From: a virus
Reading direction: 5' to 3' (one strand)
IMG/VR virus record: IMGVR_UViG_3300045988_108509
Span: 1-64,000 of that record
Length of the DNA stretch: 64,000 nt
Shown here: positions 1 to 64,000 of the stretch, piece after piece
Numbering within the stretch: position 1 is the first letter of the stretch
Layout of the letters: every line of letters begins with the position of its first letter
Program-made: the position numbers and the translations under genes
Notes under the pieces: generated by a model
The model's input: the letters and a program-made list of their open reading frames with translations, nothing else
Databases searched by the model: none
Told to the model about the DNA's origin: nothing

Positions 1-20
1 GAGAGGGAGGGCACTCCCTA

Positions 21-200
21 CCAACAAAATTCAACTCCCTACCAACAAAATTCAATAGATAAGCGTTTTAAAACAGTGTTCTGTAGATCATTTCCACAAA
101 ATTCAATAGATAAGCGTTTTAAAACAGTGTTCTGTAGATCATTTCCACAAAATTCAATATGATAAGGGTTTAAAACAGCATTATATAGGTTCCTTCCAAC
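21..200. repeat. Tandem direct repeats: ~51-bp unit CAAAATTCAATAGATAAGCGTTTTAAAACAGTGTTCTGTAGATCATTTCCA at 46-96 and 97-147 (identical), degenerate third copy 148-~198, partial copy 21-45; candidate iteron/origin or terminal-repeat region
   Basis: Read directly: CAAAATTCAATAG motif recurs at 46, 97 and 148 with a 51-bp period. Non-coding, located upstream of the first gene. Confidence 0.8.
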
Positions 201-268
201 AGATTAAGGGTTGAGGACTGCATTATGTGAGTATTTTTTTTTTAAGCGGGATGTTTAACAATTAAAAT

Positions 269-538
269 ATGGATGGTATGAACGTATATGACTTTGCGCC
301 TGACTTAGATTTGAGTAAGGAGGTAGAAGGTTCTATTTTCGGGGTAAAAGGAATAGAAGGCAGTGATGGAATAGTATATGCTAAGGTAGTTAGCTGTGTA
401 GACGTTAAGGATTACAGTTGTGATAGGTGTATTTTTTATGATTGTTATAAGGATAAATGTTTATTATCGCGTAGTGATAGTTGTATAGATGGAGATTGGA
501 TTTGTAGGTACGAACAGGCTGCCATAGAGGGGGAGTAG
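269..538 (+). CDS. small Cys-rich protein (paralog of 1689..1937 and 28712..28909)
   Basis: ORF track; shared pattern F-P-DL(S)-KE-G-F...VKVV...C-D-C-F...C-LS-S-DW-C with ORF 1689. Confidence 0.55.
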   Translation: MDGMNVYDFAPDLDLSKEVEGSIFGVKGIEGSDGIVYAKVVSCVDVKDYSCDRCIFYDCYKDKCLLSRSDSCIDGDWICRYEQAAIEGE

Positions 539-640
539 GCGGCGCCTTGGGCTAAGGCCTGCGGTTGTAGGTGGAACGTAGGTCGGAGCAGAGCCTGGAC
601 AGTTTATTGTGGAACGTAAAAAAGAAGGAGGAGATAGCGA

Positions 641-789
641 ATGTTTGTCATAGAAATAGTGCTGATAGCTATTTTAGATGCTATGGCGCAAGTGAGAAAA
701 ATTTCTTCATTAATTTTCTTATGCTTTAGACAGAATGCTCCCGTCTGCGAAGATCGGAGCATTTGCTTTATGGGATTCATGGTGCAGTA
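641..789 (+). CDS. 49-aa small ORF with strong SD (AAGAAGGAGGAG-N8-ATG); overlaps the conserved hairpin, so it is doubtful
   Basis: Hand translation gives MFVIEIVLIAILDAMAQVRKISSLIFLCFRQNAPVCEDRSICFMGFMVQ. It is below the ORF-track size cutoff. Confidence 0.2.
733..770 (+). terminator. conserved-loop hairpin family member D: stem GAATGCTCC/GGAGCATTT, loop CGTCTGCGAAGATC, then TTGCTTTA
   Basis: Inverted repeat read directly. The loop matches the family consensus YGGYCTGTGAAGRTAK. Confidence 0.45.
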
Positions 790-815
790 GGTCGGTTCGA
801 TTCCGGCGATCTCAC
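771..815 (+). other. tRNA-like T-arm/acceptor minihelix element 1 (TGGGATT...GTCGG-TTCGATT-CCGGC-GATCTCA-C); not a complete tRNA
   Basis: Canonical T-loop GGTTCGATTCC with a 5-bp T-stem. The 3' acceptor-like 7-mer pairs with TGGGATT at 771-777. No D-arm or anticodon arm could be placed. Confidence 0.4.
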
Positions 816-844
816 ACAATATTAAAAACAAAGGAGGAAAGAAA

Positions 845-1186
845 ATGAAAGATGGTATTACATTACATCCAGAACACGGATTGAATCCGTCTATAGAAGT
901 CTGCATGATATGTGGCGAAGAGATGGGGATTGTTTTATTAGGGAATAACATCAAAGGGCAGGCGCCGCATCATATATGCACGGGAGAAATATGTGACAAT
1001 TGCAAAAAGATAATAGATGACGGAGGTTGTTTTATTATCGAAGTCGAGGATGGATCAGATCAAAAGAATCCGTATCGTACAGGGAGATATTGCGCGATAA
1101 AGAAAGAAGCAGCAAAGAAAATACTTGGACAGGAGCATAATATTGTGTACATGGAAAAGTCTGCATACAGTCAAATAATACCATAA
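845..1186 (+). CDS. zinc-ribbon protein (CxxC...CxxC), hypothetical
   Basis: ORF track; strong SD AAAGGAGGAAAGAAA before the ATG. Confidence 0.6.
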   Translation: MKDGITLHPEHGLNPSIEVCMICGEEMGIVLLGNNIKGQAPHHICTGEICDNCKKIIDDGGCFIIEVEDGSDQKNPYRTGRYCAIKKEAAKKILGQEHNIVYMEKSAYSQIIP

Positions 1187-1200
1187 AAATAAAGAAGGAT

Positions 1201-1515
1201 ATGTTTACAAAAGAAGAGCGATTATTCATATGGAAAAAGGTATATGAGATGATTGATAGGTTAGAGAATGGGGAATACATATGTGTTGCGTTAAGAAATG
1301 TAGTGTTTATGTATCTCAAAACACATAAAAATATATATAAGTTTCGTTCAGACGAAATGGTGAGAATATATTTCCCGGAATTGGAGGAGAAGATAAGTAT
1401 GGCCACAGAACCAGAGGGAACAAGAGCGTTTTATGGGTGGTTTGGTTGTCTTAGTCCAGAAACGAAGGAGGTAAGGCTGAGTATTGTGAAAGATATTATA
1501 AAAGAATTAGAATAG
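1201..1515 (+). CDS. hypothetical protein
   Basis: ORF track; compact spacing after the previous gene. Confidence 0.5.
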   Translation: MFTKEERLFIWKKVYEMIDRLENGEYICVALRNVVFMYLKTHKNIYKFRSDEMVRIYFPELEEKISMATEPEGTRAFYGWFGCLSPETKEVRLSIVKDIIKELE

Positions 1516-1561
1516 TATTTTTGTTAATCTATTTTATTCATCAAATTAAGTTTTGGGCTTT

Positions 1562-1603
1562 GGCATGTCGGTTCGTGAGGATAGACATGCCTATTTCTGT
1601 ATC
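1562..1603 (+). terminator. conserved-loop hairpin family member E: stem GGCATGT/ACATGCC, loop CGGTTCGTGAGGATAG, then TATTTCTGTATC
   Basis: Inverted repeat read directly. The loop matches the family consensus. Confidence 0.45.
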
Positions 1604-1606
1604 ATA

Positions 1607-1668
1607 GAGGGATGACGCGGCGTGCCGGTGCGTATGTGCCGGTCCTGGTTCGATTCTGGGCATCTCAC
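1607..1668 (+). other. tRNA-like T-arm/acceptor element 2 (AGGGATG...CCTGG-TTCGATT-CTGGG-CATCTCA-C); downstream 25 nt nearly identical to element 1
   Basis: The GGTTCGATTC T-loop and the ATCTCACA(A/C)AATA(T)TAAAAAC tail are shared with 791-835. The 30-nt internal spacer is too short for D and anticodon arms. Confidence 0.4.
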
Positions 1669-1688
1669 AAATAATAAAACATAATTAT

Positions 1689-1937
1689 ATGGAAGTAATA
1701 ACATTCGGTCCGAACATGGATTTGTCTTCTAAAGAAGCAGGGGATGTATTTAGATTAAAATTGTATGGCATAGAGTATGAGGTCAAAGTAGTTGGTGACG
1801 ACGAAGATCCTCTTATGTTCTGCAAAGATTGTATATTTTTTAACAACTCCGAACGGTGTTCACTCTCAGAATCGCAAGACTGGTGCTTAAAAAAGCAAGT
1901 TGTTTACTGTAAAATAAGACATGATGGGGGAATTTAA
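1689..1937 (+). CDS. small Cys-rich protein (paralog of 269..538)
   Basis: ORF track; motif sharing with ORF 269. Confidence 0.55.
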   Translation: MEVITFGPNMDLSSKEAGDVFRLKLYGIEYEVKVVGDDEDPLMFCKDCIFFNNSERCSLSESQDWCLKKQVVYCKIRHDGGI

Positions 1938-2118
1938 TGCGAAAGACGCCAATTTCTTATGGCGTCAAATTGGTAGGATTGATGGGGTGATAGAAACTCT
2001 GAACCGTACCGAAGGAGAGATGCCGGAAATTATAGCCGGAGTGCTAAAAAGAATAAGAGACGATATAGATAAGTTTGTAGATAATAAAACGAAAGATTAT
2101 GAGAATATACAAGAATGA
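1921..2118 (+). CDS. hypothetical protein
   Basis: ORF track; 17-nt overlap with the previous ORF. Confidence 0.4.
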   Translation: MMGEFNAKDANFLWRQIGRIDGVIETLNRTEGEMPEIIAGVLKRIRDDIDKFVDNKTKDYENIQE

Positions 2119-2332
2119 TATTATAAAGGCGTCAGTAATAAGCACCGGAGCCGACAGAGGTGTGTTGCTGTGTTCAATAACAGATTCAGGCTTTACGTCT
2201 ATAGCGGGCGTAATATCGGCTGTTAAGGATAAGTTACCAAACGAAGATCACAAGAAGATGGTTTTTGAAATCTTGAATGATACGAAAAAAGAGTACGGAA
2301 GATATAATAATTGCGGAACAAAAGTATTGTAA
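2099..2332 (+). CDS. hypothetical protein
   Basis: ORF track. Confidence 0.4.
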   Translation: MRIYKNDIIKASVISTGADRGVLLCSITDSGFTSIAGVISAVKDKLPNEDHKKMVFEILNDTKKEYGRYNNCGTKVL

Positions 2333-2389
2333 TAAAGAGTAGAAAACAATATGTTTATATAATATTAGTTTTTTCATTTTTATTGAAAG

Positions 2390-2427
2390 GAGCGCCGGCC
2401 TGTGAAGGTATGCGCTCTTTGTATTTG
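2390..2427 (+). terminator. conserved-loop hairpin family member A: stem GAGCGC/GCGCTC, loop CGGCCTGTGAAGGTAT, then TTTGTATTTG
   Basis: Read directly. It sits in the intergenic gap after the stop at 2332. Confidence 0.5.
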
Positions 2428-2451
2428 TATAATACATAAAACAATAATAAT

Positions 2452-2706
2452 ATGACAGATAATAACATAGATGTGAATATCGTACCTTTAAGGAATGGTG
2501 CGAAACGAGTTGTGGTATCATATTATCATTATTCACGCAAGGACAAAAATCACATGAGTTCTCAAACGGATTACGTGTGGGAAACAAAGAATGAAGAAAT
2601 GTTTAAATACTTTGAGGCCAGGAGGACAAAAGTATTTTATAGTCAGATTCGTGCCATGTGTAGATTCTATGGCAAGAAAAATGTACGTAAATACAAAAAG
2701 CTATGA
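2452..2706 (+). CDS. hypothetical basic protein
   Basis: ORF track. Confidence 0.45.
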   Translation: MTDNNIDVNIVPLRNGAKRVVVSYYHYSRKDKNHMSSQTDYVWETKNEEMFKYFEARRTKVFYSQIRAMCRFYGKKNVRKYKKL

Positions 2707-3512
2707 TATTAAAAACGACAACCAACGAGTTTTGTTTCATCAGCGTAAGTTTCTATGAAACAATAGCAGATCCTCGATATTTCTTTGAACAAGATTATGA
2801 AGAGATGCCGGAATATGAGGAAGAATCGGATTTTGATTTTGATTCTTATTGCAATAAGTTTATTCCTTTTGTACAGGAATGGGCGAATGAGGTAAGTGAA
2901 CGCCTTTACGGATATGGCGTGAATAACATAAAGGCAACATCGGTCGGACATCCGAGAGAATATAATTATGGTACTGATTGGATGAACGTAGAGGTAGAGT
3001 TTTGTGATGAATGGAGGCAAAAGATGTTATCTAACATTGGTAAGATTGTCAATGATGATAAATGCAAGAAGTATGCGGAGGCTAATTACCGGTCGGTACC
3101 AGGATACATCTTTTTAGGGCCTGAAGATTTAAAGGAATTTGAAAAGGAAATAATAGAAAGAAAGTCAGATTCGGGATATGATGTAACAATATTATTAAAT
3201 ATGTATCTAACTTTGGCTTTTGTAAAAGAATTTGGATTTAAAGCCGGAGAAGCGTGGAGTGATATAACAGGACATGCTTACGAATGTTTGTCGTATTCTG
3301 ATTTTGCAACAATAGAAACACTTATACAAGAAGGTTCGGAATATTTATTCAAAGACGTTTACACAGCGAAGGCCGACGAATTGTATCATCATGTCCTGGA
3401 TAAATTCGGATGGGCGTGGCGTGATCCGAAATATAAATCGGAAACAGAATTATGCGCGATGTTAAAGTGGGCAAAAGAGAAAGGCTTAACCATTGAAGAG
3501 TTAAGTATTTAA
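2703..3512 (+). CDS. hypothetical protein (269 aa)
   Basis: ORF track; no recognisable motifs. Confidence 0.55.
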   Translation: MILKTTTNEFCFISVSFYETIADPRYFFEQDYEEMPEYEEESDFDFDSYCNKFIPFVQEWANEVSERLYGYGVNNIKATSVGHPREYNYGTDWMNVEVEFCDEWRQKMLSNIGKIVNDDKCKKYAEANYRSVPGYIFLGPEDLKEFEKEIIERKSDSGYDVTILLNMYLTLAFVKEFGFKAGEAWSDITGHAYECLSYSDFATIETLIQEGSEYLFKDVYTAKADELYHHVLDKFGWAWRDPKYKSETELCAMLKWAKEKGLTIEELSI

Positions 3513-3525
3513 TTGTTAAACATAA

Positions 3526-3570
3526 GGCAGTAGTGGTGCGTGAGTATAGGTGCTGCCGTTAAAATATTTT
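3526..3570 (+). terminator. conserved-loop hairpin family member B: stem GGCAG/CTGCC, loop containing GTGCGTGAGTATAG, then GTTAAAATATTTT
   Basis: Read directly. It lies 14 nt after the stop at 3512. This copy is the most divergent. Confidence 0.35.
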
Positions 3571-3575
3571 ATAAG

Positions 3576-3824
3576 ATGAAAAAAGAAGAGATTCAAACTA
3601 TTTTATACACAATCAAAGAAGGAGACAGTATTAAGATCAAAGTACAAGACAAAAGTGAAGAGATAAGACTGCGGGATCATGTAAGAAGAACGCAGAAATA
3701 CGGATACAGGTTTTGTTTGTCTCATTTGTATGATGGAATTTTCTATCTGGAGAAGTTGGAAGAAGGGGATAAGGATAAATACTATAGAGTAATAAACAGA
3801 GGAAATGGAAAGACCGGAGTATAA
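3576..3824 (+). CDS. hypothetical protein (start moved to the first ATG, MKKEEIQ...)
   Basis: ORF track 3540..3824 has a GTG start that overlaps the hairpin. ATG at 3576 is preferred. Confidence 0.45.
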   Translation: MKKEEIQTILYTIKEGDSIKIKVQDKSEEIRLRDHVRRTQKYGYRFCLSHLYDGIFYLEKLEEGDKDKYYRVINRGNGKTGV

Positions 3825-4098
3825 TAAGCTACGCAAAATGGTTAAGACTACTCCAGGTCTGATAGTGGACGAGGTGCAAAACATGATGCGTGTATCGCTA
3901 TACGATAATGGGGAACTTAAGAAGGTGGTAGTAGTAATGAAATGCGATTCTTTTTTACAGTCAAAAAGTAACATAGAAAAGATAATGTTATTATCATCTT
4001 CTATAGAAGATAGAAAAAAAAAAGAAAAAAATAAAACAAAATCAGAAAATGAACAGAATAACAAAAATAAGAGAAGAAATAGGAGGAAAACAGGTTGA
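3805..4098 (+). CDS. hypothetical protein with Lys/Arg-rich C-terminus
   Basis: ORF track. Confidence 0.4.
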   Translation: MERPEYNKLRKMVKTTPGLIVDEVQNMMRVSLYDNGELKKVVVVMKCDSFLQSKSNIEKIMLLSSSIEDRKKKEKNKTKSENEQNNKNKRRNRRKTG

Positions 4099-4432
4099 TT
4101 TGACCTTTTACGGGCGCTTTTACAGCCTTATCGAAGGTGATAGAAAGATAATACTAAGGGCGATAAAAAACGGTCGTAAAAAAGGCGTAATCGGAGCCAT
4201 TCAGCCTGGGAGACATGATAGAATTTGGACCACATGGTCTATTGCTTTTGATGATCTGAAGGTAGGGGATACGGTAGAGTTCAGTACATCTGGAAAATAC
4301 AATCCCGGATTTCATGCTACGGAAAAGTATGTAGGGTGTGTAGAATGGATAAAAGGATCGGAATGTGCGATAAAAACCGGCAATGGAATGGCGGTAGTAT
4401 TAATTAAACACGTAGAAAGGGTAGTAAAATGA
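4049..4432 (+). CDS. hypothetical protein
   Basis: ORF track. Confidence 0.5.
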   Translation: MNRITKIREEIGGKQVDLTFYGRFYSLIEGDRKIILRAIKNGRKKGVIGAIQPGRHDRIWTTWSIAFDDLKVGDTVEFSTSGKYNPGFHATEKYVGCVEWIKGSECAIKTGNGMAVVLIKHVERVVK

Positions 4433-4713
4433 TGGGGTTGAGAGAATTTGTAGAACTTTTTGACAAGAATGAAGTAAAGAATTTGTTTAATGCATTGTCT
4501 TCATGTATAGAATACGTAAGGATAGATTTGCATGTATTTAATATAGGTGCTCATGTTGCGTGTCTGTACAGTAATAATCCTGAATTGCTTTCACAGGCAG
4601 AAGGTTGTAATGTGAATATGATAATAGAGGTGCCCTACTTGTTTGAAGCATTTATGGAATACGCTTCACCGGAACTGAAAGCTTATTATGATGAACTAAC
4701 AAGAGAAGTATGA
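4429..4713 (+). CDS. hypothetical protein
   Basis: ORF track; ATGA start/stop overlap with neighbours. Confidence 0.5.
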   Translation: MMGLREFVELFDKNEVKNLFNALSSCIEYVRIDLHVFNIGAHVACLYSNNPELLSQAEGCNVNMIIEVPYLFEAFMEYASPELKAYYDELTREV

Positions 4714-5183
4714 AAGAGGAAGTAGAACGGATAAAGAAGTTGGTAGGCATAGATCATAACAGATGGGAGCAACCTTGTACATGTGATAAATGCAAGAATA
4801 TGTGTAAGGTTCCTTGTATTGGTACGCCAAAAGACATAGAGGCTATCATAGATGCCGGATACGCTGACAGGTTAAAAGAAACAATGTGGATGGTCGGGTA
4901 TCTTGCAGTGAAAGAAAAACCAATAGCGATGATCCAGCCAACAGAAAAAGACGGGTGGTGCGCATTCCGCCAGCCGGACGGTCTCTGCGAGCTGCATGAC
5001 CGAGGACTAAAGCCGACTGAAGGAGTTCTGGCTTCTTGTAAGGTGATTGAAGAAGACGATATTCCGACATACGAAACATCCGTACTTAGAGCAGTAGCTC
5101 ATGAGTGGGTTAAGGTGGAGAACTTCGTAACTATAATGAGGGTCGTTTTTAAATTTTTGCATGAAAATGAACGTGGAAAATAA
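4710..5183 (+). CDS. Cys-rich hypothetical protein
   Basis: ORF track; CxC...CxxC...C cluster. Contains a short GC-rich island near 4960-5030. Confidence 0.5.
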   Translation: MKEEVERIKKLVGIDHNRWEQPCTCDKCKNMCKVPCIGTPKDIEAIIDAGYADRLKETMWMVGYLAVKEKPIAMIQPTEKDGWCAFRQPDGLCELHDRGLKPTEGVLASCKVIEEDDIPTYETSVLRAVAHEWVKVENFVTIMRVVFKFLHENERGK

Positions 5184-5571
5184 ATTAGACAAAGTGGTTA
5201 ATATCCTAAAAGAAAAAGGATTTGTAGTATATAGAAAGGGCGGGAAGGAGCCAGGTGTGTTTTACGCTAAAGAAGGTGACAGCCGGATAGGATTCGTTTA
5301 TCCCAACAACGGATATATATACGACAGGATAAAAATGTGGTCTTTCTCAAGGGTGTATAAACCGCATAAGAAAACAGGGTCTTCGTGCTTAATGTTTGTC
5401 AGCGACGAATTTACTATAGAGAATGCGATTAAGAACATAGAGGATAGACTGTGGGTGAATTATATAAAAGATGGTAACAGAAAACGACCAGAAGAATATA
5501 AAAATATAAGAGAATTTGTTGGTAGCTTCACTAAATTCTACAACTCTGTAGAATTAGTTGAGGTTAAGTAG
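5161..5571 (+). CDS. hypothetical protein
   Basis: ORF track. Confidence 0.5.
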   Translation: MKMNVENKLDKVVNILKEKGFVVYRKGGKEPGVFYAKEGDSRIGFVYPNNGYIYDRIKMWSFSRVYKPHKKTGSSCLMFVSDEFTIENAIKNIEDRLWVNYIKDGNRKRPEEYKNIREFVGSFTKFYNSVELVEVK

Positions 5572-5592
5572 TTTTCCATGCGAGTTAGTTGC

Positions 5593-5630
5593 CGGCACTG
5601 GTCTGTGAAGATAGGTGCCGTTTTTTTATT
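5593..5630 (+). terminator. conserved-loop hairpin family member C: stem CGGCAC/GTGCCG, loop TGGTCTGTGAAGATAG, then TTTTTTTATT (the best intrinsic-terminator-like copy)
   Basis: Read directly. It lies 22 nt after the stop at 5571 and has a strong T-tract. Confidence 0.6.
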
Positions 5631-5648
5631 CAAGAAAGGAGGACAAAG

Positions 5649-5900
5649 ATGGAGAAAAGAGACAAGAAGATGCCTTACGAGGTAGTCATACAGGAAAGAA
5701 AAAGAGTGGATTTGTACGGTAACGTAGTGTATTATATCCATTGGTTTGATAAATATGGGTACAATATCACAAAAGAATGGAAATTCTGGAGCAAGGGCCC
5801 GAAAAAGAAATATGATAGAGTTAATCGTTATCTAACGGATAGTTGGCTGAAGGAATACTGTGGGAATAACAATTTAAAGATAAGTAGAATTAAGGAATGA
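5649..5900 (+). CDS. hypothetical protein (start moved to the ATG after SD AAAGGAGGA)
   Basis: ORF track 5589..5900. The internal Met MEKRDKK is preceded by a strong SD, and upstream of it lies the terminator. Confidence 0.5.
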   Translation: MEKRDKKMPYEVVIQERKRVDLYGNVVYYIHWFDKYGYNITKEWKFWSKGPKKKYDRVNRYLTDSWLKEYCGNNNLKISRIKE

Positions 5901-6418
5901 AAACGATAAAAGTAGACAAAGTGATATTATATTACATGGATCGGGTAGACCCTGACGGGAACTTATACCGGTTCTATGTGTATAAAGGAATGGCATCTGA
6001 AATAGAATACTTTTGCACGGAAGAGGCAGGTAATATGACTATACCAATCGGAGAAGGAAAGTATATTGAAATCATGCCAAAAGAAATAGAGAAAATACCA
6101 GTAAGGGGATACAGGAGGCTTGCTGGAATATGGAATCGTGAAACATGTAACGGGAAGGGATGGTATAGGCTTTTTAATTATTTCAAATACAAGCCAGACA
6201 TATGTTATATTAAAAACATAGGGCGTGATAAAAATGGAAACACAAGATATGAAATATCATTATTTAATGCCACTATGAATGTGACAAGGTATTTTAATCT
6301 GTGGAGAATGAAGCCAGGGAAGCATGTTATGATAACAAACGAGTACGGAGTCTTGGATATTATAAAAGAAAAATTCGATAACATAAATATAGTGGAATAT
6401 AGTGGAATATGGTTCTAA
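5897..6418 (+). CDS. hypothetical protein
   Basis: ORF track; 10-bp tandem duplication ATAGTGGAAT x2 at its 3' end. Confidence 0.5.
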   Translation: MKTIKVDKVILYYMDRVDPDGNLYRFYVYKGMASEIEYFCTEEAGNMTIPIGEGKYIEIMPKEIEKIPVRGYRRLAGIWNRETCNGKGWYRLFNYFKYKPDICYIKNIGRDKNGNTRYEISLFNATMNVTRYFNLWRMKPGKHVMITNEYGVLDIIKEKFDNINIVEYSGIWF

Positions 6419-6681
6419 ATAAATTGTATAAAGAAATAGAAGAAGCAGAGGCCAGTCTGAATGCAAAAAGATTAAAGTACATCAAAGAAGCATTAGCAGA
6501 AAACAATGGAATTATAAAGCTAAAATTTAAAGAGTTTAAAGAATTTAAAGAAACTAATGATGTATTTGACTTTGACGATCAGTTTCCGGTGGTAATAGAA
6601 ATTGATGAAAATCCTATGTATTTAACGGAAGTGTATGCCAAAAAAAAACGATTTTCGTGTAGTCATGCTGGATTATACTGA
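6409..6681 (+). CDS. hypothetical protein (KEFKEFKE repeat)
   Basis: ORF track. Confidence 0.45.
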   Translation: MVLNKLYKEIEEAEASLNAKRLKYIKEALAENNGIIKLKFKEFKEFKETNDVFDFDDQFPVVIEIDENPMYLTEVYAKKKRFSCSHAGLY

Positions 6682-6764
6682 TATGACTTTTTATGATTAT
6701 AGCAATCCAGGGGAAAATGAACAGGTTGCTTATTTTATTAACTATTGCTTAAATCAAGACAAAG

Positions 6765-6953
6765 ATGGGAAAGAGTAGAAAAGATTATGAGAAGTATCTT
6801 AACTCAATATCTCCAGATAGAGACGATGAGGCATGGATCATTGGAGGAAAGAACAGGTATTGCGGTAGAGAGAATTATGGCACTATGATCAAAAGGTATG
6901 ATCCTATTGGTTTTAATGTAGGATACAGAGAGTGGGCAGAACAGCCAGATTGA
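6765..6953 (+). CDS. hypothetical protein
   Basis: ORF track. Confidence 0.35.
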   Translation: MGKSRKDYEKYLNSISPDRDDEAWIIGGKNRYCGRENYGTMIKRYDPIGFNVGYREWAEQPD

Positions 6954-7100
6954 CATACTCCCATAGCTAAAGCAAATGGGATTCTTGGATGTAAACGGAT
7001 GGAACCCCTGCATTTCTGCAACCGGAATTACCCATACTCTCCAATAACAACTTTAAGGGAGAGGAACTTGATTATTATTATAAAATAACAGATTAATATT

Positions 7101-7385
7101 ATGACAGCAGCAGAAAAATTGCGTATGGAAATAGCGTAAGAAGCACCATTTAGTAAGGACGAATTTATTAGTAAAATCTCTCGTCTAATTAAGGCGTATG
7201 GATATGCAAGTTTTATTTGCGACAAGCATATTAGAGAAACCGATGTATCGCCTAACGGTAACACGATCCGTATGGCACATGAACAAGTGGCAATTGATTT
7301 TGCTCGTTCTGAGGGTTTCTCGGTATCATATAAACATAACAGTTATGGTGTTAGATACATAGTATTCACTTTGTGTAAAATATAA
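7101..7385 (+). pseudogene. 95-codon reading frame interrupted by a single in-frame TAA at 7137-7139 (MTAAEKLRMEIA-stop-EAPFSKDEF...FTLCKI); pseudogene or readthrough candidate
   Basis: Hand translation. The 81-codon downstream part has no ATG, GTG or TTG start of its own. The 430-bp region otherwise has no ORF. Confidence 0.3.
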
Positions 7386-7389
7386 AGAC

Positions 7390-8190
7390 ATGGAAGACAG
7401 ACTTATTACAACAAAAGAAGTAGGGAATTATCGTATAAAAATATACTATGATACTGACATGGAATGTCCTTGTAAAAGTTGGGATATGGCAGCATGTTTC
7501 TTATGGGAATATAGCGATTCATACCAACTGCAAGATGTGTGCGATTGGAGAGAAGTATTTGGTAAATACGGAGATGGTCGACACTCGCTTATAGATGCAC
7601 TACATAAACTTATTAGTGAATATGTTAAATGGAAAGACTTGCTGAATTATTTTAAGAAAGGCAAGATTGACGGTTATCGACTGAGATATGATAACCATGA
7701 TAAAATGTGGTATTATAAAGAAATTTTTAGCATTTCTCCATCAGATCTTTACACGTATGATTATACGTATGAATTTATAGAAGACTTAGGATGTGAAGAA
7801 TTGATTCAGATTCTTTCAGACTTAGGCAAGGATATATTTGTCAAAGAATGGTCCACAATAGGATACAGTCAAGGGGATTATGTTAAAGGTATAGCTTTAT
7901 GTACAAAGGAGAGGTACACAAAAATGGTTAGTAATAATACTTCCGATTGGAAAACCCAAATTGACAAATTGATTGATGATGAAGTGAAATACATAGGTAT
8001 GTGGATGTGGGGAGATGTAAAGGGGTATGTGCTTGAAAAGAAAGTGAAATTTGTCAAGAAATACAAAGATGAATCCAGGGAGGATGAAGAGGGAGAAGAA
8101 TGGGAAGAGGTTAATTCCTGTTGGGGTTATTATATGGAAACAGACGAATTGATAGAAGAAATAATGAAAGAACATAATCTGAAAGAATAA
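7390..8190 (+). CDS. hypothetical protein (266 aa)
   Basis: ORF track. Confidence 0.55.
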   Translation: MEDRLITTKEVGNYRIKIYYDTDMECPCKSWDMAACFLWEYSDSYQLQDVCDWREVFGKYGDGRHSLIDALHKLISEYVKWKDLLNYFKKGKIDGYRLRYDNHDKMWYYKEIFSISPSDLYTYDYTYEFIEDLGCEELIQILSDLGKDIFVKEWSTIGYSQGDYVKGIALCTKERYTKMVSNNTSDWKTQIDKLIDDEVKYIGMWMWGDVKGYVLEKKVKFVKKYKDESREDEEGEEWEEVNSCWGYYMETDELIEEIMKEHNLKE

Positions 8191-8211
8191 GGAGATGGAG
8201 AGATCACGGGG

Positions 8212-8400
8212 GTGTATTATCAGAAAGAACACCAAAGAATTACAAATAATACTGACTTAGGTCAATGGCTGATAGTGACGGACGCCACAGGAGACAGGTG
8301 GGTAAAGTGCGAAGAGCTCCGGTTCAGGGGAGACGGGGCCTGCTTTGCGTGGCGTAAGGCTACAGTAGATGAAATTGTTGAACATTTTAAAAGAAGATAA
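8212..8400 (+). CDS. hypothetical 62-aa ORF, GTG start; in frame with 7390..8190 across a single TAA
   Basis: ORF track; contains a GC-rich island; no ATG. Confidence 0.25.
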   Translation: MYYQKEHQRITNNTDLGQWLIVTDATGDRWVKCEELRFRGDGACFAWRKATVDEIVEHFKRR

Positions 8401-8402
8401 TT

Positions 8403-8816
8403 ATGGGATATATATGTACAAGATGTGGTGGAACAAAGGTTGTTTGTGAAGCCATAGTAAATCCGAATACCAGAGAAATAATAGATTATTTTGATGGATC
8501 TTTCGCGCATGCTATTTGCGGGGATTGTGAAAACGAGGTAATAATATCTAACGTTGAAGCAGTCAAACATGAAATTGATTTAAGATTTCATGAATTTGTA
8601 GAAAGAACAGGTAAGGAGCCTGAATATGTAGAATGTCAGATTGTGTGGAAAGAGACAGGAGATGAACAAAGAAAGACAATAAGACTATCGTTGAGCATCA
8701 ACGATGATGACAATGATGATGTTTTTTATTATTGCAATGGGATAGAATCGTTTAAGCAACTTGCTGAATACGGAATGGGAGAATTTATCGTAACATTTTG
8801 TTGGAGTTTCTTTTAA
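8403..8816 (+). CDS. zinc-ribbon hypothetical protein
   Basis: ORF track; CxxC...CxxC. Confidence 0.5.
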   Translation: MGYICTRCGGTKVVCEAIVNPNTREIIDYFDGSFAHAICGDCENEVIISNVEAVKHEIDLRFHEFVERTGKEPEYVECQIVWKETGDEQRKTIRLSLSINDDDNDDVFYYCNGIESFKQLAEYGMGEFIVTFCWSFF

Positions 8817-8829
8817 AACCTATATAGAT

Positions 8830-9195
8830 ATGAAAATAATAAAAATTCCTATTACAGAGCAAACTAAAAAAGTCTATTGTTCTAGAAACAAAGATAAGAA
8901 GGCTTGGGAGAAGTTAATGAGTGAGTGCCCATCCATGACATCAAAAGAGTTTTGGAATAATGAATGGGAAGAATTTGATAAAGAAGAGATTTCGACGCAT
9001 TGGTATTTCATTGTTGGCAAACCGGAATCGATAATAGATGAGTTGATTAATTTGAAGATAGGGGACACAAACGTATTCTATCCAAGTATAAAGGAGAATA
9101 GACCTTGGGATATTGAAGAAATGGACTGGTATGATCTTAGAGCACATGCCAATACCATGAGTGATTTTATTCAGAAGTTATATAACTACATTTAA
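8830..9195 (+). CDS. hypothetical protein
   Basis: ORF track. Confidence 0.5.
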   Translation: MKIIKIPITEQTKKVYCSRNKDKKAWEKLMSECPSMTSKEFWNNEWEEFDKEEISTHWYFIVGKPESIIDELINLKIGDTNVFYPSIKENRPWDIEEMDWYDLRAHANTMSDFIQKLYNYI

Positions 9196-9353
9196 AAAAT
9201 GCTTTATGAATGGAATAATATTTGAATTAGAAGAAAAGTCGAAATATACAGGGAGATACATGGATAGGGAAATCTCCTATAATAACACATCTATAGATTA
9301 CACGAAAGAAATACGAGAATGTGACAGAAAGAGTGAGATCAAGGATTTATTAA

Positions 9354-9680
9354 ATGACCCTTGTCTTGGTAAAATATTTGAAAGGGGGGGAAGTTGATGA
9401 TGAAATTATATATAATGGTAATATAGAAGATGTAAAAGAGGAATGGATGCGTGCTATACAAAATGGGGTAGATAAAATGAATGTTAACAAAGATATGAAT
9501 GGACATAATCTTATTTATGTAATAAAATATGGGATTTGCAGATACGCGTATCGTATTTACATTGATTCATATCCGGGATATGTTGTAAAAGATCCAATAA
9601 CACTAATAGAATGGGTTCAAGGTTTAAAGCCTGGAACCGTCATTAAAATAAGAGGAATATTTATTTATCATTTTTTATAA
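9354..9680 (+). CDS. hypothetical protein
   Basis: ORF track. Confidence 0.45.
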   Translation: MTLVLVKYLKGGEVDDEIIYNGNIEDVKEEWMRAIQNGVDKMNVNKDMNGHNLIYVIKYGICRYAYRIYIDSYPGYVVKDPITLIEWVQGLKPGTVIKIRGIFIYHFL

Positions 9681-9688
9681 CATATTTT

Positions 9689-10081
9689 ATGAAAACACAA
9701 GAAGAATACGCATTTGAAATTGACGAAATTGTCCGCCGGGATGTAGAGAGTTGCCAGGGCGACTGGTTTAGTATTGACAAGGAAATATTTATGCAGCCAG
9801 AGAATAAGAACAAGACATTCATCTTAGGGACCCGGAAGACCGGATGTGATCTAATTATACTTGGTGGCACTAATTGTAACGAAAGCACTATGAATTGGGT
9901 TTTCGGATGTCTTGGTAATGAAAACTTCTATGTATGCCAGCCGGTAACTTTCTATAAATACCAGCAAGAAATTAAGAAAGTGAATCCGTTGTATGCTTTT
10001 AAGGTGGCCACTGCTTATTTCAGAGATAAGGGGATGATCCCGGTGCTTGAAGGTGCCTACTGTAAATTAATGAAATTATAA
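9689..10081 (+). CDS. hypothetical protein
   Basis: ORF track. Confidence 0.5.
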   Translation: MKTQEEYAFEIDEIVRRDVESCQGDWFSIDKEIFMQPENKNKTFILGTRKTGCDLIILGGTNCNESTMNWVFGCLGNENFYVCQPVTFYKYQQEIKKVNPLYAFKVATAYFRDKGMIPVLEGAYCKLMKL

Positions 10082-10105
10082 GTATAACGATTAAACTAAA
10101 ATGAT

Positions 10106-10900
10106 ATGGAAACTGCAAACAAACTAACTTATTTAAGTACAAAATTCTTTACAGAAAACAAAGAAGAATACAGAATAACAGTCACAATATCTTTAGATGA
10201 TGATTGTCATAACAATATGTGTGACTGGAGCGTAACGGCCGATATTAGACAGAAAAATCAATATGGAACGTATGGGGAGTATATGGGAGGCTGCTGCCAC
10301 GATGAAGTTGCAAAACATTTTCCAGAATTGGCGAAATTCATATCGTTGCATCTTTGTAACCATTATGGTGCTCCTATGTATCCGGTGGAAAATGGCATAT
10401 ATCACGTTAGAAGAAGTGGTATGTCTGTGGCAATGGAGTATTTGCGTATATCAGAACAAGAATGCGTAGAATTATATAAAGCCTCTGAGGATAAGATGTA
10501 TTTCAAGTATCTGCTTTTCAATCTGGGGATTGTGGATAGATGGAAACGTGAATCAGACGAGCTTCTTGTTGAACTTGAAGACCTGTGTGGCAAGAAATGG
10601 GTAAATCCGTACACACCGGAAAAGGAAAGGTTTACTTTGATATTAACGGACGAGGAACGTTTGCTTGTTGAAGAGCGCATTAAAGCCGGGTATTATTCCG
10701 CAGAAAATATCAAAAAACGTAGGGAGGAGGTTCATAAGGCAAAGATGTTGAAAAAGCGTGCTGAAATTTGTGAGCGATACGATAAGAAAATCAGACAAGA
10801 AGAAGTTGAAAAGAAGATAATGCTCTGTGTGTTTGATTATGGGTTATCTACCGATAATGTTATATATTATTCTCACACGAACACTTTGTCTTTCAACTAG
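10106..10900 (+). CDS. hypothetical protein (264 aa)
   Basis: ORF track; preceded by a TAAACTAAAATG motif. Confidence 0.55.
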   Translation: METANKLTYLSTKFFTENKEEYRITVTISLDDDCHNNMCDWSVTADIRQKNQYGTYGEYMGGCCHDEVAKHFPELAKFISLHLCNHYGAPMYPVENGIYHVRRSGMSVAMEYLRISEQECVELYKASEDKMYFKYLLFNLGIVDRWKRESDELLVELEDLCGKKWVNPYTPEKERFTLILTDEERLLVEERIKAGYYSAENIKKRREEVHKAKMLKKRAEICERYDKKIRQEEVEKKIMLCVFDYGLSTDNVIYYSHTNTLSFN

Positions 10901-11012
10901 GACAGTTATGAAGAAAAAATCACACAGGAAGAGTTTGATGATTTTGTGAATAAGGTAGACCGCTCTCAGTTGCCAGAAGGCATCAAGTTTGAACTTAAAT
11001 AAAATACAAGAT

Positions 11013-11303
11013 ATGGTAAGATTGAATTTTGAAACATTGTTTCGTATCGTAAGATGGGATTACAACCGTTGCTTTAAGGATGAATCACTGGACAAGGATT
11101 TGTTCGTAGAAAAATACGGACGGGTAATGGGTGAACATTATTATAACAAGTTTGTCCATGAATTTGACGGAAATATCCTGAAGATGGTTGGTTACTTCAG
11201 AGGTTCCGAAAAAGATGGGCAAGTCTTCTGCGATATGATAACCGAACGTATTGAAAAATACGAAAAGAGAATGCCATATGATAAAGGTAAGTTAAACAAT
11301 TAA
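11013..11303 (+). CDS. hypothetical protein (start at the second Met)
   Basis: ORF track 10989..11303. Confidence 0.45.
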   Translation: MVRLNFETLFRIVRWDYNRCFKDESLDKDLFVEKYGRVMGEHYYNKFVHEFDGNILKMVGYFRGSEKDGQVFCDMITERIEKYEKRMPYDKGKLNN

Positions 11304-11315
11304 AAAGATATTTAT

Positions 11316-12389
11316 ATGAACAATTCAATGGTCGCTTCAATGGTCGCTCACTTGTGGGCTCATGAACAAGAAGAATCAGCATCAGGGAGCAATTTCTTCT
11401 TTGAAGGTACAAGTATTTATTCTTACGGGCATCACTTTGAAGTCGGGAGAATAGTAAAAAACAAACAAGGGAAGAAGGCATACCTGATAAATGAAGATTA
11501 TTATTCTGTTACCACGAGCAAATATCAACGCTATGTTCGTAATGCGATACCAACTCAGGCAATGGTTTTCAGTGTAGGGGATAATATATCGGATACTGGT
11601 AATATGAGGTTTGTTGTCAGCAAACTGGAATCAATTAAGAAGTCTATTGAAAAATACAAAAGAGCTAAAACAGAATTATCTTATACAGATATTTGGGGCG
11701 CTTTTGGGAATATGATGGATTACATTCAGTTCTTTAACATGGGAACTCCCCAGCGTCTTCTTAAAAAGAGTGCAAACGAATGGCTTGGAACTAACCATAA
11801 ATTATCATGGAAATCAGATAATATTAAACGTGAATATGTCCGTGAGTTGAAACGTGTTTTCCAGATCTTGTTGAATCATCAAGTACTGGAAGTTCTTGGA
11901 ACCGTTAATGTGATTGTTGATGAAGTTTGCGGGGAAGGTACATGGATTAAGTATTCAGAAAGATCTGAAAGATGGAGAAAGGGTGAGGAAGAAAGAGAAA
12001 GAATAAAATTAGAGAGATTAAGAAAGGAAGAAGAAGCCCATTACAAGGATTTTGATGAAAAACTGGAAGAGTGGAAGTCAGGAGAAATCAATTTCTTGAA
12101 TACACCTTTCTATATTCCTGATGAAAAACCTAACGCCTGGATTCGTATAAAAGGAAATATTATTGAGACAAGTAAACAGATAAAGATTGGAATAGCAGAA
12201 GCCAGAAAACTGTGGCGGGCTGTGTCGGCAATGCACCGGGGCGCCGAGTTTCGGCACGGTCTGGTGGAGGACGTCACCGGTCACCAGTGGAGTCTAAATC
12301 GGTACGAAAACGATTTGTTAACCGCTGGATGTCATCGGATAGCATATAACGAAATGGAGAGAATAGCAAAACAACTGGGATGGGTTTAA
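11316..12389 (+). CDS. hypothetical protein (357 aa)
   Basis: ORF track; GC-rich island at 12228-12300 in its C-terminus. Confidence 0.55.
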   Translation: MNNSMVASMVAHLWAHEQEESASGSNFFFEGTSIYSYGHHFEVGRIVKNKQGKKAYLINEDYYSVTTSKYQRYVRNAIPTQAMVFSVGDNISDTGNMRFVVSKLESIKKSIEKYKRAKTELSYTDIWGAFGNMMDYIQFFNMGTPQRLLKKSANEWLGTNHKLSWKSDNIKREYVRELKRVFQILLNHQVLEVLGTVNVIVDEVCGEGTWIKYSERSERWRKGEEERERIKLERLRKEEEAHYKDFDEKLEEWKSGEINFLNTPFYIPDEKPNAWIRIKGNIIETSKQIKIGIAEARKLWRAVSAMHRGAEFRHGLVEDVTGHQWSLNRYENDLLTAGCHRIAYNEMERIAKQLGWV

Positions 12390-12430
12390 GTAACCCATCT
12401 TATTTTATAACAACTAAAAACAAGAAAAAT

Positions 12431-13168
12431 ATGGAAAATCCAATTATTGTTCCGTTTGATTTAAATACGGCGAGAAAAATTAAAAGCGGAGAAATAGAAG
12501 GTTCGGTATTAATTGATAATATTGAGATAGAATTTGTATATGAGTCGAAAGACTGCGCCGGTCCTTATAATTCACTTTTTGTAAGAAAAGATGGATATGG
12601 AATAAGTTCTATATATGCCAACACGGAAGGTTGTACTATTGGCGGCACCACTCTGGAATTGAAAGTAGAGGCTGGGGCGTATTTCAAGAAAGGAGATGTA
12701 TTAACAAGCACTAATGGATATCAATTCATATATGATGGAATTATTACCAAAGGGATAATGGGATGTATATGCGGAATGGCAACATTTGGAGATATTGGGT
12801 TTGATTACAAATTATGGACTCATGTGTATGACGAAGATAAAAAACGGCATGTAAGAAAGGCTATAGAAGAAGAGAAGAAATTTTTAGCAGAAAAGATTAT
12901 AAAAGTCGAAGACAGTAGAAAAATAGATATAATAAAACGATATTTAAGTGAATATGAGTATCTATTAGATGAGATGCCGAAACATGACTTCAAACCATTT
13001 GAACGAGTATTGGTAAGAAGAACTAACCAAGAGAGGTGGAAATTGCATTTATTTTCCAGAGAATCAGGAGAAGATAATAAATACGAATGCTTAGGAGGGG
13101 TAGGATTTAGTCAGTGTATCCCATACGAAGGAAACGAACATCTTTTAGGAACCAATAAAAACAAATAA
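12431..13168 (+). CDS. hypothetical protein, tandem paralog 1 (start MENPIIVPFDL)
   Basis: ORF track 12380..13168. N- and C-termini are similar to the next gene (KPFERVLVRR.../...FEGNEHLLGT). Confidence 0.55.
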   Translation: MENPIIVPFDLNTARKIKSGEIEGSVLIDNIEIEFVYESKDCAGPYNSLFVRKDGYGISSIYANTEGCTIGGTTLELKVEAGAYFKKGDVLTSTNGYQFIYDGIITKGIMGCICGMATFGDIGFDYKLWTHVYDEDKKRHVRKAIEEEKKFLAEKIIKVEDSRKIDIIKRYLSEYEYLLDEMPKHDFKPFERVLVRRTNQERWKLHLFSRESGEDNKYECLGGVGFSQCIPYEGNEHLLGTNKNK

Positions 13169-13172
13169 GATT

Positions 13173-13904
13173 ATGGAATATAAAATGGTAACAATCCCGT
13201 TTGATTTAGAAACGGCGAAAAAAATAAACATAGGGGAAAGAGTAGGTCAGATTGTGACAGAGAAAGGACGAAATAGAGCAGAAATAGTATATGAAGACAA
13301 TTCGTCAATTTGTCCGTTATTGGTTGTAATTCATTCTATTTCTGTATCGGCAGATTGGTTTTCTGCTACAGGAAAAGCATTTAGCAGCGAAAATCGCCTC
13401 CTTCTTGAAGTCCCGGAATATACTACATTTAAAGATGGAGATGTGTTAAGCAACAAAGATGGAAGTTATATTTTTATTTTAAATATGCATGGGAAATATT
13501 TAACATCTTTGTATGCGAGTCTTACAATAAGAAGAGGTCTTACTATATCGGATAATTTGGCTGCACACGAAAACCACATAGAATGTTATAGACTTGCAAC
13601 AGATTCGGAAAAACAGAAGATGATTAAAGCGTTAAAGAAAAGCGAAAATCCTAAAGCAAAAGAATATCTGAAACGCTTCTTCGGGATTAAAGAAGAGCCG
13701 AAATATGAGTTTAAGCCGTTTGACAAAGTGCTGGTAAGAAAAGAAGGAAATAAAAAATGGAATATCAGTTTGTTTGCAAGGGAAATTGTGGACGATTATA
13801 ATGGATTGCCTTATAAGTACGAATGTTCTAATGGAACATTATGGGATTATTGTATTCATTTTGAGGGAAACGAGCATCTTTTAGGAACTGCTGAGGCGCT
13901 TTAA
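13173..13904 (+). CDS. hypothetical protein, tandem paralog 2
   Basis: ORF track; shares IPFDLETAKKI... and ...EGNEHLLGT with the previous gene. Confidence 0.55.
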   Translation: MEYKMVTIPFDLETAKKINIGERVGQIVTEKGRNRAEIVYEDNSSICPLLVVIHSISVSADWFSATGKAFSSENRLLLEVPEYTTFKDGDVLSNKDGSYIFILNMHGKYLTSLYASLTIRRGLTISDNLAAHENHIECYRLATDSEKQKMIKALKKSENPKAKEYLKRFFGIKEEPKYEFKPFDKVLVRKEGNKKWNISLFAREIVDDYNGLPYKYECSNGTLWDYCIHFEGNEHLLGTAEAL

Positions 13905-13964
13905 TGTACGCAAATTAGAGTTGCAAGAATATCTGTCCCCAGATATTTTGAAAATGGAACATAT

Positions 13965-14309
13965 ATGAAAATAGAATACATACAAAAAGGAAGGATAAAA
14001 TTCCACAGAGAAGATGGAACAATAGGTGAAAGTCCAGGATGTGGGTCTATTCTGGTTGCATTCGGCGAAGAGAATGCGGAAACATTAAGATCTTCTAATA
14101 TTGAAGGAAGATATATACAGGTCAATCAAGAACCGTGTAACACCCATGTAGATTGGGAACAACGTAGATACGAGATGGCAAAAACCATGCTTCCGATCAC
14201 ATCCGTATCAGGACGTGGACCTCACGGTGAATTAATATTGGAAGCGTGTGATAAGGCGGCTGAATTAGCTGTAATATATGCGGATGCTTTAATTAAAGAA
14301 CTGAAATGA
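13965..14309 (+). CDS. hypothetical protein
   Basis: ORF track. Confidence 0.5.
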   Translation: MKIEYIQKGRIKFHREDGTIGESPGCGSILVAFGEENAETLRSSNIEGRYIQVNQEPCNTHVDWEQRRYEMAKTMLPITSVSGRGPHGELILEACDKAAELAVIYADALIKELK

Positions 14310-14463
14310 AATCAACAGTATATGCTCATCCTGAGAATGATTATAGATTTTATGGACTTCCTCTATTTAAAGCTATGGCTGTAAAATACGGATGGAATAA
14401 TCCTATAGGGGAAGACAGTGGGAGAGAGAAAAAATATAATTCACAGTATTAAGTAGATATATT

Positions 14464-15303
14464 ATGAGCACAAGTAAAGAATACAAGGCGGTAAGAAACT
14501 GCATACTAAATGAACTTCACCTTACCAAAGAAGATATAATCAAAAACATAGAACCATTATTGGAAAAGCTTGTAAAAAGGTGCATGCATAATACATACGG
14601 AGGAAACAATCAGATAGAAAATTGGATCAGATGTATGGTAAACGATGAACTTAAACAAAAAGAAGGCTATGGTTTTGTAAGGAAAATATGTGGGGAGGTT
14701 ATAAAAGATCATGTGTTGAATGAGTTAAATATAATTGTAAGTCCCAAAAATGAAAGATGCGTATGTGAAAATAGAGTACCATCAAGAAAAGATGGTTTGT
14801 ATCTAATCTACGGAAACGGACACGTTGAGCCGTTTACTGGAGAGAATTTCAAAAAGAATGTGCGTTATATCGGATTAAAGCACAAAGACGTATCGTTTGC
14901 TATCTCACTGACGGAGCATGATAGCGTACAATTGCTTGACGATGATAGCCGTGAAAAATCCGGAAGTGAGACATATTACGAACGTAAATGTGATGCGCTG
15001 TTTGACATTGACGGACGCGGCAATACGGAACGCCTTGTGGCCAGAAATCCAAAGTTGAAAAATTTGCTGAAAGATGGCGAGTATATACCATCTCTTGGTC
15101 AATTAAATTTAATGGCCCATTATATGGACGAACTAAACAAAGCATTCGCTTATGTTTCGGCATCTCCCCTCTCCTCGACGTGGTATAGGTCCAGTACCGA
15201 GAGCAGCCCGAGCGTCGCGTGGTACGTGGACTTCTCCATTGGTAGCGCGTACTACAGTGACAAGTACAACAGTAGCAGGGTTCGGGCGGTAATTGATTTT
15301 TAA
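14464..15303 (+). CDS. hypothetical protein with possible TOPRIM-like DxDxxG (LFDIDGRG); partner of the downstream ATPase
   Basis: ORF track. The motif is only weak. The C-terminal 130 nt are GC-rich and encode a Ser/Tyr-rich tail. Confidence 0.5.
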   Translation: MSTSKEYKAVRNCILNELHLTKEDIIKNIEPLLEKLVKRCMHNTYGGNNQIENWIRCMVNDELKQKEGYGFVRKICGEVIKDHVLNELNIIVSPKNERCVCENRVPSRKDGLYLIYGNGHVEPFTGENFKKNVRYIGLKHKDVSFAISLTEHDSVQLLDDDSREKSGSETYYERKCDALFDIDGRGNTERLVARNPKLKNLLKDGEYIPSLGQLNLMAHYMDELNKAFAYVSASPLSSTWYRSSTESSPSVAWYVDFSIGSAYYSDKYNSSRVRAVIDF

Positions 15304-15314
15304 AAAGGATTACA

Positions 15315-16127
15315 ATGATAACATCAGTAAAAATAAAAGACAATACGAAAACTCCATTTGAATATGCTTCTGACATAGAAGCATTTGAAAATGGCAGAGA
15401 ATTTATTTTCAAGCCAGGAGTGAATGTGATTATAGGGAAAAACGGTAGTGGAAAATCAACTTTGCTTAACATCATATCAATGTATGCGTTATGTGAGAAA
15501 TCCATGTGCTCTGAAATACCGATCGAGGCACTGGATTTTCCACCTATATTTGATGATGATGATGATGACAAGGTTCTTGATGGGATTGACATATCATCCG
15601 ATTATGCAGGGAAAGTATTCCGTTTATTGCCATCGGCGGAGATGAATCGAGATAGTGTATTAAAAAACATCAGCAACTTAGATTTGTATGTGAATAATAT
15701 TCGAAGATCTTATGGAGAGAAAGTGGTGTTATCATTGGAATCACTTTTCAATTTAATGTTCGGTCAAAAGGATTATACATTTCCAATACAAGATCTTGTA
15801 GAATACAAGAAAAAATCAAATGCGTTTTGGATTAAAAGAATTGATAACCTGTTGAAGTATTATAAAAGAAACCGCATAACATTAACAGAAAGCAGTTTTG
15901 AATACACGGTTCTCATGGATGAGCCAGACAGGAATCTTGATATTGACAACATAATGCAGATTTACAATGTATTGTCATTTCATAAACCACAAACACAAAT
16001 TATAGCCATAATACACAATCCGGCATTGATTTACAAATTAAGCAAATTAGATTGTGTTAATTTCATAGAGATGACAGAAGGGTATCTAAAGAATGTTGTT
16101 AATTTTATAAGCGAAACAAATGAATGA
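15315..16127 (+). CDS. small ABC-type ATPase (Walker A GKNGSGKST, Walker B VLMDEPDRNLD, H-loop IIHN)
   Basis: Motifs read in the translation. This is RecF/SMC/AAA_21-like minimal ATPase architecture. Confidence 0.7.
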   Translation: MITSVKIKDNTKTPFEYASDIEAFENGREFIFKPGVNVIIGKNGSGKSTLLNIISMYALCEKSMCSEIPIEALDFPPIFDDDDDDKVLDGIDISSDYAGKVFRLLPSAEMNRDSVLKNISNLDLYVNNIRRSYGEKVVLSLESLFNLMFGQKDYTFPIQDLVEYKKKSNAFWIKRIDNLLKYYKRNRITLTESSFEYTVLMDEPDRNLDIDNIMQIYNVLSFHKPQTQIIAIIHNPALIYKLSKLDCVNFIEMTEGYLKNVVNFISETNE

Positions 16128-16133
16128 AAGAAC

Positions 16134-16478
16134 ATGAGAAAGGAATTGAAAATAATAGGCTCAAAAGAGCGACACGTATTTACAGCGACATTCATTCGTT
16201 TTGGATTCAGGGATGGGTATAAAGGACCTGTAAAGACAATACTTTTACAAGACGTGTTACTAGATGGTAAAGTAGTAACAGACCATTTGTGGTTTGATTT
16301 GACAAAAGGATTCAAAAACGCTGATTTATTACCGGGCGATGTGGTTGAGTTCTGCGCAAGGGTTAGCGTTTACGAGAAAGGATATAAAGGATATAGGAAT
16401 AACGTATTCGGTAGACCGATAGAAAAGGATTATCGATTGTCAAGACCAACAAAGATTAAAAAGATTGGGGATAAATAA
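16134..16478 (+). CDS. hypothetical protein
   Basis: ORF track. Confidence 0.5.
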   Translation: MRKELKIIGSKERHVFTATFIRFGFRDGYKGPVKTILLQDVLLDGKVVTDHLWFDLTKGFKNADLLPGDVVEFCARVSVYEKGYKGYRNNVFGRPIEKDYRLSRPTKIKKIGDK

Positions 16479-16521
16479 ATATAATTTAATACAATTTAGG
16501 CGTGATAACATGTTAAACTTT

Positions 16522-16529
16522 TATATTTG
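16522..16529 (+). promoter_or_regulatory. candidate Bacteroidota-type -7 element TATATTTG, 22 nt before the ATG of 16552
   Basis: Matches TAnnTTTG; intergenic. Confidence 0.25.
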
Positions 16530-16551
16530 TACTTAATTAATTAAAGAAAAA

Positions 16552-16845
16552 ATGAACTGGAAGAAATTTAAAGAGGAAAAACCTCCAGAGGGAGAAGAAG
16601 TGTTGGCTTACCATCCAAGTTGGATAGATGAAGATTTCAACCCAAGAGGCATAAGAATAGGGTTTTGGAATGGAGGGGACGATTTTAAATCAGCCCATTG
16701 GTGGGATTATCAAGATTGTTATATCACAATCTCTCATTGTGATTGTGATGATAATTCTCTTTTCAGTGATAGAATAAAAAACAGCATAGAGCCGGAGTTA
16801 TGGATATCACTTGATGTTATTACAAATTACTTACCTAACAGGTGA
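16552..16845 (+). CDS. hypothetical protein
   Basis: ORF track. Confidence 0.5.
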   Translation: MNWKKFKEEKPPEGEEVLAYHPSWIDEDFNPRGIRIGFWNGGDDFKSAHWWDYQDCYITISHCDCDDNSLFSDRIKNSIEPELWISLDVITNYLPNR

Positions 16846-17125
16846 CTATATACCTAATCATATTTTAGAAATCATGACCTGGAAAGAATTAAAAGACAAA
16901 ATATCCCTTATGGCAGAAGAAGAGCAACGACAAGAAGTTGCAGTATGGGGAGAAAATATGAATTTGATGAAAGATTGCTCCTTGGAGAAAACAAATGAGG
17001 ATATGTACTACAACTCTGAATGGGATTATACTCGCGAAGAGAGTGAATTGGAACCGGAAGACAAGAATGACCCTGATGTACATAGGGTATATGAAGCAGG
17101 AATGTATTATATTTATTCGAATTGA
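16811..17125 (+). CDS. hypothetical acidic protein
   Basis: ORF track. Confidence 0.45.
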   Translation: MMLLQITYLTGDYIPNHILEIMTWKELKDKISLMAEEEQRQEVAVWGENMNLMKDCSLEKTNEDMYYNSEWDYTREESELEPEDKNDPDVHRVYEAGMYYIYSN

Positions 17126-17889
17126 TTTTAAAAGATCTGATTATGGCAGCATTAACAACACTAAATATAACGGAAAAGAATGCTAACAACAGTTTGTCCG
17201 TAACTGTTAAAGTGAATGTCACCAAAGAAGGAGTGTTTACCACTACCTTGTCAAAAGAAGATGTGGATAAGATTCATTCTTATGGGATCAAATTACCTAC
17301 AAACAGATTAGGCAACGAAGGATATTTCAATAGTATAGCACTTTCTGATTTGGAAAGTCAAATCAGGGAAGTTCTGAAGAGATGTTTGAGTTATAAAATA
17401 GTAGAAGAAGTGCCTGTTATTAAGTATCAACTGGAAACGAATTGCATGTTTTCATATGACAAAAACGGAAATATTGTCCCTAACCCCTCTAAGGAATGGA
17501 CAGGAGGCGATGAAAATGGAGAATGGAGGGATGGAACTTCCCGTTTAGATGCCTTAAACGCCCAACCTTTCGGTTTTAGTGTTTATGCAAAACCATTTCT
17601 AAAAAGAGTAATTGAATATGGAAATGGAGAGACAAAAGTAGAATACAGCAGGTTAAATACAGAAGAAGGAACCTATGCGCACTGGCTGAATTGTGTAACG
17701 AGCATATCATACAATAGATATAAACAGGTAATGGAAGTGGAGTGTAACGAATGTACCTCGAAATTATTCGTTGATATGATCAAGTCCATTTGTAATATAA
17801 GCGAACAAGTTAAGAGTTTTATCAATCCAGAACAAATAAAAGCAATTGCGGAGTCAAATGAACCGATTTTGCTTTTATCTAACAACTAA
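17122..17889 (+). CDS. hypothetical protein (255 aa)
   Basis: ORF track. Confidence 0.55.
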   Translation: MILKDLIMAALTTLNITEKNANNSLSVTVKVNVTKEGVFTTTLSKEDVDKIHSYGIKLPTNRLGNEGYFNSIALSDLESQIREVLKRCLSYKIVEEVPVIKYQLETNCMFSYDKNGNIVPNPSKEWTGGDENGEWRDGTSRLDALNAQPFGFSVYAKPFLKRVIEYGNGETKVEYSRLNTEEGTYAHWLNCVTSISYNRYKQVMEVECNECTSKLFVDMIKSICNISEQVKSFINPEQIKAIAESNEPILLLSNN

Positions 17890-18048
17890 AAAATCATGAG
17901 GTATGTATGTGTTTTTATCTGCTTTCTGTTATGACTTATTTTTACGTTGTTATTATCATTCACTGTCATAGGATTGGTTATAAACGTGAGTGATGAATGG
18001 CAGGAAATGGGTGACAAAATAATAGATAAACTTTAAAAATAATTGAGC

Positions 18049-18327
18049 ATGAGTAAATATACAGCAAAACAAATTGCCGAGTCCGATGATCTGTTTGATA
18101 AGCAAATACATAAAGTCAGAAAGTTTTATTTGAGTCGTAATCCTGATAAAATGATGATGCTCGAAGAAAGAAAAGCTGTTATCAAAGAACGAAATAAAGG
18201 TCTTTCCCCAGAATATGATAAGGAATATTATTGCGGAACCTGCGGAGCTAAAGACGGTGCGGAGCATCCTAAAACCGGATATTGCTTTCACTGTGATACG
18301 GATAACTGGATTCCAAAAAATGACTAA
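18049..18327 (+). CDS. hypothetical protein (start at ATG MSKYTAK)
   Basis: ORF track 18043..18327. Confidence 0.5.
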   Translation: MSKYTAKQIAESDDLFDKQIHKVRKFYLSRNPDKMMMLEERKAVIKERNKGLSPEYDKEYYCGTCGAKDGAEHPKTGYCFHCDTDNWIPKND

Positions 18328-18346
18328 CAACTAAAATAATCGAATT

Positions 18347-18598
18347 ATGACAGCCGAGAAGTTTAAATCTATTTGTGAATATAAAGGAATAACTTGGAAT
18401 GATCTTATCCGTATTAGGATTATCAGGCCAAAGAAATTTTTAGGATTATTTAGGCAATTAACGGGTATAACAATCGAAGGTGCATTCAATAGATGTTCTA
18501 CTTGTGTTGAAATAATGGCTAATGATGACAACGGTGTTTTAATGATGCACTATATTGATTACGAAGATATTATAGGAGTTGAATTAATTAAAAATTAA
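18347..18598 (+). CDS. hypothetical protein
   Basis: ORF track. Confidence 0.5.
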   Translation: MTAEKFKSICEYKGITWNDLIRIRIIRPKKFLGLFRQLTGITIEGAFNRCSTCVEIMANDDNGVLMMHYIDYEDIIGVELIKN

Positions 18599-18784
18599 AA
18601 ATAATTGAGTGAACAGTTTGCAAAAATCAGTACGAATGCGTTGTTAGGATTATCAACATCCGCCACATAAGAACCATATAATCCCGTAAATATCGTGATG
18701 CGTTGGTAGTACGTGTACAGATAACAAACAGGCGTTGGGATAAAGCATTTGGCAAACATTCACTCTAAATAAGAAATAGTAGAT

Positions 18785-19240
18785 ATGAATACAAAATTTG
18801 AAAACATGGCTTTGCTGAATATAGAAGACTACAATGAGCTTAAAGCTAAAGCCGAAGCAACAGATGAGCAGATAAAGAAACAAGCCGAAGAAATGGCTAA
18901 GCCTGAAGTTGTCACATTGAAAGTGTGCTTTGATACATACGGATTATTATACAGGCCAAATACTTGTGTTGATGTTGAAATACCATTCTATGATGATGAA
19001 AAAATCAGAGATATGCTTAACAAAGCAAGTGCTGATATAATGAAATGGTGTGACAAAAATATGATAAAATACAACAAAGAACTCAAAGAATCCAGGTCTA
19101 CAAAAAAACATTGCGAAAGACTAAGAAAGCATATCGCAAATCTCGAAAGACGCCTTTTAAGGCATACATTGGCAAATGTTATTTTATCTATTATATCAGT
19201 TGCGACTATAATTGCCCTTTTCACATTAATTCAAAACTAA
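18785..19240 (+). CDS. coiled-coil protein with C-terminal transmembrane anchor
   Basis: ORF track; hydrophobic stretch ANVILSIISVATIIALFTLI at the C-terminus. Confidence 0.5.
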   Translation: MNTKFENMALLNIEDYNELKAKAEATDEQIKKQAEEMAKPEVVTLKVCFDTYGLLYRPNTCVDVEIPFYDDEKIRDMLNKASADIMKWCDKNMIKYNKELKESRSTKKHCERLRKHIANLERRLLRHTLANVILSIISVATIIALFTLIQN

Positions 19241-19537
19241 AAAAATATGAATAAGAATATAATCAACAACGCTCAACTTTTAGAGATTAAAACTAAGATT
19301 AGACAACTTGGAGCAATGATGAATGCATATCAATGCAGGTTTGTGGTTTCTTCGGGTCAATTGTTTTTTTGTGGATGATGAATATGCTGGAACGGTTAAA
19401 CTGACTAATCTTGATAATGGAGAATCTAACATATCATTCCCTTCATGTGACGATGGATTGATAATCAATCCAGCCGATAAGCATATTAAATAATTTCAAA
19501 ACTAAAAATATTTAAATTAATTAAACAACAATAAGAC

Positions 19538-19804
19538 ATGAAACAAGATATAGAATTTGCTGTTCCTCTTTTTAAAGCTGGTGCAGAATGGCGCATTAAC
19601 AGCGTGTGGCATTCTATAACAGTAATTCCAGATTGCCACCGTTTTATTGTGTTTCTCCCTAAGAAATCAACAATAGGATCAAAGAATCCAATTATGGGTA
19701 TATTGGAAGAGAACAGAACTTTTATATCCAGCCGTCCAGGATGTATTTTATGCAGATTAGATGAAATGGAATCATGGGCTTATTTGGATGATCTATTACC
19801 TTAG
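19538..19804 (+). CDS. hypothetical protein
   Basis: ORF track. Confidence 0.45.
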   Translation: MKQDIEFAVPLFKAGAEWRINSVWHSITVIPDCHRFIVFLPKKSTIGSKNPIMGILEENRTFISSRPGCILCRLDEMESWAYLDDLLP

Positions 19805-19837
19805 GTAATTATATACTCAATTTTAAAAGTTAGAATT

Positions 19838-20086
19838 ATGAAAAAAGATTTAACAGACAAAGAAAAAGAGGAAAGAATGAATTACCTTACCATTCATAAA
19901 TGTAAAAACGAGGATGAACGTAAAGAGTTAAAAGAATTATGTGATTGGTATTTTAAGGATACTCCTACATTAACTATGTCTTTTTCTTTAACAGAAGAAG
20001 ATTTTCGGGTAACAATGGAAAGGGACGTGGAGTTGTCGGAGGTAGCCAGAGCGGTAAAGAATCAACACCATAAGAAGAAAATTTGA
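19838..20086 (+). CDS. hypothetical protein
   Basis: ORF track. Confidence 0.45.
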   Translation: MKKDLTDKEKEERMNYLTIHKCKNEDERKELKELCDWYFKDTPTLTMSFSLTEEDFRVTMERDVELSEVARAVKNQHHKKKI

Positions 20087-20092
20087 AAGGTT

Positions 20093-20296
20093 ATGACCGA
20101 CAGAGAACTTCTTGAAGAAAACAATAAGATGTTAAAGGAAATCCTAAGTTTTGTGAGAAAAGTCGATTCTGTTGAATATAGGGATCATCATGACTTTATG
20201 GAATTTCTTAGAAATGTGGCAGCCGATATATGGGTAGAATATACGGAGCCTGAACAAAGAGGTAGATTGTTTAATTTAATAAATAAAAAGAAATGA
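20093..20296 (+). CDS. hypothetical protein
   Basis: ORF track. Confidence 0.45.
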   Translation: MTDRELLEENNKMLKEILSFVRKVDSVEYRDHHDFMEFLRNVAADIWVEYTEPEQRGRLFNLINKKK

Positions 20297-20961
20297 AAAC
20301 AGTTTTTGATTTAAGCAGAGATGAGATTGTGGCATTGACAGACGAAGAGATAAGTCTGTATATAGACAAAGAGCTTGTTGGTAAGGGTATTCCAATTGAA
20401 GCTAAAAATTGGAATATAAAGAACGAAAAAGAAGTCGTGTATCCAAGAACTGGAGTTCCAGTATTTATGTTAAAAGATGTCGGCATCGGTTTTAGAACCA
20501 TAGAAGGTGCAACTGAGGTGGCTAATTTGCTTGTTAAATATAATGCATTTAAAACAGAATCAAGGTTTCTGACAGGAGCGTATGAACAGTTTTGGATCAT
20601 AAAAGAAAGTGTTTGCCCGGCTATTAAAGGGGAAGCGGGGTATAGCAAAGAAGAGTTTGATAAGGTAAACAAGGAAAACCAAGATCCAGAATTGGAAAGT
20701 ATAAATTCCTTCAATAACACTTTGAAAAATGCCAATGAAATTAAAGACAGGGTGTTGAAATACGTGTACAACATAAAACAAGAGCGTTCATATAACAATG
20801 ACCTGGTTGGCATCTTTGAAAGGTATAAAGATATAGCAGATGGTGATATGGAGGTAGCTATGAATTTTATTAAGGAGGCCTATCCATTCAATGAAGAAAC
20901 AGAGTCGTTTATCAGAAAAAAGTTTGACATGCCTATACCGGACGAATCAAAAGAGCAGTAA
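20293..20961 (+). CDS. hypothetical protein (222 aa)
   Basis: ORF track. Confidence 0.55.
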   Translation: MKTVFDLSRDEIVALTDEEISLYIDKELVGKGIPIEAKNWNIKNEKEVVYPRTGVPVFMLKDVGIGFRTIEGATEVANLLVKYNAFKTESRFLTGAYEQFWIIKESVCPAIKGEAGYSKEEFDKVNKENQDPELESINSFNNTLKNANEIKDRVLKYVYNIKQERSYNNDLVGIFERYKDIADGDMEVAMNFIKEAYPFNEETESFIRKKFDMPIPDESKEQ

Positions 20962-21008
20962 TTAAGCTAAATTAAATCATTTTGAATCTTTTTTATTATC
21001 AAAAGACA

Positions 21009-21016
21009 TATCTTTG
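21009..21016 (+). promoter_or_regulatory. candidate -7 element TATCTTTG, with TTTG 24 nt upstream; 20 nt before the ATG of 21037
   Basis: Matches the Bacteroidota TAnnTTTG -7 consensus, and TTTG lies at 20981. Confidence 0.3.
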
Positions 21017-21036
21017 TCCAAAAAAAAACAAACAGA

Positions 21037-21291
21037 ATGGAAGAAAAAGAGATAAAAGAAGCTATGATTGAAGCCCTGACGCACTTAGAGGGGTGTAAGT
21101 ATTTCGTGGCTACGATAGTAAATGAAGAGGAAAGAAGATTTGATATGAGCCTAAGAATGTCACAGCATCAATTGGCGTTAATTATAAAAGGCATCTTATC
21201 TAATAATGAGATGATGATGATGGATGTTTTGCAGTGGTGTTCTGAAAGATTTAAAAATAGTATAGAGAAAGGAAAGAAATCAACTAATTAA
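21037..21291 (+). CDS. hypothetical protein
   Basis: ORF track. Confidence 0.5.
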   Translation: MEEKEIKEAMIEALTHLEGCKYFVATIVNEEERRFDMSLRMSQHQLALIIKGILSNNEMMMMDVLQWCSERFKNSIEKGKKSTN

Positions 21292-21302
21292 ATATTAATA
21301 CA

Positions 21303-21773
21303 ATGAATCGCTGGTTTGAAATTACGGTAAAAGCCGAGATTGATAATATCGAGAACGGCAAAAAAAAGAAAGTAACTGAAAAGTATTTAGTGGATGCCTT
21401 GTCTTACACAGAGGCAGAATCAAGATCGTTGGAGATCTTCAAGGATTTGTACAATTCTTTCGAGGTTGTAAAAATTAATCCTATTAAAGTGTCGGAAATC
21501 TTCTTCAACGGAGAAGCTGAGTACTGGTATAAGTGTAAGGTGAATTACATTACACTGGATGAAAAGAAAGGTAAAGAAAAGAAAACTCCATGCTATATGT
21601 ATATCCAGGCCGGCAATCCTAAGGATGCCGAAGCTGTGTTGACTAAAGGTATGCAGGGTACGTTAGGAGACTGGAATTGCGAGTCTATTGTGGAAACGAA
21701 AATCATTGAAGTGTTTAAATACGATCTTCAGAAGGGAGCTGAAAAATTAGGCGAGAAGAAGAGTGAAGAGTAA
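21303..21773 (+). CDS. hypothetical protein
   Basis: ORF track. Confidence 0.5.
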   Translation: MNRWFEITVKAEIDNIENGKKKKVTEKYLVDALSYTEAESRSLEIFKDLYNSFEVVKINPIKVSEIFFNGEAEYWYKCKVNYITLDEKKGKEKKTPCYMYIQAGNPKDAEAVLTKGMQGTLGDWNCESIVETKIIEVFKYDLQKGAEKLGEKKSEE

Positions 21774-22002
21774 GGCTGATGTAGTTTCCAACATAGCGCT
21801 TGTTGTGGCGATAATATCATTGCTTTCAGCAGGCGCTTTCCTTCTGATAGTGATTAAGACAGACGAGGTATCTAAATTATTAATGAACGTACCTTATCTA
21901 CTGGCTTCAGCGGGATTATTCTTTTCAATAATATCATTATTATTCGAATGGAAAGCAAGGAAAAGAAGCTATACGTCTGCGAAAAATGCGGACGAAAAGT
22001 GA
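21763..22002 (+). CDS. small two-TM membrane protein (holin-like topology)
   Basis: ORF track; two hydrophobic helices. Confidence 0.45.
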   Translation: MKSKADVVSNIALVVAIISLLSAGAFLLIVIKTDEVSKLLMNVPYLLASAGLFFSIISLLFEWKARKRSYTSAKNADEK

Positions 22003-22472
22003 TGATAAGAAGTCATGGCTTATGCCAGGCTTGCAGGAGCAAAGAGTTGACTCCGAAGAAAAAAAACAGAATTACATCCATTAAAAACAGCAGCAAGAAG
22101 AAAAAGTTAGAGAACCCGGATTTATCCGGGTTTTTTCGTCTTATGTTGGAGGAGTTGAGTACTATTCGAATGTCTATGACTGGTAAAGCTATTCATTTTC
22201 CTACAGTATGTAACGTCTGTCACATACTTCCGAAAAGGTTATATAAGTCGGTTGCCACTTGCAGGGATAATATAGTTTTCCTTCATGAATCAGAGCATAC
22301 GGTATTCGACATGTATCTTGACCGGATGGAATTTGATAAACTTGAAACAGAATTTCCTTTTGTGTGGAAGTATGCGGTAAAGAAGGTGCTGGATATGGAA
22401 AGCAGGGGAATGATTAAAGAAAGAGGTAGATTAATTATTGAAATAATTGACAGATATGAGAAAACTTTATAA
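21948..22472 (+). CDS. zinc-ribbon protein with possible HNH-like motif (CNVCH...N...H)
   Basis: ORF track; N-terminal CxxC...CxxC; C-terminal His/Asn pattern. Confidence 0.35.
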   Translation: MESKEKKLYVCEKCGRKVMIRSHGLCQACRSKELTPKKKNRITSIKNSSKKKKLENPDLSGFFRLMLEELSTIRMSMTGKAIHFPTVCNVCHILPKRLYKSVATCRDNIVFLHESEHTVFDMYLDRMEFDKLETEFPFVWKYAVKKVLDMESRGMIKERGRLIIEIIDRYEKTL

Positions 22473-22632
22473 AATAAGAATAGAAGCTGACGATGAAACT
22501 ATCTTTTATGCTCACATACAGAGAGAAAGTTATGGTAAGGATATAGCTATCGCAGTGAAAGATAGAGATAAAGATGAAGTGGAAACAGTGTTACATTGTA
22601 TTAAAGAAGAATTGATTAGAGGAAGATCATGA
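22447..22632 (+). CDS. hypothetical protein
   Basis: ORF track. Confidence 0.4.
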   Translation: MTDMRKLYKIRIEADDETIFYAHIQRESYGKDIAIAVKDRDKDEVETVLHCIKEELIRGRS

Positions 22633-23945
22633 AAGAGAAAATAAAAATATTGACAGATTTAGGATTTGTCCCTATGGTGGAAGGAGAAGGAAATACGTTG
22701 TTTAGAATGAACGATGTTGTGATGTCGGTGTCAGATCCTAACCAAACACCAGAGCAGTTGAAGAAGGAGGTTATGTCTTTAATAAAGAACAGAGACATAG
22801 CAGAAAGAGGCGGACAGGTTCCAGTAGTTGAAGAGCCGGCGCCTGAGACAGAGCAGGCCCAGAAGGAGGAACCGGAAGCTCCGGCGGAGGAAGCCGCTCC
22901 TAACCCTGGAGAAGAAGATTCGAATCCGTTTACAGAAAATCAGGAAACGTTAGAGCCGTTTTATATCTGTGATGAGTTAAAGAAGATCGAGACTCCCAAA
23001 TTCGTAAGATTGACATTAGACGGTAATCGTTTTTATGTAAGAAAGATGGACGATGGGACAGCCAAGATATACGCCTCGGTAACAACCATGATCAGAGACG
23101 GATTCGTAGATGACAAAACGGCTCTTCAAGAATGGAGACAGGAGATGAGGATGATTGGTCGCAATCCGGAAGAAGTATCAGAATATGATGCAGATAAAGG
23201 AACGATCATGCACTACCTATACGGATTATACTTGACAGGTAGAGATATGGTCTTAAATCGAAGTTTTATAGTTAAGACAGTGCAAGAAGGCAAGCTTAAG
23301 ATATCGAAAAAGAATCTTGACAAATTCTTTGGTAGCATAGATGATCTTGACGATATGATTGTTAGGGTTATGAAGTTTGCTAAATTTTGTTCGGAGTATA
23401 AGGTTAAGCCGATGATGATTGAAAGAATATTGTCATTAGAAGATTATTTGGTAGCTACTCCAATAGATGCGATGGTTAAAATGACATTCAAATACAAAGA
23501 AGAAGGTTATTTTGGAGCCGTGTATCAAAGGGCTACGGGGCAGTTCAAAAAAGGCGATCCAAAGAAGGAGGTGAGAGAAGTGGAGAAAGAAGAGATTGTT
23601 ATCTTAGATTTTAAATCGGGTGACATACGAAATGAACATGCTTTTCAGTTGGAGGCTGAAAGGAGAATGGTTAAAAACTGGTACGGAATTGATGCACGTA
23701 TTATGAATTTTTCTCCAAAAAGCACGAACAGTAAAGGTTATACGCTAAAAGAATGGTCTGATAAAAATGCTGCTATGGAGAAAGCGGACTGTGTGTTCCA
23801 ACAAGGGATGTTGAATCACCTTAGAAAAGATAAGAGGTTTAAGGTAAGAAAAGGAGTGTTGAATATCAATAAGCCATACAATGAAGAGGATCATATTGTT
23901 GTATATGATATTGCTGAGGAAATGTCTAAAAGATTCGTAATATGA
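22629..23945 (+). CDS. PD-(D/E)xK family exonuclease-like protein (RecB/YqaJ-type motif VILDFKSG) with Pro/Glu-rich linker
   Basis: The hhhD-x-K-(S/T)-G motif and downstream E-x-QL were read in the translation. Confidence 0.5.
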   Translation: MKEKIKILTDLGFVPMVEGEGNTLFRMNDVVMSVSDPNQTPEQLKKEVMSLIKNRDIAERGGQVPVVEEPAPETEQAQKEEPEAPAEEAAPNPGEEDSNPFTENQETLEPFYICDELKKIETPKFVRLTLDGNRFYVRKMDDGTAKIYASVTTMIRDGFVDDKTALQEWRQEMRMIGRNPEEVSEYDADKGTIMHYLYGLYLTGRDMVLNRSFIVKTVQEGKLKISKKNLDKFFGSIDDLDDMIVRVMKFAKFCSEYKVKPMMIERILSLEDYLVATPIDAMVKMTFKYKEEGYFGAVYQRATGQFKKGDPKKEVREVEKEEIVILDFKSGDIRNEHAFQLEAERRMVKNWYGIDARIMNFSPKSTNSKGYTLKEWSDKNAAMEKADCVFQQGMLNHLRKDKRFKVRKGVLNINKPYNEEDHIVVYDIAEEMSKRFVI

Positions 23946-24175
23946 GTGATATTGTTATTCCTGAAGGAGATTATGTAGAAATCGTAAAACCGATATGTAT
24001 AAATCCTTTTGGTGATTATTTTATTAACATCAAAGGGGGGTCAAGATTAAGATTATCGAAAGATTTGAAAATAGGGGATAAGTATGCAATATGCATACTC
24101 ACATCTTACGAGAAATATGGCAAGACTGTTAATGTGACAATGCCTATACTGGTTAGAAACACAAGAAGAGTATGA
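23942..24175 (+). CDS. hypothetical protein
   Basis: ORF track; ATGA overlap. Confidence 0.45.
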   Translation: MSDIVIPEGDYVEIVKPICINPFGDYFINIKGGSRLRLSKDLKIGDKYAICILTSYEKYGKTVNVTMPILVRNTRRV

Positions 24176-24522
24176 AAAGAAAAATTAGAAGAACCGGGGA
24201 GATAATAGACGTAATCACCTTCAATGGTTCAACTATAAGAAGAGACTATGACAAAATACAATTCTATGACAGCAACGGAAGTGTGATAAATGGGAGTTTA
24301 AATTATTATCTCGATACCCTTCCTGTGGATGATGAGAACAAAGATGTAGACTGGGAACAACGTAGATTCGATCTTGTTAAGGCTTATTCTATTGAGTTCA
24401 TTAAAATGCAAGATAGAAAAGGAGAAATAGATTGCGGAGTATATGTACCGGATGTGGTGTCATGGTCTATAGATATAGCGGATAGAATCATAGAAGCAAT
24501 GAGAGGAGTCAAAAATGCTTGA
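24172..24522 (+). CDS. hypothetical protein
   Basis: ORF track. Confidence 0.45.
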   Translation: MKRKIRRTGEIIDVITFNGSTIRRDYDKIQFYDSNGSVINGSLNYYLDTLPVDDENKDVDWEQRRFDLVKAYSIEFIKMQDRKGEIDCGVYVPDVVSWSIDIADRIIEAMRGVKNA

Positions 24523-25528
24523 TTTTAGAAGATACGAAAACGTACCCCGGTTTCAACTTGACCGCAGGCCTGGCAGGAGCCGACTAAAGCTACCCTGCCC
24601 GGCTTGCGGGAAAAGCCGGTGCCTCACTCCTTATATTGATGTGGCAACAGGTCAGGTTGTTGGAAACGAGTTCGGAAGATGCGATCACGAACGGACTTGC
24701 GGTTACGATAAACGACCCACTGGTAAGGATGTAGGTGACAAAGATCTTTGGATTTCGGGAAATAAGTGTATAAGAGCTTATCGTCCTCCTATAAATCCTG
24801 ACGTTGTAAATTACATACCTTTTAGCGAGTTTGAGAGGACTGTAGTCCCAGACGATAGAAACACCGTATTTAGATTTTTATCGTCTCTATGGGGAAAAGA
24901 AAGGGTATCTGATGTATTCAGAAGGTATCATGTCGGAACAATGGACTTATGGGGATGGAAAGGGTGTTGTATATTCTGGCAGATAGACAAAGATTTTGTA
25001 TGCAGAACCGGCAAGATCATGGACTTTTGTATAAAGACCGACAGCCAGGGGAATGAGATTGATGTAAAAAGAGTGAAGGAAAAAGACGGTGACAATGAGC
25101 GGCCTCATGTTATGTTTTATCACTCGTTGCATGCAAGAGACTTCTTGTTTAGACAATGCCTGTTTGGAGAACATCTTCTAAGCCAGTATCCGGATAAGGT
25201 GGTTAATCTGGTGGAATCAGAAAAGACGGCTATTATATGCGCTGTGAATAAACCAGATGAGTTATTTGTAGCTACAGGTGGGTTGCAGAATCTAAGGCCG
25301 GAAGTGATAGATGTTTTAAAAGATAGAAAGACCGTAGCTTTTCCGGACAAAGGACAAGCATTTGAGACATGGAGTAAAAAGATAGATGGGATGATGATGA
25401 AGTCAAGGATAAAAGTATCGGACTATCTTCAAAATGTTGAAAATGTAGGAGACGGAGATGATGTGGCAGATTTGATAATTAGTAACAAGGTAAAAGAAAA
25501 ATATTATGAGCCTGGATGTTTATATTAA
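24515..25528 (+). CDS. DNA primase-like protein: T7-type zinc ribbon (CPACG...CDHERTCGY) + TOPRIM-like core (LVESEKTA ... VAFPDKG)
   Basis: Motifs read in the translation. GC-rich island at its 5' end (24540-24630). Confidence 0.55.
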   Translation: MLDFRRYENVPRFQLDRRPGRSRLKLPCPACGKSRCLTPYIDVATGQVVGNEFGRCDHERTCGYDKRPTGKDVGDKDLWISGNKCIRAYRPPINPDVVNYIPFSEFERTVVPDDRNTVFRFLSSLWGKERVSDVFRRYHVGTMDLWGWKGCCIFWQIDKDFVCRTGKIMDFCIKTDSQGNEIDVKRVKEKDGDNERPHVMFYHSLHARDFLFRQCLFGEHLLSQYPDKVVNLVESEKTAIICAVNKPDELFVATGGLQNLRPEVIDVLKDRKTVAFPDKGQAFETWSKKIDGMMMKSRIKVSDYLQNVENVGDGDDVADLIISNKVKEKYYEPGCLY

Positions 25529-25856
25529 GAACAAAAAGAAAGAAGATCGTGAATGGGTTGCAAACATTACCCACAACATGAACAAGATGGCACAAAGAAT
25601 ATTCGTATCAGAAAATAAAGAAACGCTGTACGATTATGTTTGGAGACCAGAAGAATTGGGTAGGGAAATAGATACCGATGAGATGAAGAATATACTTACA
25701 AAAGGTATATGTATTATGATCTCTAAGAGAAAAAGTCTTTTAAGATACGAGCCGGAAAATGGATGGGGGTCTTATGATTCATTTCTTAAGTTTCTTATCG
25801 AATATAAAGAGGCGTGTGAAGATCATCCTGGTTATATAATTGAAGCAAGCAGATAA
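25506..25856 (+). CDS. hypothetical protein
   Basis: ORF track. Confidence 0.45.
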   Translation: MSLDVYIKNKKKEDREWVANITHNMNKMAQRIFVSENKETLYDYVWRPEELGREIDTDEMKNILTKGICIMISKRKSLLRYEPENGWGSYDSFLKFLIEYKEACEDHPGYIIEASR

Positions 25857-26115
25857 TATGGAAAATTACAAAAACACTTTAAATGAGGTAGTGGTGATTG
25901 AATCATCACCAGAAACGTATTTTGTTTACGCTATTCGTAATGCTATTCGTATCTCTAAATGTGCGTATCCTACTGCCAAGAAAGTAATATTAAAAAGAGA
26001 AGGGGTGGAGATTGAGATTTCCGAAGTGGAAACCGAAAAAAGCCTATATGATAAGTTTAAAGAAGCTCAAAAAGATAAAGTATGGAACTCTCTGAAAAGC
26101 AACAACGGGTTTTAG
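25840..26115 (+). CDS. hypothetical protein
   Basis: ORF track. Confidence 0.45.
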   Translation: MKQADNMENYKNTLNEVVVIESSPETYFVYAIRNAIRISKCAYPTAKKVILKREGVEIEISEVETEKSLYDKFKEAQKDKVWNSLKSNNGF

Positions 26116-26648
26116 CCGGAGAAATATGCCCTTATTGTGGTAGGGAAACGAAGCTGGTTAATGCCGACGAAATATATAAAAGAAAAGGATTAGGCATGGT
26201 AATGATGTGTAAGCCGTGCAATGCTTATGTAGGTGTACATGGTACCGGTCCTAATAAAGGTAAGGCGCTGGGCAGGTTGGCAGATGCTTCGCTCCGATCT
26301 CTTAAGATGAGGGTTCATGCTAAATTAGATAGGTTATGGGTTACACCGGAAGAAAGGAAGAAGATGTACGAAGACCTATCTGAGTTTCTAAATTTACCTC
26401 CTGAATATACACACATCGGTATGTTCGGAGAAAAGACGATGGGGAAAGTATTTCAGTTCTGTCATGTAAATAAAAGCCGGTCCGGTTCTAACATTGAATG
26501 GCATAAGCCGGGTGATGAATGTCAGAACAAAAACAGTAAGATCGTATGTGGAAGTAGTGCCTGTCATGGCTGCCCATCGTACTTACATCATGACAAAGAT
26601 GGGTATGTTTGGTGTGACCCAGATATGAGTTACGGCTTTTTAAAGTAG
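26082..26648 (+). CDS. zinc-finger-containing protein (CPYCG...MCKPCNAYVGVHG; DUF3268-like pattern)
   Basis: Cys pattern read in the translation; the family assignment is from memory. Confidence 0.4.
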   Translation: MELSEKQQRVLAGEICPYCGRETKLVNADEIYKRKGLGMVMMCKPCNAYVGVHGTGPNKGKALGRLADASLRSLKMRVHAKLDRLWVTPEERKKMYEDLSEFLNLPPEYTHIGMFGEKTMGKVFQFCHVNKSRSGSNIEWHKPGDECQNKNSKIVCGSSACHGCPSYLHHDKDGYVWCDPDMSYGFLK

Positions 26649-26698
26649 GAATCTGTTAATACTTATCTTTGTATCATTAACTTTTAAAATACAAAGAA

Positions 26699-26977
26699 AT
26701 GGGACGTTCAACAGAGTACTACAGGACTCATCCTGAAGCCAGGAAAAAAAAGGCTAAAAAAGATAAGGAGATAAATGCCAGACCAGAACAGAAAGCCAAA
26801 CGCCGGGAGCTTGGTCGTAAAAACTACGAAACGGACAAAAAGAAAGGCAAGGGCTGGAGGAAAGGTAAAGATTGTTCTCATACCAAGAACGGTCTTAGGT
26901 ATAAATCAGTAAAAGCTAATAGGGGGTCCAAATCGGATACAAAAGGTGACAAAAATGCAAGAGGAGATAGCAAATAG
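26699..26977 (+). CDS. highly basic (Lys/Arg-rich) small protein
   Basis: ORF track; about 40% K/R. Confidence 0.45.
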   Translation: MGRSTEYYRTHPEARKKKAKKDKEINARPEQKAKRRELGRKNYETDKKKGKGWRKGKDCSHTKNGLRYKSVKANRGSKSDTKGDKNARGDSK

Positions 26978-28079
26978 GATAGATATAAGAAGGATATTCA
27001 AGACCTCTAAACAGGTTATGGAAGAGGCGTATGAGAATATCTTAAAATACAGGCGGGGAGAGCTTATCCCCGCTAAAACCGGATACGATTATATTGATGA
27101 GGCTTTGCTTGGAGGTATTTTTCCTCAGCATGCTATTGCCATAGGAGCCCGGCCATCTGTGGGTAAATCGTATGTGGCCCAAAAGATATTGGAAAATGTG
27201 ATGAATCCGATGATCAACCCGCAAGCAGAAGATTATTTTCTTGTCAATTGTGAGTTCGAAATGAATCCTCAAGATCTTCTTCTTCGTAGAATGAGCCAGG
27301 ATATGAAAAAGAGGGCTCCTGAAATATTAAGAAGGCAAGATTCTAATACAGTAGAAGAGATGAGGATGTTTGAAATCCTTCAAGGTGAAATCAGGAATAA
27401 TATAATATACATAGATGCTCCGTGTACGGTAAAAGAGTTTGAGGCGGCTGTGTATCATATAGCTACCAAGCACAAAGACAAACGTCTTATAATATTTAAA
27501 GTCGATCATATTGCTTTGATAAAAAGAATGGGGTTAGATCCTAAGTCGGCTATAGATGATTTGGTGGCGGTTATGAATGAGGCTAAATTAGTATATAAAA
27601 ACATATTTTTCCTCATCATATCCCAATTCAACAGAGAAATAGAAGGAAGGATAAAAAGCCCACAAGAGCAGCCTCCGCGTCTTTCTGATTTTTACCAGTC
27701 TGATACGCTGGGTCAGTTATGTACGTTAATGATAGGCTTGCACAATCCTCGTAGGTACGGGCTGGATAAGTATATGATATTTGGGAAAGATTGGTATCAG
27801 ACTCTTGATAGGTTTAAAACTGAAAACAAAACATCATTCAGGACAGCCGGACTGGTGTTTCATCATATACTGAAGGTAAGGCAAGTTAGTATGGAAGAGC
27901 TTACTAATACAATCCACCCAGAGATCCTGCCGGGGCATGGATGGATGTACGGGGAGGGCGGGACGAAGTTCGTGAACCCCAACCAGCCGCCGACGCCGCC
28001 CAAGCTCTATACTGTGGAAGACGTTACGGACAATCAGGAACAAGAACAAGAGACAAAAGAAGAACAGTCATTGTATTAA
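26946..28079 (+). CDS. dnaB: replicative DNA helicase, DnaB-like (motif TGYDYIDEALLGGIFPQHAIAIGARPSVGKS)
   Basis: Classic DnaB C-terminal Walker A context GARPS(M/V)GK(T/S) preceded by a TG..D.D...GG motif. GC-rich island in the C-terminal tail (27930-28020). Confidence 0.8.
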   Translation: MTKMQEEIANRIDIRRIFKTSKQVMEEAYENILKYRRGELIPAKTGYDYIDEALLGGIFPQHAIAIGARPSVGKSYVAQKILENVMNPMINPQAEDYFLVNCEFEMNPQDLLLRRMSQDMKKRAPEILRRQDSNTVEEMRMFEILQGEIRNNIIYIDAPCTVKEFEAAVYHIATKHKDKRLIIFKVDHIALIKRMGLDPKSAIDDLVAVMNEAKLVYKNIFFLIISQFNREIEGRIKSPQEQPPRLSDFYQSDTLGQLCTLMIGLHNPRRYGLDKYMIFGKDWYQTLDRFKTENKTSFRTAGLVFHHILKVRQVSMEELTNTIHPEILPGHGWMYGEGGTKFVNPNQPPTPPKLYTVEDVTDNQEQEQETKEEQSLY

Positions 28080-28093
28080 AAAAAATAAGAACC

Positions 28094-28696
28094 ATGAGAC
28101 TAACAGTAGAAGAAAACGAATACCTGATAAGTAAGTTCCTTTTGGTTCTTACTGAGTTTGCAGGGGATGAAAGAGAGATGTTTTTAATCAACTCCATACA
28201 TGATAAGGCGGTGGCGGATATGAATTATCGTCTTCCGTCTTTAATAAGCAGAGAACGTAAAAGACGAGTCATTGAACTCCTTAAAGAAGGAACCAGAATA
28301 ATCAAGGACTTTTCCGGCTATGCAGGTGATATGGGTATGATTAACGAATACGATCGTTTAAAGAAAGAAATAGGAACCGTCCAAGACCAGCTTGGTGACG
28401 TAGAAGGTCAACTTCGGGCAGCAGGAGAAGTTATTAAAAAAGAACTTGATATGATTGCTGACCGAATCAAAGAAGACCTCCTCGACCGAGAACTGGCTAA
28501 AAGTAATGCCGAGGCCGAAAGAAAAGCCAAAGTAGATCCGAGATACGAAGTAGCTTTAGGTGATTACAAGGAGATGCTGGAAGTGATTTTTACAACCAGA
28601 AACAAGTATTCTACGGTAGATTCTGTACATGACGATCTTCGACAGTCGGTATCTACCGGTAGAAATTCGATTATTAAAGAAGGGTACAACAGTTAA
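28094..28696 (+). CDS. coiled-coil hypothetical protein (start at ATG MRLTVEEN)
   Basis: ORF track 27941..28696. The upstream part overlaps dnaB in another frame through the GC island, so the start was moved. Confidence 0.45.
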   Translation: MRLTVEENEYLISKFLLVLTEFAGDEREMFLINSIHDKAVADMNYRLPSLISRERKRRVIELLKEGTRIIKDFSGYAGDMGMINEYDRLKKEIGTVQDQLGDVEGQLRAAGEVIKKELDMIADRIKEDLLDRELAKSNAEAERKAKVDPRYEVALGDYKEMLEVIFTTRNKYSTVDSVHDDLRQSVSTGRNSIIKEGYNS

Positions 28697-28711
28697 AAAC
28701 AAGGAGGGAAT

Positions 28712-28909
28712 ATGGAAAAGAAGGAATTTAAAGTAGGAGAAGTATTTACTGCCGGACTTGTAAGATTAAAATGTGTGGAAGGTGATACATGCGATGGGTG
28801 TATATTCGAAGATTACGATTCTTGTTCATGTACAGACATAATTATTGGTCCATGTGGACATGTTGATAGACAAGATAACAAGAATGTTATTTTTATTAAA
28901 GCTGATTAA
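28712..28909 (+). CDS. small Cys-rich protein (third member of the 269/1689 family); SD AAGGAGGG
   Basis: ORF track; C-x-G-C-x-F...C-x-C pattern. Confidence 0.5.
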   Translation: MEKKEFKVGEVFTAGLVRLKCVEGDTCDGCIFEDYDSCSCTDIIIGPCGHVDRQDNKNVIFIKAD

Positions 28910-28911
28910 GA

Positions 28912-29625
28912 ATGTACATCAATTTCAGACAACTTGCAGCATCAGACATGACTCCTAATGATCTTGCCAATCTTCTTGCCATAAGACAGAAGGATTCGGT
29001 TATGATCGAAGCCATGCCGGAAGAAGATGCTGGGAGGTATATAGAGCTTGGCCTGGTTGAGAAATTAAAATCAGGCGTGATGAGATTGACCAACAAGGGA
29101 ACGTCTTTTGTAAATTATATAGAGACACCGGAAATGACAGACGAGGTTCTGGAAACGTTGAAGATTATGATAGGAATGTACGAATCATATTCAAAAGACA
29201 TAGGTGTCAGTAGAAAAGAAGCGGAATCCAGATTGTGTTGGTTTATGGGTAACACCTCATTCAAGAAAGAGGTCATACTTCAGGTAACGGAATCTTATAT
29301 AGCAGAGTCAGGAGATTATACAATGAGCTTATGTAACTTCATATGGAAACCGCCTTCTCAGGCTTTTTCAGTCCATATGAACCTTAAAAACTCAAAGCTC
29401 TTCGACTTAATAGCTGAAAAATTCAAGATCGCTACCAAGCCTTATTTGGAGTCTAAGAAGAATAAGGAAATGGATTGGTTGTTTGCCGTATCTAAATTGC
29501 CTACGCCGCCGGCTAAAGGCAATCCGGATTATTTGTTTACCGGAAGTTCTGAAACAGACAAAGAGAGATTGAAAAACATAAAAACGTATTTATTTAACAA
29601 AATTAGAAAGCAATGGAAAAAGTAG
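28912..29625 (+). CDS. hypothetical protein (237 aa)
   Basis: ORF track. Confidence 0.55.
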   Translation: MYINFRQLAASDMTPNDLANLLAIRQKDSVMIEAMPEEDAGRYIELGLVEKLKSGVMRLTNKGTSFVNYIETPEMTDEVLETLKIMIGMYESYSKDIGVSRKEAESRLCWFMGNTSFKKEVILQVTESYIAESGDYTMSLCNFIWKPPSQAFSVHMNLKNSKLFDLIAEKFKIATKPYLESKKNKEMDWLFAVSKLPTPPAKGNPDYLFTGSSETDKERLKNIKTYLFNKIRKQWKK

Positions 29626-29864
29626 AAATCAGAAAGATTATAGAGGATATAATTATTACTCAGTTTCTTAATTCGTAAATGGATATAGTTCATGAAGAAG
29701 ATGTGACGTTTAAAGAACTTGGATTAGATTCTCTTGATCAAATTGAACTGGAAATGATGGTGGAACAAAAATTAAATATTGTTATTATTGATTATGATAT
29801 GGAGACCATCAAAGATATGACTGATCTTGTTTACAAAATAATAACAGAAGGGTATGGGAAGTGA
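29613..29864 (+). pseudogene. acpP: acyl carrier protein homolog interrupted by an in-frame TAA (29676-29678) directly followed by ATG; DSL phosphopantetheine-site motif intact (ELGLDSLDQIELEMMVEQ)
   Basis: Hand translation 29613 onward gives MEKVEIRKIIEDIIITQFLNS-stop-MDIVHEEDVTFKELGLDSLDQIELEMM...EGYGK. It aligns end-to-end with a bacterial AcpP-like sequence. The ORF track shows only the 61-aa distal part. Confidence 0.6.
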
Positions 29865-30348
29865 CATAATTTTATGCATGGCTTTAATAGCGTCATTTGC
29901 TTTTGTTATACAGTTTTTGTTATCGATATTAGGATCTGATCTGGATACGGATATTGACATTGACAGTGCTTCTGATTTAAGCATGTCTTTGTCGGACATC
30001 ATATCATTCAAGGGCATAACACATTTTATTCTTGGATATAGCTGGACTACCTACTTTTCGGGTTCCCATTTAGTAGGGGTTGTGATAGGGTCGTTTTTCT
30101 TTATCGTTTTGTTTTACGTATATAAGTTACTTCTTAAGTTAAAGCAAGAAATGGTGTACGAATGTCCGGAAGATTTAAATGGAAGAGAAGTGGAGATAGT
30201 GTTTAGATCAGGGAAGAATCATTATATGGTAAATATTTCGAAAAATGGAAGACAGGAGCAAATGAGAGTAAGATGCTTGTCTGGAAAAACCTACAAAAAC
30301 GGTGACAAGGTGAATATAAAATATGAAGAAGGAGAATTAAGTATCTAA
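29854..30348 (+). CDS. NfeD-like membrane protein (3 TM helices + C-terminal OB/beta-barrel domain)
   Basis: Topology and C-terminal G..V.V..G....V.V.G pattern are typical of NfeD/YuaF. It sits immediately upstream of a flotillin gene, as in yuaF-floT operons. Confidence 0.6.
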   Translation: MGSDIILCMALIASFAFVIQFLLSILGSDLDTDIDIDSASDLSMSLSDIISFKGITHFILGYSWTTYFSGSHLVGVVIGSFFFIVLFYVYKLLLKLKQEMVYECPEDLNGREVEIVFRSGKNHYMVNISKNGRQEQMRVRCLSGKTYKNGDKVNIKYEEGELSI

Positions 30349-30379
30349 TTTTTTTATCAACAATTAAATTTTAAAAGTT

Positions 30380-32080
30380 ATGACAACAATCATGTACGTG
30401 TCAGCTATCTTAGCTGTAGTGATTATTTTGACAATCATCGGAGTCTTATCAAGGTATCGTAGATGTAAGCCTAATCAGGTCTTGGTCGTTTACGGTAAGA
30501 CAGGTGGGGAAAAGAAATCGGCGAAATTATATCATGGTGGAGCGGCATTTGTCTTGCCTATTATTCAAAGCTATGATGTTTTGTCAATGGAGCCTATGCA
30601 AATAGATTGCAAGCTTACCGGTGCTTTGTCATCTCAGAATATTAGAGTAGATGTACCTACGACCATTACAGTAGCTATCAGTACAAATCCCGAAATCATG
30701 CAAAATGCGGCAGAAAGACTTTTGGGGATGGATACCGAATCTACTGAAAATCTTATTACGGACATCGTTTACGGTCAGATGCGTTTGATTATTGCTGAAA
30801 TGACAATCGAAAAACTTAATTCTGACAGGGATGAGTTTTTGGATAAGGCGAGAAAGAACATTGATAACGAGCTTAACAAGTTAGGTCTTTACCTCCTGAA
30901 CATCAACATCAGTGACATCAGAGATGAAGCCGGTTATATTATGAACCTTGGTAAGGAAGCTGAAAGTAGGGCTCTGAACGAGGCACAGGCTAATATCGAA
31001 GAACAGGAGAAGCTGGGTGCTATTAAAATTGCTGTACAGCAGAAGGAAAAAGAAACGGCTGTGGCTAATACCAAAAAAGAACAAGAGATTCAAATTGCTT
31101 GTACTGAAAAAGAAAAGGAGACAATAGTAGCTGAAACGAAGAAAGAAAAAGAAATAGCTTTAGCTTTAACCGATAAAGAGAAACAGATCGGTGTAGCCCA
31201 AGCAGATAGAGACAGGGCTGCGGTTATCGCAAAAACTTTAACCGACAAGGAATCGGCGATCGTAAGATCTAAGGCAGAACTTGAAGTAAATAAAGCCGAG
31301 GCTGAAAGAATGGAAGAAGTCGGAAAGAATAAGGCTGAAGCTGACAAGGAAGCAGCTATAGCAATACAAGACTCTGAAGCTCAGATTAAGAAGGCTGAGG
31401 CTGAGAAAAATGCGTCTATAGGATACAACAATGCCCAGAAGGAGGTTGCTGTGTCAGTATCAGAACTACAGATCATCAAAGCTCAATCAGAGAAGAAGGC
31501 CGGAGAAGAAAAAGTTAAATCGGAAGCGGCTGTAAAAACAGCAAAAGAGCTTGCCGAAAAAGAAGTGGAAGAAGCTAAAGCTAAGAAAGTTCAGGCTGCG
31601 CTTAAGGCTGAAAAGATTGTGCCGGCTGAAATTCAGAAACAGGAGGCTATGTTGCAAGCTGATGCTGAAGCTGAGAAGATCAAACGCCGGGCTGAGGCTG
31701 AGGCATCAGCACATTTGGCAAAAGCTGAGGCAGAGGCAAAAGCTATTCAGATGAAGCTGGAGGCAGAAGCCGAAGGTAAGAAAAAGTCGTTAATGGCAGA
31801 AGCCGACGGATTTAAGGCTATGGTGGAAGCAGCAGAATCCAATCCTCAGATCGCCATCCAGTACAAGATGGTTAATCAGTGGAAAGAAATTGCTGGAGAA
31901 CAGGTTAAAGCATTTGAGCACATTAATCTCGGAAATATCACGGTATTTGACGGCGGTCAGAACAGTACCGGTAATTTCCTTAACAATGTTGTCAAGACCG
32001 TCGCTCCGGCATTGGGAGTCATTGATCAGCTTCCGATTGCAGATACTTTAAAGAAATTAAAAGGAGATGACAAAAAATAA
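30380..32080 (+). CDS. floT: flotillin-like SPFH/Band-7 protein with N-terminal membrane anchor and AEAEA (EA-repeat) coiled-coil region
   Basis: N-terminal TM, SPFH-type core, long Ala/Glu heptad region with repeated AEAEA motifs, C-terminal flotillin-type tail; 566 aa. Confidence 0.8.
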   Translation: MTTIMYVSAILAVVIILTIIGVLSRYRRCKPNQVLVVYGKTGGEKKSAKLYHGGAAFVLPIIQSYDVLSMEPMQIDCKLTGALSSQNIRVDVPTTITVAISTNPEIMQNAAERLLGMDTESTENLITDIVYGQMRLIIAEMTIEKLNSDRDEFLDKARKNIDNELNKLGLYLLNINISDIRDEAGYIMNLGKEAESRALNEAQANIEEQEKLGAIKIAVQQKEKETAVANTKKEQEIQIACTEKEKETIVAETKKEKEIALALTDKEKQIGVAQADRDRAAVIAKTLTDKESAIVRSKAELEVNKAEAERMEEVGKNKAEADKEAAIAIQDSEAQIKKAEAEKNASIGYNNAQKEVAVSVSELQIIKAQSEKKAGEEKVKSEAAVKTAKELAEKEVEEAKAKKVQAALKAEKIVPAEIQKQEAMLQADAEAEKIKRRAEAEASAHLAKAEAEAKAIQMKLEAEAEGKKKSLMAEADGFKAMVEAAESNPQIAIQYKMVNQWKEIAGEQVKAFEHINLGNITVFDGGQNSTGNFLNNVVKTVAPALGVIDQLPIADTLKKLKGDDKK

Positions 32081-32243
32081 ATACAATGGCCCAAGGTTAC
32101 ACTTGGGCCTAATTGAAGAAATAAAAGCAGCATTCATAGATTTCCTGCCTGCGGGAACAGTGATTTTAAGTGCTTTACTAATTACGATATTTTTAACATG
32201 GATTTTGGACAAGATTTAGAACCAGAAGAACTGACCGGGCATT

Positions 32244-32603
32244 ATGATCAGTGTTATGGAATTGATTTTGAAACAGAAGAAGAGGAGGATGAAGAATATG
32301 ACGGATGAGGAATTTGCATTAGATAATAAGAAAAAAGTTGTTGTAAGAAAAAGAATATCCTATTTAAGCAAAGGGGATAAAGTGTGGATCGTGTCTTCCG
32401 ACGGCTACCTGCTACACACGGACGTCGTTCGGCGGGACCGGGGCCGATCTTATGTGGATATAGACGGGATACTGTATTGGAAGCGAGGATTAGATGGCAA
32501 GCATCGTAATCGTAATAACTACATGCAGTTTGCCATGACGCCGGAGGACGGTAAGAAGTATGTCGTATATTACCCGGAAGGATTTAAAGACAATGACTTA
32601 TGA
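32244..32603 (+). CDS. hypothetical protein
   Basis: ORF track; GC island at 32395-32460. Confidence 0.45.
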   Translation: MISVMELILKQKKRRMKNMTDEEFALDNKKKVVVRKRISYLSKGDKVWIVSSDGYLLHTDVVRRDRGRSYVDIDGILYWKRGLDGKHRNRNNYMQFAMTPEDGKKYVVYYPEGFKDNDL

Positions 32604-33619
32604 TGATCCCGGAAACGCATTTGCTATATAAGGAGTTTAATGGCGTGAAACGTCTTGCCATTTCCTATTCCCAGATAGATACGTTTCTTACTTGTCCAAT
32701 GAAATGGTATAAGACTTATGTGGAAGGTAAAAGATCTACGGAAAAACAAGAAGCTACGTCTTATGGTACGGTTATTCATAAGACACTGGAATACTTCTTC
32801 AAGAACGGAAGACAGCCTTCTGGTAAAGACCTTGGAGAAGCGATAAGTTACTATGCTTACCAAGAAGACATACCTTGGCAATCACCGGAAAATATGATGA
32901 TAGCCATGAAGCAATCCGGGGAGCTTCTTGCTTGGATTGTGGATCTATTTAAAAAAGACGGCAATAGGTTTATGATAGCTGATAGTGATCTTAATCCCTG
33001 CGAGAAACTTATCAGACACGGCGCTATAGTTGGAGTCGAAGAAGATTTTGTGCTGCCGTATCGTCTTCCTAAGCCTGTTGATATAAATGGTGACGTTCAT
33101 ACACATGTGTACATAGTAGGATCAGTAGACCTTCATCTGGCTATAAAAAGCAAGAACGTAGTTCACCATTATGTCATAGATTGGAAATCAGGGAATAAGG
33201 TTTTTGATTCTAAGAAGTTGGAAACGAATTTACAGCATCCTATATATTCATTTTACATCTATAGAAAATATGGTGGGGTTCTGCCGGATATGAACATCTA
33301 TTTCTTTACCAGGACCAGACAATACCAAAAGGTTAAAGTTGATGAGGAACGTAAAACAAAATCTATAGAAATGCTAAATGACACTTTATCCAAAATGTAT
33401 GATTTTGAAGATAATAGTGTAAAAACATTTCAAGCGTACATCCAGGGGGCAGAAGGAGCCAGGTATAGCAGGCGGCGCGCCACCCTAAGCCAGCCTGTTC
33501 CGCAAAACAAGCTGCCCTGCCCGTCAGCACTGTGTTATTATTGTGACTTTGGATTACATAACAAAAACGAATGCCCTTTCTCTTCGGATTGGGATCCGTC
33601 TAAAAAGATAAAACGATGA
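32600..33619 (+). CDS. Cas4/RecB-like PD-(D/E)xK nuclease with Fe-S Cys cluster (N-terminal TCP; VIDWKSG; C-terminal CPSALCYYC...ECP)
   Basis: D-x-K-S-G motif plus 1+3 Cys arrangement read in the translation. Confidence 0.6.
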   Translation: MMIPETHLLYKEFNGVKRLAISYSQIDTFLTCPMKWYKTYVEGKRSTEKQEATSYGTVIHKTLEYFFKNGRQPSGKDLGEAISYYAYQEDIPWQSPENMMIAMKQSGELLAWIVDLFKKDGNRFMIADSDLNPCEKLIRHGAIVGVEEDFVLPYRLPKPVDINGDVHTHVYIVGSVDLHLAIKSKNVVHHYVIDWKSGNKVFDSKKLETNLQHPIYSFYIYRKYGGVLPDMNIYFFTRTRQYQKVKVDEERKTKSIEMLNDTLSKMYDFEDNSVKTFQAYIQGAEGARYSRRRATLSQPVPQNKLPCPSALCYYCDFGLHNKNECPFSSDWDPSKKIKR

Positions 33620-33758
33620 AATACGAGGATGTTCAAAAGTTAAGAACAAAATACCGGCAAGATCCGGAAGTTATAAACTTGACATACATGAGAGACGTTG
33701 CTGTAAGATGCGGGAATTTCAAGAAAGCGTTTGAGATTCAGGAGAAGCTGGAGGATAT

Positions 33759-34109
33759 ATGGTTCAACTATTTAAAAGGAGTCCAATGAAAGAAGATCTA
33801 ATATGTGGAGTAGCGATCCTTTTGTATTTAGTTTTATTATACTTACTCACGACAGCTTTCATAAAAACAGGTAGAGCAGTAGGTCGTTATAAGATGAAGA
33901 AGAAAACTGACAAAATCAAAGTAGGTCAAAGATACGAACATAAGGGCTACTTTGAGGATCCATTTGAAAGAGGCAAGCATGTGATTAAGATATTAGACAT
34001 AAAAGAAGGGTACGCTCTATATGAGTACGAAGAAAAACTATATATACGTTCTTCTGAGAGTCTTGAAGATATTGTTAAAAAATATATTTTAATTACTGAT
34101 ATAAAATAA
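33759..34109 (+). CDS. membrane protein (N-terminal TM)
   Basis: ORF track; hydrophobic LICGVAILLYLVLLYLL. Confidence 0.45.
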   Translation: MVQLFKRSPMKEDLICGVAILLYLVLLYLLTTAFIKTGRAVGRYKMKKKTDKIKVGQRYEHKGYFEDPFERGKHVIKILDIKEGYALYEYEEKLYIRSSESLEDIVKKYILITDIK

Positions 34110-34115
34110 GGGGTT

Positions 34116-34502
34116 ATGGAAAAGAAAGTCACAATCAAAGAAGGGATGGATATTTTTTACAAAAATGCAGGGAAAGATATATGGGTCTATATTGGACTTT
34201 TTGGAAATAAAGTGCTATCCATTTTAAAAAACAAAGGTGTTATTGCATGTGAAAACGATGCTGAATATTGCGTGTTGATGGATGGAGAAGATCATTTTAT
34301 AAGTATAGCAAAAGACATGAGTCACGACTATTGTTGTGAATACGTTGTAGAAAGAGCAGAAGCCTACAGAGACTACCCCTCCAAAGGTGCTACATGCAGT
34401 GTATGCCTGTTTGAAGATAATGAGAATAAGGCAAGGGAGATGTTGAAAGAGGCGATAATAGAACTTTCAAAAAATAATATAATAGATTGTGATGGGCTTT
34501 GA
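34116..34502 (+). CDS. hypothetical protein
   Basis: ORF track. Confidence 0.5.
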   Translation: MEKKVTIKEGMDIFYKNAGKDIWVYIGLFGNKVLSILKNKGVIACENDAEYCVLMDGEDHFISIAKDMSHDYCCEYVVERAEAYRDYPSKGATCSVCLFEDNENKAREMLKEAIIELSKNNIIDCDGL

Positions 34503-35913
34503 ACTTAGACCTTACCAGAAAGAGGCAGTAGATGCCGGGCTTAAGTTTCTTACAGGAAGATCTAAGAAGCCTGGCATAATCGTAGCTCCATGCGGATGTG
34601 GAAAGAGCCTTCTGATATCCAAGATAGCACATGAAATAAATAGACCGACATTAGTATTACAGCCCTCAAAAGAGATTCTGGAGCAGAATTATGCAAAGGC
34701 TGTATCGTTTGGCTCCAAACCTACTATATACTCTGCCTCATGTGGCGTAAAGGAATTATCGGCTATGACTTATGCTACACTTAAAAGCATAAAGAAAGAT
34801 GTAGCAAGGTTGAAAGATATAGGGATAGATACCTTATTGATAGACGAATGCCACTCGGGGTATTCCCCTGAGGAAGGTTCTGAATTTATGGAGTTTATGA
34901 ACGGGTTTCCAGAGGCGAAGGTGCTGGGCTTCACCGCCACGCCCTGCCGCCTCCGGACCTACAGCTCCATGCTGGAAGGGAACTATAGCAAGCTCAATAT
35001 GCTGACGAAAGACGAACATAACTTCTTCAAGAAAATAGTTCATGTGACTCAGATACAAGAACTAACTTCTCAAGGGTTTTGGTGTCCACTTAAGTACGAA
35101 CGATGGTCTTTTGATGAATCGGCTCTGATGTTAAACAGTACCGGAGCCGAATACACCAACGAATCTATTAAAGAAAGTATTGTACGAAACGGCTTAAACA
35201 ACTCTATCTACAAGCGCCTTCTTCAACTTATGAACGAGCGTAAGGCCATTTTAGTCTGTATGGATTCTATCGAATCATGTAATAGAATATCAGAGTTCAT
35301 GAATGCCAGGATGGGAGCCATAACCGGTGTCGTGACATCGCTAACAACCAAAAAGAAAAGAGAGCAAATTATATCCGATTTCAAAGAAGGTAAGTTAAAG
35401 GTCGTGTTTAATTATTCAACGCTTGCTACCGGATTTGATTTTCCTGAACTTGATTGCGTGATGTTTGGACGCCCAACATTCTCATATTCAACATATTACC
35501 AGGTTCTCGGCAGGTGCGTTCGTATTCATCCTGACAAGAAAGAGGCGCTGATTGTTGACTGCTGCGACAACATGAGGCGTTTCGGCCGGATAGAAGACTT
35601 GACAATCGAACAATTCCCTTCTAAGGGATGGTGTATGTTTGCCGGCGATCAACTTCTGTCCAATATAAGGATGGGTGATATTATTACCAAAGACGAGATC
35701 CTTCGCCGGGCAGCCTCGCTTAAATCTGTGAATGGAGATGGTAGGAGAGAAGACGATCTTGACAGTATAATAATGTGGTTTGGAAAATATGAAGGAATTA
35801 GATTCAAGGACATACCGGTGTCGTATTTTAGGTTCTTGGCTGAGAATATGGCAGTAAAACCAGGAGACAGGAAAGAAAAGATTATCGAATATTATAATAG
35901 GATAAAAGCATGA
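34489..35913 (+). CDS. superfamily-2 DNA helicase (RPYQ, GCGKS Walker A, DECH box, TATP motif III)
   Basis: Helicase motifs I, II and III and the Q-like motif were read in the translation. Confidence 0.75.
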   Translation: MMGFELRPYQKEAVDAGLKFLTGRSKKPGIIVAPCGCGKSLLISKIAHEINRPTLVLQPSKEILEQNYAKAVSFGSKPTIYSASCGVKELSAMTYATLKSIKKDVARLKDIGIDTLLIDECHSGYSPEEGSEFMEFMNGFPEAKVLGFTATPCRLRTYSSMLEGNYSKLNMLTKDEHNFFKKIVHVTQIQELTSQGFWCPLKYERWSFDESALMLNSTGAEYTNESIKESIVRNGLNNSIYKRLLQLMNERKAILVCMDSIESCNRISEFMNARMGAITGVVTSLTTKKKREQIISDFKEGKLKVVFNYSTLATGFDFPELDCVMFGRPTFSYSTYYQVLGRCVRIHPDKKEALIVDCCDNMRRFGRIEDLTIEQFPSKGWCMFAGDQLLSNIRMGDIITKDEILRRAASLKSVNGDGRREDDLDSIIMWFGKYEGIRFKDIPVSYFRFLAENMAVKPGDRKEKIIEYYNRIKA

Positions 35914-36266
35914 ACAACAAGAGAAGAAAAAAAATATCGGATGTTATTAACAGCGTAAATAAGTATAAAACAGATTTTGAATACATCAAATCAAAGTTAT
36001 CGGAGTTGAAGTGCAACATAAATTCAGCCAAAGATGATGTTGATATGATTTTAGACGAAGAGACTGAGGCGAGAGATAATATACCGGAATCGTTACAAGA
36101 CTCAGAAAGATATTGGGAATCAGATCAGGCTGTAACTGATATGGAGGAGGTGGTTGATGACATGGAAGGTATTATAAATGATATAGATGATGTGATTTCA
36201 ACCATAGATGGGAGCATTAAAACCATAAATGGTTCTATAAAAGTAAATTTGGTAGGAATAATGTGA
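35910..36266 (+). CDS. acidic hypothetical protein
   Basis: ORF track. Confidence 0.45.
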   Translation: MNNKRRKKISDVINSVNKYKTDFEYIKSKLSELKCNINSAKDDVDMILDEETEARDNIPESLQDSERYWESDQAVTDMEEVVDDMEGIINDIDDVISTIDGSIKTINGSIKVNLVGIM

Positions 36267-36335
36267 GTCCATAAAAAACACTATGGTAATTATATACCAC
36301 TTTACACTTTTCCTTAGTATTATTCCCATATAATT

Positions 36336-36375
36336 GAGATTGTGTCAAAATGCTGGCACAATCTCTTTTCGTTTA
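36336..36375 (+). terminator. Rho-independent terminator: perfect 9-bp stem GAGATTGTG/CACAATCTC, 12-nt loop, then TTTTCGTTT
   Basis: Read directly. It lies 70 nt after the stop at 36266. Confidence 0.7.
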
Positions 36376-36398
36376 CTAAAAAATCAATATAACAAGTT

Positions 36399-36743
36399 AT
36401 GAAAAAGAATAGACATAAAAAAGAATCGCTTTTAAACAAGCGGGTATTAGTTAAGTGGATAGATTCCAACCTATCAGAAAGAACATGGGTAGATCTGGAG
36501 GATTACGAAACAGATATATCAGAAATAGAGAGCTATGGTATTGTTGTACATGAAAATGAGAGATCTATATCTGTAGCTGGTCATTATGCTGTTGGTAATT
36601 CCAATACATTAGAACAAGCTTCTGGTATAATGACCATACCAAAAGCTTGTATTAAAGAACTTATTTTCCTTTCTTTTGGCAACCACTCTTACTTTTTCCA
36701 CGACGGGAAGCGGCTTGTAAAGTGTAACCAACACTATAAGTAA
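36399..36743 (+). CDS. hypothetical protein
   Basis: ORF track. Confidence 0.5.
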   Translation: MKKNRHKKESLLNKRVLVKWIDSNLSERTWVDLEDYETDISEIESYGIVVHENERSISVAGHYAVGNSNTLEQASGIMTIPKACIKELIFLSFGNHSYFFHDGKRLVKCNQHYK

Positions 36744-36754
36744 AATTTAACACA

Positions 36755-36819
36755 ATACGCTTGTATTAAAGTTACACAATCTATATTTTTACGTCGTGTA
36801 ATTTTAATACAAGCGTATT
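36755..36819. promoter_or_regulatory. 24-bp imperfect inverted repeat AATACGCTTGTATTAAAGTTACAC / GTGTAATTTTAATACAAGCGTATT, 17-bp spacer; operator or hairpin
   Basis: Read directly (1 mismatch). Half-site core GCTTGTATTAAAG also occurs at about 36646 inside the upstream gene. Confidence 0.5.
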
Positions 36820-36840
36820 TTATTAGATAATTTAAAAGGT

Positions 36841-37557
36841 ATGATTTCTAAAGACAGGTTATTGTATGGAGTGGTAATCAGACAAGACATTAAAACTTCC
36901 TTTATGTCATTAACTGGATTACAAGAGGCATATACAAGAAAAAGAGTAGAGATGGGGTGGAATGATAAGAGAATAGAAAATATTCTTTCGAACAAGGAGA
37001 GTGCAGAAAGGATATTTTATATTCTTAAAAAACAGAAATACATAAAAAGTGAAAACTTGAAAGAGTTTATGGATATAGTGGAAAACAACTCTTTGATAAA
37101 AGTAATGAAGTGGTATAATGCCTATAAGACTACAGGAAGAGGAACAAACAGGAATGTTATGTGTGATCCCTACATATGGGTATTAGTCGCTATAGAATTA
37201 AATCCTATGCTGTATGCAGAAGTTACTGGATGGTTAAATGATAAACTTATTTTGGATAGAATAGAGATAGGGGATAAATACAATACTCTTTCAAGGTCTG
37301 TATCAAAATTTGAAGATGTTGATTATATAGAAATGGCTGATAAGTTAAACTGGATTGTATTCAATAAACATAAATATGTTTTAGATAACAGAGCAACTCA
37401 AGAGCAGTTGAAAGAACTTGAAACCCTACAGTCTAATCTTGCATTCTGCATAGAGATGGGAACCATCTCTTCTTTCTCTAATTTAATGAACATGATGAGA
37501 TCTATATATGTAAAGAAATGGGGAGAAGAGGCTGTAACTTCTAAAAACGTAAAATAA
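36841..37557 (+). CDS. KilA-N / Bro-like DNA-binding (antirepressor-family) protein, tentative
   Basis: The N-terminal region and the CDPYIWVLVAIELNPMLYAEVTGWL segment resemble KilA-N and Bro-C/KilAC domains. The assignment is by eye. Confidence 0.4.
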   Translation: MISKDRLLYGVVIRQDIKTSFMSLTGLQEAYTRKRVEMGWNDKRIENILSNKESAERIFYILKKQKYIKSENLKEFMDIVENNSLIKVMKWYNAYKTTGRGTNRNVMCDPYIWVLVAIELNPMLYAEVTGWLNDKLILDRIEIGDKYNTLSRSVSKFEDVDYIEMADKLNWIVFNKHKYVLDNRATQEQLKELETLQSNLAFCIEMGTISSFSNLMNMMRSIYVKKWGEEAVTSKNVK

Positions 37558-37558
37558 T

Positions 37559-37846
37559 ATGGGAGTAAAAGAAATAAGAGAACTACTTAGACTCTACAAT
37601 CTCGAACATAGTGTCGTCCAGAACAAAAACTCTGGGCGGTATTCTATTATTCTCCATAACAACATCATAGGAACGAACGTAGATGGAGAGAAGGTAGTTG
37701 TGTTCAGAACCATTCCGGATGGAAGCAATACGTTCTCTATGGAGCGAAATAGATTCTATGAGGGGTTTGTAGAGGCTTTTGATGACGATAAGGCGATTGA
37801 AGCCGTAAAACAGTATTTTGAGAAAAACAGAAATGATAGGGTATAA
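37559..37846 (+). CDS. hypothetical protein
   Basis: ORF track. Confidence 0.45.
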   Translation: MGVKEIRELLRLYNLEHSVVQNKNSGRYSIILHNNIIGTNVDGEKVVVFRTIPDGSNTFSMERNRFYEGFVEAFDDDKAIEAVKQYFEKNRNDRV

Positions 37847-37898
37847 GACGAAGATGGATTATATTACTATCGAAATGAGGTAAAACAACGATAAAGCA

Positions 37899-38456
37899 AT
37901 GGAAAAGATGGATGATAATACTAAAAATATCCTTTATCCAAAAGGATCTATTTTTCGCATATTAAAAGATGATATAATCAGTGCCGAATTTAAAATCGTC
38001 AAAGGAGCTATAGCGGAGGCAGTATCAGACATAGAAGTAAATGATAAATATGCTGAGGTTTGTTGCAATGGGGAGACGTTCGTCATAGAAACGGATATTA
38101 TGGATATTATTCTTACCAAAGACCCCATAGAAAACAAATCGGTGAAAAATGACATCATTGACGACAAACTACGATGGGATTTGCTTCCAATGGAAGAGAT
38201 TGAGGATATTGTAAGAGTCTATCATGCTGGTGCAAAGAAGTACGGACCCAATAAATGGCAGAACCTTGACAACGGGTTTGAACGGTATCGTGCTGCGGCT
38301 GCCAGACACCTAATGGAATACATGAAAGGGGAAAGAGTGGATTCCGATACAGGATGTTTTCATCTTGCACAATGTGCATGGAACTGTATAGCTATGCTGT
38401 GGTATGACAAGCATGGAAAAGGGTTGATACCATTAAACAAGGAGGAAAAGAAATGA
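37899..38456 (+). CDS. dATP/dGTP diphosphohydrolase N-terminal-like (DUF5664-like) domain protein, tentative
   Basis: Motifs KLRWDLLP ... RHL ... D-SDTGCFHLAQCAWN resemble that phage nucleotide-pyrophosphohydrolase domain. The match is from memory. Confidence 0.4.
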   Translation: MEKMDDNTKNILYPKGSIFRILKDDIISAEFKIVKGAIAEAVSDIEVNDKYAEVCCNGETFVIETDIMDIILTKDPIENKSVKNDIIDDKLRWDLLPMEEIEDIVRVYHAGAKKYGPNKWQNLDNGFERYRAAAARHLMEYMKGERVDSDTGCFHLAQCAWNCIAMLWYDKHGKGLIPLNKEEKK

Positions 38457-38764
38457 CAATAGAACAACTAAATTATTTATTAAGAAAAGAGCTTTATGCT
38501 ATAAAAAACCATAAAGACAATATTGATAGAATCAAAAAAGAATACTTTGATTCCAATTATGGGTTAAAAGAAGGAGATAAGATCCGTATTTTACACGAAA
38601 CAGGAGATGAAATGATAGGCTTCTTGAAAAAAGTTGAAGTATGTGAAGACGGAGATCTGTACTTGACAATCCAAAAACAAAACGAAAAAGGTGACAGAGG
38701 CAGAGGAAAATGGAATATGTATCTATCATCAAAATTAATTAAAATAGAAAAATTATTAGATTAG
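38453..38764 (+). CDS. hypothetical protein
   Basis: ORF track. Confidence 0.45.
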   Translation: MTIEQLNYLLRKELYAIKNHKDNIDRIKKEYFDSNYGLKEGDKIRILHETGDEMIGFLKKVEVCEDGDLYLTIQKQNEKGDRGRGKWNMYLSSKLIKIEKLLD

Positions 38765-38771
38765 CAACGAT

Positions 38772-39302
38772 ATGATTAGAGCAAGATTTTACATTAAAAA
38801 ATCCGACTGCGACAACGACTACCGTCCAGTCAAATGGCCTATAAAATATCCATATTGGTGTAGTGCAGAATCCGATAATTCATTTGTATTGGTAGCGTAT
38901 GCTGAAGATGAAGACAGCATAAAAGAATTGTGGCCGGAGGCGTATGATATTAATGTCTTAGAGAAAGATACCGAAATTAGATTCACATTAAGATTTCCTA
39001 AGCCGGAATGGTATGAATTGTACGAAAAGGAATTAGAAAAATATAATAGATTCATATGGATTACAGATGCGTGCATGAGAGACGGTATAATAAGAAAAGT
39101 AAAAGCTAAGATAGAAGAGTATGATGGTCTTTTGTTAGCCGACATTCCTGATAGGTTTACTCCTTATGAAATAGGAAGGGATGCTTTTGAGAGCAAAGAA
39201 GAAGCTTTAAAACATGCAGAGAAACGGAGAACGTACCTGATCGAGTCTACTAAGAAACAATTGAATGAACTTGAAAATCTAAAATTTAAATGCGATGATT
39301 AA
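38772..39302 (+). CDS. hypothetical protein
   Basis: ORF track. Confidence 0.5.
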   Translation: MIRARFYIKKSDCDNDYRPVKWPIKYPYWCSAESDNSFVLVAYAEDEDSIKELWPEAYDINVLEKDTEIRFTLRFPKPEWYELYEKELEKYNRFIWITDACMRDGIIRKVKAKIEEYDGLLLADIPDRFTPYEIGRDAFESKEEALKHAEKRRTYLIESTKKQLNELENLKFKCDD

Positions 39303-40008
39303 TTACGCAGCAAAAGCCAGAAAAGTTTATTTGATAAACAATTTCGATAAGATTCTTAACAGCCTCAACACGCTTCATTCAACGGTTGAGACCATGACGT
39401 TGTTCGTAAACGACCAGGCTTATAATTACATTCTTAAGCTAAAGGAGGTAATTAAAACCAGTCCTATGTATAAGCACAATATCAAGCGTCTTTTAAATGA
39501 CATGGACAAAGAGATAAAGAAGTACAATGCTTCTATCTACTACATAAATAAAGAGCGTAGTGAGGTTATGGCTGATATAACACAAGCGATGGAGGATTGC
39601 CTCATGCCATACATAGACGACCTGGCCGGCGCTATAAGGGCAGTCGTGTGGTCGAGGGGTGTGTCCGAGGAGCGGACGGAAGCGGCGGTACTGTCCCTAA
39701 TCGTATCCTCCTTGGCCATGACATCAGGCAGACTTATTTCAGGTGGATATCAGATCATGAAAGAAATGGGTGGTGGCTGGGGTGGTAATCCATTTACGTT
39801 TATGAGCATTGATAAGATAAGACACTTATCTACATCATTATCTGATGCTATTACCGGTGGGGAAATAGCTCTTGAAGAAAAAGAAGCCAATGACATAACT
39901 AAGGCAATGGATATTTTTATTGAGAAAATGTCTGATTCGGATATTGTTGATAAGGTGATCAGCATACTTGAAGAGGCTGAATCTAAAAATAAGGAGGAGC
40001 GATCGTGA
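39295..40008 (+). CDS. hypothetical protein (GC-rich island 39590-39720)
   Basis: ORF track. Confidence 0.5.
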   Translation: MINYAAKARKVYLINNFDKILNSLNTLHSTVETMTLFVNDQAYNYILKLKEVIKTSPMYKHNIKRLLNDMDKEIKKYNASIYYINKERSEVMADITQAMEDCLMPYIDDLAGAIRAVVWSRGVSEERTEAAVLSLIVSSLAMTSGRLISGGYQIMKEMGGGWGGNPFTFMSIDKIRHLSTSLSDAITGGEIALEEKEANDITKAMDIFIEKMSDSDIVDKVISILEEAESKNKEERS

Positions 40009-40196
40009 ATTATTTGGATGGGTATGTAGAAGAAGTTCTTTCTGAGCCGTACTATGATGATTACGGATCTGGGATTTTTAGGTGGTGGGTGAAAGTATCT
40101 TACGTTTGCGAAGGCATAGGAGCTGTCACTACCTTAATGTTTGATACGAGAGAAGAAGCGGAGACAGTAAAACCAGGTTACAAATTTTTATGCTGA
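40005..40196 (+). CDS. hypothetical protein
   Basis: ORF track. Confidence 0.4.
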   Translation: MNYLDGYVEEVLSEPYYDDYGSGIFRWWVKVSYVCEGIGAVTTLMFDTREEAETVKPGYKFLC

Positions 40197-40203
40197 AAAT
40201 AAT

Positions 40204-40440
40204 ATGAAGTATTTTATTTTATTGATGGCACTTGTGTTATCATCATGTTCGCATGATGATAGTCAGGTTAATAACGGATGGGTTATATATGATCTACGTC
40301 CTTTAGAAGATGGATGTATAATGTATTATGGTGAAGACGAAAGAATTTCAATATTTTATAATAATAGGCTTATAAAATTCGTTGGATACCAAGGGGAATA
40401 CAATATAGGAGATTCTATTAAAATCGTAAAAGTGAAATAA
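40204..40440 (+). CDS. small lipoprotein (signal peptide MKYFILLMALVLSSC with lipobox)
   Basis: N-terminal hydrophobic region ending L-S-S-C. Confidence 0.5.
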   Translation: MKYFILLMALVLSSCSHDDSQVNNGWVIYDLRPLEDGCIMYYGEDERISIFYNNRLIKFVGYQGEYNIGDSIKIVKVK

Positions 40441-40441
40441 T

Positions 40442-40930
40442 ATGAAAAATAATTTAAAACTCGTATGTCCAAAATGTGGCACCCCTCACCAGCCTCATTC
40501 TCCGCACACGATGGATGCAGATGGATTTGAAAGGTGTGAGATAAGAACTGTCATGGAAGACAGGGGATGGTGCTACGAATGCTCTTTTTGGCAAAATATG
40601 TACGACAAGCACAAAGACGATCCTGGATGGGTTAGGATAGACGGTGAAAGCTGGGTACTTAAGCCTATGGTGGAAAACGTACCGAGCGGATGGAACAGCC
40701 TTGGATGTGGTGGAAGAAAAATGTATATCAATATCGAAGGGAAAGGCATTGTTACATCAAATAACTGCTGGTGTCAAGGTGATGTTTCGGACGCATTCAA
40801 GGATCTGATGCCTGATAATGCTACTTGGGCTACGAAGGAGGAATTTGACAAAGCTCCTGTAGTAGGATATATTGTAGAAGGTATTGGTTTAGTTTTCACA
40901 GATAGGGAAGGTCATGAAGTTAATGCTTAG
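40442..40930 (+). CDS. Cys-rich zinc-binding hypothetical protein
   Basis: ORF track; CPKCG...C..C. Confidence 0.5.
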   Translation: MKNNLKLVCPKCGTPHQPHSPHTMDADGFERCEIRTVMEDRGWCYECSFWQNMYDKHKDDPGWVRIDGESWVLKPMVENVPSGWNSLGCGGRKMYINIEGKGIVTSNNCWCQGDVSDAFKDLMPDNATWATKEEFDKAPVVGYIVEGIGLVFTDREGHEVNA

Positions 40931-40973
40931 AAACTTATTTCATGTTCTGCTTATACAAGAAAAGATGGTAACT

Positions 40974-41020
40974 ACAACAGTCCCCAACCATACAATAGGC
41001 GTACGGTTGGGGACTGTTGT
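40974..41020. terminator. bidirectional Rho-independent terminator between convergent gene blocks: perfect 16-bp stem ACAACAGTCCCCAACC/GGTTGGGGACTGTTGT, 15-nt loop
   Basis: Read directly. It lies between the + stop (40930) and the - stop (41020-41022). Confidence 0.75.
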
Positions 41021-41757
41021 CATATCGTAAAATTAAGTGTTTTTTTTAATATCAGATATTCAGTATGAACTTTACTTCCTCCATCATCTATCAAGTCCAA
41101 ATTAATATAAGCTGTATATGATACATGATGATCACCAGGAGCAAGACGTTTCATTTCTGATAAGAACATAGAATTTAAACCTTGGCCAGACCATGATTCT
41201 GGATATGGCAAAGGTGTAAAGTCGGCGTCTGTACATCTCACAATCCAAGTAAGATTAGGATCTGCCCTAACTATTCTATCATGAGGTCCATCAATTACAA
41301 GGTCTGGCATCTCATATTGGTAACTATCATAATTAAGGACAATAGGATCACCAAAGTTTACACCGTATATAGCAGCAGGTGGAGTAAAGCTTGTTATTAA
41401 AAAGGTTCTATTAATCCTATTGGTTGTTCTTAGCGTAAACCCATCAGGTGCTATCACACTTACTCTAAATCCATAATAAGGAGAGGTTGTTAAAGCAATA
41501 GCAAGAGCCACCGAATCCTGTTCAAGCAATTCCTCTGTCGTATCAACCCTATTATCGATCTCTTGCCTATCTTCCATTGGAACACCGCCTTGGACACTTA
41601 TGGAATCCAACCGTTCTTTTTTAGACAGAAAGATAAATTGCCCGCCCTGTGGAATGGTGCCTACTTTCTTTCCTTCTACGATTACCCCACCCCCTATACA
41701 GTTACTAACTATTTTATACTCATATAGTTTAGCGTTATTTTCAAATCTTCTTCTCAT
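41020..41757 (-). CDS. hypothetical virion/tail-associated protein; N-terminus MRRRFENN shared with the next gene
   Basis: ORF track. Confidence 0.5.
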   Translation of the reverse strand: MRRRFENNAKLYEYKIVSNCIGGGVIVEGKKVGTIPQGGQFIFLSKKERLDSISVQGGVPMEDRQEIDNRVDTTEELLEQDSVALAIALTTSPYYGFRVSVIAPDGFTLRTTNRINRTFLITSFTPPAAIYGVNFGDPIVLNYDSYQYEMPDLVIDGPHDRIVRADPNLTWIVRCTDADFTPLPYPESWSGQGLNSMFLSEMKRLAPGDHHVSYTAYINLDLIDDGGSKVHTEYLILKKTLNFTI

Positions 41758-41761
41758 AATT

Positions 41762-42379
41762 TCATAAAATTAATTCAGTAAAAGGACGGACATAATGTGA
41801 ACTACCCCTTGAACCTGTATCCAAATGATCTCCTTGGATGTTTATATCATAATACCACGAATAGGAAAATTTTGTATTTTGAGTGGATGTCCACATTCTA
41901 TTACTCATTATCGTACCTCCTACCATTAAAAGGCATTCGTTTATTTCATTAGCATACAATGATATCAAAAAAAACTCTCCGGCGCCACCTACATATCCAT
42001 TTTGACCATTTTTAAATAAATAGCTATTAGCTTTATTAAAAGCGTAATCTGTATTACTGGTATCATATTCAAGATACGCATTCTGATTTTCACGCCCCCA
42101 ATAATCCTTTTTAATAGTTCCAATATGAGAACTATCTTGTGTAAATATATTGTCTATTTCTCCATCCTTACCCCAACGAAATGTGCCAATATATTCGGTG
42201 GCTATAACAAAACACACTTTATCTACAAGAGCTATTCCATTGCATAGATCATTGGAATATCCTTTATTAGACCAATTTTCTTTTGTATATAATCCTCCAT
42301 CTACATGTTGGATGTATATGCCTTTATTGATTATAAGCGAGGGATTTACCCCCATCCCTATTTGAAATCTTCGTCTCAT
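41762..42379 (-). CDS. putative receptor-binding protein with DUF1566/Lcl-C-like lectin-type domain (MWTSTQ...SWYYDI..G...SRGSSHYVRPF); start moved to MRRRFQIG
   Basis: Motif similarity is by eye. ORF track 41762..42466. Confidence 0.4.
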   Translation of the reverse strand: MRRRFQIGMGVNPSLIINKGIYIQHVDGGLYTKENWSNKGYSNDLCNGIALVDKVCFVIATEYIGTFRWGKDGEIDNIFTQDSSHIGTIKKDYWGRENQNAYLEYDTSNTDYAFNKANSYLFKNGQNGYVGGAGEFFLISLYANEINECLLMVGGTIMSNRMWTSTQNTKFSYSWYYDINIQGDHLDTGSRGSSHYVRPFTELIL

Positions 42380-42422
42380 GATTTTTGTTTGCAAGATAGC
42401 AATAATTGACAACATAAAAGAA

Positions 42423-42456
42423 ACCGGTTCCCTATCATCTCTGACTGAGAACCGGT
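42423..42456 (-). terminator. hairpin ACCGGTTC-N18-GAACCGGT, followed on the minus strand by TTTCTTTTATGTT; terminator after the 2140-aa gene
   Basis: Read directly. Confidence 0.45.
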
Positions 42457-42592
42457 AAGAAAACAATTTCAGAAAAAATTTAACCTACATAATCTTTCAA
42501 GTAAGAACAAAAAACGTACAATCTACTCTTTGACGATGCTAATATAGCATATTGGAATCATACAAAAACAATGCAAGTCCGATATTCTTCGT

Positions 42593-45500
42593 CTATTTGT
42601 AGCTTGTATCCTCATCACCTTCCGAATCAGGAGTGGCGCCGATGAAGAACATCATTGACTTGTTGTTCGTCTGCTGCCACCAATTATAAGCGCGCGCTAC
42701 GTCTTCCGGCGTCTTGATATTATACCATTGTTTGATAAACGTCTGTTTGGCGAGTTGCCTAAATAACTTAGACTCTCCTTTGTATGTGCCGGATGTTACT
42801 TTATCAAGTGAATAATTCCTAAGATCGGTAAGATCCTTCAGTTTCCGCCCCATAACAAACGGATCATTAATGATATCTACTACGTTAAGCTCCATAATAA
42901 ACGGCATCTGTGAAGCTATTTCGTTTATGGTTCTGAATCCGACATAGGATCCGAATTGAGTAAGCCAACTTTCTTCGTTTTCATCATCATCACGCCATCC
43001 GGCAAGAAGCATAGATACGGCCTGCATGATAAGGAACGTGCCGGCATAGACACTGAGACGTTTGAGATTGGTTTTTTCTACCTCATTCATATTGTCTTTA
43101 TTTTCATTCCAGGCATCTATGATGTTTTTCATACCAGACTCGGAAGCTAAGCTAAATGTTTTGGCTATCATATTCTTTAACGTAATTGACAGTCCTTCCT
43201 CTTCTTGCATTGTCTGGAAATTGAAGCCACGTCTTTTCCACAGACGTTGAGCCGCCAGCACCAACCATCCTCGGTGGGCGGTCATGAACCTGGCTATCCA
43301 GTTGCGCGATGCGGCAGTTCGGTTTTCTTCATTCAAAGATCCGTTACATATCTGCGACAAGCTACGGACTTGATTCCTGGTTATAGCCATCTGGGTTTCT
43401 ACTTCCTCAACAGTAACACCCGATCCGGGCTTTACAACCACCTTCCCATCCACGACGTCTACCATACTCCATAAAGTACGATCTTTTAATGCATTCCATT
43501 CTCTTTTTATGGTACTCTGTTCTTTATTGCGTTCTTTTTCCATCTTGAAATCTTGGAACGTGTAGAACCGGCCTTTGTAATAACGAACATTGTCCATAGT
43601 AGCAATCATAACCTGCGGATCAAGAGGGTAGTTCAGGATTTCCATAAAAGCATACATAGGCGAACGCATTAAGGTCCTGGCCGCTCTATTGTATCCGGCA
43701 CCATACATACGATTTCGGATATTGAATATCCCCATTCTCTCACCTATGACATATAATTTGCTTTTCCTATCTATGTCTCCGGTTTCTGCTATACAAGATG
43801 ACGCAAGACGTGAAAACTCAGCCGATGCGTATTTAAGGGAGTCTTTGCTTATATACTGTCCTACGGCAGATTCCATGATGAGGTTGATATGACCTGTCAG
43901 GGCGCCGGTAGCTGCCACAAACGGAGACAGTGCCAAGTTCATAACCGACATAAATCTTTCAACAGCCATCATAATTCTTGTAAGGTCTACCGTATATCCT
44001 CCGATGTTCACCGTAAGTTTTTTGGTGTTCATCCTAATGCCATAATAATGATCGTTGAAGAAGTCCCTGAACATCTGATATGCTTGGGTTGCTTCAGCCT
44101 TTTTACCGCCTTCAAATTGTTTGTTCAGCAACATCTGCTCCAGTCCTTGAGCGAGCTCTATAGACTTCTGCTTTTCGTTGTATAACGATGACTGCATCAT
44201 AAGCATCGAATAAGAGTAGCCAAAATCGTGAGATACATCATCTTGGTTCTCCAACTCATATATGTAGTATTTAGGTATAGACCTAAGTCTGTCTTCCGGA
44301 TCATATACTTCCCCTTGCCTGGTCTTACCATATAGAGAATCGTCTACTCTGTCCAGGCACAGATCTGATACAAAATTACGAACCGTATTTTTGAAGTTAA
44401 TACCCAATCCTTCCATACGTTCTATGTCTTGTTTTGATATCTGTGGAATAGCATACAAATTGGGACTCTGCTCTTTGTATAGATCAAGGGATTGTCTTTT
44501 TATTTCCTTGAGTTTTTGAATCATATTCCACTGCTCTACGTTTTTAGTAGCAACTTCATTACCGTCAGCATCATACTTGATACCAAAGTCATTGAAATAC
44601 GATTCATCACGATACAGGCTTTTCTTAGGCATGCGATGACCATACCCATGATCTTTTACATAATCAGGATTACGGCCGCTATTTTCGGCTTCAGATTCAG
44701 CCACCCATGCCCTTGCAGGATCGAAAGACAGGTACGATATGTCCATGCCATAATCTTGGGTGGATGTACCGTTTTGTACGTCCTTAACCATCTGCGCCAC
44801 ATCTATCTCACCTCGACCTATTTTGTCGATCATGGCCGCATATCCGGTAGGCGCCATGCGTTTATAGTACGAAAAGACCTGGCTCCTGGCAAATTCATTA
44901 ACAATAGCATTGGTCTCTTCTATGCCCTCTTCTCTTGTATTATTTAAAAACAAGCTGGCCATCTTAGCATTAACAGCATTCCTGAAATCTCTACCGTCTA
45001 ATTCTTTGCTTATACCAAGCTTTTCTGACAGGTAGTTGGTTTCAGATACGGTAAACAGATATCGGTTATCAGCAGCCTTAAACAGCTTATCCCTTAAAGC
45101 CTGAATCCTTTTTGCTTTCTTCGCCGTAGTATGACGTTGTACGAACTTCCATTCCACTTCCTTGGAGTCAGCAAGAGCATTTAAATAAGACTGATTTACT
45201 TCGTTTTCGGCCTTACTGCTTTTAGTAAGGTACTTATCAATATCTTCAAGACCCACCATCTTAGCATAATCTATTAAGATAGCGTAATCAGCTTCAATAG
45301 CTTCAGATGCGGCCCTAAAAGCATCTCTTTCAGATGAGGTAAATGTCGCTTCGTTAATTTCTCCGATATCAGCCACATCTCGGTTGTTTCCGATTATTTC
45401 CTTGATAATGGCCTTATTTTTTTCTATATCTTTCACAATCGAATCCACGTCAGTCGCATCTCTATCACTTGTCGTAGAACTAATGATATCATGCGCCATT

Positions 45501-48500
45501 TTAAGATACGAAGCCTTGTTATTTGATTCGGTACGCGCCGACTGTTCCGATTCTACGTCATTCCAAAACCGATCGTTGAATGACAGGTGACCCCCCAACA
45601 TAAGCGTCTTCAGCGCAGCTTCTCCTCCTGACTCGTTCTGAATCGTTCTTAATTTTTGCAAAAACGATTCTGATACGGCATTAGTGGCATTATTTGATTC
45701 TTTTCTCCAAACTTCATTTATGGCTTGTATTTCTTTGGCCATCTTAAGTTGGTCGCCGGTTTTTTCCACTCTCCTGGTTCCTACATATATGTATTCTGAA
45801 GCTGCTTCCTTACGTTGTTTACGAAGCAGTCCTTCTTCTTCGTAATTGCTGCTTTTAAAATAGGCAACCTCATCAAAATTACCACCGCTATCAATAAAAG
45901 GCTGCCTCAATATCCGTTTTTGCCTGGATAGAGCATTAAGGTATTCTTTGGTTGTTTGAGAAACCGGATGCCCTAATTCTTCTTCAGCCTTTTTGTATAT
46001 GGATTCCATTCTTGTGGCATAACTTTCGCTAAATTCCAGTTCCGAATTTTCAGCATCCCACTTTTCCATCTGCTCTGTATAGATCTTTTCCTGCTCGATG
46101 GTAAAAATATCGGTATTAACTCTATCAGACGATGGTTTGAATTTAGCGTTTTCAGTAACCGTATTTCCATCCTTGTCAACTACTTCTCTTTTAAATACGT
46201 AATTACGGTTATTGTCAACCACATCACCAATTTCTTCTTCTGATATCTCTATGTTCATGGCAGTCGCAAACGCTCGCATCTGCGCCAGCTTCTTATTACG
46301 ATCGTATTTAGCCATATCAAGAGCACTACGAAGGTAATTAGAAGTTTTGCCGTCTACTTTCTGAAGCAGTTTTTCAAATTCAGATTTGTTAAAACCATGC
46401 TTTTTAGCATATGCCAGGAAGTCGGATATGGCGGGCTGGGCATTCACCATCGCATTGTAATTGTCTTTGGCAATCATAGCTCCAAGAGCGTTATTGAACG
46501 GGCTGGAGGAATGTTCTAATATACCGAACCACCTACTTATCCAAGAAACATCGTGTTGAACCTTGTCAAAAAATTCTTTTACTCTCTTTACCTTATCTGC
46601 CGGCACATGAAGTTCGTTCATTAACTTATCAAGCAACGTACTTTCATCAAGGTCTTGTACTGATTTAATATCAGAATGAATACCATTGATGTCGGCAATG
46701 ACGGTATTGATCCTATTTGTATAATCCTGCTTTTCACGTTCATCAAATTCGGTACTTCTGTTACGGATATATCCTCGAAGATCGTTCATGATCGGAAGAA
46801 CCTGATTGTTGATAATATCTACGTTCTTTCGATCATTGGTATTGAAGTGAAGCTTACCGTCTTTGGTATCACCATGAAGGATGGTGTTTACCACATTACT
46901 TAAGTATCTGACCTGAGCTTCGGCTGTGGAGATCATGCTGTTCATGGCAGCCGCCATCTCATTCTTGTCTATTTCGGTCTCTACCTTATTTATCTTATCT
47001 TCTATGGTCTTAAGCTGCGCAAGGGTCATAGACGTAGTTACAGCCCTATCAGAGCTTATCTGACGTAAGTCTCTTAAGGTTTTTCTTAATGCCAGGATCT
47101 TAGACTCAAGAAACTTGTTCTTGTTCATAGAAGAAAGGGAGTATAATGTAAAGTCATTATCCTTTAACAGAGAGGTGTCAAATCCTTTATCTATGTCAGT
47201 AATGGCAAGATCACGAATGTTTTTAATAACGTTATTCAAATCTTGTCTTTGGGTTGATAAAGCTGATTTAAGCCAGCTTACGATTCCAGATAGAAACTGC
47301 CGGACGCGCCCCAGGAAGGAGGTGGGCTCTACCGGCGCCTGCGCTGTGCCGGTCTGCATCTCCCTGGCGAGGATCTTTCCAAGAATTTCTCTCCTAACGG
47401 CATTATCAAGCTCAGCTCCTTCATATACCTTACCGTATGTATTATAATACTGACCTGCATACTGGTTCCACTCTTCCGTACCTTCTACATCTTGCAGAAC
47501 AGCCTCAACAGCATTCTGATCTCTGTATGCCTCTACAAGGAAGTGGGCTGTTTCTTCTACTAAATCGGATAAAGTAGCATCTTCACCAACTGCTATTACG
47601 TTATTGGCAATATCCGCCAATGCCTTAGCAGAAGGTTCATGCCCGTATTTGGTTTGGTACTTCTCTATATAGTCGGTCATACCTATGACACTAACGCCAA
47701 GAGTTTTCAGTATCTCGACAATAGAATTTCGTTGGTCACGTTCCTGCCTGCTATAATCTGATACGATCTTAGCTTTAGTATCAGCATAAAGATCGTTGTC
47801 TTCTAATATGAATGAAACTACAAGCGCATCAAAATGATCGTACTTGGCGTCCAATTCATTGTATCTTCCTGACTTAAGATCGTTCTTTATCTGCTCTTTG
47901 CTAACCCTTTCCGTTCCTCCGGTGGCGAGTCTCATCGTTACCTTACTGTTATCCAACGAGCTTATGGTTATCATACCTTGATCGTTCATGGAAACATCGG
48001 AACCAAAATGATTACGGAGCTCAGTGTAGGATAAGGCTGAATTGAAAAGTCTAATTTGTCCTGTATGACCTTCTCCTGTAAGATAATAGCTTCTTGTTTC
48101 AGGATCGAATATCTTAGATCCGGACAAAAGACCTTTCTTTATAAGGTAGTTAATTATACCACCTTTTGTTGATAAAGAAGTGGAAGCAGAAGCGGTCATG
48201 ACCGGTATAAAAGATTTTGGATTATTAAGAACATACTTTCCAGCTTTGTAAGTAATGTCTGCCACGCCATCCACGGTAGATTCTTGAACAGTGCCTGATA
48301 AGAATCCTATTCTAATATCATTCCCGCCAGAGCGAAGAGCTTCTCCGTAATCTTCAAATAATTGACTACGATCGTTCATGAAAAACAAACGAGGCTCTCC
48401 GGTCTGATACGTTACACCCACAGGATTAGAATCTGTCTGTGGTAACTCTTCTGGGCTAAATATCTTAAGACCGTCTTTTATAACCATATAATTAACACCC

Positions 48501-49015
48501 TTATCCTGTACCATAGATACGGGAGTGAAGTCCGAAGATATAGCATCTTGTAGATACTGCCCGGCGTCTATTCCTGGTTCTTCCGGTACGGAAATACTTG
48601 ACGGAACCATAGCATCCACCAACATAATATTATCACCCAGATCTTGGCTGTAGAATCCAAAGCCCGATTCTCGGATTTCATAAGGTGCATCTGATTTTGA
48701 TACAAGAACAGGGTTACTCATCTTAGAAGCCTTATCCAGCACCCTTTCTCTATAGGCTTCCGGAATAAGATCGATGTTGGATTTTACCTTATTATAAGCC
48801 GGTTTGTTGATAGGCACTCTCTTTATCCAGTCGCCAAAAGCCTTTAAGAACTTATTAGAAAATACGGTTTTAAAAACAGCAGTAGCCCGCTCCCTGTTCT
48901 CCATAAGAGGAATAGATGCTATCTTATCAAACAACATAGACCTGTCCCCTGATCTGGTAGAGACAGAAACAACTTTCTTTTTATTATCTCTTTTAATAAT
49001 ACACGTTGATACCAT
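42593..49015 (-). CDS. giant 2140-aa protein (probable virion-associated/structural or ejection protein; function unknown)
   Basis: Uninterrupted 6.4-kb ORF. No Walker motif or RNAP DxDGD motif was seen. Confidence 0.7.
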   Translation of the reverse strand: MVSTCIIKRDNKKKVVSVSTRSGDRSMLFDKIASIPLMENRERATAVFKTVFSNKFLKAFGDWIKRVPINKPAYNKVKSNIDLIPEAYRERVLDKASKMSNPVLVSKSDAPYEIRESGFGFYSQDLGDNIMLVDAMVPSSISVPEEPGIDAGQYLQDAISSDFTPVSMVQDKGVNYMVIKDGLKIFSPEELPQTDSNPVGVTYQTGEPRLFFMNDRSQLFEDYGEALRSGGNDIRIGFLSGTVQESTVDGVADITYKAGKYVLNNPKSFIPVMTASASTSLSTKGGIINYLIKKGLLSGSKIFDPETRSYYLTGEGHTGQIRLFNSALSYTELRNHFGSDVSMNDQGMITISSLDNSKVTMRLATGGTERVSKEQIKNDLKSGRYNELDAKYDHFDALVVSFILEDNDLYADTKAKIVSDYSRQERDQRNSIVEILKTLGVSVIGMTDYIEKYQTKYGHEPSAKALADIANNVIAVGEDATLSDLVEETAHFLVEAYRDQNAVEAVLQDVEGTEEWNQYAGQYYNTYGKVYEGAELDNAVRREILGKILAREMQTGTAQAPVEPTSFLGRVRQFLSGIVSWLKSALSTQRQDLNNVIKNIRDLAITDIDKGFDTSLLKDNDFTLYSLSSMNKNKFLESKILALRKTLRDLRQISSDRAVTTSMTLAQLKTIEDKINKVETEIDKNEMAAAMNSMISTAEAQVRYLSNVVNTILHGDTKDGKLHFNTNDRKNVDIINNQVLPIMNDLRGYIRNRSTEFDEREKQDYTNRINTVIADINGIHSDIKSVQDLDESTLLDKLMNELHVPADKVKRVKEFFDKVQHDVSWISRWFGILEHSSSPFNNALGAMIAKDNYNAMVNAQPAISDFLAYAKKHGFNKSEFEKLLQKVDGKTSNYLRSALDMAKYDRNKKLAQMRAFATAMNIEISEEEIGDVVDNNRNYVFKREVVDKDGNTVTENAKFKPSSDRVNTDIFTIEQEKIYTEQMEKWDAENSELEFSESYATRMESIYKKAEEELGHPVSQTTKEYLNALSRQKRILRQPFIDSGGNFDEVAYFKSSNYEEEGLLRKQRKEAASEYIYVGTRRVEKTGDQLKMAKEIQAINEVWRKESNNATNAVSESFLQKLRTIQNESGGEAALKTLMLGGHLSFNDRFWNDVESEQSARTESNNKASYLKMAHDIISSTTSDRDATDVDSIVKDIEKNKAIIKEIIGNNRDVADIGEINEATFTSSERDAFRAASEAIEADYAILIDYAKMVGLEDIDKYLTKSSKAENEVNQSYLNALADSKEVEWKFVQRHTTAKKAKRIQALRDKLFKAADNRYLFTVSETNYLSEKLGISKELDGRDFRNAVNAKMASLFLNNTREEGIEETNAIVNEFARSQVFSYYKRMAPTGYAAMIDKIGRGEIDVAQMVKDVQNGTSTQDYGMDISYLSFDPARAWVAESEAENSGRNPDYVKDHGYGHRMPKKSLYRDESYFNDFGIKYDADGNEVATKNVEQWNMIQKLKEIKRQSLDLYKEQSPNLYAIPQISKQDIERMEGLGINFKNTVRNFVSDLCLDRVDDSLYGKTRQGEVYDPEDRLRSIPKYYIYELENQDDVSHDFGYSYSMLMMQSSLYNEKQKSIELAQGLEQMLLNKQFEGGKKAEATQAYQMFRDFFNDHYYGIRMNTKKLTVNIGGYTVDLTRIMMAVERFMSVMNLALSPFVAATGALTGHINLIMESAVGQYISKDSLKYASAEFSRLASSCIAETGDIDRKSKLYVIGERMGIFNIRNRMYGAGYNRAARTLMRSPMYAFMEILNYPLDPQVMIATMDNVRYYKGRFYTFQDFKMEKERNKEQSTIKREWNALKDRTLWSMVDVVDGKVVVKPGSGVTVEEVETQMAITRNQVRSLSQICNGSLNEENRTAASRNWIARFMTAHRGWLVLAAQRLWKRRGFNFQTMQEEEGLSITLKNMIAKTFSLASESGMKNIIDAWNENKDNMNEVEKTNLKRLSVYAGTFLIMQAVSMLLAGWRDDDENEESWLTQFGSYVGFRTINEIASQMPFIMELNVVDIINDPFVMGRKLKDLTDLRNYSLDKVTSGTYKGESKLFRQLAKQTFIKQWYNIKTPEDVARAYNWWQQTNNKSMMFFIGATPDSEGDEDTSYK

Positions 49016-49038
49016 GATAAAACATTTTTGTTATGAGA

Positions 49039-49046
49039 CAAAGGTA
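49039..49046 (-). promoter_or_regulatory. candidate -7 element TACCTTTG (minus strand), 23 nt upstream of the ATG of the 2140-aa gene
   Basis: Reverse complement of CAAAGGTA; matches TAnnTTTG. Confidence 0.3.
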
Positions 49047-49075
49047 GTTAAAAATCAAGCATATCATAAAAAATA

Positions 49076-49105
49076 AAGCCATCTAACTTCTCAGTCTGAT
49101 GGCTT
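49076..49105. terminator. hairpin AAGCCATC-N14-GATGGCTT flanked by A-runs on + (T-runs on -); terminator separating the upstream small-gene block from the 2140-aa gene
   Basis: Read directly. Confidence 0.55.
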
Positions 49106-49157
49106 AAAAATAATATGAAAAAAAATTATAATCTGACGAAAAATCGTCAAGTTCAGC

Positions 49158-49481
49158 TTATATGTAATGCATGTACCCATCTCGGTGTATAAACCTTCCC
49201 GATTCAAAGCGCTCAATATCTTCAGGGCAAATAGGGCCCGAATCCTCTCTCCTGGCTTCAAACCAAAGCCCCGGCTTACGAAGTCGGCAAGTTATAATAT
49301 AATTGAAGCAATTGTGCGTAAAATGGAAAACAGATCCTACAGGGAAATACCTATCAGCTTGAAATACGATTCTTTTTCGTTTAGTATCAAACGTGATATC
49401 TCCTACTATCTTAGCCACGTAATAGCTTCTGCCATTTAACGTTTCATCTGTTTGTGGTATCCAATAATAACCTCTTGCCAT
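49158..49481 (-). CDS. hypothetical protein (start moved to MARGYYW)
   Basis: ORF track 49158..49550. The N-terminal 23 codons overlap the next small ORF and a hairpin. Confidence 0.45.
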   Translation of the reverse strand: MARGYYWIPQTDETLNGRSYYVAKIVGDITFDTKRKRIVFQADRYFPVGSVFHFTHNCFNYIITCRLRKPGLWFEARREDSGPICPEDIERFESGRFIHRDGYMHYI

Positions 49482-49500
49482 GCCACAAATATATAAAAAA

Positions 49501-49525
49501 AGTCGGACAAGACACATGTCCGACT
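49501..49525 (-). terminator. hairpin AGTCGGACA-N7-TGTCCGACT, followed on the minus strand by TTTTTTATATATTTG, 8 nt before the ATG at 49481
   Basis: Read directly. Confidence 0.45.
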
Positions 49526-49530
49526 TTATA

Positions 49531-49701
49531 TTACTTTGATTCATTTTCAAACCGCTTTATAAGAGAAGCAATATCATCACCACAAACAAACATCATTCGA
49601 CGTTCTTCTTTTGGTTTATGAGACACTGGGATGGTTTTGTTTATCTTAATCTGATTCGCCAGACCTCTGCCTAAACGAATATCAACTTTTTTACCTTTCA
49701 T
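49531..49701 (-). CDS. 56-aa small basic ORF (MKGKKVDIRLGRGLANQIK...)
   Basis: Hand translation; below the track cutoff. Confidence 0.25.
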   Translation of the reverse strand: MKGKKVDIRLGRGLANQIKINKTIPVSHKPKEERRMMFVCGDDIASLIKRFENESK

Positions 49702-50008
49702 GAATTATTTGTTTAAACAGACCAATTCCATCTATTATAATATGACCGCTTTGCATACGACCATTATTAGGATTATGTAGAAAATTGAAACCACTTTCTT
49801 TTTCCTGTCTTTCAAAAGAACTGATATCCTTTCCTCTACGGGCTCTTTCAAAAGCTTTCTTGAACAACTTACCTCTAAAGGTCTTGACGAGGATCTTGGT
49901 AGCGTTATTGCCGGCTTTTACCATTGTTTTCCTTGTCTGGTCCTCCGAGACAAAACTGCTTCGGAAAACATACGATGCTGCTGCTTGTATATCTTGTTTA
50001 GTAATCAT
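49691..50008 (-). CDS. hypothetical protein
   Basis: ORF track. Confidence 0.5.
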   Translation of the reverse strand: MITKQDIQAAASYVFRSSFVSEDQTRKTMVKAGNNATKILVKTFRGKLFKKAFERARRGKDISSFERQEKESGFNFLHNPNNGRMQSGHIIIDGIGLFKQIIHER

Positions 50009-50057
50009 ATGCCAAACATTCCTTTCAAGATACTATTTTTTATACTATATATCAATT

Positions 50058-50357
50058 TCATCTCATCTCTATCATATACGCCAAAAAGGATTCACTGGGA
50101 TCCTTTGGATTTACGCTCAGTTGAATTATGCAATTGTAAAGATAGACCTTAAGTTCATAATTATCAGAGTATCTATCCCGTATGGTTTCAAATGTCTTAA
50201 TCAATTTTTCAACAAGTACTCTGCTAAATGAAAAAGGTTCTCTACAATTACCTTTAAATATGATATGATTTAAATCATTGGTATTATCAAATTCGTACTC
50301 TACCCGACTGTCGTTCATCATATTATAAATGATTGACTTTTTGATTTTAAACCCCAT
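50058..50357 (-). CDS. hypothetical protein
   Basis: ORF track. Confidence 0.5.
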   Translation of the reverse strand: MGFKIKKSIIYNMMNDSRVEYEFDNTNDLNHIIFKGNCREPFSFSRVLVEKLIKTFETIRDRYSDNYELKVYLYNCIIQLSVNPKDPSESFLAYMIEMR

Positions 50358-50376
50358 GTTGTTTTGTTTTTTTTAG

Positions 50377-50682
50377 TTAATATAGATCTTCTGAATACAA
50401 TTGTTCTCTAATGGCACTCCTATCTACTACCATTTCCTGATTATTGCTCTTAACAAGTTCAGATGCCTCCTCTCTTGTTAGAAACCGATTCTTGCTTGTC
50501 AAAAATCCTTGCACACTGCGGTTTTTATGGGCTATTCCGTATGCCGCAAGTTGCGATATTATGGAACAGTGTCTCAATCCACAAAATACGGTTCCAGATG
50601 GTATATTTACTGGACCGTGAGGCTTGTTCTTGTGATCTTGAACCCATATAGCTGCACATACAACAATTTCCTTATCACACAT
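50377..50682 (-). CDS. hypothetical protein
   Basis: ORF track. Confidence 0.5.
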   Translation of the reverse strand: MCDKEIVVCAAIWVQDHKNKPHGPVNIPSGTVFCGLRHCSIISQLAAYGIAHKNRSVQGFLTSKNRFLTREEASELVKSNNQEMVVDRSAIREQLYSEDLY

Positions 50683-50685
50683 AAT

Positions 50686-50964
50686 TTACATATTTAAAAT
50701 ACCGTTTTTACCAATATGCTTCTTTTCTTCTTCAGTAGGCCATTCTTTCTTGAACCTACCATGCCACGTTCCAGGAACCACCACCACCAGTTTATCATCC
50801 TTATCATATTCAATAGCGGCGCATTCAGAACAAAGAGGCTTGCCTTCATATCCCTTTAGCGACTTATCGTAAATACGATTCTTACAAGGTCTTATAAGAG
50901 CCCAGTAATATGATGTGGCTGTATTATCTATACAGCCACACTTTGAACATACAAACAAACTCAT
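50686..50964 (-). CDS. zinc-ribbon hypothetical protein
   Basis: ORF track; CSKCGC...CSEC. Confidence 0.5.
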   Translation of the reverse strand: MSLFVCSKCGCIDNTATSYYWALIRPCKNRIYDKSLKGYEGKPLCSECAAIEYDKDDKLVVVVPGTWHGRFKKEWPTEEEKKHIGKNGILNM

Positions 50965-51824
50965 CCCGCAATCTCCCAGTCATTAGACATAATATCATGT
51001 TCGGTTGGATTCCAATTTGATGCTACTTTTTGACCTGTATCTATCATCAATATATTTACGTCAAACATACAGATATACTTTTTACCCCAATCGATTCTTT
51101 TTATCTTACGACCTAATTTAAGCCGTTCTAAAGCCTGTTCGAATGTCATGCCATGACGAGGCAGTTTGAGATACTTTTCAAGTCTGTCGGCGGCTTCATT
51201 TGGTGTATGGCCATCGTATTCGAAAGCAGTTTCTCTTTCAGGAACATCAAACAAATCCCAGTATTTGCTTTCATAGTGATTAGATACCTGACCGGTAGGT
51301 AGGATCGCCATCACAATAAACCAATCATCAGAACCGAAGCATTTTTCTCCGTCGCTGTGTCTCCTTGATTTGCAAACTTCAACCTGTCCGTTTCTGGCTA
51401 ATAGATTAAAGAAGGCAGCGTTATACAACATGCGATACCGATACAATTCATTGAAAGTGTGGTATCCGTCAGAGACTTCTCCCACGTCTACAGGCTTCTT
51501 GTTTTGAATACTACCCAAAATATTCTCTATATAGAGCTGTATTTTATACATACCCATTTTGGTGTGGCCGTATTTGTTCAAGATATTATTGACATCGTAT
51601 TGTATATTAAAATCTTTTTCAAATTCTACTTCAGGATGATTAGGATAGTAGTAATCTACTGATGCTTCTAACACAGACTTGATATGCTCTACTATTCTCG
51701 TGGCATCATCATGTTTTAAGAAATTCTTGAATCCCTCAACGAATTTAATATCTTCTTCGATTGTTGATTCGAACTCTTCTTTTGTCATTACTCTAGCCAC
51801 ATCTTTAAAATCTTTTAATTCCAT
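50961..51824 (-). CDS. hypothetical protein (287 aa)
   Basis: ORF track. Confidence 0.55.
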   Translation of the reverse strand: MELKDFKDVARVMTKEEFESTIEEDIKFVEGFKNFLKHDDATRIVEHIKSVLEASVDYYYPNHPEVEFEKDFNIQYDVNNILNKYGHTKMGMYKIQLYIENILGSIQNKKPVDVGEVSDGYHTFNELYRYRMLYNAAFFNLLARNGQVEVCKSRRHSDGEKCFGSDDWFIVMAILPTGQVSNHYESKYWDLFDVPERETAFEYDGHTPNEAADRLEKYLKLPRHGMTFEQALERLKLGRKIKRIDWGKKYICMFDVNILMIDTGQKVASNWNPTEHDIMSNDWEIAG

Positions 51825-51847
51825 GATTTGTTTTTAATTAATTGTTA

Positions 51848-52516
51848 CTATACTTTCTTTATCCTACAATACAAACCCCATAAGAACTCAGCAGAAAAAC
51901 CATCCCATACATTATTCTTCTGCCAAAGTTCTACTTTGTTAATAAACCAAGACCATGTGGGACCCTCATATGAAGAATCAGATGATTTTCCCAATCCGAT
52001 TTTCTCTATTTCATTCGCTACATCAGAATAAGGATCTAAATCGACTCCCCTAATCATATTAATAATATCATCCTTGTCTAACGTAAATTGAAACCGCTCC
52101 TTGTTAGTAGGCTGATCTTGATTCAATTTACCAGTCGCAAGCCATTCTCCATCATGATACAATTCGGCAAGTTTCTTTACCTTATTTTTAAGAAAATAAT
52201 ACTCTTGTATGACTTCTATAAAATCAGCTTCGTTAGCTTTACCCTCTATGAAGATAACGGTTTTGCTTCCAGGTCTATGATCGTCTAAGCTTGCCGGGAT
52301 TCCCAATATCGTCCATCCTTTAAACTCAGCTATCTTAAAACGCATGACATCAAACACCTTATAGAAATCATCACAATCTATAGATTCTATTACCTTAATA
52401 TCCTCTTCCGTAAATTTACCTCGTATTGGAATAACGTGATGACCAGGACATCCATCGGTTCCGAAATATGCAATTCTAACCATATCATCTACAATTTTAC
52501 GATTTTTGCAAAACAT
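51848..52516 (-). CDS. hypothetical protein (222 aa)
   Basis: ORF track. Confidence 0.55.
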   Translation of the reverse strand: MFCKNRKIVDDMVRIAYFGTDGCPGHHVIPIRGKFTEEDIKVIESIDCDDFYKVFDVMRFKIAEFKGWTILGIPASLDDHRPGSKTVIFIEGKANEADFIEVIQEYYFLKNKVKKLAELYHDGEWLATGKLNQDQPTNKERFQFTLDKDDIINMIRGVDLDPYSDVANEIEKIGLGKSSDSSYEGPTWSWFINKVELWQKNNVWDGFSAEFLWGLYCRIKKV

Positions 52517-52712
52517 TCATATAACACGGTACATCTACCACATCTCTTCTATGAAGTCCCTTATCAAAATAGGAAACCATATAAGTATTTTTACCTTCGT
52601 GATCAGGTCTGGGATCAAAACATTCAAAAAACGAATCTTGTTATACCTTCCAAATGACCAAGCATGAAAACAAATTCGCCACTGTATCTTTTATTAGCCA
52701 ATTCTTCTACAG

Positions 52713-52940
52713 TCATAATCTGTCCCCTCCTAATCCTGAATTGATGCTAACGTACTTAACACGGACATCATTTCCACGTCCAAGCTGACCCCAGCCGGGC
52801 GATGGCGTTCCCTTAGCCAGAGCAGAGACAGCCCTAAGCCGAGACCAGTCCTGCTTTTGCCTCATGGCTTCAGCCTCTTTGTAATACCGGTTACACAGTT
52901 CTTGATCTTCGTAACCAACGTAATCTTCCTTATTTTCCAT
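52713..52940 (-). CDS. hypothetical protein
   Basis: ORF track. Confidence 0.45.
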   Translation of the reverse strand: MENKEDYVGYEDQELCNRYYKEAEAMRQKQDWSRLRAVSALAKGTPSPGWGQLGRGNDVRVKYVSINSGLGGDRL

Positions 52941-53408
52941 ATAGAATACTTTTTCAACAAAAGTACGACATTCATGAATTAATTAGATTTAAAATAAAAC
53001 AATATGAATTAAAATAAAAACCCGATACGTTAAAATCGCATCGGGCCTGGTATTGAAAAAAAATAGGTTCAGATCTTGGGTAAAGATTCGAGCCAATTTT
53101 TAACATCTTTATATTTAGGGTCTTTGTCTATTCTATCTTTCAGTTCATGCAATGCTGAGTCCATAACCGTATTCGGTACGCCAATCAACTCTCCTATTAA
53201 ATACAATGGGGTTTTATTCGATTTAGATTCGTGTGCTATATTCATGTCAAAAAAAAGTTATGTGAAACAAACCGGCCACGGGTATTCTATTGCCCGCCGA
53301 CCGGTATAATATTTTTATTCTTTTTTTTCCAAACGGGAAAAACGGGAATGCGGGAATCATATTTTTTACTATGGCTCCCGCACCACCGGAAGGACCTGGA
53401 TCTGGATC

Positions 53409-53702
53409 TCAGGTCAGATCCTTCCAGTTTATTTTTTCGCCGAGGTAATCTTGCACGGCAAGCCATCTTATAAAGGCTACTCCTTCGGGAGCATCCGGAT
53501 CATCCAAATACATTAACGTAGCTTTCACCAACTCGTTCTCACATTTGAAGACCTTCGGAAAACCATCCGAATAGTACATTGCAAAGACATATTGGACATC
53601 GCCCCATGTCGCTTTATCCGGCTTCTTCGCTCCGCACTTTTCAAAAATATCTTTTATTTCCGGCTGCTTCCAGATCCTCTTGGATCCATCGACGTTGACC
53701 AT
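53409..53702 (-). CDS. hypothetical protein
   Basis: ORF track; followed on the minus strand by a GC-rich imperfect hairpin (about 53270-53305) and a T-run. Confidence 0.5.
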   Translation of the reverse strand: MVNVDGSKRIWKQPEIKDIFEKCGAKKPDKATWGDVQYVFAMYYSDGFPKVFKCENELVKATLMYLDDPDAPEGVAFIRWLAVQDYLGEKINWKDLT

Positions 53703-53795
53703 CTTCTTTACCGCCTCATCAGCGAGAGCATTAGAAAAATGGTAGCCGTAAGTATCTACATATTTCTGATAAGCTGGATCCTCTGCGTCTGCTCC

Positions 53796-54164
53796 TCAAT
53801 AAGAACGACCTCTGCCACGTCCGCGACCTCTACGCATCTGAGGTCCGTCACCGTAGTATCTGTCGTCTCCATAGTAATCGGTCGGGTAGGATTCGTAACC
53901 CATCCTCCGGTATTCCCGGTCCTCCATTTCATGACGACGTTCGCGCTCTTCAAGCCTTCTTTCCCTTTCTTCCAGCTCGTTTTCTCGCTCTTCCATTTCC
54001 TTCATCTTCTCATGCATACCGTAATGGTCGTAAATACCACCACCGTACCCCATGTACGTCCCATCAGAACGCCGGCTTCTGCCTCTGCCTCCACCTCGTC
54101 TGTCTTCTATCTCGTCATATCCAGGATATTCTCTGTGTCCTGAATTTAAATCATATACTATCAT
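53796..54164 (-). CDS. low-complexity RG/RGG- and Glu/Arg-rich protein (RGRGRGRGRSY, ERERRLEERERR)
   Basis: ORF track; composition read directly. Confidence 0.45.
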   Translation of the reverse strand: MIVYDLNSGHREYPGYDEIEDRRGGGRGRSRRSDGTYMGYGGGIYDHYGMHEKMKEMEERENELEERERRLEERERRHEMEDREYRRMGYESYPTDYYGDDRYYGDGPQMRRGRGRGRGRSY

Positions 54165-54171
54165 ATTATAC

Positions 54172-54666
54172 TTATTTCAAACGTTCTACAATTAACTTCT
54201 TTAAATCTTCGAATGAATCAGTAAGGTCATTCACCTTATTTTCTATACCAGCTATTTTACGATCCTGCTCTCTCGTTTGTTTGAATGCCGGATTGATGTC
54301 CTCTAATATAGATTCACAAGCCTCTATCTTGGCACGATGGGCATCTACGCTGTTTATTATGTCTTGACTGGTGTTTTTTATAGCATTCAGTTCGTTCATA
54401 ATCGGATCTATGCTGGTAGATAATGTTATGCCCATAGCCTTAGCCACATTCTGGGATTCCGGGACCGTATAGGTCTTGGTTTCGCCAGTGAGCTCTACCG
54501 TCAGATCCACCACGCGGGTCTGCATCGCCTGATACTGACCTGGCTGAGGAGGAAGATACCTGGGTTCGGATACGGCTACTACCTTTCCCAATTCGTATTT
54601 AGGTACTGTATTAGTATCAAGGGTATGTACCTGAAACCCTTTCTTCAAATCTGAAAACATGATCAA
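54172..54666 (-). CDS. hypothetical protein (possible structural or scaffold protein)
   Basis: ORF track. Confidence 0.5.
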   Translation of the reverse strand: MIMFSDLKKGFQVHTLDTNTVPKYELGKVVAVSEPRYLPPQPGQYQAMQTRVVDLTVELTGETKTYTVPESQNVAKAMGITLSTSIDPIMNELNAIKNTSQDIINSVDAHRAKIEACESILEDINPAFKQTREQDRKIAGIENKVNDLTDSFEDLKKLIVERLK

Positions 54667-54716
54667 AATATTAGTTAGGTGAAAATAGGGTGATGATCTT
54701 CATCACCCTACTGAAA

Positions 54717-55130
54717 TCATTTACCTGCTTTAACTTCAGACGCCTGGGCTGCCGCTACTGGAACACAGCAATCCATTAATCTTAACACGCCACGAACTTT
54801 ATTGAAGTACAGAAGGCGTTCTGTGCCATTTACCATAGCAGCACCCGTGACAGCTACGTTAATAGGGTTCACGACATTCACTCCCGTAACCGGGCAACAG
54901 GTGTCGGATCCTACTGTTGAAACTGTGCTGTTTGCCGGGACCGCAATCTGTACCGGTAGAGCACTTCCGGCTGTGGGGACTACTTGCCTTATTTTAAGAA
55001 GGATAAGACCCTCACACGGAAGGGCGATCCAAGCCCGTGGGTTAATACCGAAGACTGTATTTGTCGTACTGACAATAACATTCTTCGTAACCATCTCATA
55101 CAACGATCCTATTTTAGAAACACAAGCCAT
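54717..55130 (-). CDS. Val/Thr/Asn-rich beta-type hypothetical structural protein
   Basis: ORF track. Confidence 0.45.
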   Translation of the reverse strand: MACVSKIGSLYEMVTKNVIVSTTNTVFGINPRAWIALPCEGLILLKIRQVVPTAGSALPVQIAVPANSTVSTVGSDTCCPVTGVNVVNPINVAVTGAAMVNGTERLLYFNKVRGVLRLMDCCVPVAAAQASEVKAGK

Positions 55131-55318
55131 ATTAGCCTCCTCTCTTAATAAAATCAGACAGCAGCGTTATTATTGCAACATCCGTTGTTACATCCACATC
55201 CGTTATTGCAGCAACCTCCTCCGAATACCTGTCCCCAAGTATAAGCCTGGTAAGGAGAACAAGAGGGGTAGGCCGGGACGGCCGTCGGGCGTAATTGACC
55301 AACGATATTCTGGGTTTG

Positions 55319-56161
55319 TTACTGAGATAATGCCGAAGCTGTCAAAGCCGCTTTTTCTTCACGAAGTTGAGCAATAGTGTTCTGCATCTCCCTCATTTCC
55401 AACTGACAGAATTTGTCGTTGATCATAACGGTTTGGGCGTCAAGTTTCGCAGACAAGATATTGAATTGGCTTGTAGCTTGCTCACGATTGTTAGCCAGAC
55501 CTTGGTTGAGACCGTTCTGCAAGATATTGGTTTGTTCCAACGTGCGAAGCTGGTTATCAAAACCTTGCTGAGTAATCATTCCCTGAGTCTGGCAAGTGCT
55601 TTGATTGATCAACGAACTCAGATTGCAGCAGCAAGAGCTGATTTGATTTCCTATTTCACAACCTTGTTGTTGAACTGCGTTGATAACAGCCTGAGAAGTC
55701 ATACCTACCTGACCAGCTACTTTATCAATAGCACCCTGTACGTTGTAGATAGCGTTCTGAAGTTGAGTAGTAGAACAGTTCAAAGCAGAAGCAATCTGAT
55801 CTATGGCGCTACGATTACCTTGAATTGCCTGCATCAAAAGTTCACGACCGTAATCGTTATTCAACTGAGCCGGCAAACCATTGGCGCAACAATCACCGCC
55901 ATTTCCAAAACCGTTACCGAAGCCGCGTCCACCCCACAGCCAGAACAAAACAATTATCCAGAGCCACCAACCGTTAGCCCCACCGAAACCGTCCTGGTTG
56001 TTACGACCGTTCATCAAAGCCGCCACCAGATTCGGATCCATTTTATTACCACCTATCAAATTAGCAAACATGCCGGGAATCATTGAAAGAAGACCGTTAG
56101 TGGCTGCACCACCACCGTTAGCCCCGGCTCCATCTAAAAGGACGATTTTATCACCACCCAT
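55319..56161 (-). CDS. Gly/Asn/Gln-rich protein with one hydrophobic segment (GWWLWIIVLFWLWGG) and Q-rich coiled-coil tail; start moved to MGGDKIVLL
   Basis: ORF track 55319..56218. The upstream 57 nt are AT-rich and promoter-like. Confidence 0.5.
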   Translation of the reverse strand: MGGDKIVLLDGAGANGGGAATNGLLSMIPGMFANLIGGNKMDPNLVAALMNGRNNQDGFGGANGWWLWIIVLFWLWGGRGFGNGFGNGGDCCANGLPAQLNNDYGRELLMQAIQGNRSAIDQIASALNCSTTQLQNAIYNVQGAIDKVAGQVGMTSQAVINAVQQQGCEIGNQISSCCCNLSSLINQSTCQTQGMITQQGFDNQLRTLEQTNILQNGLNQGLANNREQATSQFNILSAKLDAQTVMINDKFCQLEMREMQNTIAQLREEKAALTASALSQ

Positions 56162-56343
56162 AATTTTATAGTATTTAATTGTTAAACATATGTGCATGAA
56201 GCACGTAACAAAGATCATGATTGCAGGGTGGAATATGGGTGTGTTTATTTCCTATAGAAGAGAAGTATTTTCAGAAAAATAAGAAGAGATGAGTAAATAT
56301 CACCATAGACTCATCTCTTAATCACTTTTTATTGTAATAAAAT

Positions 56344-56994
56344 TCAAGCCATGTCACACAACTTGAATTTATATTTATCAATTATATCATTCAAATCGCA
56401 ATCTGATAAGTTGAACCATTCTCTGTATATCCCTTTGATATCAAATCTTGCATGAAGCTCGCTCTCTATATCTTTATTCACATAAGCTATTAATGTTAAG
56501 TTATCTTCTACAATAGACAACCCAGATAGCCTTCTTTTTACATCAGAGCTTTTACCTATTTTATAAAAACCATTATTATTTCTTATTATATATGTAAAAT
56601 ATTTTATACATTTTTTATTATACCTATCGATAGATCTATGTATTATATCTAATACCCGATCGTCATTTTTAATATTACAACAATCAAATATATCATAAAT
56701 AAAATCTTTAAATAAAGATCTATCACACTTCATATAGATGATACACAGAATCGATTTGGGGAATAAATAATAGTCATGCCTAAATACATGACTATTATTA
56801 TCTATTATTTGTTCTCCATTATTATCATATCTATATGATATATAATCTATTCCATCCTTAAAATTAAAAGATGATATTACATCCTTAATCCAATGTTTAA
56901 AATCATACTTACATTCTAACAATTTATGAACATGTTTTGCGTCAATCATTTTTCTGTCGTTTATTAACACAAAAGGAATACAAGTATTATCCAT
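56344..56994 (-). CDS. KilA-N/Bro-N-like + T5orf172 (GIY-YIG-superfamily) domain protein; selfish/homing-endonuclease-like gene in an AT-rich island
   Basis: The motif FYKIGKSSDVKRRLSGL...ELH..F...REWF is typical of T5orf172/MUG113. The gene is markedly more AT-rich than its flanks. Confidence 0.5.
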   Translation of the reverse strand: MDNTCIPFVLINDRKMIDAKHVHKLLECKYDFKHWIKDVISSFNFKDGIDYISYRYDNNGEQIIDNNSHVFRHDYYLFPKSILCIIYMKCDRSLFKDFIYDIFDCCNIKNDDRVLDIIHRSIDRYNKKCIKYFTYIIRNNNGFYKIGKSSDVKRRLSGLSIVEDNLTLIAYVNKDIESELHARFDIKGIYREWFNLSDCDLNDIIDKYKFKLCDMA

Positions 56995-57281
56995 AATAAA
57001 AAAAATAGGCCCAAAAGAGAATGTCAGATCCCACTATGACAAACCCTAATGAGCCAAAAATATCTTTCAACATCAAACAACCAGAGGTGGGATCTCGTTG
57101 TTCATTGTTTCTGGAACAAAGATAGGAACAGGATTTTAAATAACAAATATTTTAATACTTTTTAAAACAAACCAGGGCCCGCATCACTGCGAACCCTGAT
57201 CTACACTAATCTAAACTAATACCATGAAAAACTTAAATCTAAAAACTAAAGAACAAACAAATGTATGAAAATGTATGGTTT

Positions 57282-57479
57282 TCACAAAGAATCTGTATCC
57301 TGTTCTTTTGTGTGATTCAAGACATGGGATATAGTTCTGATACTTAATCCGGTTTGATTTTGTATCAGATTATAAATATAGGATTTTGAAACTACAGTTC
57401 TTAATTGACCTAAATCATTCATAATGTTTTTATACATAAGATGAATGCTGTTGTTACGTTTGATGGTACTGATTCTCAT
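57282..57479 (-). CDS. small HTH DNA-binding protein (QTGLSIRTISHVLN)
   Basis: HTH-like segment read in the translation. Confidence 0.35.
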   Translation of the reverse strand: MRISTIKRNNSIHLMYKNIMNDLGQLRTVVSKSYIYNLIQNQTGLSIRTISHVLNHTKEQDTDSL

Positions 57480-57702
57480 TTCCTACTGTTATTAGTTACG
57501 TCCGGTTCTTACTTTTTCCTATTTCTATAATCCCTTCCTGAAACTAATATTGCAAACTTAATAAAAATAATTCATAAACAATGAAAATCTAACTTTTCTT
57601 GTATGTTATTGATATACGTGCATATATGAGAAAAGTGAGACTTTCACAAGCCTCACTTCCCAAATTATAACTATGAAAAAACTATATATATGTACACAAA
57701 AA

Positions 57703-59961
57703 TTACCTACATTCCAATTTATTAAGATCATCCAATTCAGGCTTGCTTACGGTCATGTCTTGCGTCAAGCCAGATCTGTTTTGGTATGGAGCGTAATCGG
57801 TTTCTACCGTCTTAGCCTTCTGAGTAGAATCGTATTTCACCTCTGATTCGGTTCCTGTCAGATTTTGGTAGATAGAGCCGGAACTACTCTCGCTTACTTT
57901 AGACCATATCTTATTACCTACTCTTATAAAATTATCATAAATACCTTCGGCTGTTATAACACCATCTTGCTCTACGATATTAGGGCCCGATTTTTCTTTT
58001 AACAAATACGGGTGCCTGGTGTAAAAATAGTGTTCAAAATCATTCCCGGCATACGAAGGGTCATACTTCTCCAAATAAAACAATTCTGATAAAGAAGGGT
58101 CGGTACTGGTCATGCTATAATCAAACAACATCAACCTGTCTTTTCCAGATAAAGATAATTCTATTGATTTCAAAATATCAGGATCATCAGAAATAAGGCC
58201 CAAAGATGGACCAGGTTTGAAGTCAAGATACTTATAGGCATTATCATATAATTTTGTTTTATGGAGTTTGTTGTCAAGGTAAGATTGGTATAAATCGAAT
58301 AAGGATAATGGGTTTTCGCTATCTTGTTTTTTGTTCATGTATCGACTATACTCCCGATCCACATCCACGTAAGGAACGTCAAGTACCGCCGGGTGTCCAA
58401 ACGCCATCCTGGTCATTATCATGTCCTCCGTGTTCTGAGAATCCATGAACGATCTGACGTATTTTTTAATGGAATCCATGAGCGTATTATTATCTACGTT
58501 CCGTACTTTCTCTTTATCCAAAACGCCGTTCTTAAAACAAGATTCAGGATATATTTTAGTAGAAAAATGAGTTAGGTTGTGCTTGGCTAATACTGTTGAT
58601 ATTTGATACATCTCGTTAAGATCATCTTTGCTGATCCTTTGATATAGATTATCTCCTACCTTAAGCAATGAATGTTTCTCAAATGCCTCTACTGGGTCTA
58701 TATCGGATTCAGAATAAACGATATTCAAATTATCCATATACTCCGGCAATAATCCAAAATAATAGTCTGTACTATCACCAAGAACATCATCTATAGAAGA
58801 TGCCAGCGTTGGAGCATAATTTACATCATTATGCCTGGCCACATAAATATCAAGATCCAGCATCAAATTATCTATCTTATTCAAAGATTCTTCTGTGCCA
58901 TCATAAGTTTCCGATGTCCCTATTATATCTATGCCAAACCACGTACAAGCCTCTTCTATATCCCATATCATGCTTCTTAAATCAGATTCGGTGTCGGCAT
59001 TAGCCCTATGTAAATAAGCTGATATACGAGCTCTTAGGAACTCTATTTTGCCAGGATTGTAATAAGACAGATCTTGTAGCTTAGATAAGGATCTTCTCTT
59101 GCCTTCCACCACATCATCCCCTTCTATGTTTATTACCGGAATCTTATTCGTAGATGAGAACTCATCAAACATAGATTCGGCAAATTCTTTATCAGAAACG
59201 AATTTCTCAACCAGTTCAGGATATGAATTTCTCAACAATTCAAAAGCAGATGAAAATTCAGAAAAGTTTTTTATGCCGGCTACTGTTTTACGCATAGCAT
59301 AATAAAGCTCAGAAGGATTATATGGTACCTTTTTACCAAATTGGTTAAACACTCCCTCCTTGTAAACAATAGGACCATACTGATAGTCAATAGACATAAA
59401 ATAATTATCTTTTTCCCTATCATGTTCGTTAATAGAAGAATCTATTAACTTTCTCATGGAAGTCGAAACCTCATTTAAAACAGAAGGATCGGATAAAATA
59501 CGACTTATCTCTGTTTCATTATACAAACCGGATCTCCTTAATTTCTGCTCATTCAGTATCAAACTGCCATCTACATAAAAATCGAAGAGAATAGCATTAG
59601 ACAATGAAGACGCATTGAAAAAATAATGAGTAGACAAAAGGAAATCCCTTACATCCTTAATGTCCTGAGCCGTTAAAGGATCAGCAAAATAAGTCTGACG
59701 CTTCATATACGACAGCACGTCTTCTAAAAGAGGTTCACCATTGGGATCAGTATTAAACATCTCCCCTGGAGCCGGGTTATTCCAATGACCATAATACGAC
59801 AAAAAACCAGGAGTGTAAGCCTTAGCCCATACCTGAAGAGCCCGCTCGCTGTTTCCTAATACTTTTAAAGCACTTTCGTAAAGAACGGAAGGCTCCCCGT
59901 TAGGAGCCTTAACCCGTTTTATTTCATTTTCCTTTTTTTCTATCTGACATTTGACACCCAT
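57703..59961 (-). CDS. 752-aa hypothetical virion-associated protein
   Basis: ORF track; no diagnostic motif. Confidence 0.65.
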   Translation of the reverse strand: MGVKCQIEKKENEIKRVKAPNGEPSVLYESALKVLGNSERALQVWAKAYTPGFLSYYGHWNNPAPGEMFNTDPNGEPLLEDVLSYMKRQTYFADPLTAQDIKDVRDFLLSTHYFFNASSLSNAILFDFYVDGSLILNEQKLRRSGLYNETEISRILSDPSVLNEVSTSMRKLIDSSINEHDREKDNYFMSIDYQYGPIVYKEGVFNQFGKKVPYNPSELYYAMRKTVAGIKNFSEFSSAFELLRNSYPELVEKFVSDKEFAESMFDEFSSTNKIPVINIEGDDVVEGKRRSLSKLQDLSYYNPGKIEFLRARISAYLHRANADTESDLRSMIWDIEEACTWFGIDIIGTSETYDGTEESLNKIDNLMLDLDIYVARHNDVNYAPTLASSIDDVLGDSTDYYFGLLPEYMDNLNIVYSESDIDPVEAFEKHSLLKVGDNLYQRISKDDLNEMYQISTVLAKHNLTHFSTKIYPESCFKNGVLDKEKVRNVDNNTLMDSIKKYVRSFMDSQNTEDMIMTRMAFGHPAVLDVPYVDVDREYSRYMNKKQDSENPLSLFDLYQSYLDNKLHKTKLYDNAYKYLDFKPGPSLGLISDDPDILKSIELSLSGKDRLMLFDYSMTSTDPSLSELFYLEKYDPSYAGNDFEHYFYTRHPYLLKEKSGPNIVEQDGVITAEGIYDNFIRVGNKIWSKVSESSSGSIYQNLTGTESEVKYDSTQKAKTVETDYAPYQNRSGLTQDMTVSKPELDDLNKLECR

Positions 59962-59978
59962 TGTAATTAACTTTTTTG

Positions 59979-59986
59979 CAAAGTTA
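59979..59986 (-). promoter_or_regulatory. candidate -7 element TAACTTTG (minus strand), 17 nt upstream of the ATG of the 752-aa gene
   Basis: Reverse complement of CAAAGTTA. Confidence 0.3.
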
Positions 59987-59987
59987 A

Positions 59988-60320
59988 TTATAAAACCGAC
60001 TTATACAATGACGGATCCCAAATTCCTTCTATATAAATCTCCGGAAAACTCAAACTGCCATCACGAAGAGTGGTGACTTCCAAGCTGGGAATGTTGAAAA
60101 CAGTACTGGTATCACCAAACTCACCATTCAACTTGATAGCATTTCCGCTGTTATTAGCCTCATAATAAAAATAACAATAATTTTCATTAATGCTTGGATC
60201 ATATTCGTACCAATATGTTAGATCTTGTATATGATCTTCTATGTTACCAATTTTGTTTTCACCTAATATAAAAAATACCATTATTGCTATGATTATAAAC
60301 CATAGATTCATAACCACCAT
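59988..60320 (-). CDS. hypothetical protein with N-terminal TM helix
   Basis: ORF track; overlaps the next ORF by 62 nt. Confidence 0.4.
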   Translation of the reverse strand: MVVMNLWFIIIAIMVFFILGENKIGNIEDHIQDLTYWYEYDPSINENYCYFYYEANNSGNAIKLNGEFGDTSTVFNIPSLEVTTLRDGSLSFPEIYIEGIWDPSLYKSVL

Positions 60321-60528
60321 AATTCCAATTACTATTAAACATTATGTAACTAACATCAGAATCATGATCTTTTAATACAGGTCCTATATGTATATGAATT
60401 TTATTAAACTGACATACATAAGGTCTTTTTCCTCCAAGCCTTTTTATATCTTCATTGGATAACTTATTATAACATCCTCCCACGAAATTATCCGCAGCAT
60501 TAAAAAATCTCCTTCTCATACTCAACAC
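60259..60528 (-). CDS. hypothetical protein
   Basis: ORF track. Confidence 0.4.
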   Translation of the reverse strand: MLSMRRRFFNAADNFVGGCYNKLSNEDIKRLGGKRPYVCQFNKIHIHIGPVLKDHDSDVSYIMFNSNWNYGGYESMVYNHSNNGIFYIR

Positions 60529-63500
60529 TCCTTATTTAACTCATTTATCGAATCCGAATTATCAGAACCTTCTACGAGATTCTTATTCCTATCTATCTCT
60601 TCCTGGCTCATATTACTCATCATATTTTGTATTTTTCTACCAGATTGAGATAAAGAGCGGATGAATGCACTGGAACTTATCTTAACTCCAAGATCCGGTT
60701 TTGCCCTAAACGCTTCACCGGTACTGATATTATACAAATCATACACACCTGAGTTCATATAGAATTTATATATCCAGTTTCCACCAGCTTTTTTGTACCC
60801 TAATTTGGTTAACTCGACTACACTCATACCAAATTTAATGCCATTACGACCCATTATCTTCTCTGGTATAGGTTCTACCTTAGCCGGAACAGATGTATAT
60901 GCTTCATCACCGCCGTACAGGAAATAAGGAGATGTTACCCTTGATATGTGAGTAAGCGGTTCTTCGGATATACGAGGTTCGTCTTTTTCTATTTCTCCTT
61001 TTGTAGATCCAGGTAATTCGACATTTCCTTCAACTTCGACATTTGTTCTGGATTGTCCTTTGCCTTCTCCATCTCCCTTTTTATCGCCATCTTCCTCAGT
61101 GCGTACTGCACCGCCTTCTGCACTTCCTTCTTTTCCATCATTTAAAATATTATCTGATTCTGACTCTATAGACTCCACAACAGCGGCATACTCTGGTATG
61201 CCGCTAAGGAAATCTGCTACATTATTCAAAAACTCTATTTTTTCCTCGTTTGTCATATCAAGGCTTTCCACGGGCCTCCATATGGCAGGCAAGTTGCTTG
61301 ATTTTATTGCAGTAGAAACATCTTCTACAGTTTTATTATCCACCGTAGGCAAAACTTTAGAAACCAAACTATTGATATCAGATTCCATTTTTTCTACTTC
61401 CTCTTTTGTGCCATATTCTTTTAGGGTATCCATACCATTGACTCTAAGAGAATAATTTAAAGCCTTACTTGGAACAAAATTAATATATTTCAAAAAGTTT
61501 TTCAACTCTGATATAATTTGTTCATCAGATCTTGGCCCAACATAATCAACCACCACCTGATCTGTTTGAGAACGAAGCCAAGAAACGTATTCTTCTAAGG
61601 TCTTACCACCTTTACTGGAAGGAGTGGATATTTTATCACCTACTGTTCCTTTAGGTTCTAATCCCATTTCTTCCTTAAGGCTTTTAGGATTACCTCTCTC
61701 ACGAAGAAACCTCAAATCACCTCCTACAATCTTCCTTGCTATAAAATCAAAAATATTAGCATAAGACGGCAATCCTTCTTTTTCTATATGAGATTCTATT
61801 TCGTTTAACATAAGAGAGAAGTTTTTCCTGGAGGTACGCTTCTTGCCAGGTAAAGACTGCGTAGCTTGTGCCGCAGGAGCCGGCTGAGCTAATGGCGCCG
61901 GCTGAGTCTCCCGGGCAGCCCCTTCCTCTGGCATTTCCTCTTCATAAACTTCCACATCTTCTACCTTAGAAGTAACGGTCTTACCCTCATCAGAGAAAGG
62001 AAGATCATCCTCTATAAGCGATTTAGGTCTGGAAGATGATTTGCCAAACTGAATCCTGATCTTAGGAGCGACAAACATCTCACCTTCGAAATCTATTCCA
62101 GATTCTACTTCAGACGTCACAATGTCTTTCACATTCCTGCTTTCATCTTCTACCCACTTAACAACATCAGGAACCGTAGATAATTTTTCTATAGCCTCAC
62201 GAGCTTTTCTAAGCCCTGAAATAGGATTCAAATACGATACTTGATACGAAGCCGGATCAAGACCTAACTTGGTTAGATACGCATTAAGATCTTGTATGTC
62301 ATCTTGACCCATCTGTAGCAATTCAGAATCACCAGATTCAAGCAGCATATCTATAAAAGACATCCATTTCTGCCCTTCCTCTGATTCTACAGAACGTAGG
62401 CTAACTGGGAAAAGATAATTAAGACCGTTTTTACCTTTGATGACGACTACCGGAACTCTTACATTTTTGTAATTATTCCCCTTGTCATTTAATATAGAAT
62501 AAGCAAATGGGAAGCCTGTGTATTTAGATCCGTTCTTAAGCACGACTTTGCCATTTAATACATATCCAACATCAGATACTTTTTCAGCACCTTTTTCGGT
62601 AATAGGGAGATTTTCTATCTGGCCATATCCTTGACCGTTCACCTTCATGTTAAACACCGGTCTTCCGGGAAGGGTCTGGGCAACAACATGCGTGCCGACG
62701 CCGATGGTAGCCGACCGGCCGGCGTCCTTCTTCCACTTGTTAAAAGCCGTTCTTCTTATTTTACTTATACCATCTATGCCTCCTGTATCAGCTTTTACAA
62801 CAGAAACGAATCTGTTCCCACTCATGACCTTGATAACCATATTGGACACCAGTTTATTCTCAGCAGATTCTATTCTTTTTTTATCGCCGGACTGAACAGC
62901 ATCATTGTATTCGGCAAAAAGAGACTGATTATAAGTATCATTTACATCTATTTCGAGATTAACCTTATCTCCTTTTTTCAAAGAAGATAATGCTTCCTGA
63001 TCTATTTTATCTACCTCATTCTCTCCGAATCCGACACCCGTTCTGTACGGAACCAATTCATCTGAATCAAGACGCTTATAAACCAAAGAATAGGAATTAC
63101 CCACGTCCTGAATAGACACGTCTGTGTAACGGTTAAGAACACGAGCCGATTCTTTGTCTATAGACCATCTCGCATGATAAGGCAGTTCAATTATAGTAGC
63201 CGTTTCTCCACCTATGTTAAGAGAATACCTTTTAGTACCATTAGCGTTCGTTTCAGAGCTTATTTGAATAGGAACCAATGATTTTATAGAAGATATAAAT
63301 TTATCGGCTCTAAGACCCGCAATTTCATACCTTTCGTTGCCATCGTTGGATATTCTTCTAACCATCAACGTCTCTGGATTTTGGGCACTATCTATGTTAG
63401 CTCCAGGCGTATTATCGGATTCATCTAACTCATTTACAAGAGAATCTATATTGGTATCATCCTCCCCAAAATTACTTAACGTAGATTCGGAAATACGACC

Positions 63501-64000
63501 TTTATCAATAATCCTGTTTTGTTCGATATAAGGAAGGAGATCTGTGATGTTTCCAACCTGGCCAAGATCTTCTATGGTAAATACAGAATCGGCAAGCTTA
63601 TCTTCGTCAACCTTCTCCCCTTTATCCCGTCTGTTCATTATATCAACATACGAAGAAATAGCATCATCAAGTTCCTTCCTTTGATCTGGTTCCAAATTGG
63701 ATTTAGCCATATCAATAATAGCTTTATTATCCTCATACACAGATCGATGTTCAGTAAGTCTCCTAACTTTATCTGATAAATCTTTTATCATCTTAGCCGG
63801 ACTATCACCAAGATTTGATATATAATCATCAATATCCTGTTTATACTTTTCATATATCTCCTTCTCCCTTGGAGATAAAAGATCTTGATTACCTGTATAT
63901 ATCTTATCTACGATACGTTCTTTAACCTCTATAGGTGCAGACAAAAGATCTTCCATTGCCGACTCATAATCAAAATCAGACAATATATCTTCTTTCGGCT
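60522..64000 (-). CDS. large (>1153 aa) hypothetical virion-associated protein, N-terminus beyond the window edge; contains Pro/Ala/Glu-rich linker
   Basis: The ORF remains open to position 64000 (no stop in frame at the edge). Confidence 0.65.
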   Translation of the reverse strand, partial: PKEDILSDFDYESAMEDLLSAPIEVKERIVDKIYTGNQDLLSPREKEIYEKYKQDIDDYISNLGDSPAKMIKDLSDKVRRLTEHRSVYEDNKAIIDMAKSNLEPDQRKELDDAISSYVDIMNRRDKGEKVDEDKLADSVFTIEDLGQVGNITDLLPYIEQNRIIDKGRISESTLSNFGEDDTNIDSLVNELDESDNTPGANIDSAQNPETLMVRRISNDGNERYEIAGLRADKFISSIKSLVPIQISSETNANGTKRYSLNIGGETATIIELPYHARWSIDKESARVLNRYTDVSIQDVGNSYSLVYKRLDSDELVPYRTGVGFGENEVDKIDQEALSSLKKGDKVNLEIDVNDTYNQSLFAEYNDAVQSGDKKRIESAENKLVSNMVIKVMSGNRFVSVVKADTGGIDGISKIRRTAFNKWKKDAGRSATIGVGTHVVAQTLPGRPVFNMKVNGQGYGQIENLPITEKGAEKVSDVGYVLNGKVVLKNGSKYTGFPFAYSILNDKGNNYKNVRVPVVVIKGKNGLNYLFPVSLRSVESEEGQKWMSFIDMLLESGDSELLQMGQDDIQDLNAYLTKLGLDPASYQVSYLNPISGLRKAREAIEKLSTVPDVVKWVEDESRNVKDIVTSEVESGIDFEGEMFVAPKIRIQFGKSSSRPKSLIEDDLPFSDEGKTVTSKVEDVEVYEEEMPEEGAARETQPAPLAQPAPAAQATQSLPGKKRTSRKNFSLMLNEIESHIEKEGLPSYANIFDFIARKIVGGDLRFLRERGNPKSLKEEMGLEPKGTVGDKISTPSSKGGKTLEEYVSWLRSQTDQVVVDYVGPRSDEQIISELKNFLKYINFVPSKALNYSLRVNGMDTLKEYGTKEEVEKMESDINSLVSKVLPTVDNKTVEDVSTAIKSSNLPAIWRPVESLDMTNEEKIEFLNNVADFLSGIPEYAAVVESIESESDNILNDGKEGSAEGGAVRTEEDGDKKGDGEGKGQSRTNVEVEGNVELPGSTKGEIEKDEPRISEEPLTHISRVTSPYFLYGGDEAYTSVPAKVEPIPEKIMGRNGIKFGMSVVELTKLGYKKAGGNWIYKFYMNSGVYDLYNISTGEAFRAKPDLGVKISSSAFIRSLSQSGRKIQNMMSNMSQEEIDRNKNLVEGSDNSDSINELNKEC

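Follow-up and report, generated by a model that had tools for sequence, protein, structure and literature searches.

The locus considered here raises the question of how an in-frame TAA, immediately followed by an ATG, should be read when it interrupts what otherwise appears to be a complete acyl carrier protein (ACP) gene. An earlier note on the window (the whole stretch of 64,000 nucleotides of viral DNA that was analysed) had proposed a fresh pseudogene, a readthrough or recoding site, or a split ACP re-initiated at the adjacent ATG. The features on which the analysis rests are the following.

28912 to 29625, + strand: upstream gene of 714 nt, encoding 237 aa and used as the control gene; it overlaps the ACP start by 13 nt, has a piN/piS of 0.047 and carries no lesion in 112 haplotypes.
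29613 to 29678, + strand: 5' remnant of the ACP gene, beginning with ATG and comprising 21 sense codons (MEKVEIRKIIEDIIITQFLNS, ACP helix I) and the premature stop.
29676 to 29678, + strand: premature ochre codon TAA (E22*), GAA to TAA by one G-to-T transversion with respect to the nearest relatives (TCG GAA).
29679 to 29864, + strand: 61-codon open reading frame (ORF), a possible re-initiation product without helix I, with its ATG abutting the stop and its TGA end at 29862 to 29864.
29730 to 29732 (TCT), + strand: Ser40 of LGLDSLD, the predicted phosphopantetheine attachment serine at the N terminus of helix II, from the alignment to solved ACPs.
29854 to 30348, + strand: downstream gene for a 164-aa membrane protein, whose ATG overlaps the ACP 3' end by 11 nt and whose csAssE-Sib counterpart is annotated as "transmembrane protein".
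30380 to 32080, + strand: gene for a 566-aa SPFH/flotillin-family protein (Pfam Band_7, E 7.6e-26; Flot, E 1.3e-9).

Both the letters of the window and the list of its ORFs bear out the ATG at 29613, the TAA at 29676 to 29678 and the adjacent ATG at 29679, as first described. The first ATG lies inside the final 13 nt of the upstream gene, codons 1 to 21 of the remnant are the same as in the intact csAssE-Sib gene, and stop and start adjoin directly, as TAAATG at 29676 to 29681. The 61-codon ORF that follows (MDIVHEEDVTFKELGLDSLDQIELEMM...GYGK) encodes the ACP loop and helices II to IV, including the DSL motif, and on 11 to 17 public contigs gene callers give precisely this 61-aa product. Since the TAA occupies codon 22, the window copy cannot yield the 83-residue protein under the standard code, and a four-helix bundle in a single polypeptide is not encoded in the window, where the frame is cut after residue 21.

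The assignment to the ACP family is confirmed on both sides of the stop. The Pfam PP-binding model (PF00550) scores 25.6 to 25.7 bits, over a gathering score of 20.8, whether the query is the 83-aa sequence with its stop masked or the 61-aa ORF (for the latter alone, 25.7 bits, E 1.4e-5). When codon 22 is repaired to Glu, the top PDB matches are ACP chains, and in particular the ACP of Plasmodium falciparum (3gzl) aligns with residues 14 to 73 (E 6.5e-6), spanning the position of the stop; furthermore, the NCBIfam ACP models match residues 5 to 76, and the best PHROG match is PHROG 5934, "acyl carrier protein" (residues 5 to 75, E 2.9e-9). The alignment across the masked stop that had been proposed at the outset thus holds. 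Ser40 aligns with the DSL serine of the 3gzl and 7ar9 ACPs ("kelgldsldqiel" against "KDLGADSLDLVEL"). For the intact allele, AlphaFold gives a low-confidence model (pLDDT 65.7) with predicted helices at residues 3 to 22, 33 to 36, 40 to 54 and 63 to 79, and a Foldseek search of this model against the PDB returned no match with E < 1. The predicted helix at 3 to 22 in this low-confidence model would place the stop exactly at the end of helix I, in agreement with the earlier proposal that a product devoid of the first 21 residues is devoid of ACP helix I.

The ACP gene opens a cluster continued by the genes for the membrane protein and the flotillin-family protein, the last of which is deleted together with the other two in some relatives. 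The 566-aa protein also matches the NCBIfam FloT-like model at E 2.6e-42, below the cutoff of that model. For the 164-aa protein, no family match was found in Pfam, PHROG or NCBIfam; a single-sequence model of low confidence (pLDDT 53) presents three predicted helices and a C-terminal beta-rich domain, which may correspond to an NfeD-like architecture. The upstream 237-aa protein, too, has no Pfam, PHROG or NCBIfam match. Further upstream, a 65-aa gene (28712 to 28909) occurs in in-frame length variants, with internal stops in one locus only (L097).

The closest complete genome is that of the crAss-like phage csAssE-Sib (OR575929.1), to which the window is about 98% identical at the locus (98.3% over 1.5 kb), and its ACP gene (WOZ57347.1, annotated as "acyl carrier protein") has 83 intact codons with GAA at codon 22. 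As for the repaired 83-aa protein, 143 public contigs encode it without any difference, and at least 1000 encode a variant differing by one residue. It follows that the in-frame match across the stop is not due to chance, as the disrupted frame is 100% identical in amino acids, the stop aside, to this intact protein, and that one G-to-T change created the TAA, as the nonsense mutation E22*. Among 111 IMG/VR haplotypes, codon 22 is GAA in 104 and TAA in one. The search returned 956 homologs, and among those listed nearly all are of 83 aa. The possibility, raised in the earlier note, that homologs are naturally short and start at the second Met does not survive this comparison, because they are overwhelmingly of 83 aa.

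An unbiased set of 112 unique IMG/VR haplotypes was gathered by way of the neighbouring gene or of an anchor in the upstream DNA. Eleven carry a broken ACP gene, and none of the 112 a broken copy of the upstream 714-nt gene (Fisher p = 0.00075). The 11 broken haplotypes comprise E22*, R43* (TGA), Q52* on two backgrounds, a 4-nt duplication, a 41-nt deletion, two 1-nt frameshifts and three large deletions, and only one of the eight small lesions falls in codons 1 to 22, the remaining seven destroying helices II to IV. Look-ups of the exact 61-aa products, which are biased toward N-terminal lesions, add Q17* (TAG, on at least four backgrounds), E11* (TAG), an ATG-to-ACG loss of the start, an A5-to-A4 frameshift, and deletions of 2 nt and 20 nt. 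The distinct types of lesion are thus at least 15, with nonsense codons at positions 11, 17, 22, 43 and 52, frameshifts, deletions and the start loss. Deletions spanning the ACP, membrane protein and flotillin cluster occur in L148, L112/L207, L159 and L222. A pattern in which lesions remove the N terminus only, suggested by the biased look-ups, was discarded, as the unbiased surveys reveal lesions along the whole gene. Mutagenesis by a diversity-generating retroelement was likewise rejected: the target of the csAssE-Sib element is a distant tail-fibre gene, and the ACP changes (G-to-T, C-to-T, T-to-C and indels) are not adenine-specific. Homopolymer phase variation does not account for the lesions either, since the only runs involved are A5, in three frameshifts, and a contingency locus would need longer ones. 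ACP lesions showed no correlation with the divergent flotillin type in the first 80 loci.

Estimates of selective constraint point in the same direction for the gene as a whole. The piN/piS of the ACP gene is 0.366, compared to the 0.047 of the upstream gene and 0.066 of the downstream membrane-protein gene, and in the ACP distinct variants are seen at 3 of the 27 opportunities for nonsense changes and at 16 of the 126 for synonymous ones, so that the two classes are about equally saturated; in the upstream gene the corresponding figures are 0 of 119 and 106 of 422. Within the ACP, helix I (codons 6 to 21) is the most conserved part, with a piN/piS of 0.040 among 86 intact haplotypes. Since intact alleles show strong purifying selection on helix I and outnumber the broken ones by far, the ACP is clearly useful in most settings, and the term "dispensable" can be used only conditionally. 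Altogether, we found an intact orthologue in close relatives, different lesions elsewhere in the gene and a weaker constraint than in the neighbours, as is expected of a null allele, and the proposal of a fresh pseudogene, better described as a segregating nonsense allele, is the one that the intact GAA gene of the closest complete genome and of most relatives, together with the many independent lesions, sustains.

Other explanations of the TAA have to be weighed against this one. That it is a sequencing or assembly error in a genome that really carries GAA, as the one-base difference from the nearest relatives could suggest, is scarcely credible: the same TAA is present in L009 (ERZ1689345), a 154,783-bp SPAdes contig at 22x coverage with 100% identity to the window over 6186 nt, and the window strain was assembled also in ERZ27334107 with a different assembler, with the qualification that L009 and L267 may stem from repeated assembly of one sample or of related ones, in which case they are not independent observations of the window haplotype. 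Moreover, E22* occurs on at least two further backgrounds from other samples, L058/L106/L220 and L224 (9 to 19 differences per 701 nt between L058/L220 and L224), so that diverged backgrounds from IMG/VR, JGI and ENA samples carry it, and the same gene shows many further lesions in other assemblies. Readthrough or recoding of the TAA, by a suppressor tRNA or an alternative code, with the full-length ACP still being made, is highly improbable as well. Some crAss-like and other gut phages do reassign stop codons, TAG to Gln and TGA to Trp; to our knowledge, reassignment of TAA has not been described in phages. The idea gains something from a second real premature TAA in the same genome, at 7137, which the earlier note had also indicated (Q13* in a 94-aa gene on a segment absent from csAssE-Sib, with CAA in 11 of the 11 relatives aligning there), and from the phage tRNAs Gln (UUG), Lys (UUU) and Tyr (GUA), which are near-cognate to UAA. 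The in-frame TAA reported at 8188, instead, proved to be a normal gene end, with TAA or TGA in 28 of 28 aligning relatives. Against recoding, TAA is the main terminator of the 88 coding sequences of csAssE-Sib (TAA 49, TGA 27, TAG 12), and their projection onto the window reveals one truly internal new stop, that of the ACP; the 64 kb contain only two internal TAAs, each in a small accessory gene, and the ORFs of 2140, 1153 and 752 aa are free of them. A tRNA scan of the 64-kb window found none, and no tRNA with a UUA, CUA or UCA anticodon was found in the window, in the whole csAssE-Sib genome (which encodes Cys-GCA, Arg-CCU, Gln-UUG, Met-CAU, Tyr-GUA and Lys-UUU only, with Tyr and Lys in a second cluster that in the window strain would lie about 15 kb past the window end) or over the 10 kb that precede the window in its own strain (Met, Gln-UUG, Arg and Cys). 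The next base is A, and TAAA is not a notably leaky context in bacterial termination; the lesions of the relatives include TAG, TGA, frameshifts, deletions and start loss, which readthrough could not rescue. TAA recoding and a suppressor tRNA were therefore rejected as explanations on the basis of the coding-sequence projection and of the tRNA scans, and the genetic code of the phage is standard.

It is also possible to hypothesize that TAAATG gives a working ACP, either as a 61-residue carrier made by termination-reinitiation or as a 21-residue peptide and a 61-residue fragment that reassemble non-covalently, which we regard as very unlikely. The direct contact of stop and start, the cut exactly at the predicted end of helix I and the overlaps of 11 to 13 nt with the neighbouring genes, which make coupled translation the local norm, are in its favor, as are the DSL serine retained by the 61-aa ORF, which scores above the Pfam threshold, and the occurrence of E22* on three backgrounds or more, all of which have ATG at codon 23, an association partly built in, because the search that brought up two of the three other E22* carriers was for a product that has to start at Met23. 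However, the arrangement is not conserved: besides the GAA that prevails at codon 22, codon 23 is ATG in 50 and ATA in 57 of the 111 haplotypes, and the conserved stop-start junction expected of a programmed split gene is absent among relatives. Lesions after codon 23 are no less frequent than those before it, and alleles with other N-terminal lesions, namely, the start loss, frameshifts or the 20-nt deletion, cannot supply a helix-I peptide. A deliberately short or split ACP is thus unlikely, given lesions beyond the N terminus, a helix I that is the most constrained part of the intact protein and an ATG at codon 23 in only about half of the haplotypes; a naturally short ACP from Met23 was ruled out by the 83-aa homologs, the conserved helix I and the variable codon 23. 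Re-initiation at the adjacent ATG, as put forward in the earlier note, is therefore plausible as a translational event and not as a conserved design. A further explanation, also unlikely, is that positive selection favours losing the ACP in some hosts or under some conditions, for instance because the ACP is toxic or sensed by a host defence system, E22* being an adaptive escape knock-out. In that case, the TAAATG restart would keep translation flowing into the overlapping membrane-protein and flotillin genes. Different lesions do appear on nearly identical backgrounds: L215, L216 and L221 have identical 701-nt flanks and L219 differs by one position, with four different lesions; L010, the nearest relative of the window (4 to 6 differences, the figure being 6 over 1185 flanking nt), carries Q17* instead of E22*; and L008 and L057, 3 to 7 differences apart, carry the start loss and Q52*, respectively. 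Conversely, identical nonsense changes recur on separate backgrounds (E22* on at least three, Q17* on at least four, Q52* on two), nonsense is about as saturated as synonymous variation, three different substitutions (S40P, S40F and S40Y) are found among database variants at the prosthetic-group serine, and the lesion rate per nt is about 30 times that of the flotillin or the upstream gene. On the other hand, each lesion is rare and at a tip, the intact proteins being found on at least 1000 and 143 contigs versus 11 to 25 for the truncated products, and helix I is under strong long-term purifying selection. Since the look-ups select carriers among thousands of sampled genomes, clusters of lesions on identical backgrounds are also expected under mutation-selection balance with such very deep sampling. 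We accordingly consider it improbable that the ACP is a hotspot of parallel loss in which loss is sometimes advantageous, through sensing or poisoning by the host or because the gene pays off only in certain Bacteroidales hosts.

Thus, the TAA at 29676 is very probably a real, recent nonsense mutation, E22*, in the ACP gene of an epsilon-type crAss-like human-gut phage close to csAssE-Sib, in which the ACP is conditionally dispensable and null alleles are recurrent. The window allele is, in our verdict, an ordinary null allele that segregates in a dispensable accessory gene with an unusually high frequency of inactivation. On this nonsense-allele reading, translation from the ATG at 29613 would end after the 21-residue helix-I peptide, and some ribosomes would probably restart at the ATG at 29679, as suggested by the adjoining TAAATG and by the routine overlap and coupling of genes in the operon, producing a 61-residue fragment with the DSL serine and without helix I. 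From what is generally established about ACP structure, such a fragment is unlikely to form the four-helix bundle, which would make the allele functionally null or strongly hypomorphic. The phage would tolerate it because the ACP is a conditionally dispensable accessory gene of the moron or auxiliary metabolic gene (AMG) type. New null alleles would keep appearing and survive as rare variants on the tips of the tree, and in the long term the intact allele, with its strongly conserved helix I, would dominate.

For annotation, we suggest that the site be treated as a nonsense allele or pseudogene, and not as evidence of TAA recoding in crAss-like phages, and that public 61-aa entries named "acyl carrier protein" (e.g., DAT73405.1) be regarded as fragments of an 83-aa gene. 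More generally, a very prevalent human-gut phage carries an ACP beside a flotillin-type cluster, and the repeated natural knock-out of this ACP (about 10% of the distinct haplotypes), with the neighbours spared, indicates a conditionally dispensable accessory gene. The natural null alleles represent a ready set for asking what the phage ACP does; the result is of modest use and not a surprise. Phage ACPs are poorly characterised. A contact of a phage ACP with host FabZ has been predicted in passing in one preprint (10.64898/2026.03.01.708874). The literature that we searched contained no work on csAssE-Sib, on the ACPs of crAss-like phages or on a flotillin in those of the epsilon type, nor any description of the window ACP, of its link with the flotillin cluster or of its recurrent inactivation.

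Compared to known systems, the window shares with stop-reassigned gut phages an in-frame stop where relatives have a sense codon, in a crAss-like phage. However, reassignment leaves its mark as numerous in-frame stops of a single type, a codon that is avoided as terminator and, in most cases, a suppressor tRNA, and none of these holds in the window phage. With bacterial and organellar type II ACPs (AcpP, PF00550, 3gzl), the repaired protein has in common the DSL serine that starts helix II, the length of about 80 residues and the four predicted helices. Different from AcpP, its best score with the NCBIfam models (TIGR00517 and NF002148-51) is 33.5 bits against a cutoff of 71, TIGR00517 giving 29.8 against 70.45; these scores, far under the equivalog cutoffs, characterize it as a divergent phage carrier protein and not an AcpP orthologue, and the csAssE-Sib annotation shows no recognisable phosphopantetheinyl transferase or partner in fatty-acid synthesis. 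As in the auxiliary "moron" ACP genes of phages (PHROG 5934), the gene is a small accessory one in the early/replication region, and its 83-aa metagenomic orthologues carry the labels "acyl carrier protein" or "DUF1493" in JGI and NCBI records. The closest known counterpart is the csAssE-Sib ACP, with which the window gene shares the position between the 237-aa gene and the membrane-protein/flotillin pair and 97.6% nucleotide identity over 252 nt, the two proteins differing at codon 22 and by two substitutions only, L54F and I76T.

In the window, we confirmed that the acyl-carrier-protein (ACP) gene carries an in-frame TAA with an ATG right after it, as the earlier note had read it, and the interrupted gene is laid out as follows.

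29613 to 29678, + strand: 5' part of the ACP gene, ATG 29613, MEKVEIRKIIEDIIITQFLNS, stop TAA 29676-29678 (sequence)
29679 to 29864, + strand: 61-codon ORF, MDIVHEEDVTFKELGLDSLDQIELEMM...GYGK, from ATG 29679, directly abutting the TAA, to TGA 29862-29864 (sequence)
29730 to 29732, + strand: TCT, predicted prosthetic-group Ser40 of LGLDSLD (alignment and model)

The end of the upstream 237-amino-acid (aa) gene overlaps ATG 29613 by 13 nt, and the ACP gene in turn extends 11 nt into the next gene, which starts at 29854. The 61-aa part scores 25.7 bits against Pfam PP-binding, above the threshold of 20.8. Furthermore, the 83-residue query obtained by filling in codon 22 of the window sequence is matched across the stop by solved ACPs (residues 14 to 73), by the NCBIfam ACP models (5 to 76) and by PHROG 5934, "acyl carrier protein" (5 to 75), which bears out the claimed homology spanning the stop. 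AlphaFold, applied to the intact allele, placed helices at 3 to 22, 33 to 36, 40 to 54 and 63 to 79 with low confidence (pLDDT 65.7); given the model helix 3 to 22, helix I would end where the stop lies, and helix II would begin with Ser40. The NCBIfam scores lie far under the cutoffs of the AcpP equivalog, and the 83-residue protein is a divergent type II ACP-like carrier of the phage "moron/AMG" ACP group, PHROG 5934.

The closest complete crAss-like genome, that of the human-gut phage csAssE-Sib (OR575929.1), measures 151 kb, encodes ring and muzzle proteins of the crAss type, contains a DGR and is 91 to 98% identical to the window. Its ACP gene, annotated "acyl carrier protein," is an uninterrupted CDS of 83 codons. 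Codons 21 to 23 read TCA GAA ATG in csAssE-Sib versus TCG TAA ATG in the window, TCG being the commoner synonymous state of codon 21 (79 of 111 haplotypes). Since the window's nearest relatives have TCG GAA, it follows that the lesion of the window is one G-to-T change (E22*). A protein search gave 956 homologs, nearly all of 83 aa among the 120 listed; the repaired 83-aa sequence occurs exactly in 143 contigs, and a one-residue variant in at least 1000. These intact relatives, together with other lesions in the same gene, support the suggestion that this is a pseudogene, or more precisely a nonsense allele.

In particular, an exact look-up of the 61-aa product, which is biased in that it can detect N-terminal lesions only, returned 17 contigs, among which are the TAA allele, a CAG-to-TAG change at codon 17 (relative L010), a start loss from ATG to ACG (L008/L011) and truncations at contig ends. 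The 61-aa product of the other common background, found in 25 contigs (one being DAT73405.1), adds deletions of 20 and 2 nt, an A5-to-A4 frameshift, E11* (TAG), three further backgrounds with Q17* and two occurrences of E22*. For an unbiased sample, 80 IMG/VR loci collected via the downstream gene and 119 collected via a 24-nt anchor just 5' of the ATG were pooled; over the 1436 nt that reach from the upstream to the downstream gene, they represent 112 unique haplotypes. The ACP gene is broken in 11 of these, whereas the upstream 714-nt gene is broken in none of the 112 (Fisher p = 0.00075). The 11 comprise the nonsense alleles E22* (TCA TAA), R43* (TGA) and Q52* (TAA, on two backgrounds); the smaller length changes, namely a 4-nt duplication, a 41-nt deletion and two 1-nt frameshifts; and three large deletions that take out ACP together with the membrane protein, or the entire ACP/membrane-protein/flotillin cluster. 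Among the first 80 loci, the flotillin gene, over 1461 nt, has one frameshifted copy. Close kin carry different lesions: the window (E22*) and L010 (Q17*) are separated by 6 flank differences, L008 has the start loss and L057 has Q52*, and L215, L216, L221 and L219 show 0 to 1 differences, yet four distinct lesions. Single-residue protein variants include three that change the prosthetic-group serine itself, S40P, S40F and S40Y (P0003, P0018, P0027), and other public variants place prolines in helices (L41P, L46P, L72P); these would be missense knock-outs beside the nonsense ones. Some single-contig ACP variants could be assembly errors.

Selection on the gene was compared with that on its neighbours.

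piN/piS in 86 intact, collinear haplotypes
Upstream 237-aa gene: 0.047
Downstream membrane protein: 0.066
ACP, whole: 0.366
ACP codons 6-21 (helix I): 0.040
ACP codons 23-80: 0.475

Distinct variants over mutational opportunities
ACP: nonsense 3/27, synonymous 16/126
Upstream gene: nonsense 0/119, synonymous 106/422

From the nonsense and synonymous counts it follows that, on the time scale of the sample, ACP nulls persist about like silent changes. Every null allele is rare, and intact ACP with a conserved helix I predominates. The signature is that of a conditionally dispensable accessory gene, often useful enough to keep and unnecessary for short-term propagation; that its loss is adaptive seems improbable to us, and the data do not require it. 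Among intact alleles, the most variable part is helix II, codons 40 to 50 (29730-29760), DS[L/V/I]D[Q/R/K][I/V]EL[E/D][M/V/A]M. Helix II is the usual partner-recognition helix of ACPs, and its variability could stem from a loosening of constraint or from adaptation to different enzymes of the host.

Three genes in 29613-32080, which encode the ACP, a membrane protein of 164 aa and the flotillin/SPFH protein, behave as one dispensable cluster. In L148 a deletion reaches from ACP codon 17 as far as the final 8 codons of flotillin; L112 and L207 have lost sequence from ACP codon 9 into the membrane protein; in L159 ACP is intact and the deletion extends from the membrane protein into flotillin; and L222 combines flotillin loss with ACP Q17*. 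The flotillin gene (30380-32080) is without DNA alignment, save a 20-nt patch, in about 11 of 80 relatives (L017, L026, L050, L051, L059, L064, L071, L072, L077, L085 and L090); a divergent SPFH gene of about 503 to 507 aa occupies the flotillin slot in about 11 of 80, as in L012/L013.

With regard to a sequencing error, the same TAA is present in L009 (ERZ1689345; a 154,783-bp contig at 22x coverage), 100% identical to the window over 6186 nt, and the same strain occurs in ERZ27334107 with 100% identity over 11,420 nt; both may be non-independent of the window's source. E22* also occurs in other samples on clearly different backgrounds (L058/L106, L220 and L224), with 9 to 19 differences from one another and from the window over 701 nt. 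Readthrough or recoding of TAA, also proposed in the earlier note, was rejected, since new internal stops are scarce, TAA is the commonest terminator and no suppressor tRNA was seen in the sequences scanned. When 88 csAssE-Sib CDSs were projected onto the window, the ACP TAA was the sole new stop truly inside a gene; four others (three TAA, one TAG) fall in the last 11% of their CDS, the TAAs at most 4 codons from the annotated end and the TAG at codon 265 of 298. TAA terminates 49 of the 88 CDSs, and the long reading frames (2140, 1153 and 752 aa) stay open with the standard code. A tRNA scan of the 64-kb window detected none; the only tRNAs of csAssE-Sib are Cys-GCA, Arg-CCU, Gln-UUG, Met-CAU, Tyr-GUA and Lys-UUU, and the 10-kb stretch that precedes the window in a contig of the window's own strain has Met, Gln-UUG, Arg and Cys. 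As for two further suspected in-frame TAAs, that at 8188-8190 is the normal stop of a 266-aa gene (7390-8190), being TAA in 23 and TGA in 5 of 28 aligning relatives; the next ORF, 8212-8400, shares its frame. The other proved to be a genuine second premature ochre, CAA in 11/11 aligning IMG/VR relatives and shared by L267, which is 100% identical to the window:

7101 to 7385: 94-aa hypothetical gene, MTAAEKLRMEIA*EAPFSKDEF..., with TAA 7137-7139 from CAA at codon 13

Two ochre mutations in small accessory genes are not a code change.

Translation of the E22* allele from 29613 would stop after a 21-residue peptide. Because the ATG is adjacent and overlapped or coupled genes are habitual in the cluster, a restart at ATG 29679 is plausible; the resulting 61-residue fragment would keep the DSL serine and lack helix I. 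Since helix I contributes to the hydrophobic core of ACPs and no other segment was as constrained in our analysis, we expect this fragment to have lost its function or to be strongly impaired. A conserved split-ACP design is unlikely, and three observations contradict it: the junction is not maintained (of 111 haplotypes, 104 have GAA at codon 22 and 57 have ATA at codon 23), only 1 of 8 small lesions of the unbiased sample falls within codons 1 to 22, and the other N-terminal lesions cannot provide a helix-I peptide.

Elsewhere, accessory content is mosaic between the window and csAssE-Sib. A segment of about 2.57 kb with several small genes (6064-8630), missing from csAssE-Sib, interrupts the homolog of WOZ57391.1 (5897-6064 and 8630-8816) and looks like a gene-cassette insertion or replacement. 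About 20 csAssE-Sib CDSs lack a DNA match in the window (e.g., 113296-114423 and 137063-138706), including a cytosine-5 DNA methyltransferase and a poly(A) polymerase/CCA-adding enzyme. In L097 (IMGVR_UViG_3300000278_000002), a TnpB/IS605-OrfB-like coding sequence (…CPRCGSVNDRDLLAS) replaces the end of the window's 251-aa gene, upstream of a 65-aa gene homologous to window 28712-28909; csAssE-Sib has two TnpB genes elsewhere in its genome. Positions 34-103 and 91-154 give overlapping matches, both to csAssE-Sib 150547-150669, and identity with L267 breaks before position 96, which suggests that the window may start with a short repeat, either tandem or terminal.

To our knowledge, phage ACPs have scarcely been studied, and our literature search found nothing on csAssE-Sib or its ACP gene. 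On phage ACPs it yielded only a preprint with a predicted phage ACP-FabZ contact (10.64898/2026.03.01.708874). Accessory genes are known to acquire nonsense mutations; only the frequency and parallelism of ACP inactivation are mildly unusual.
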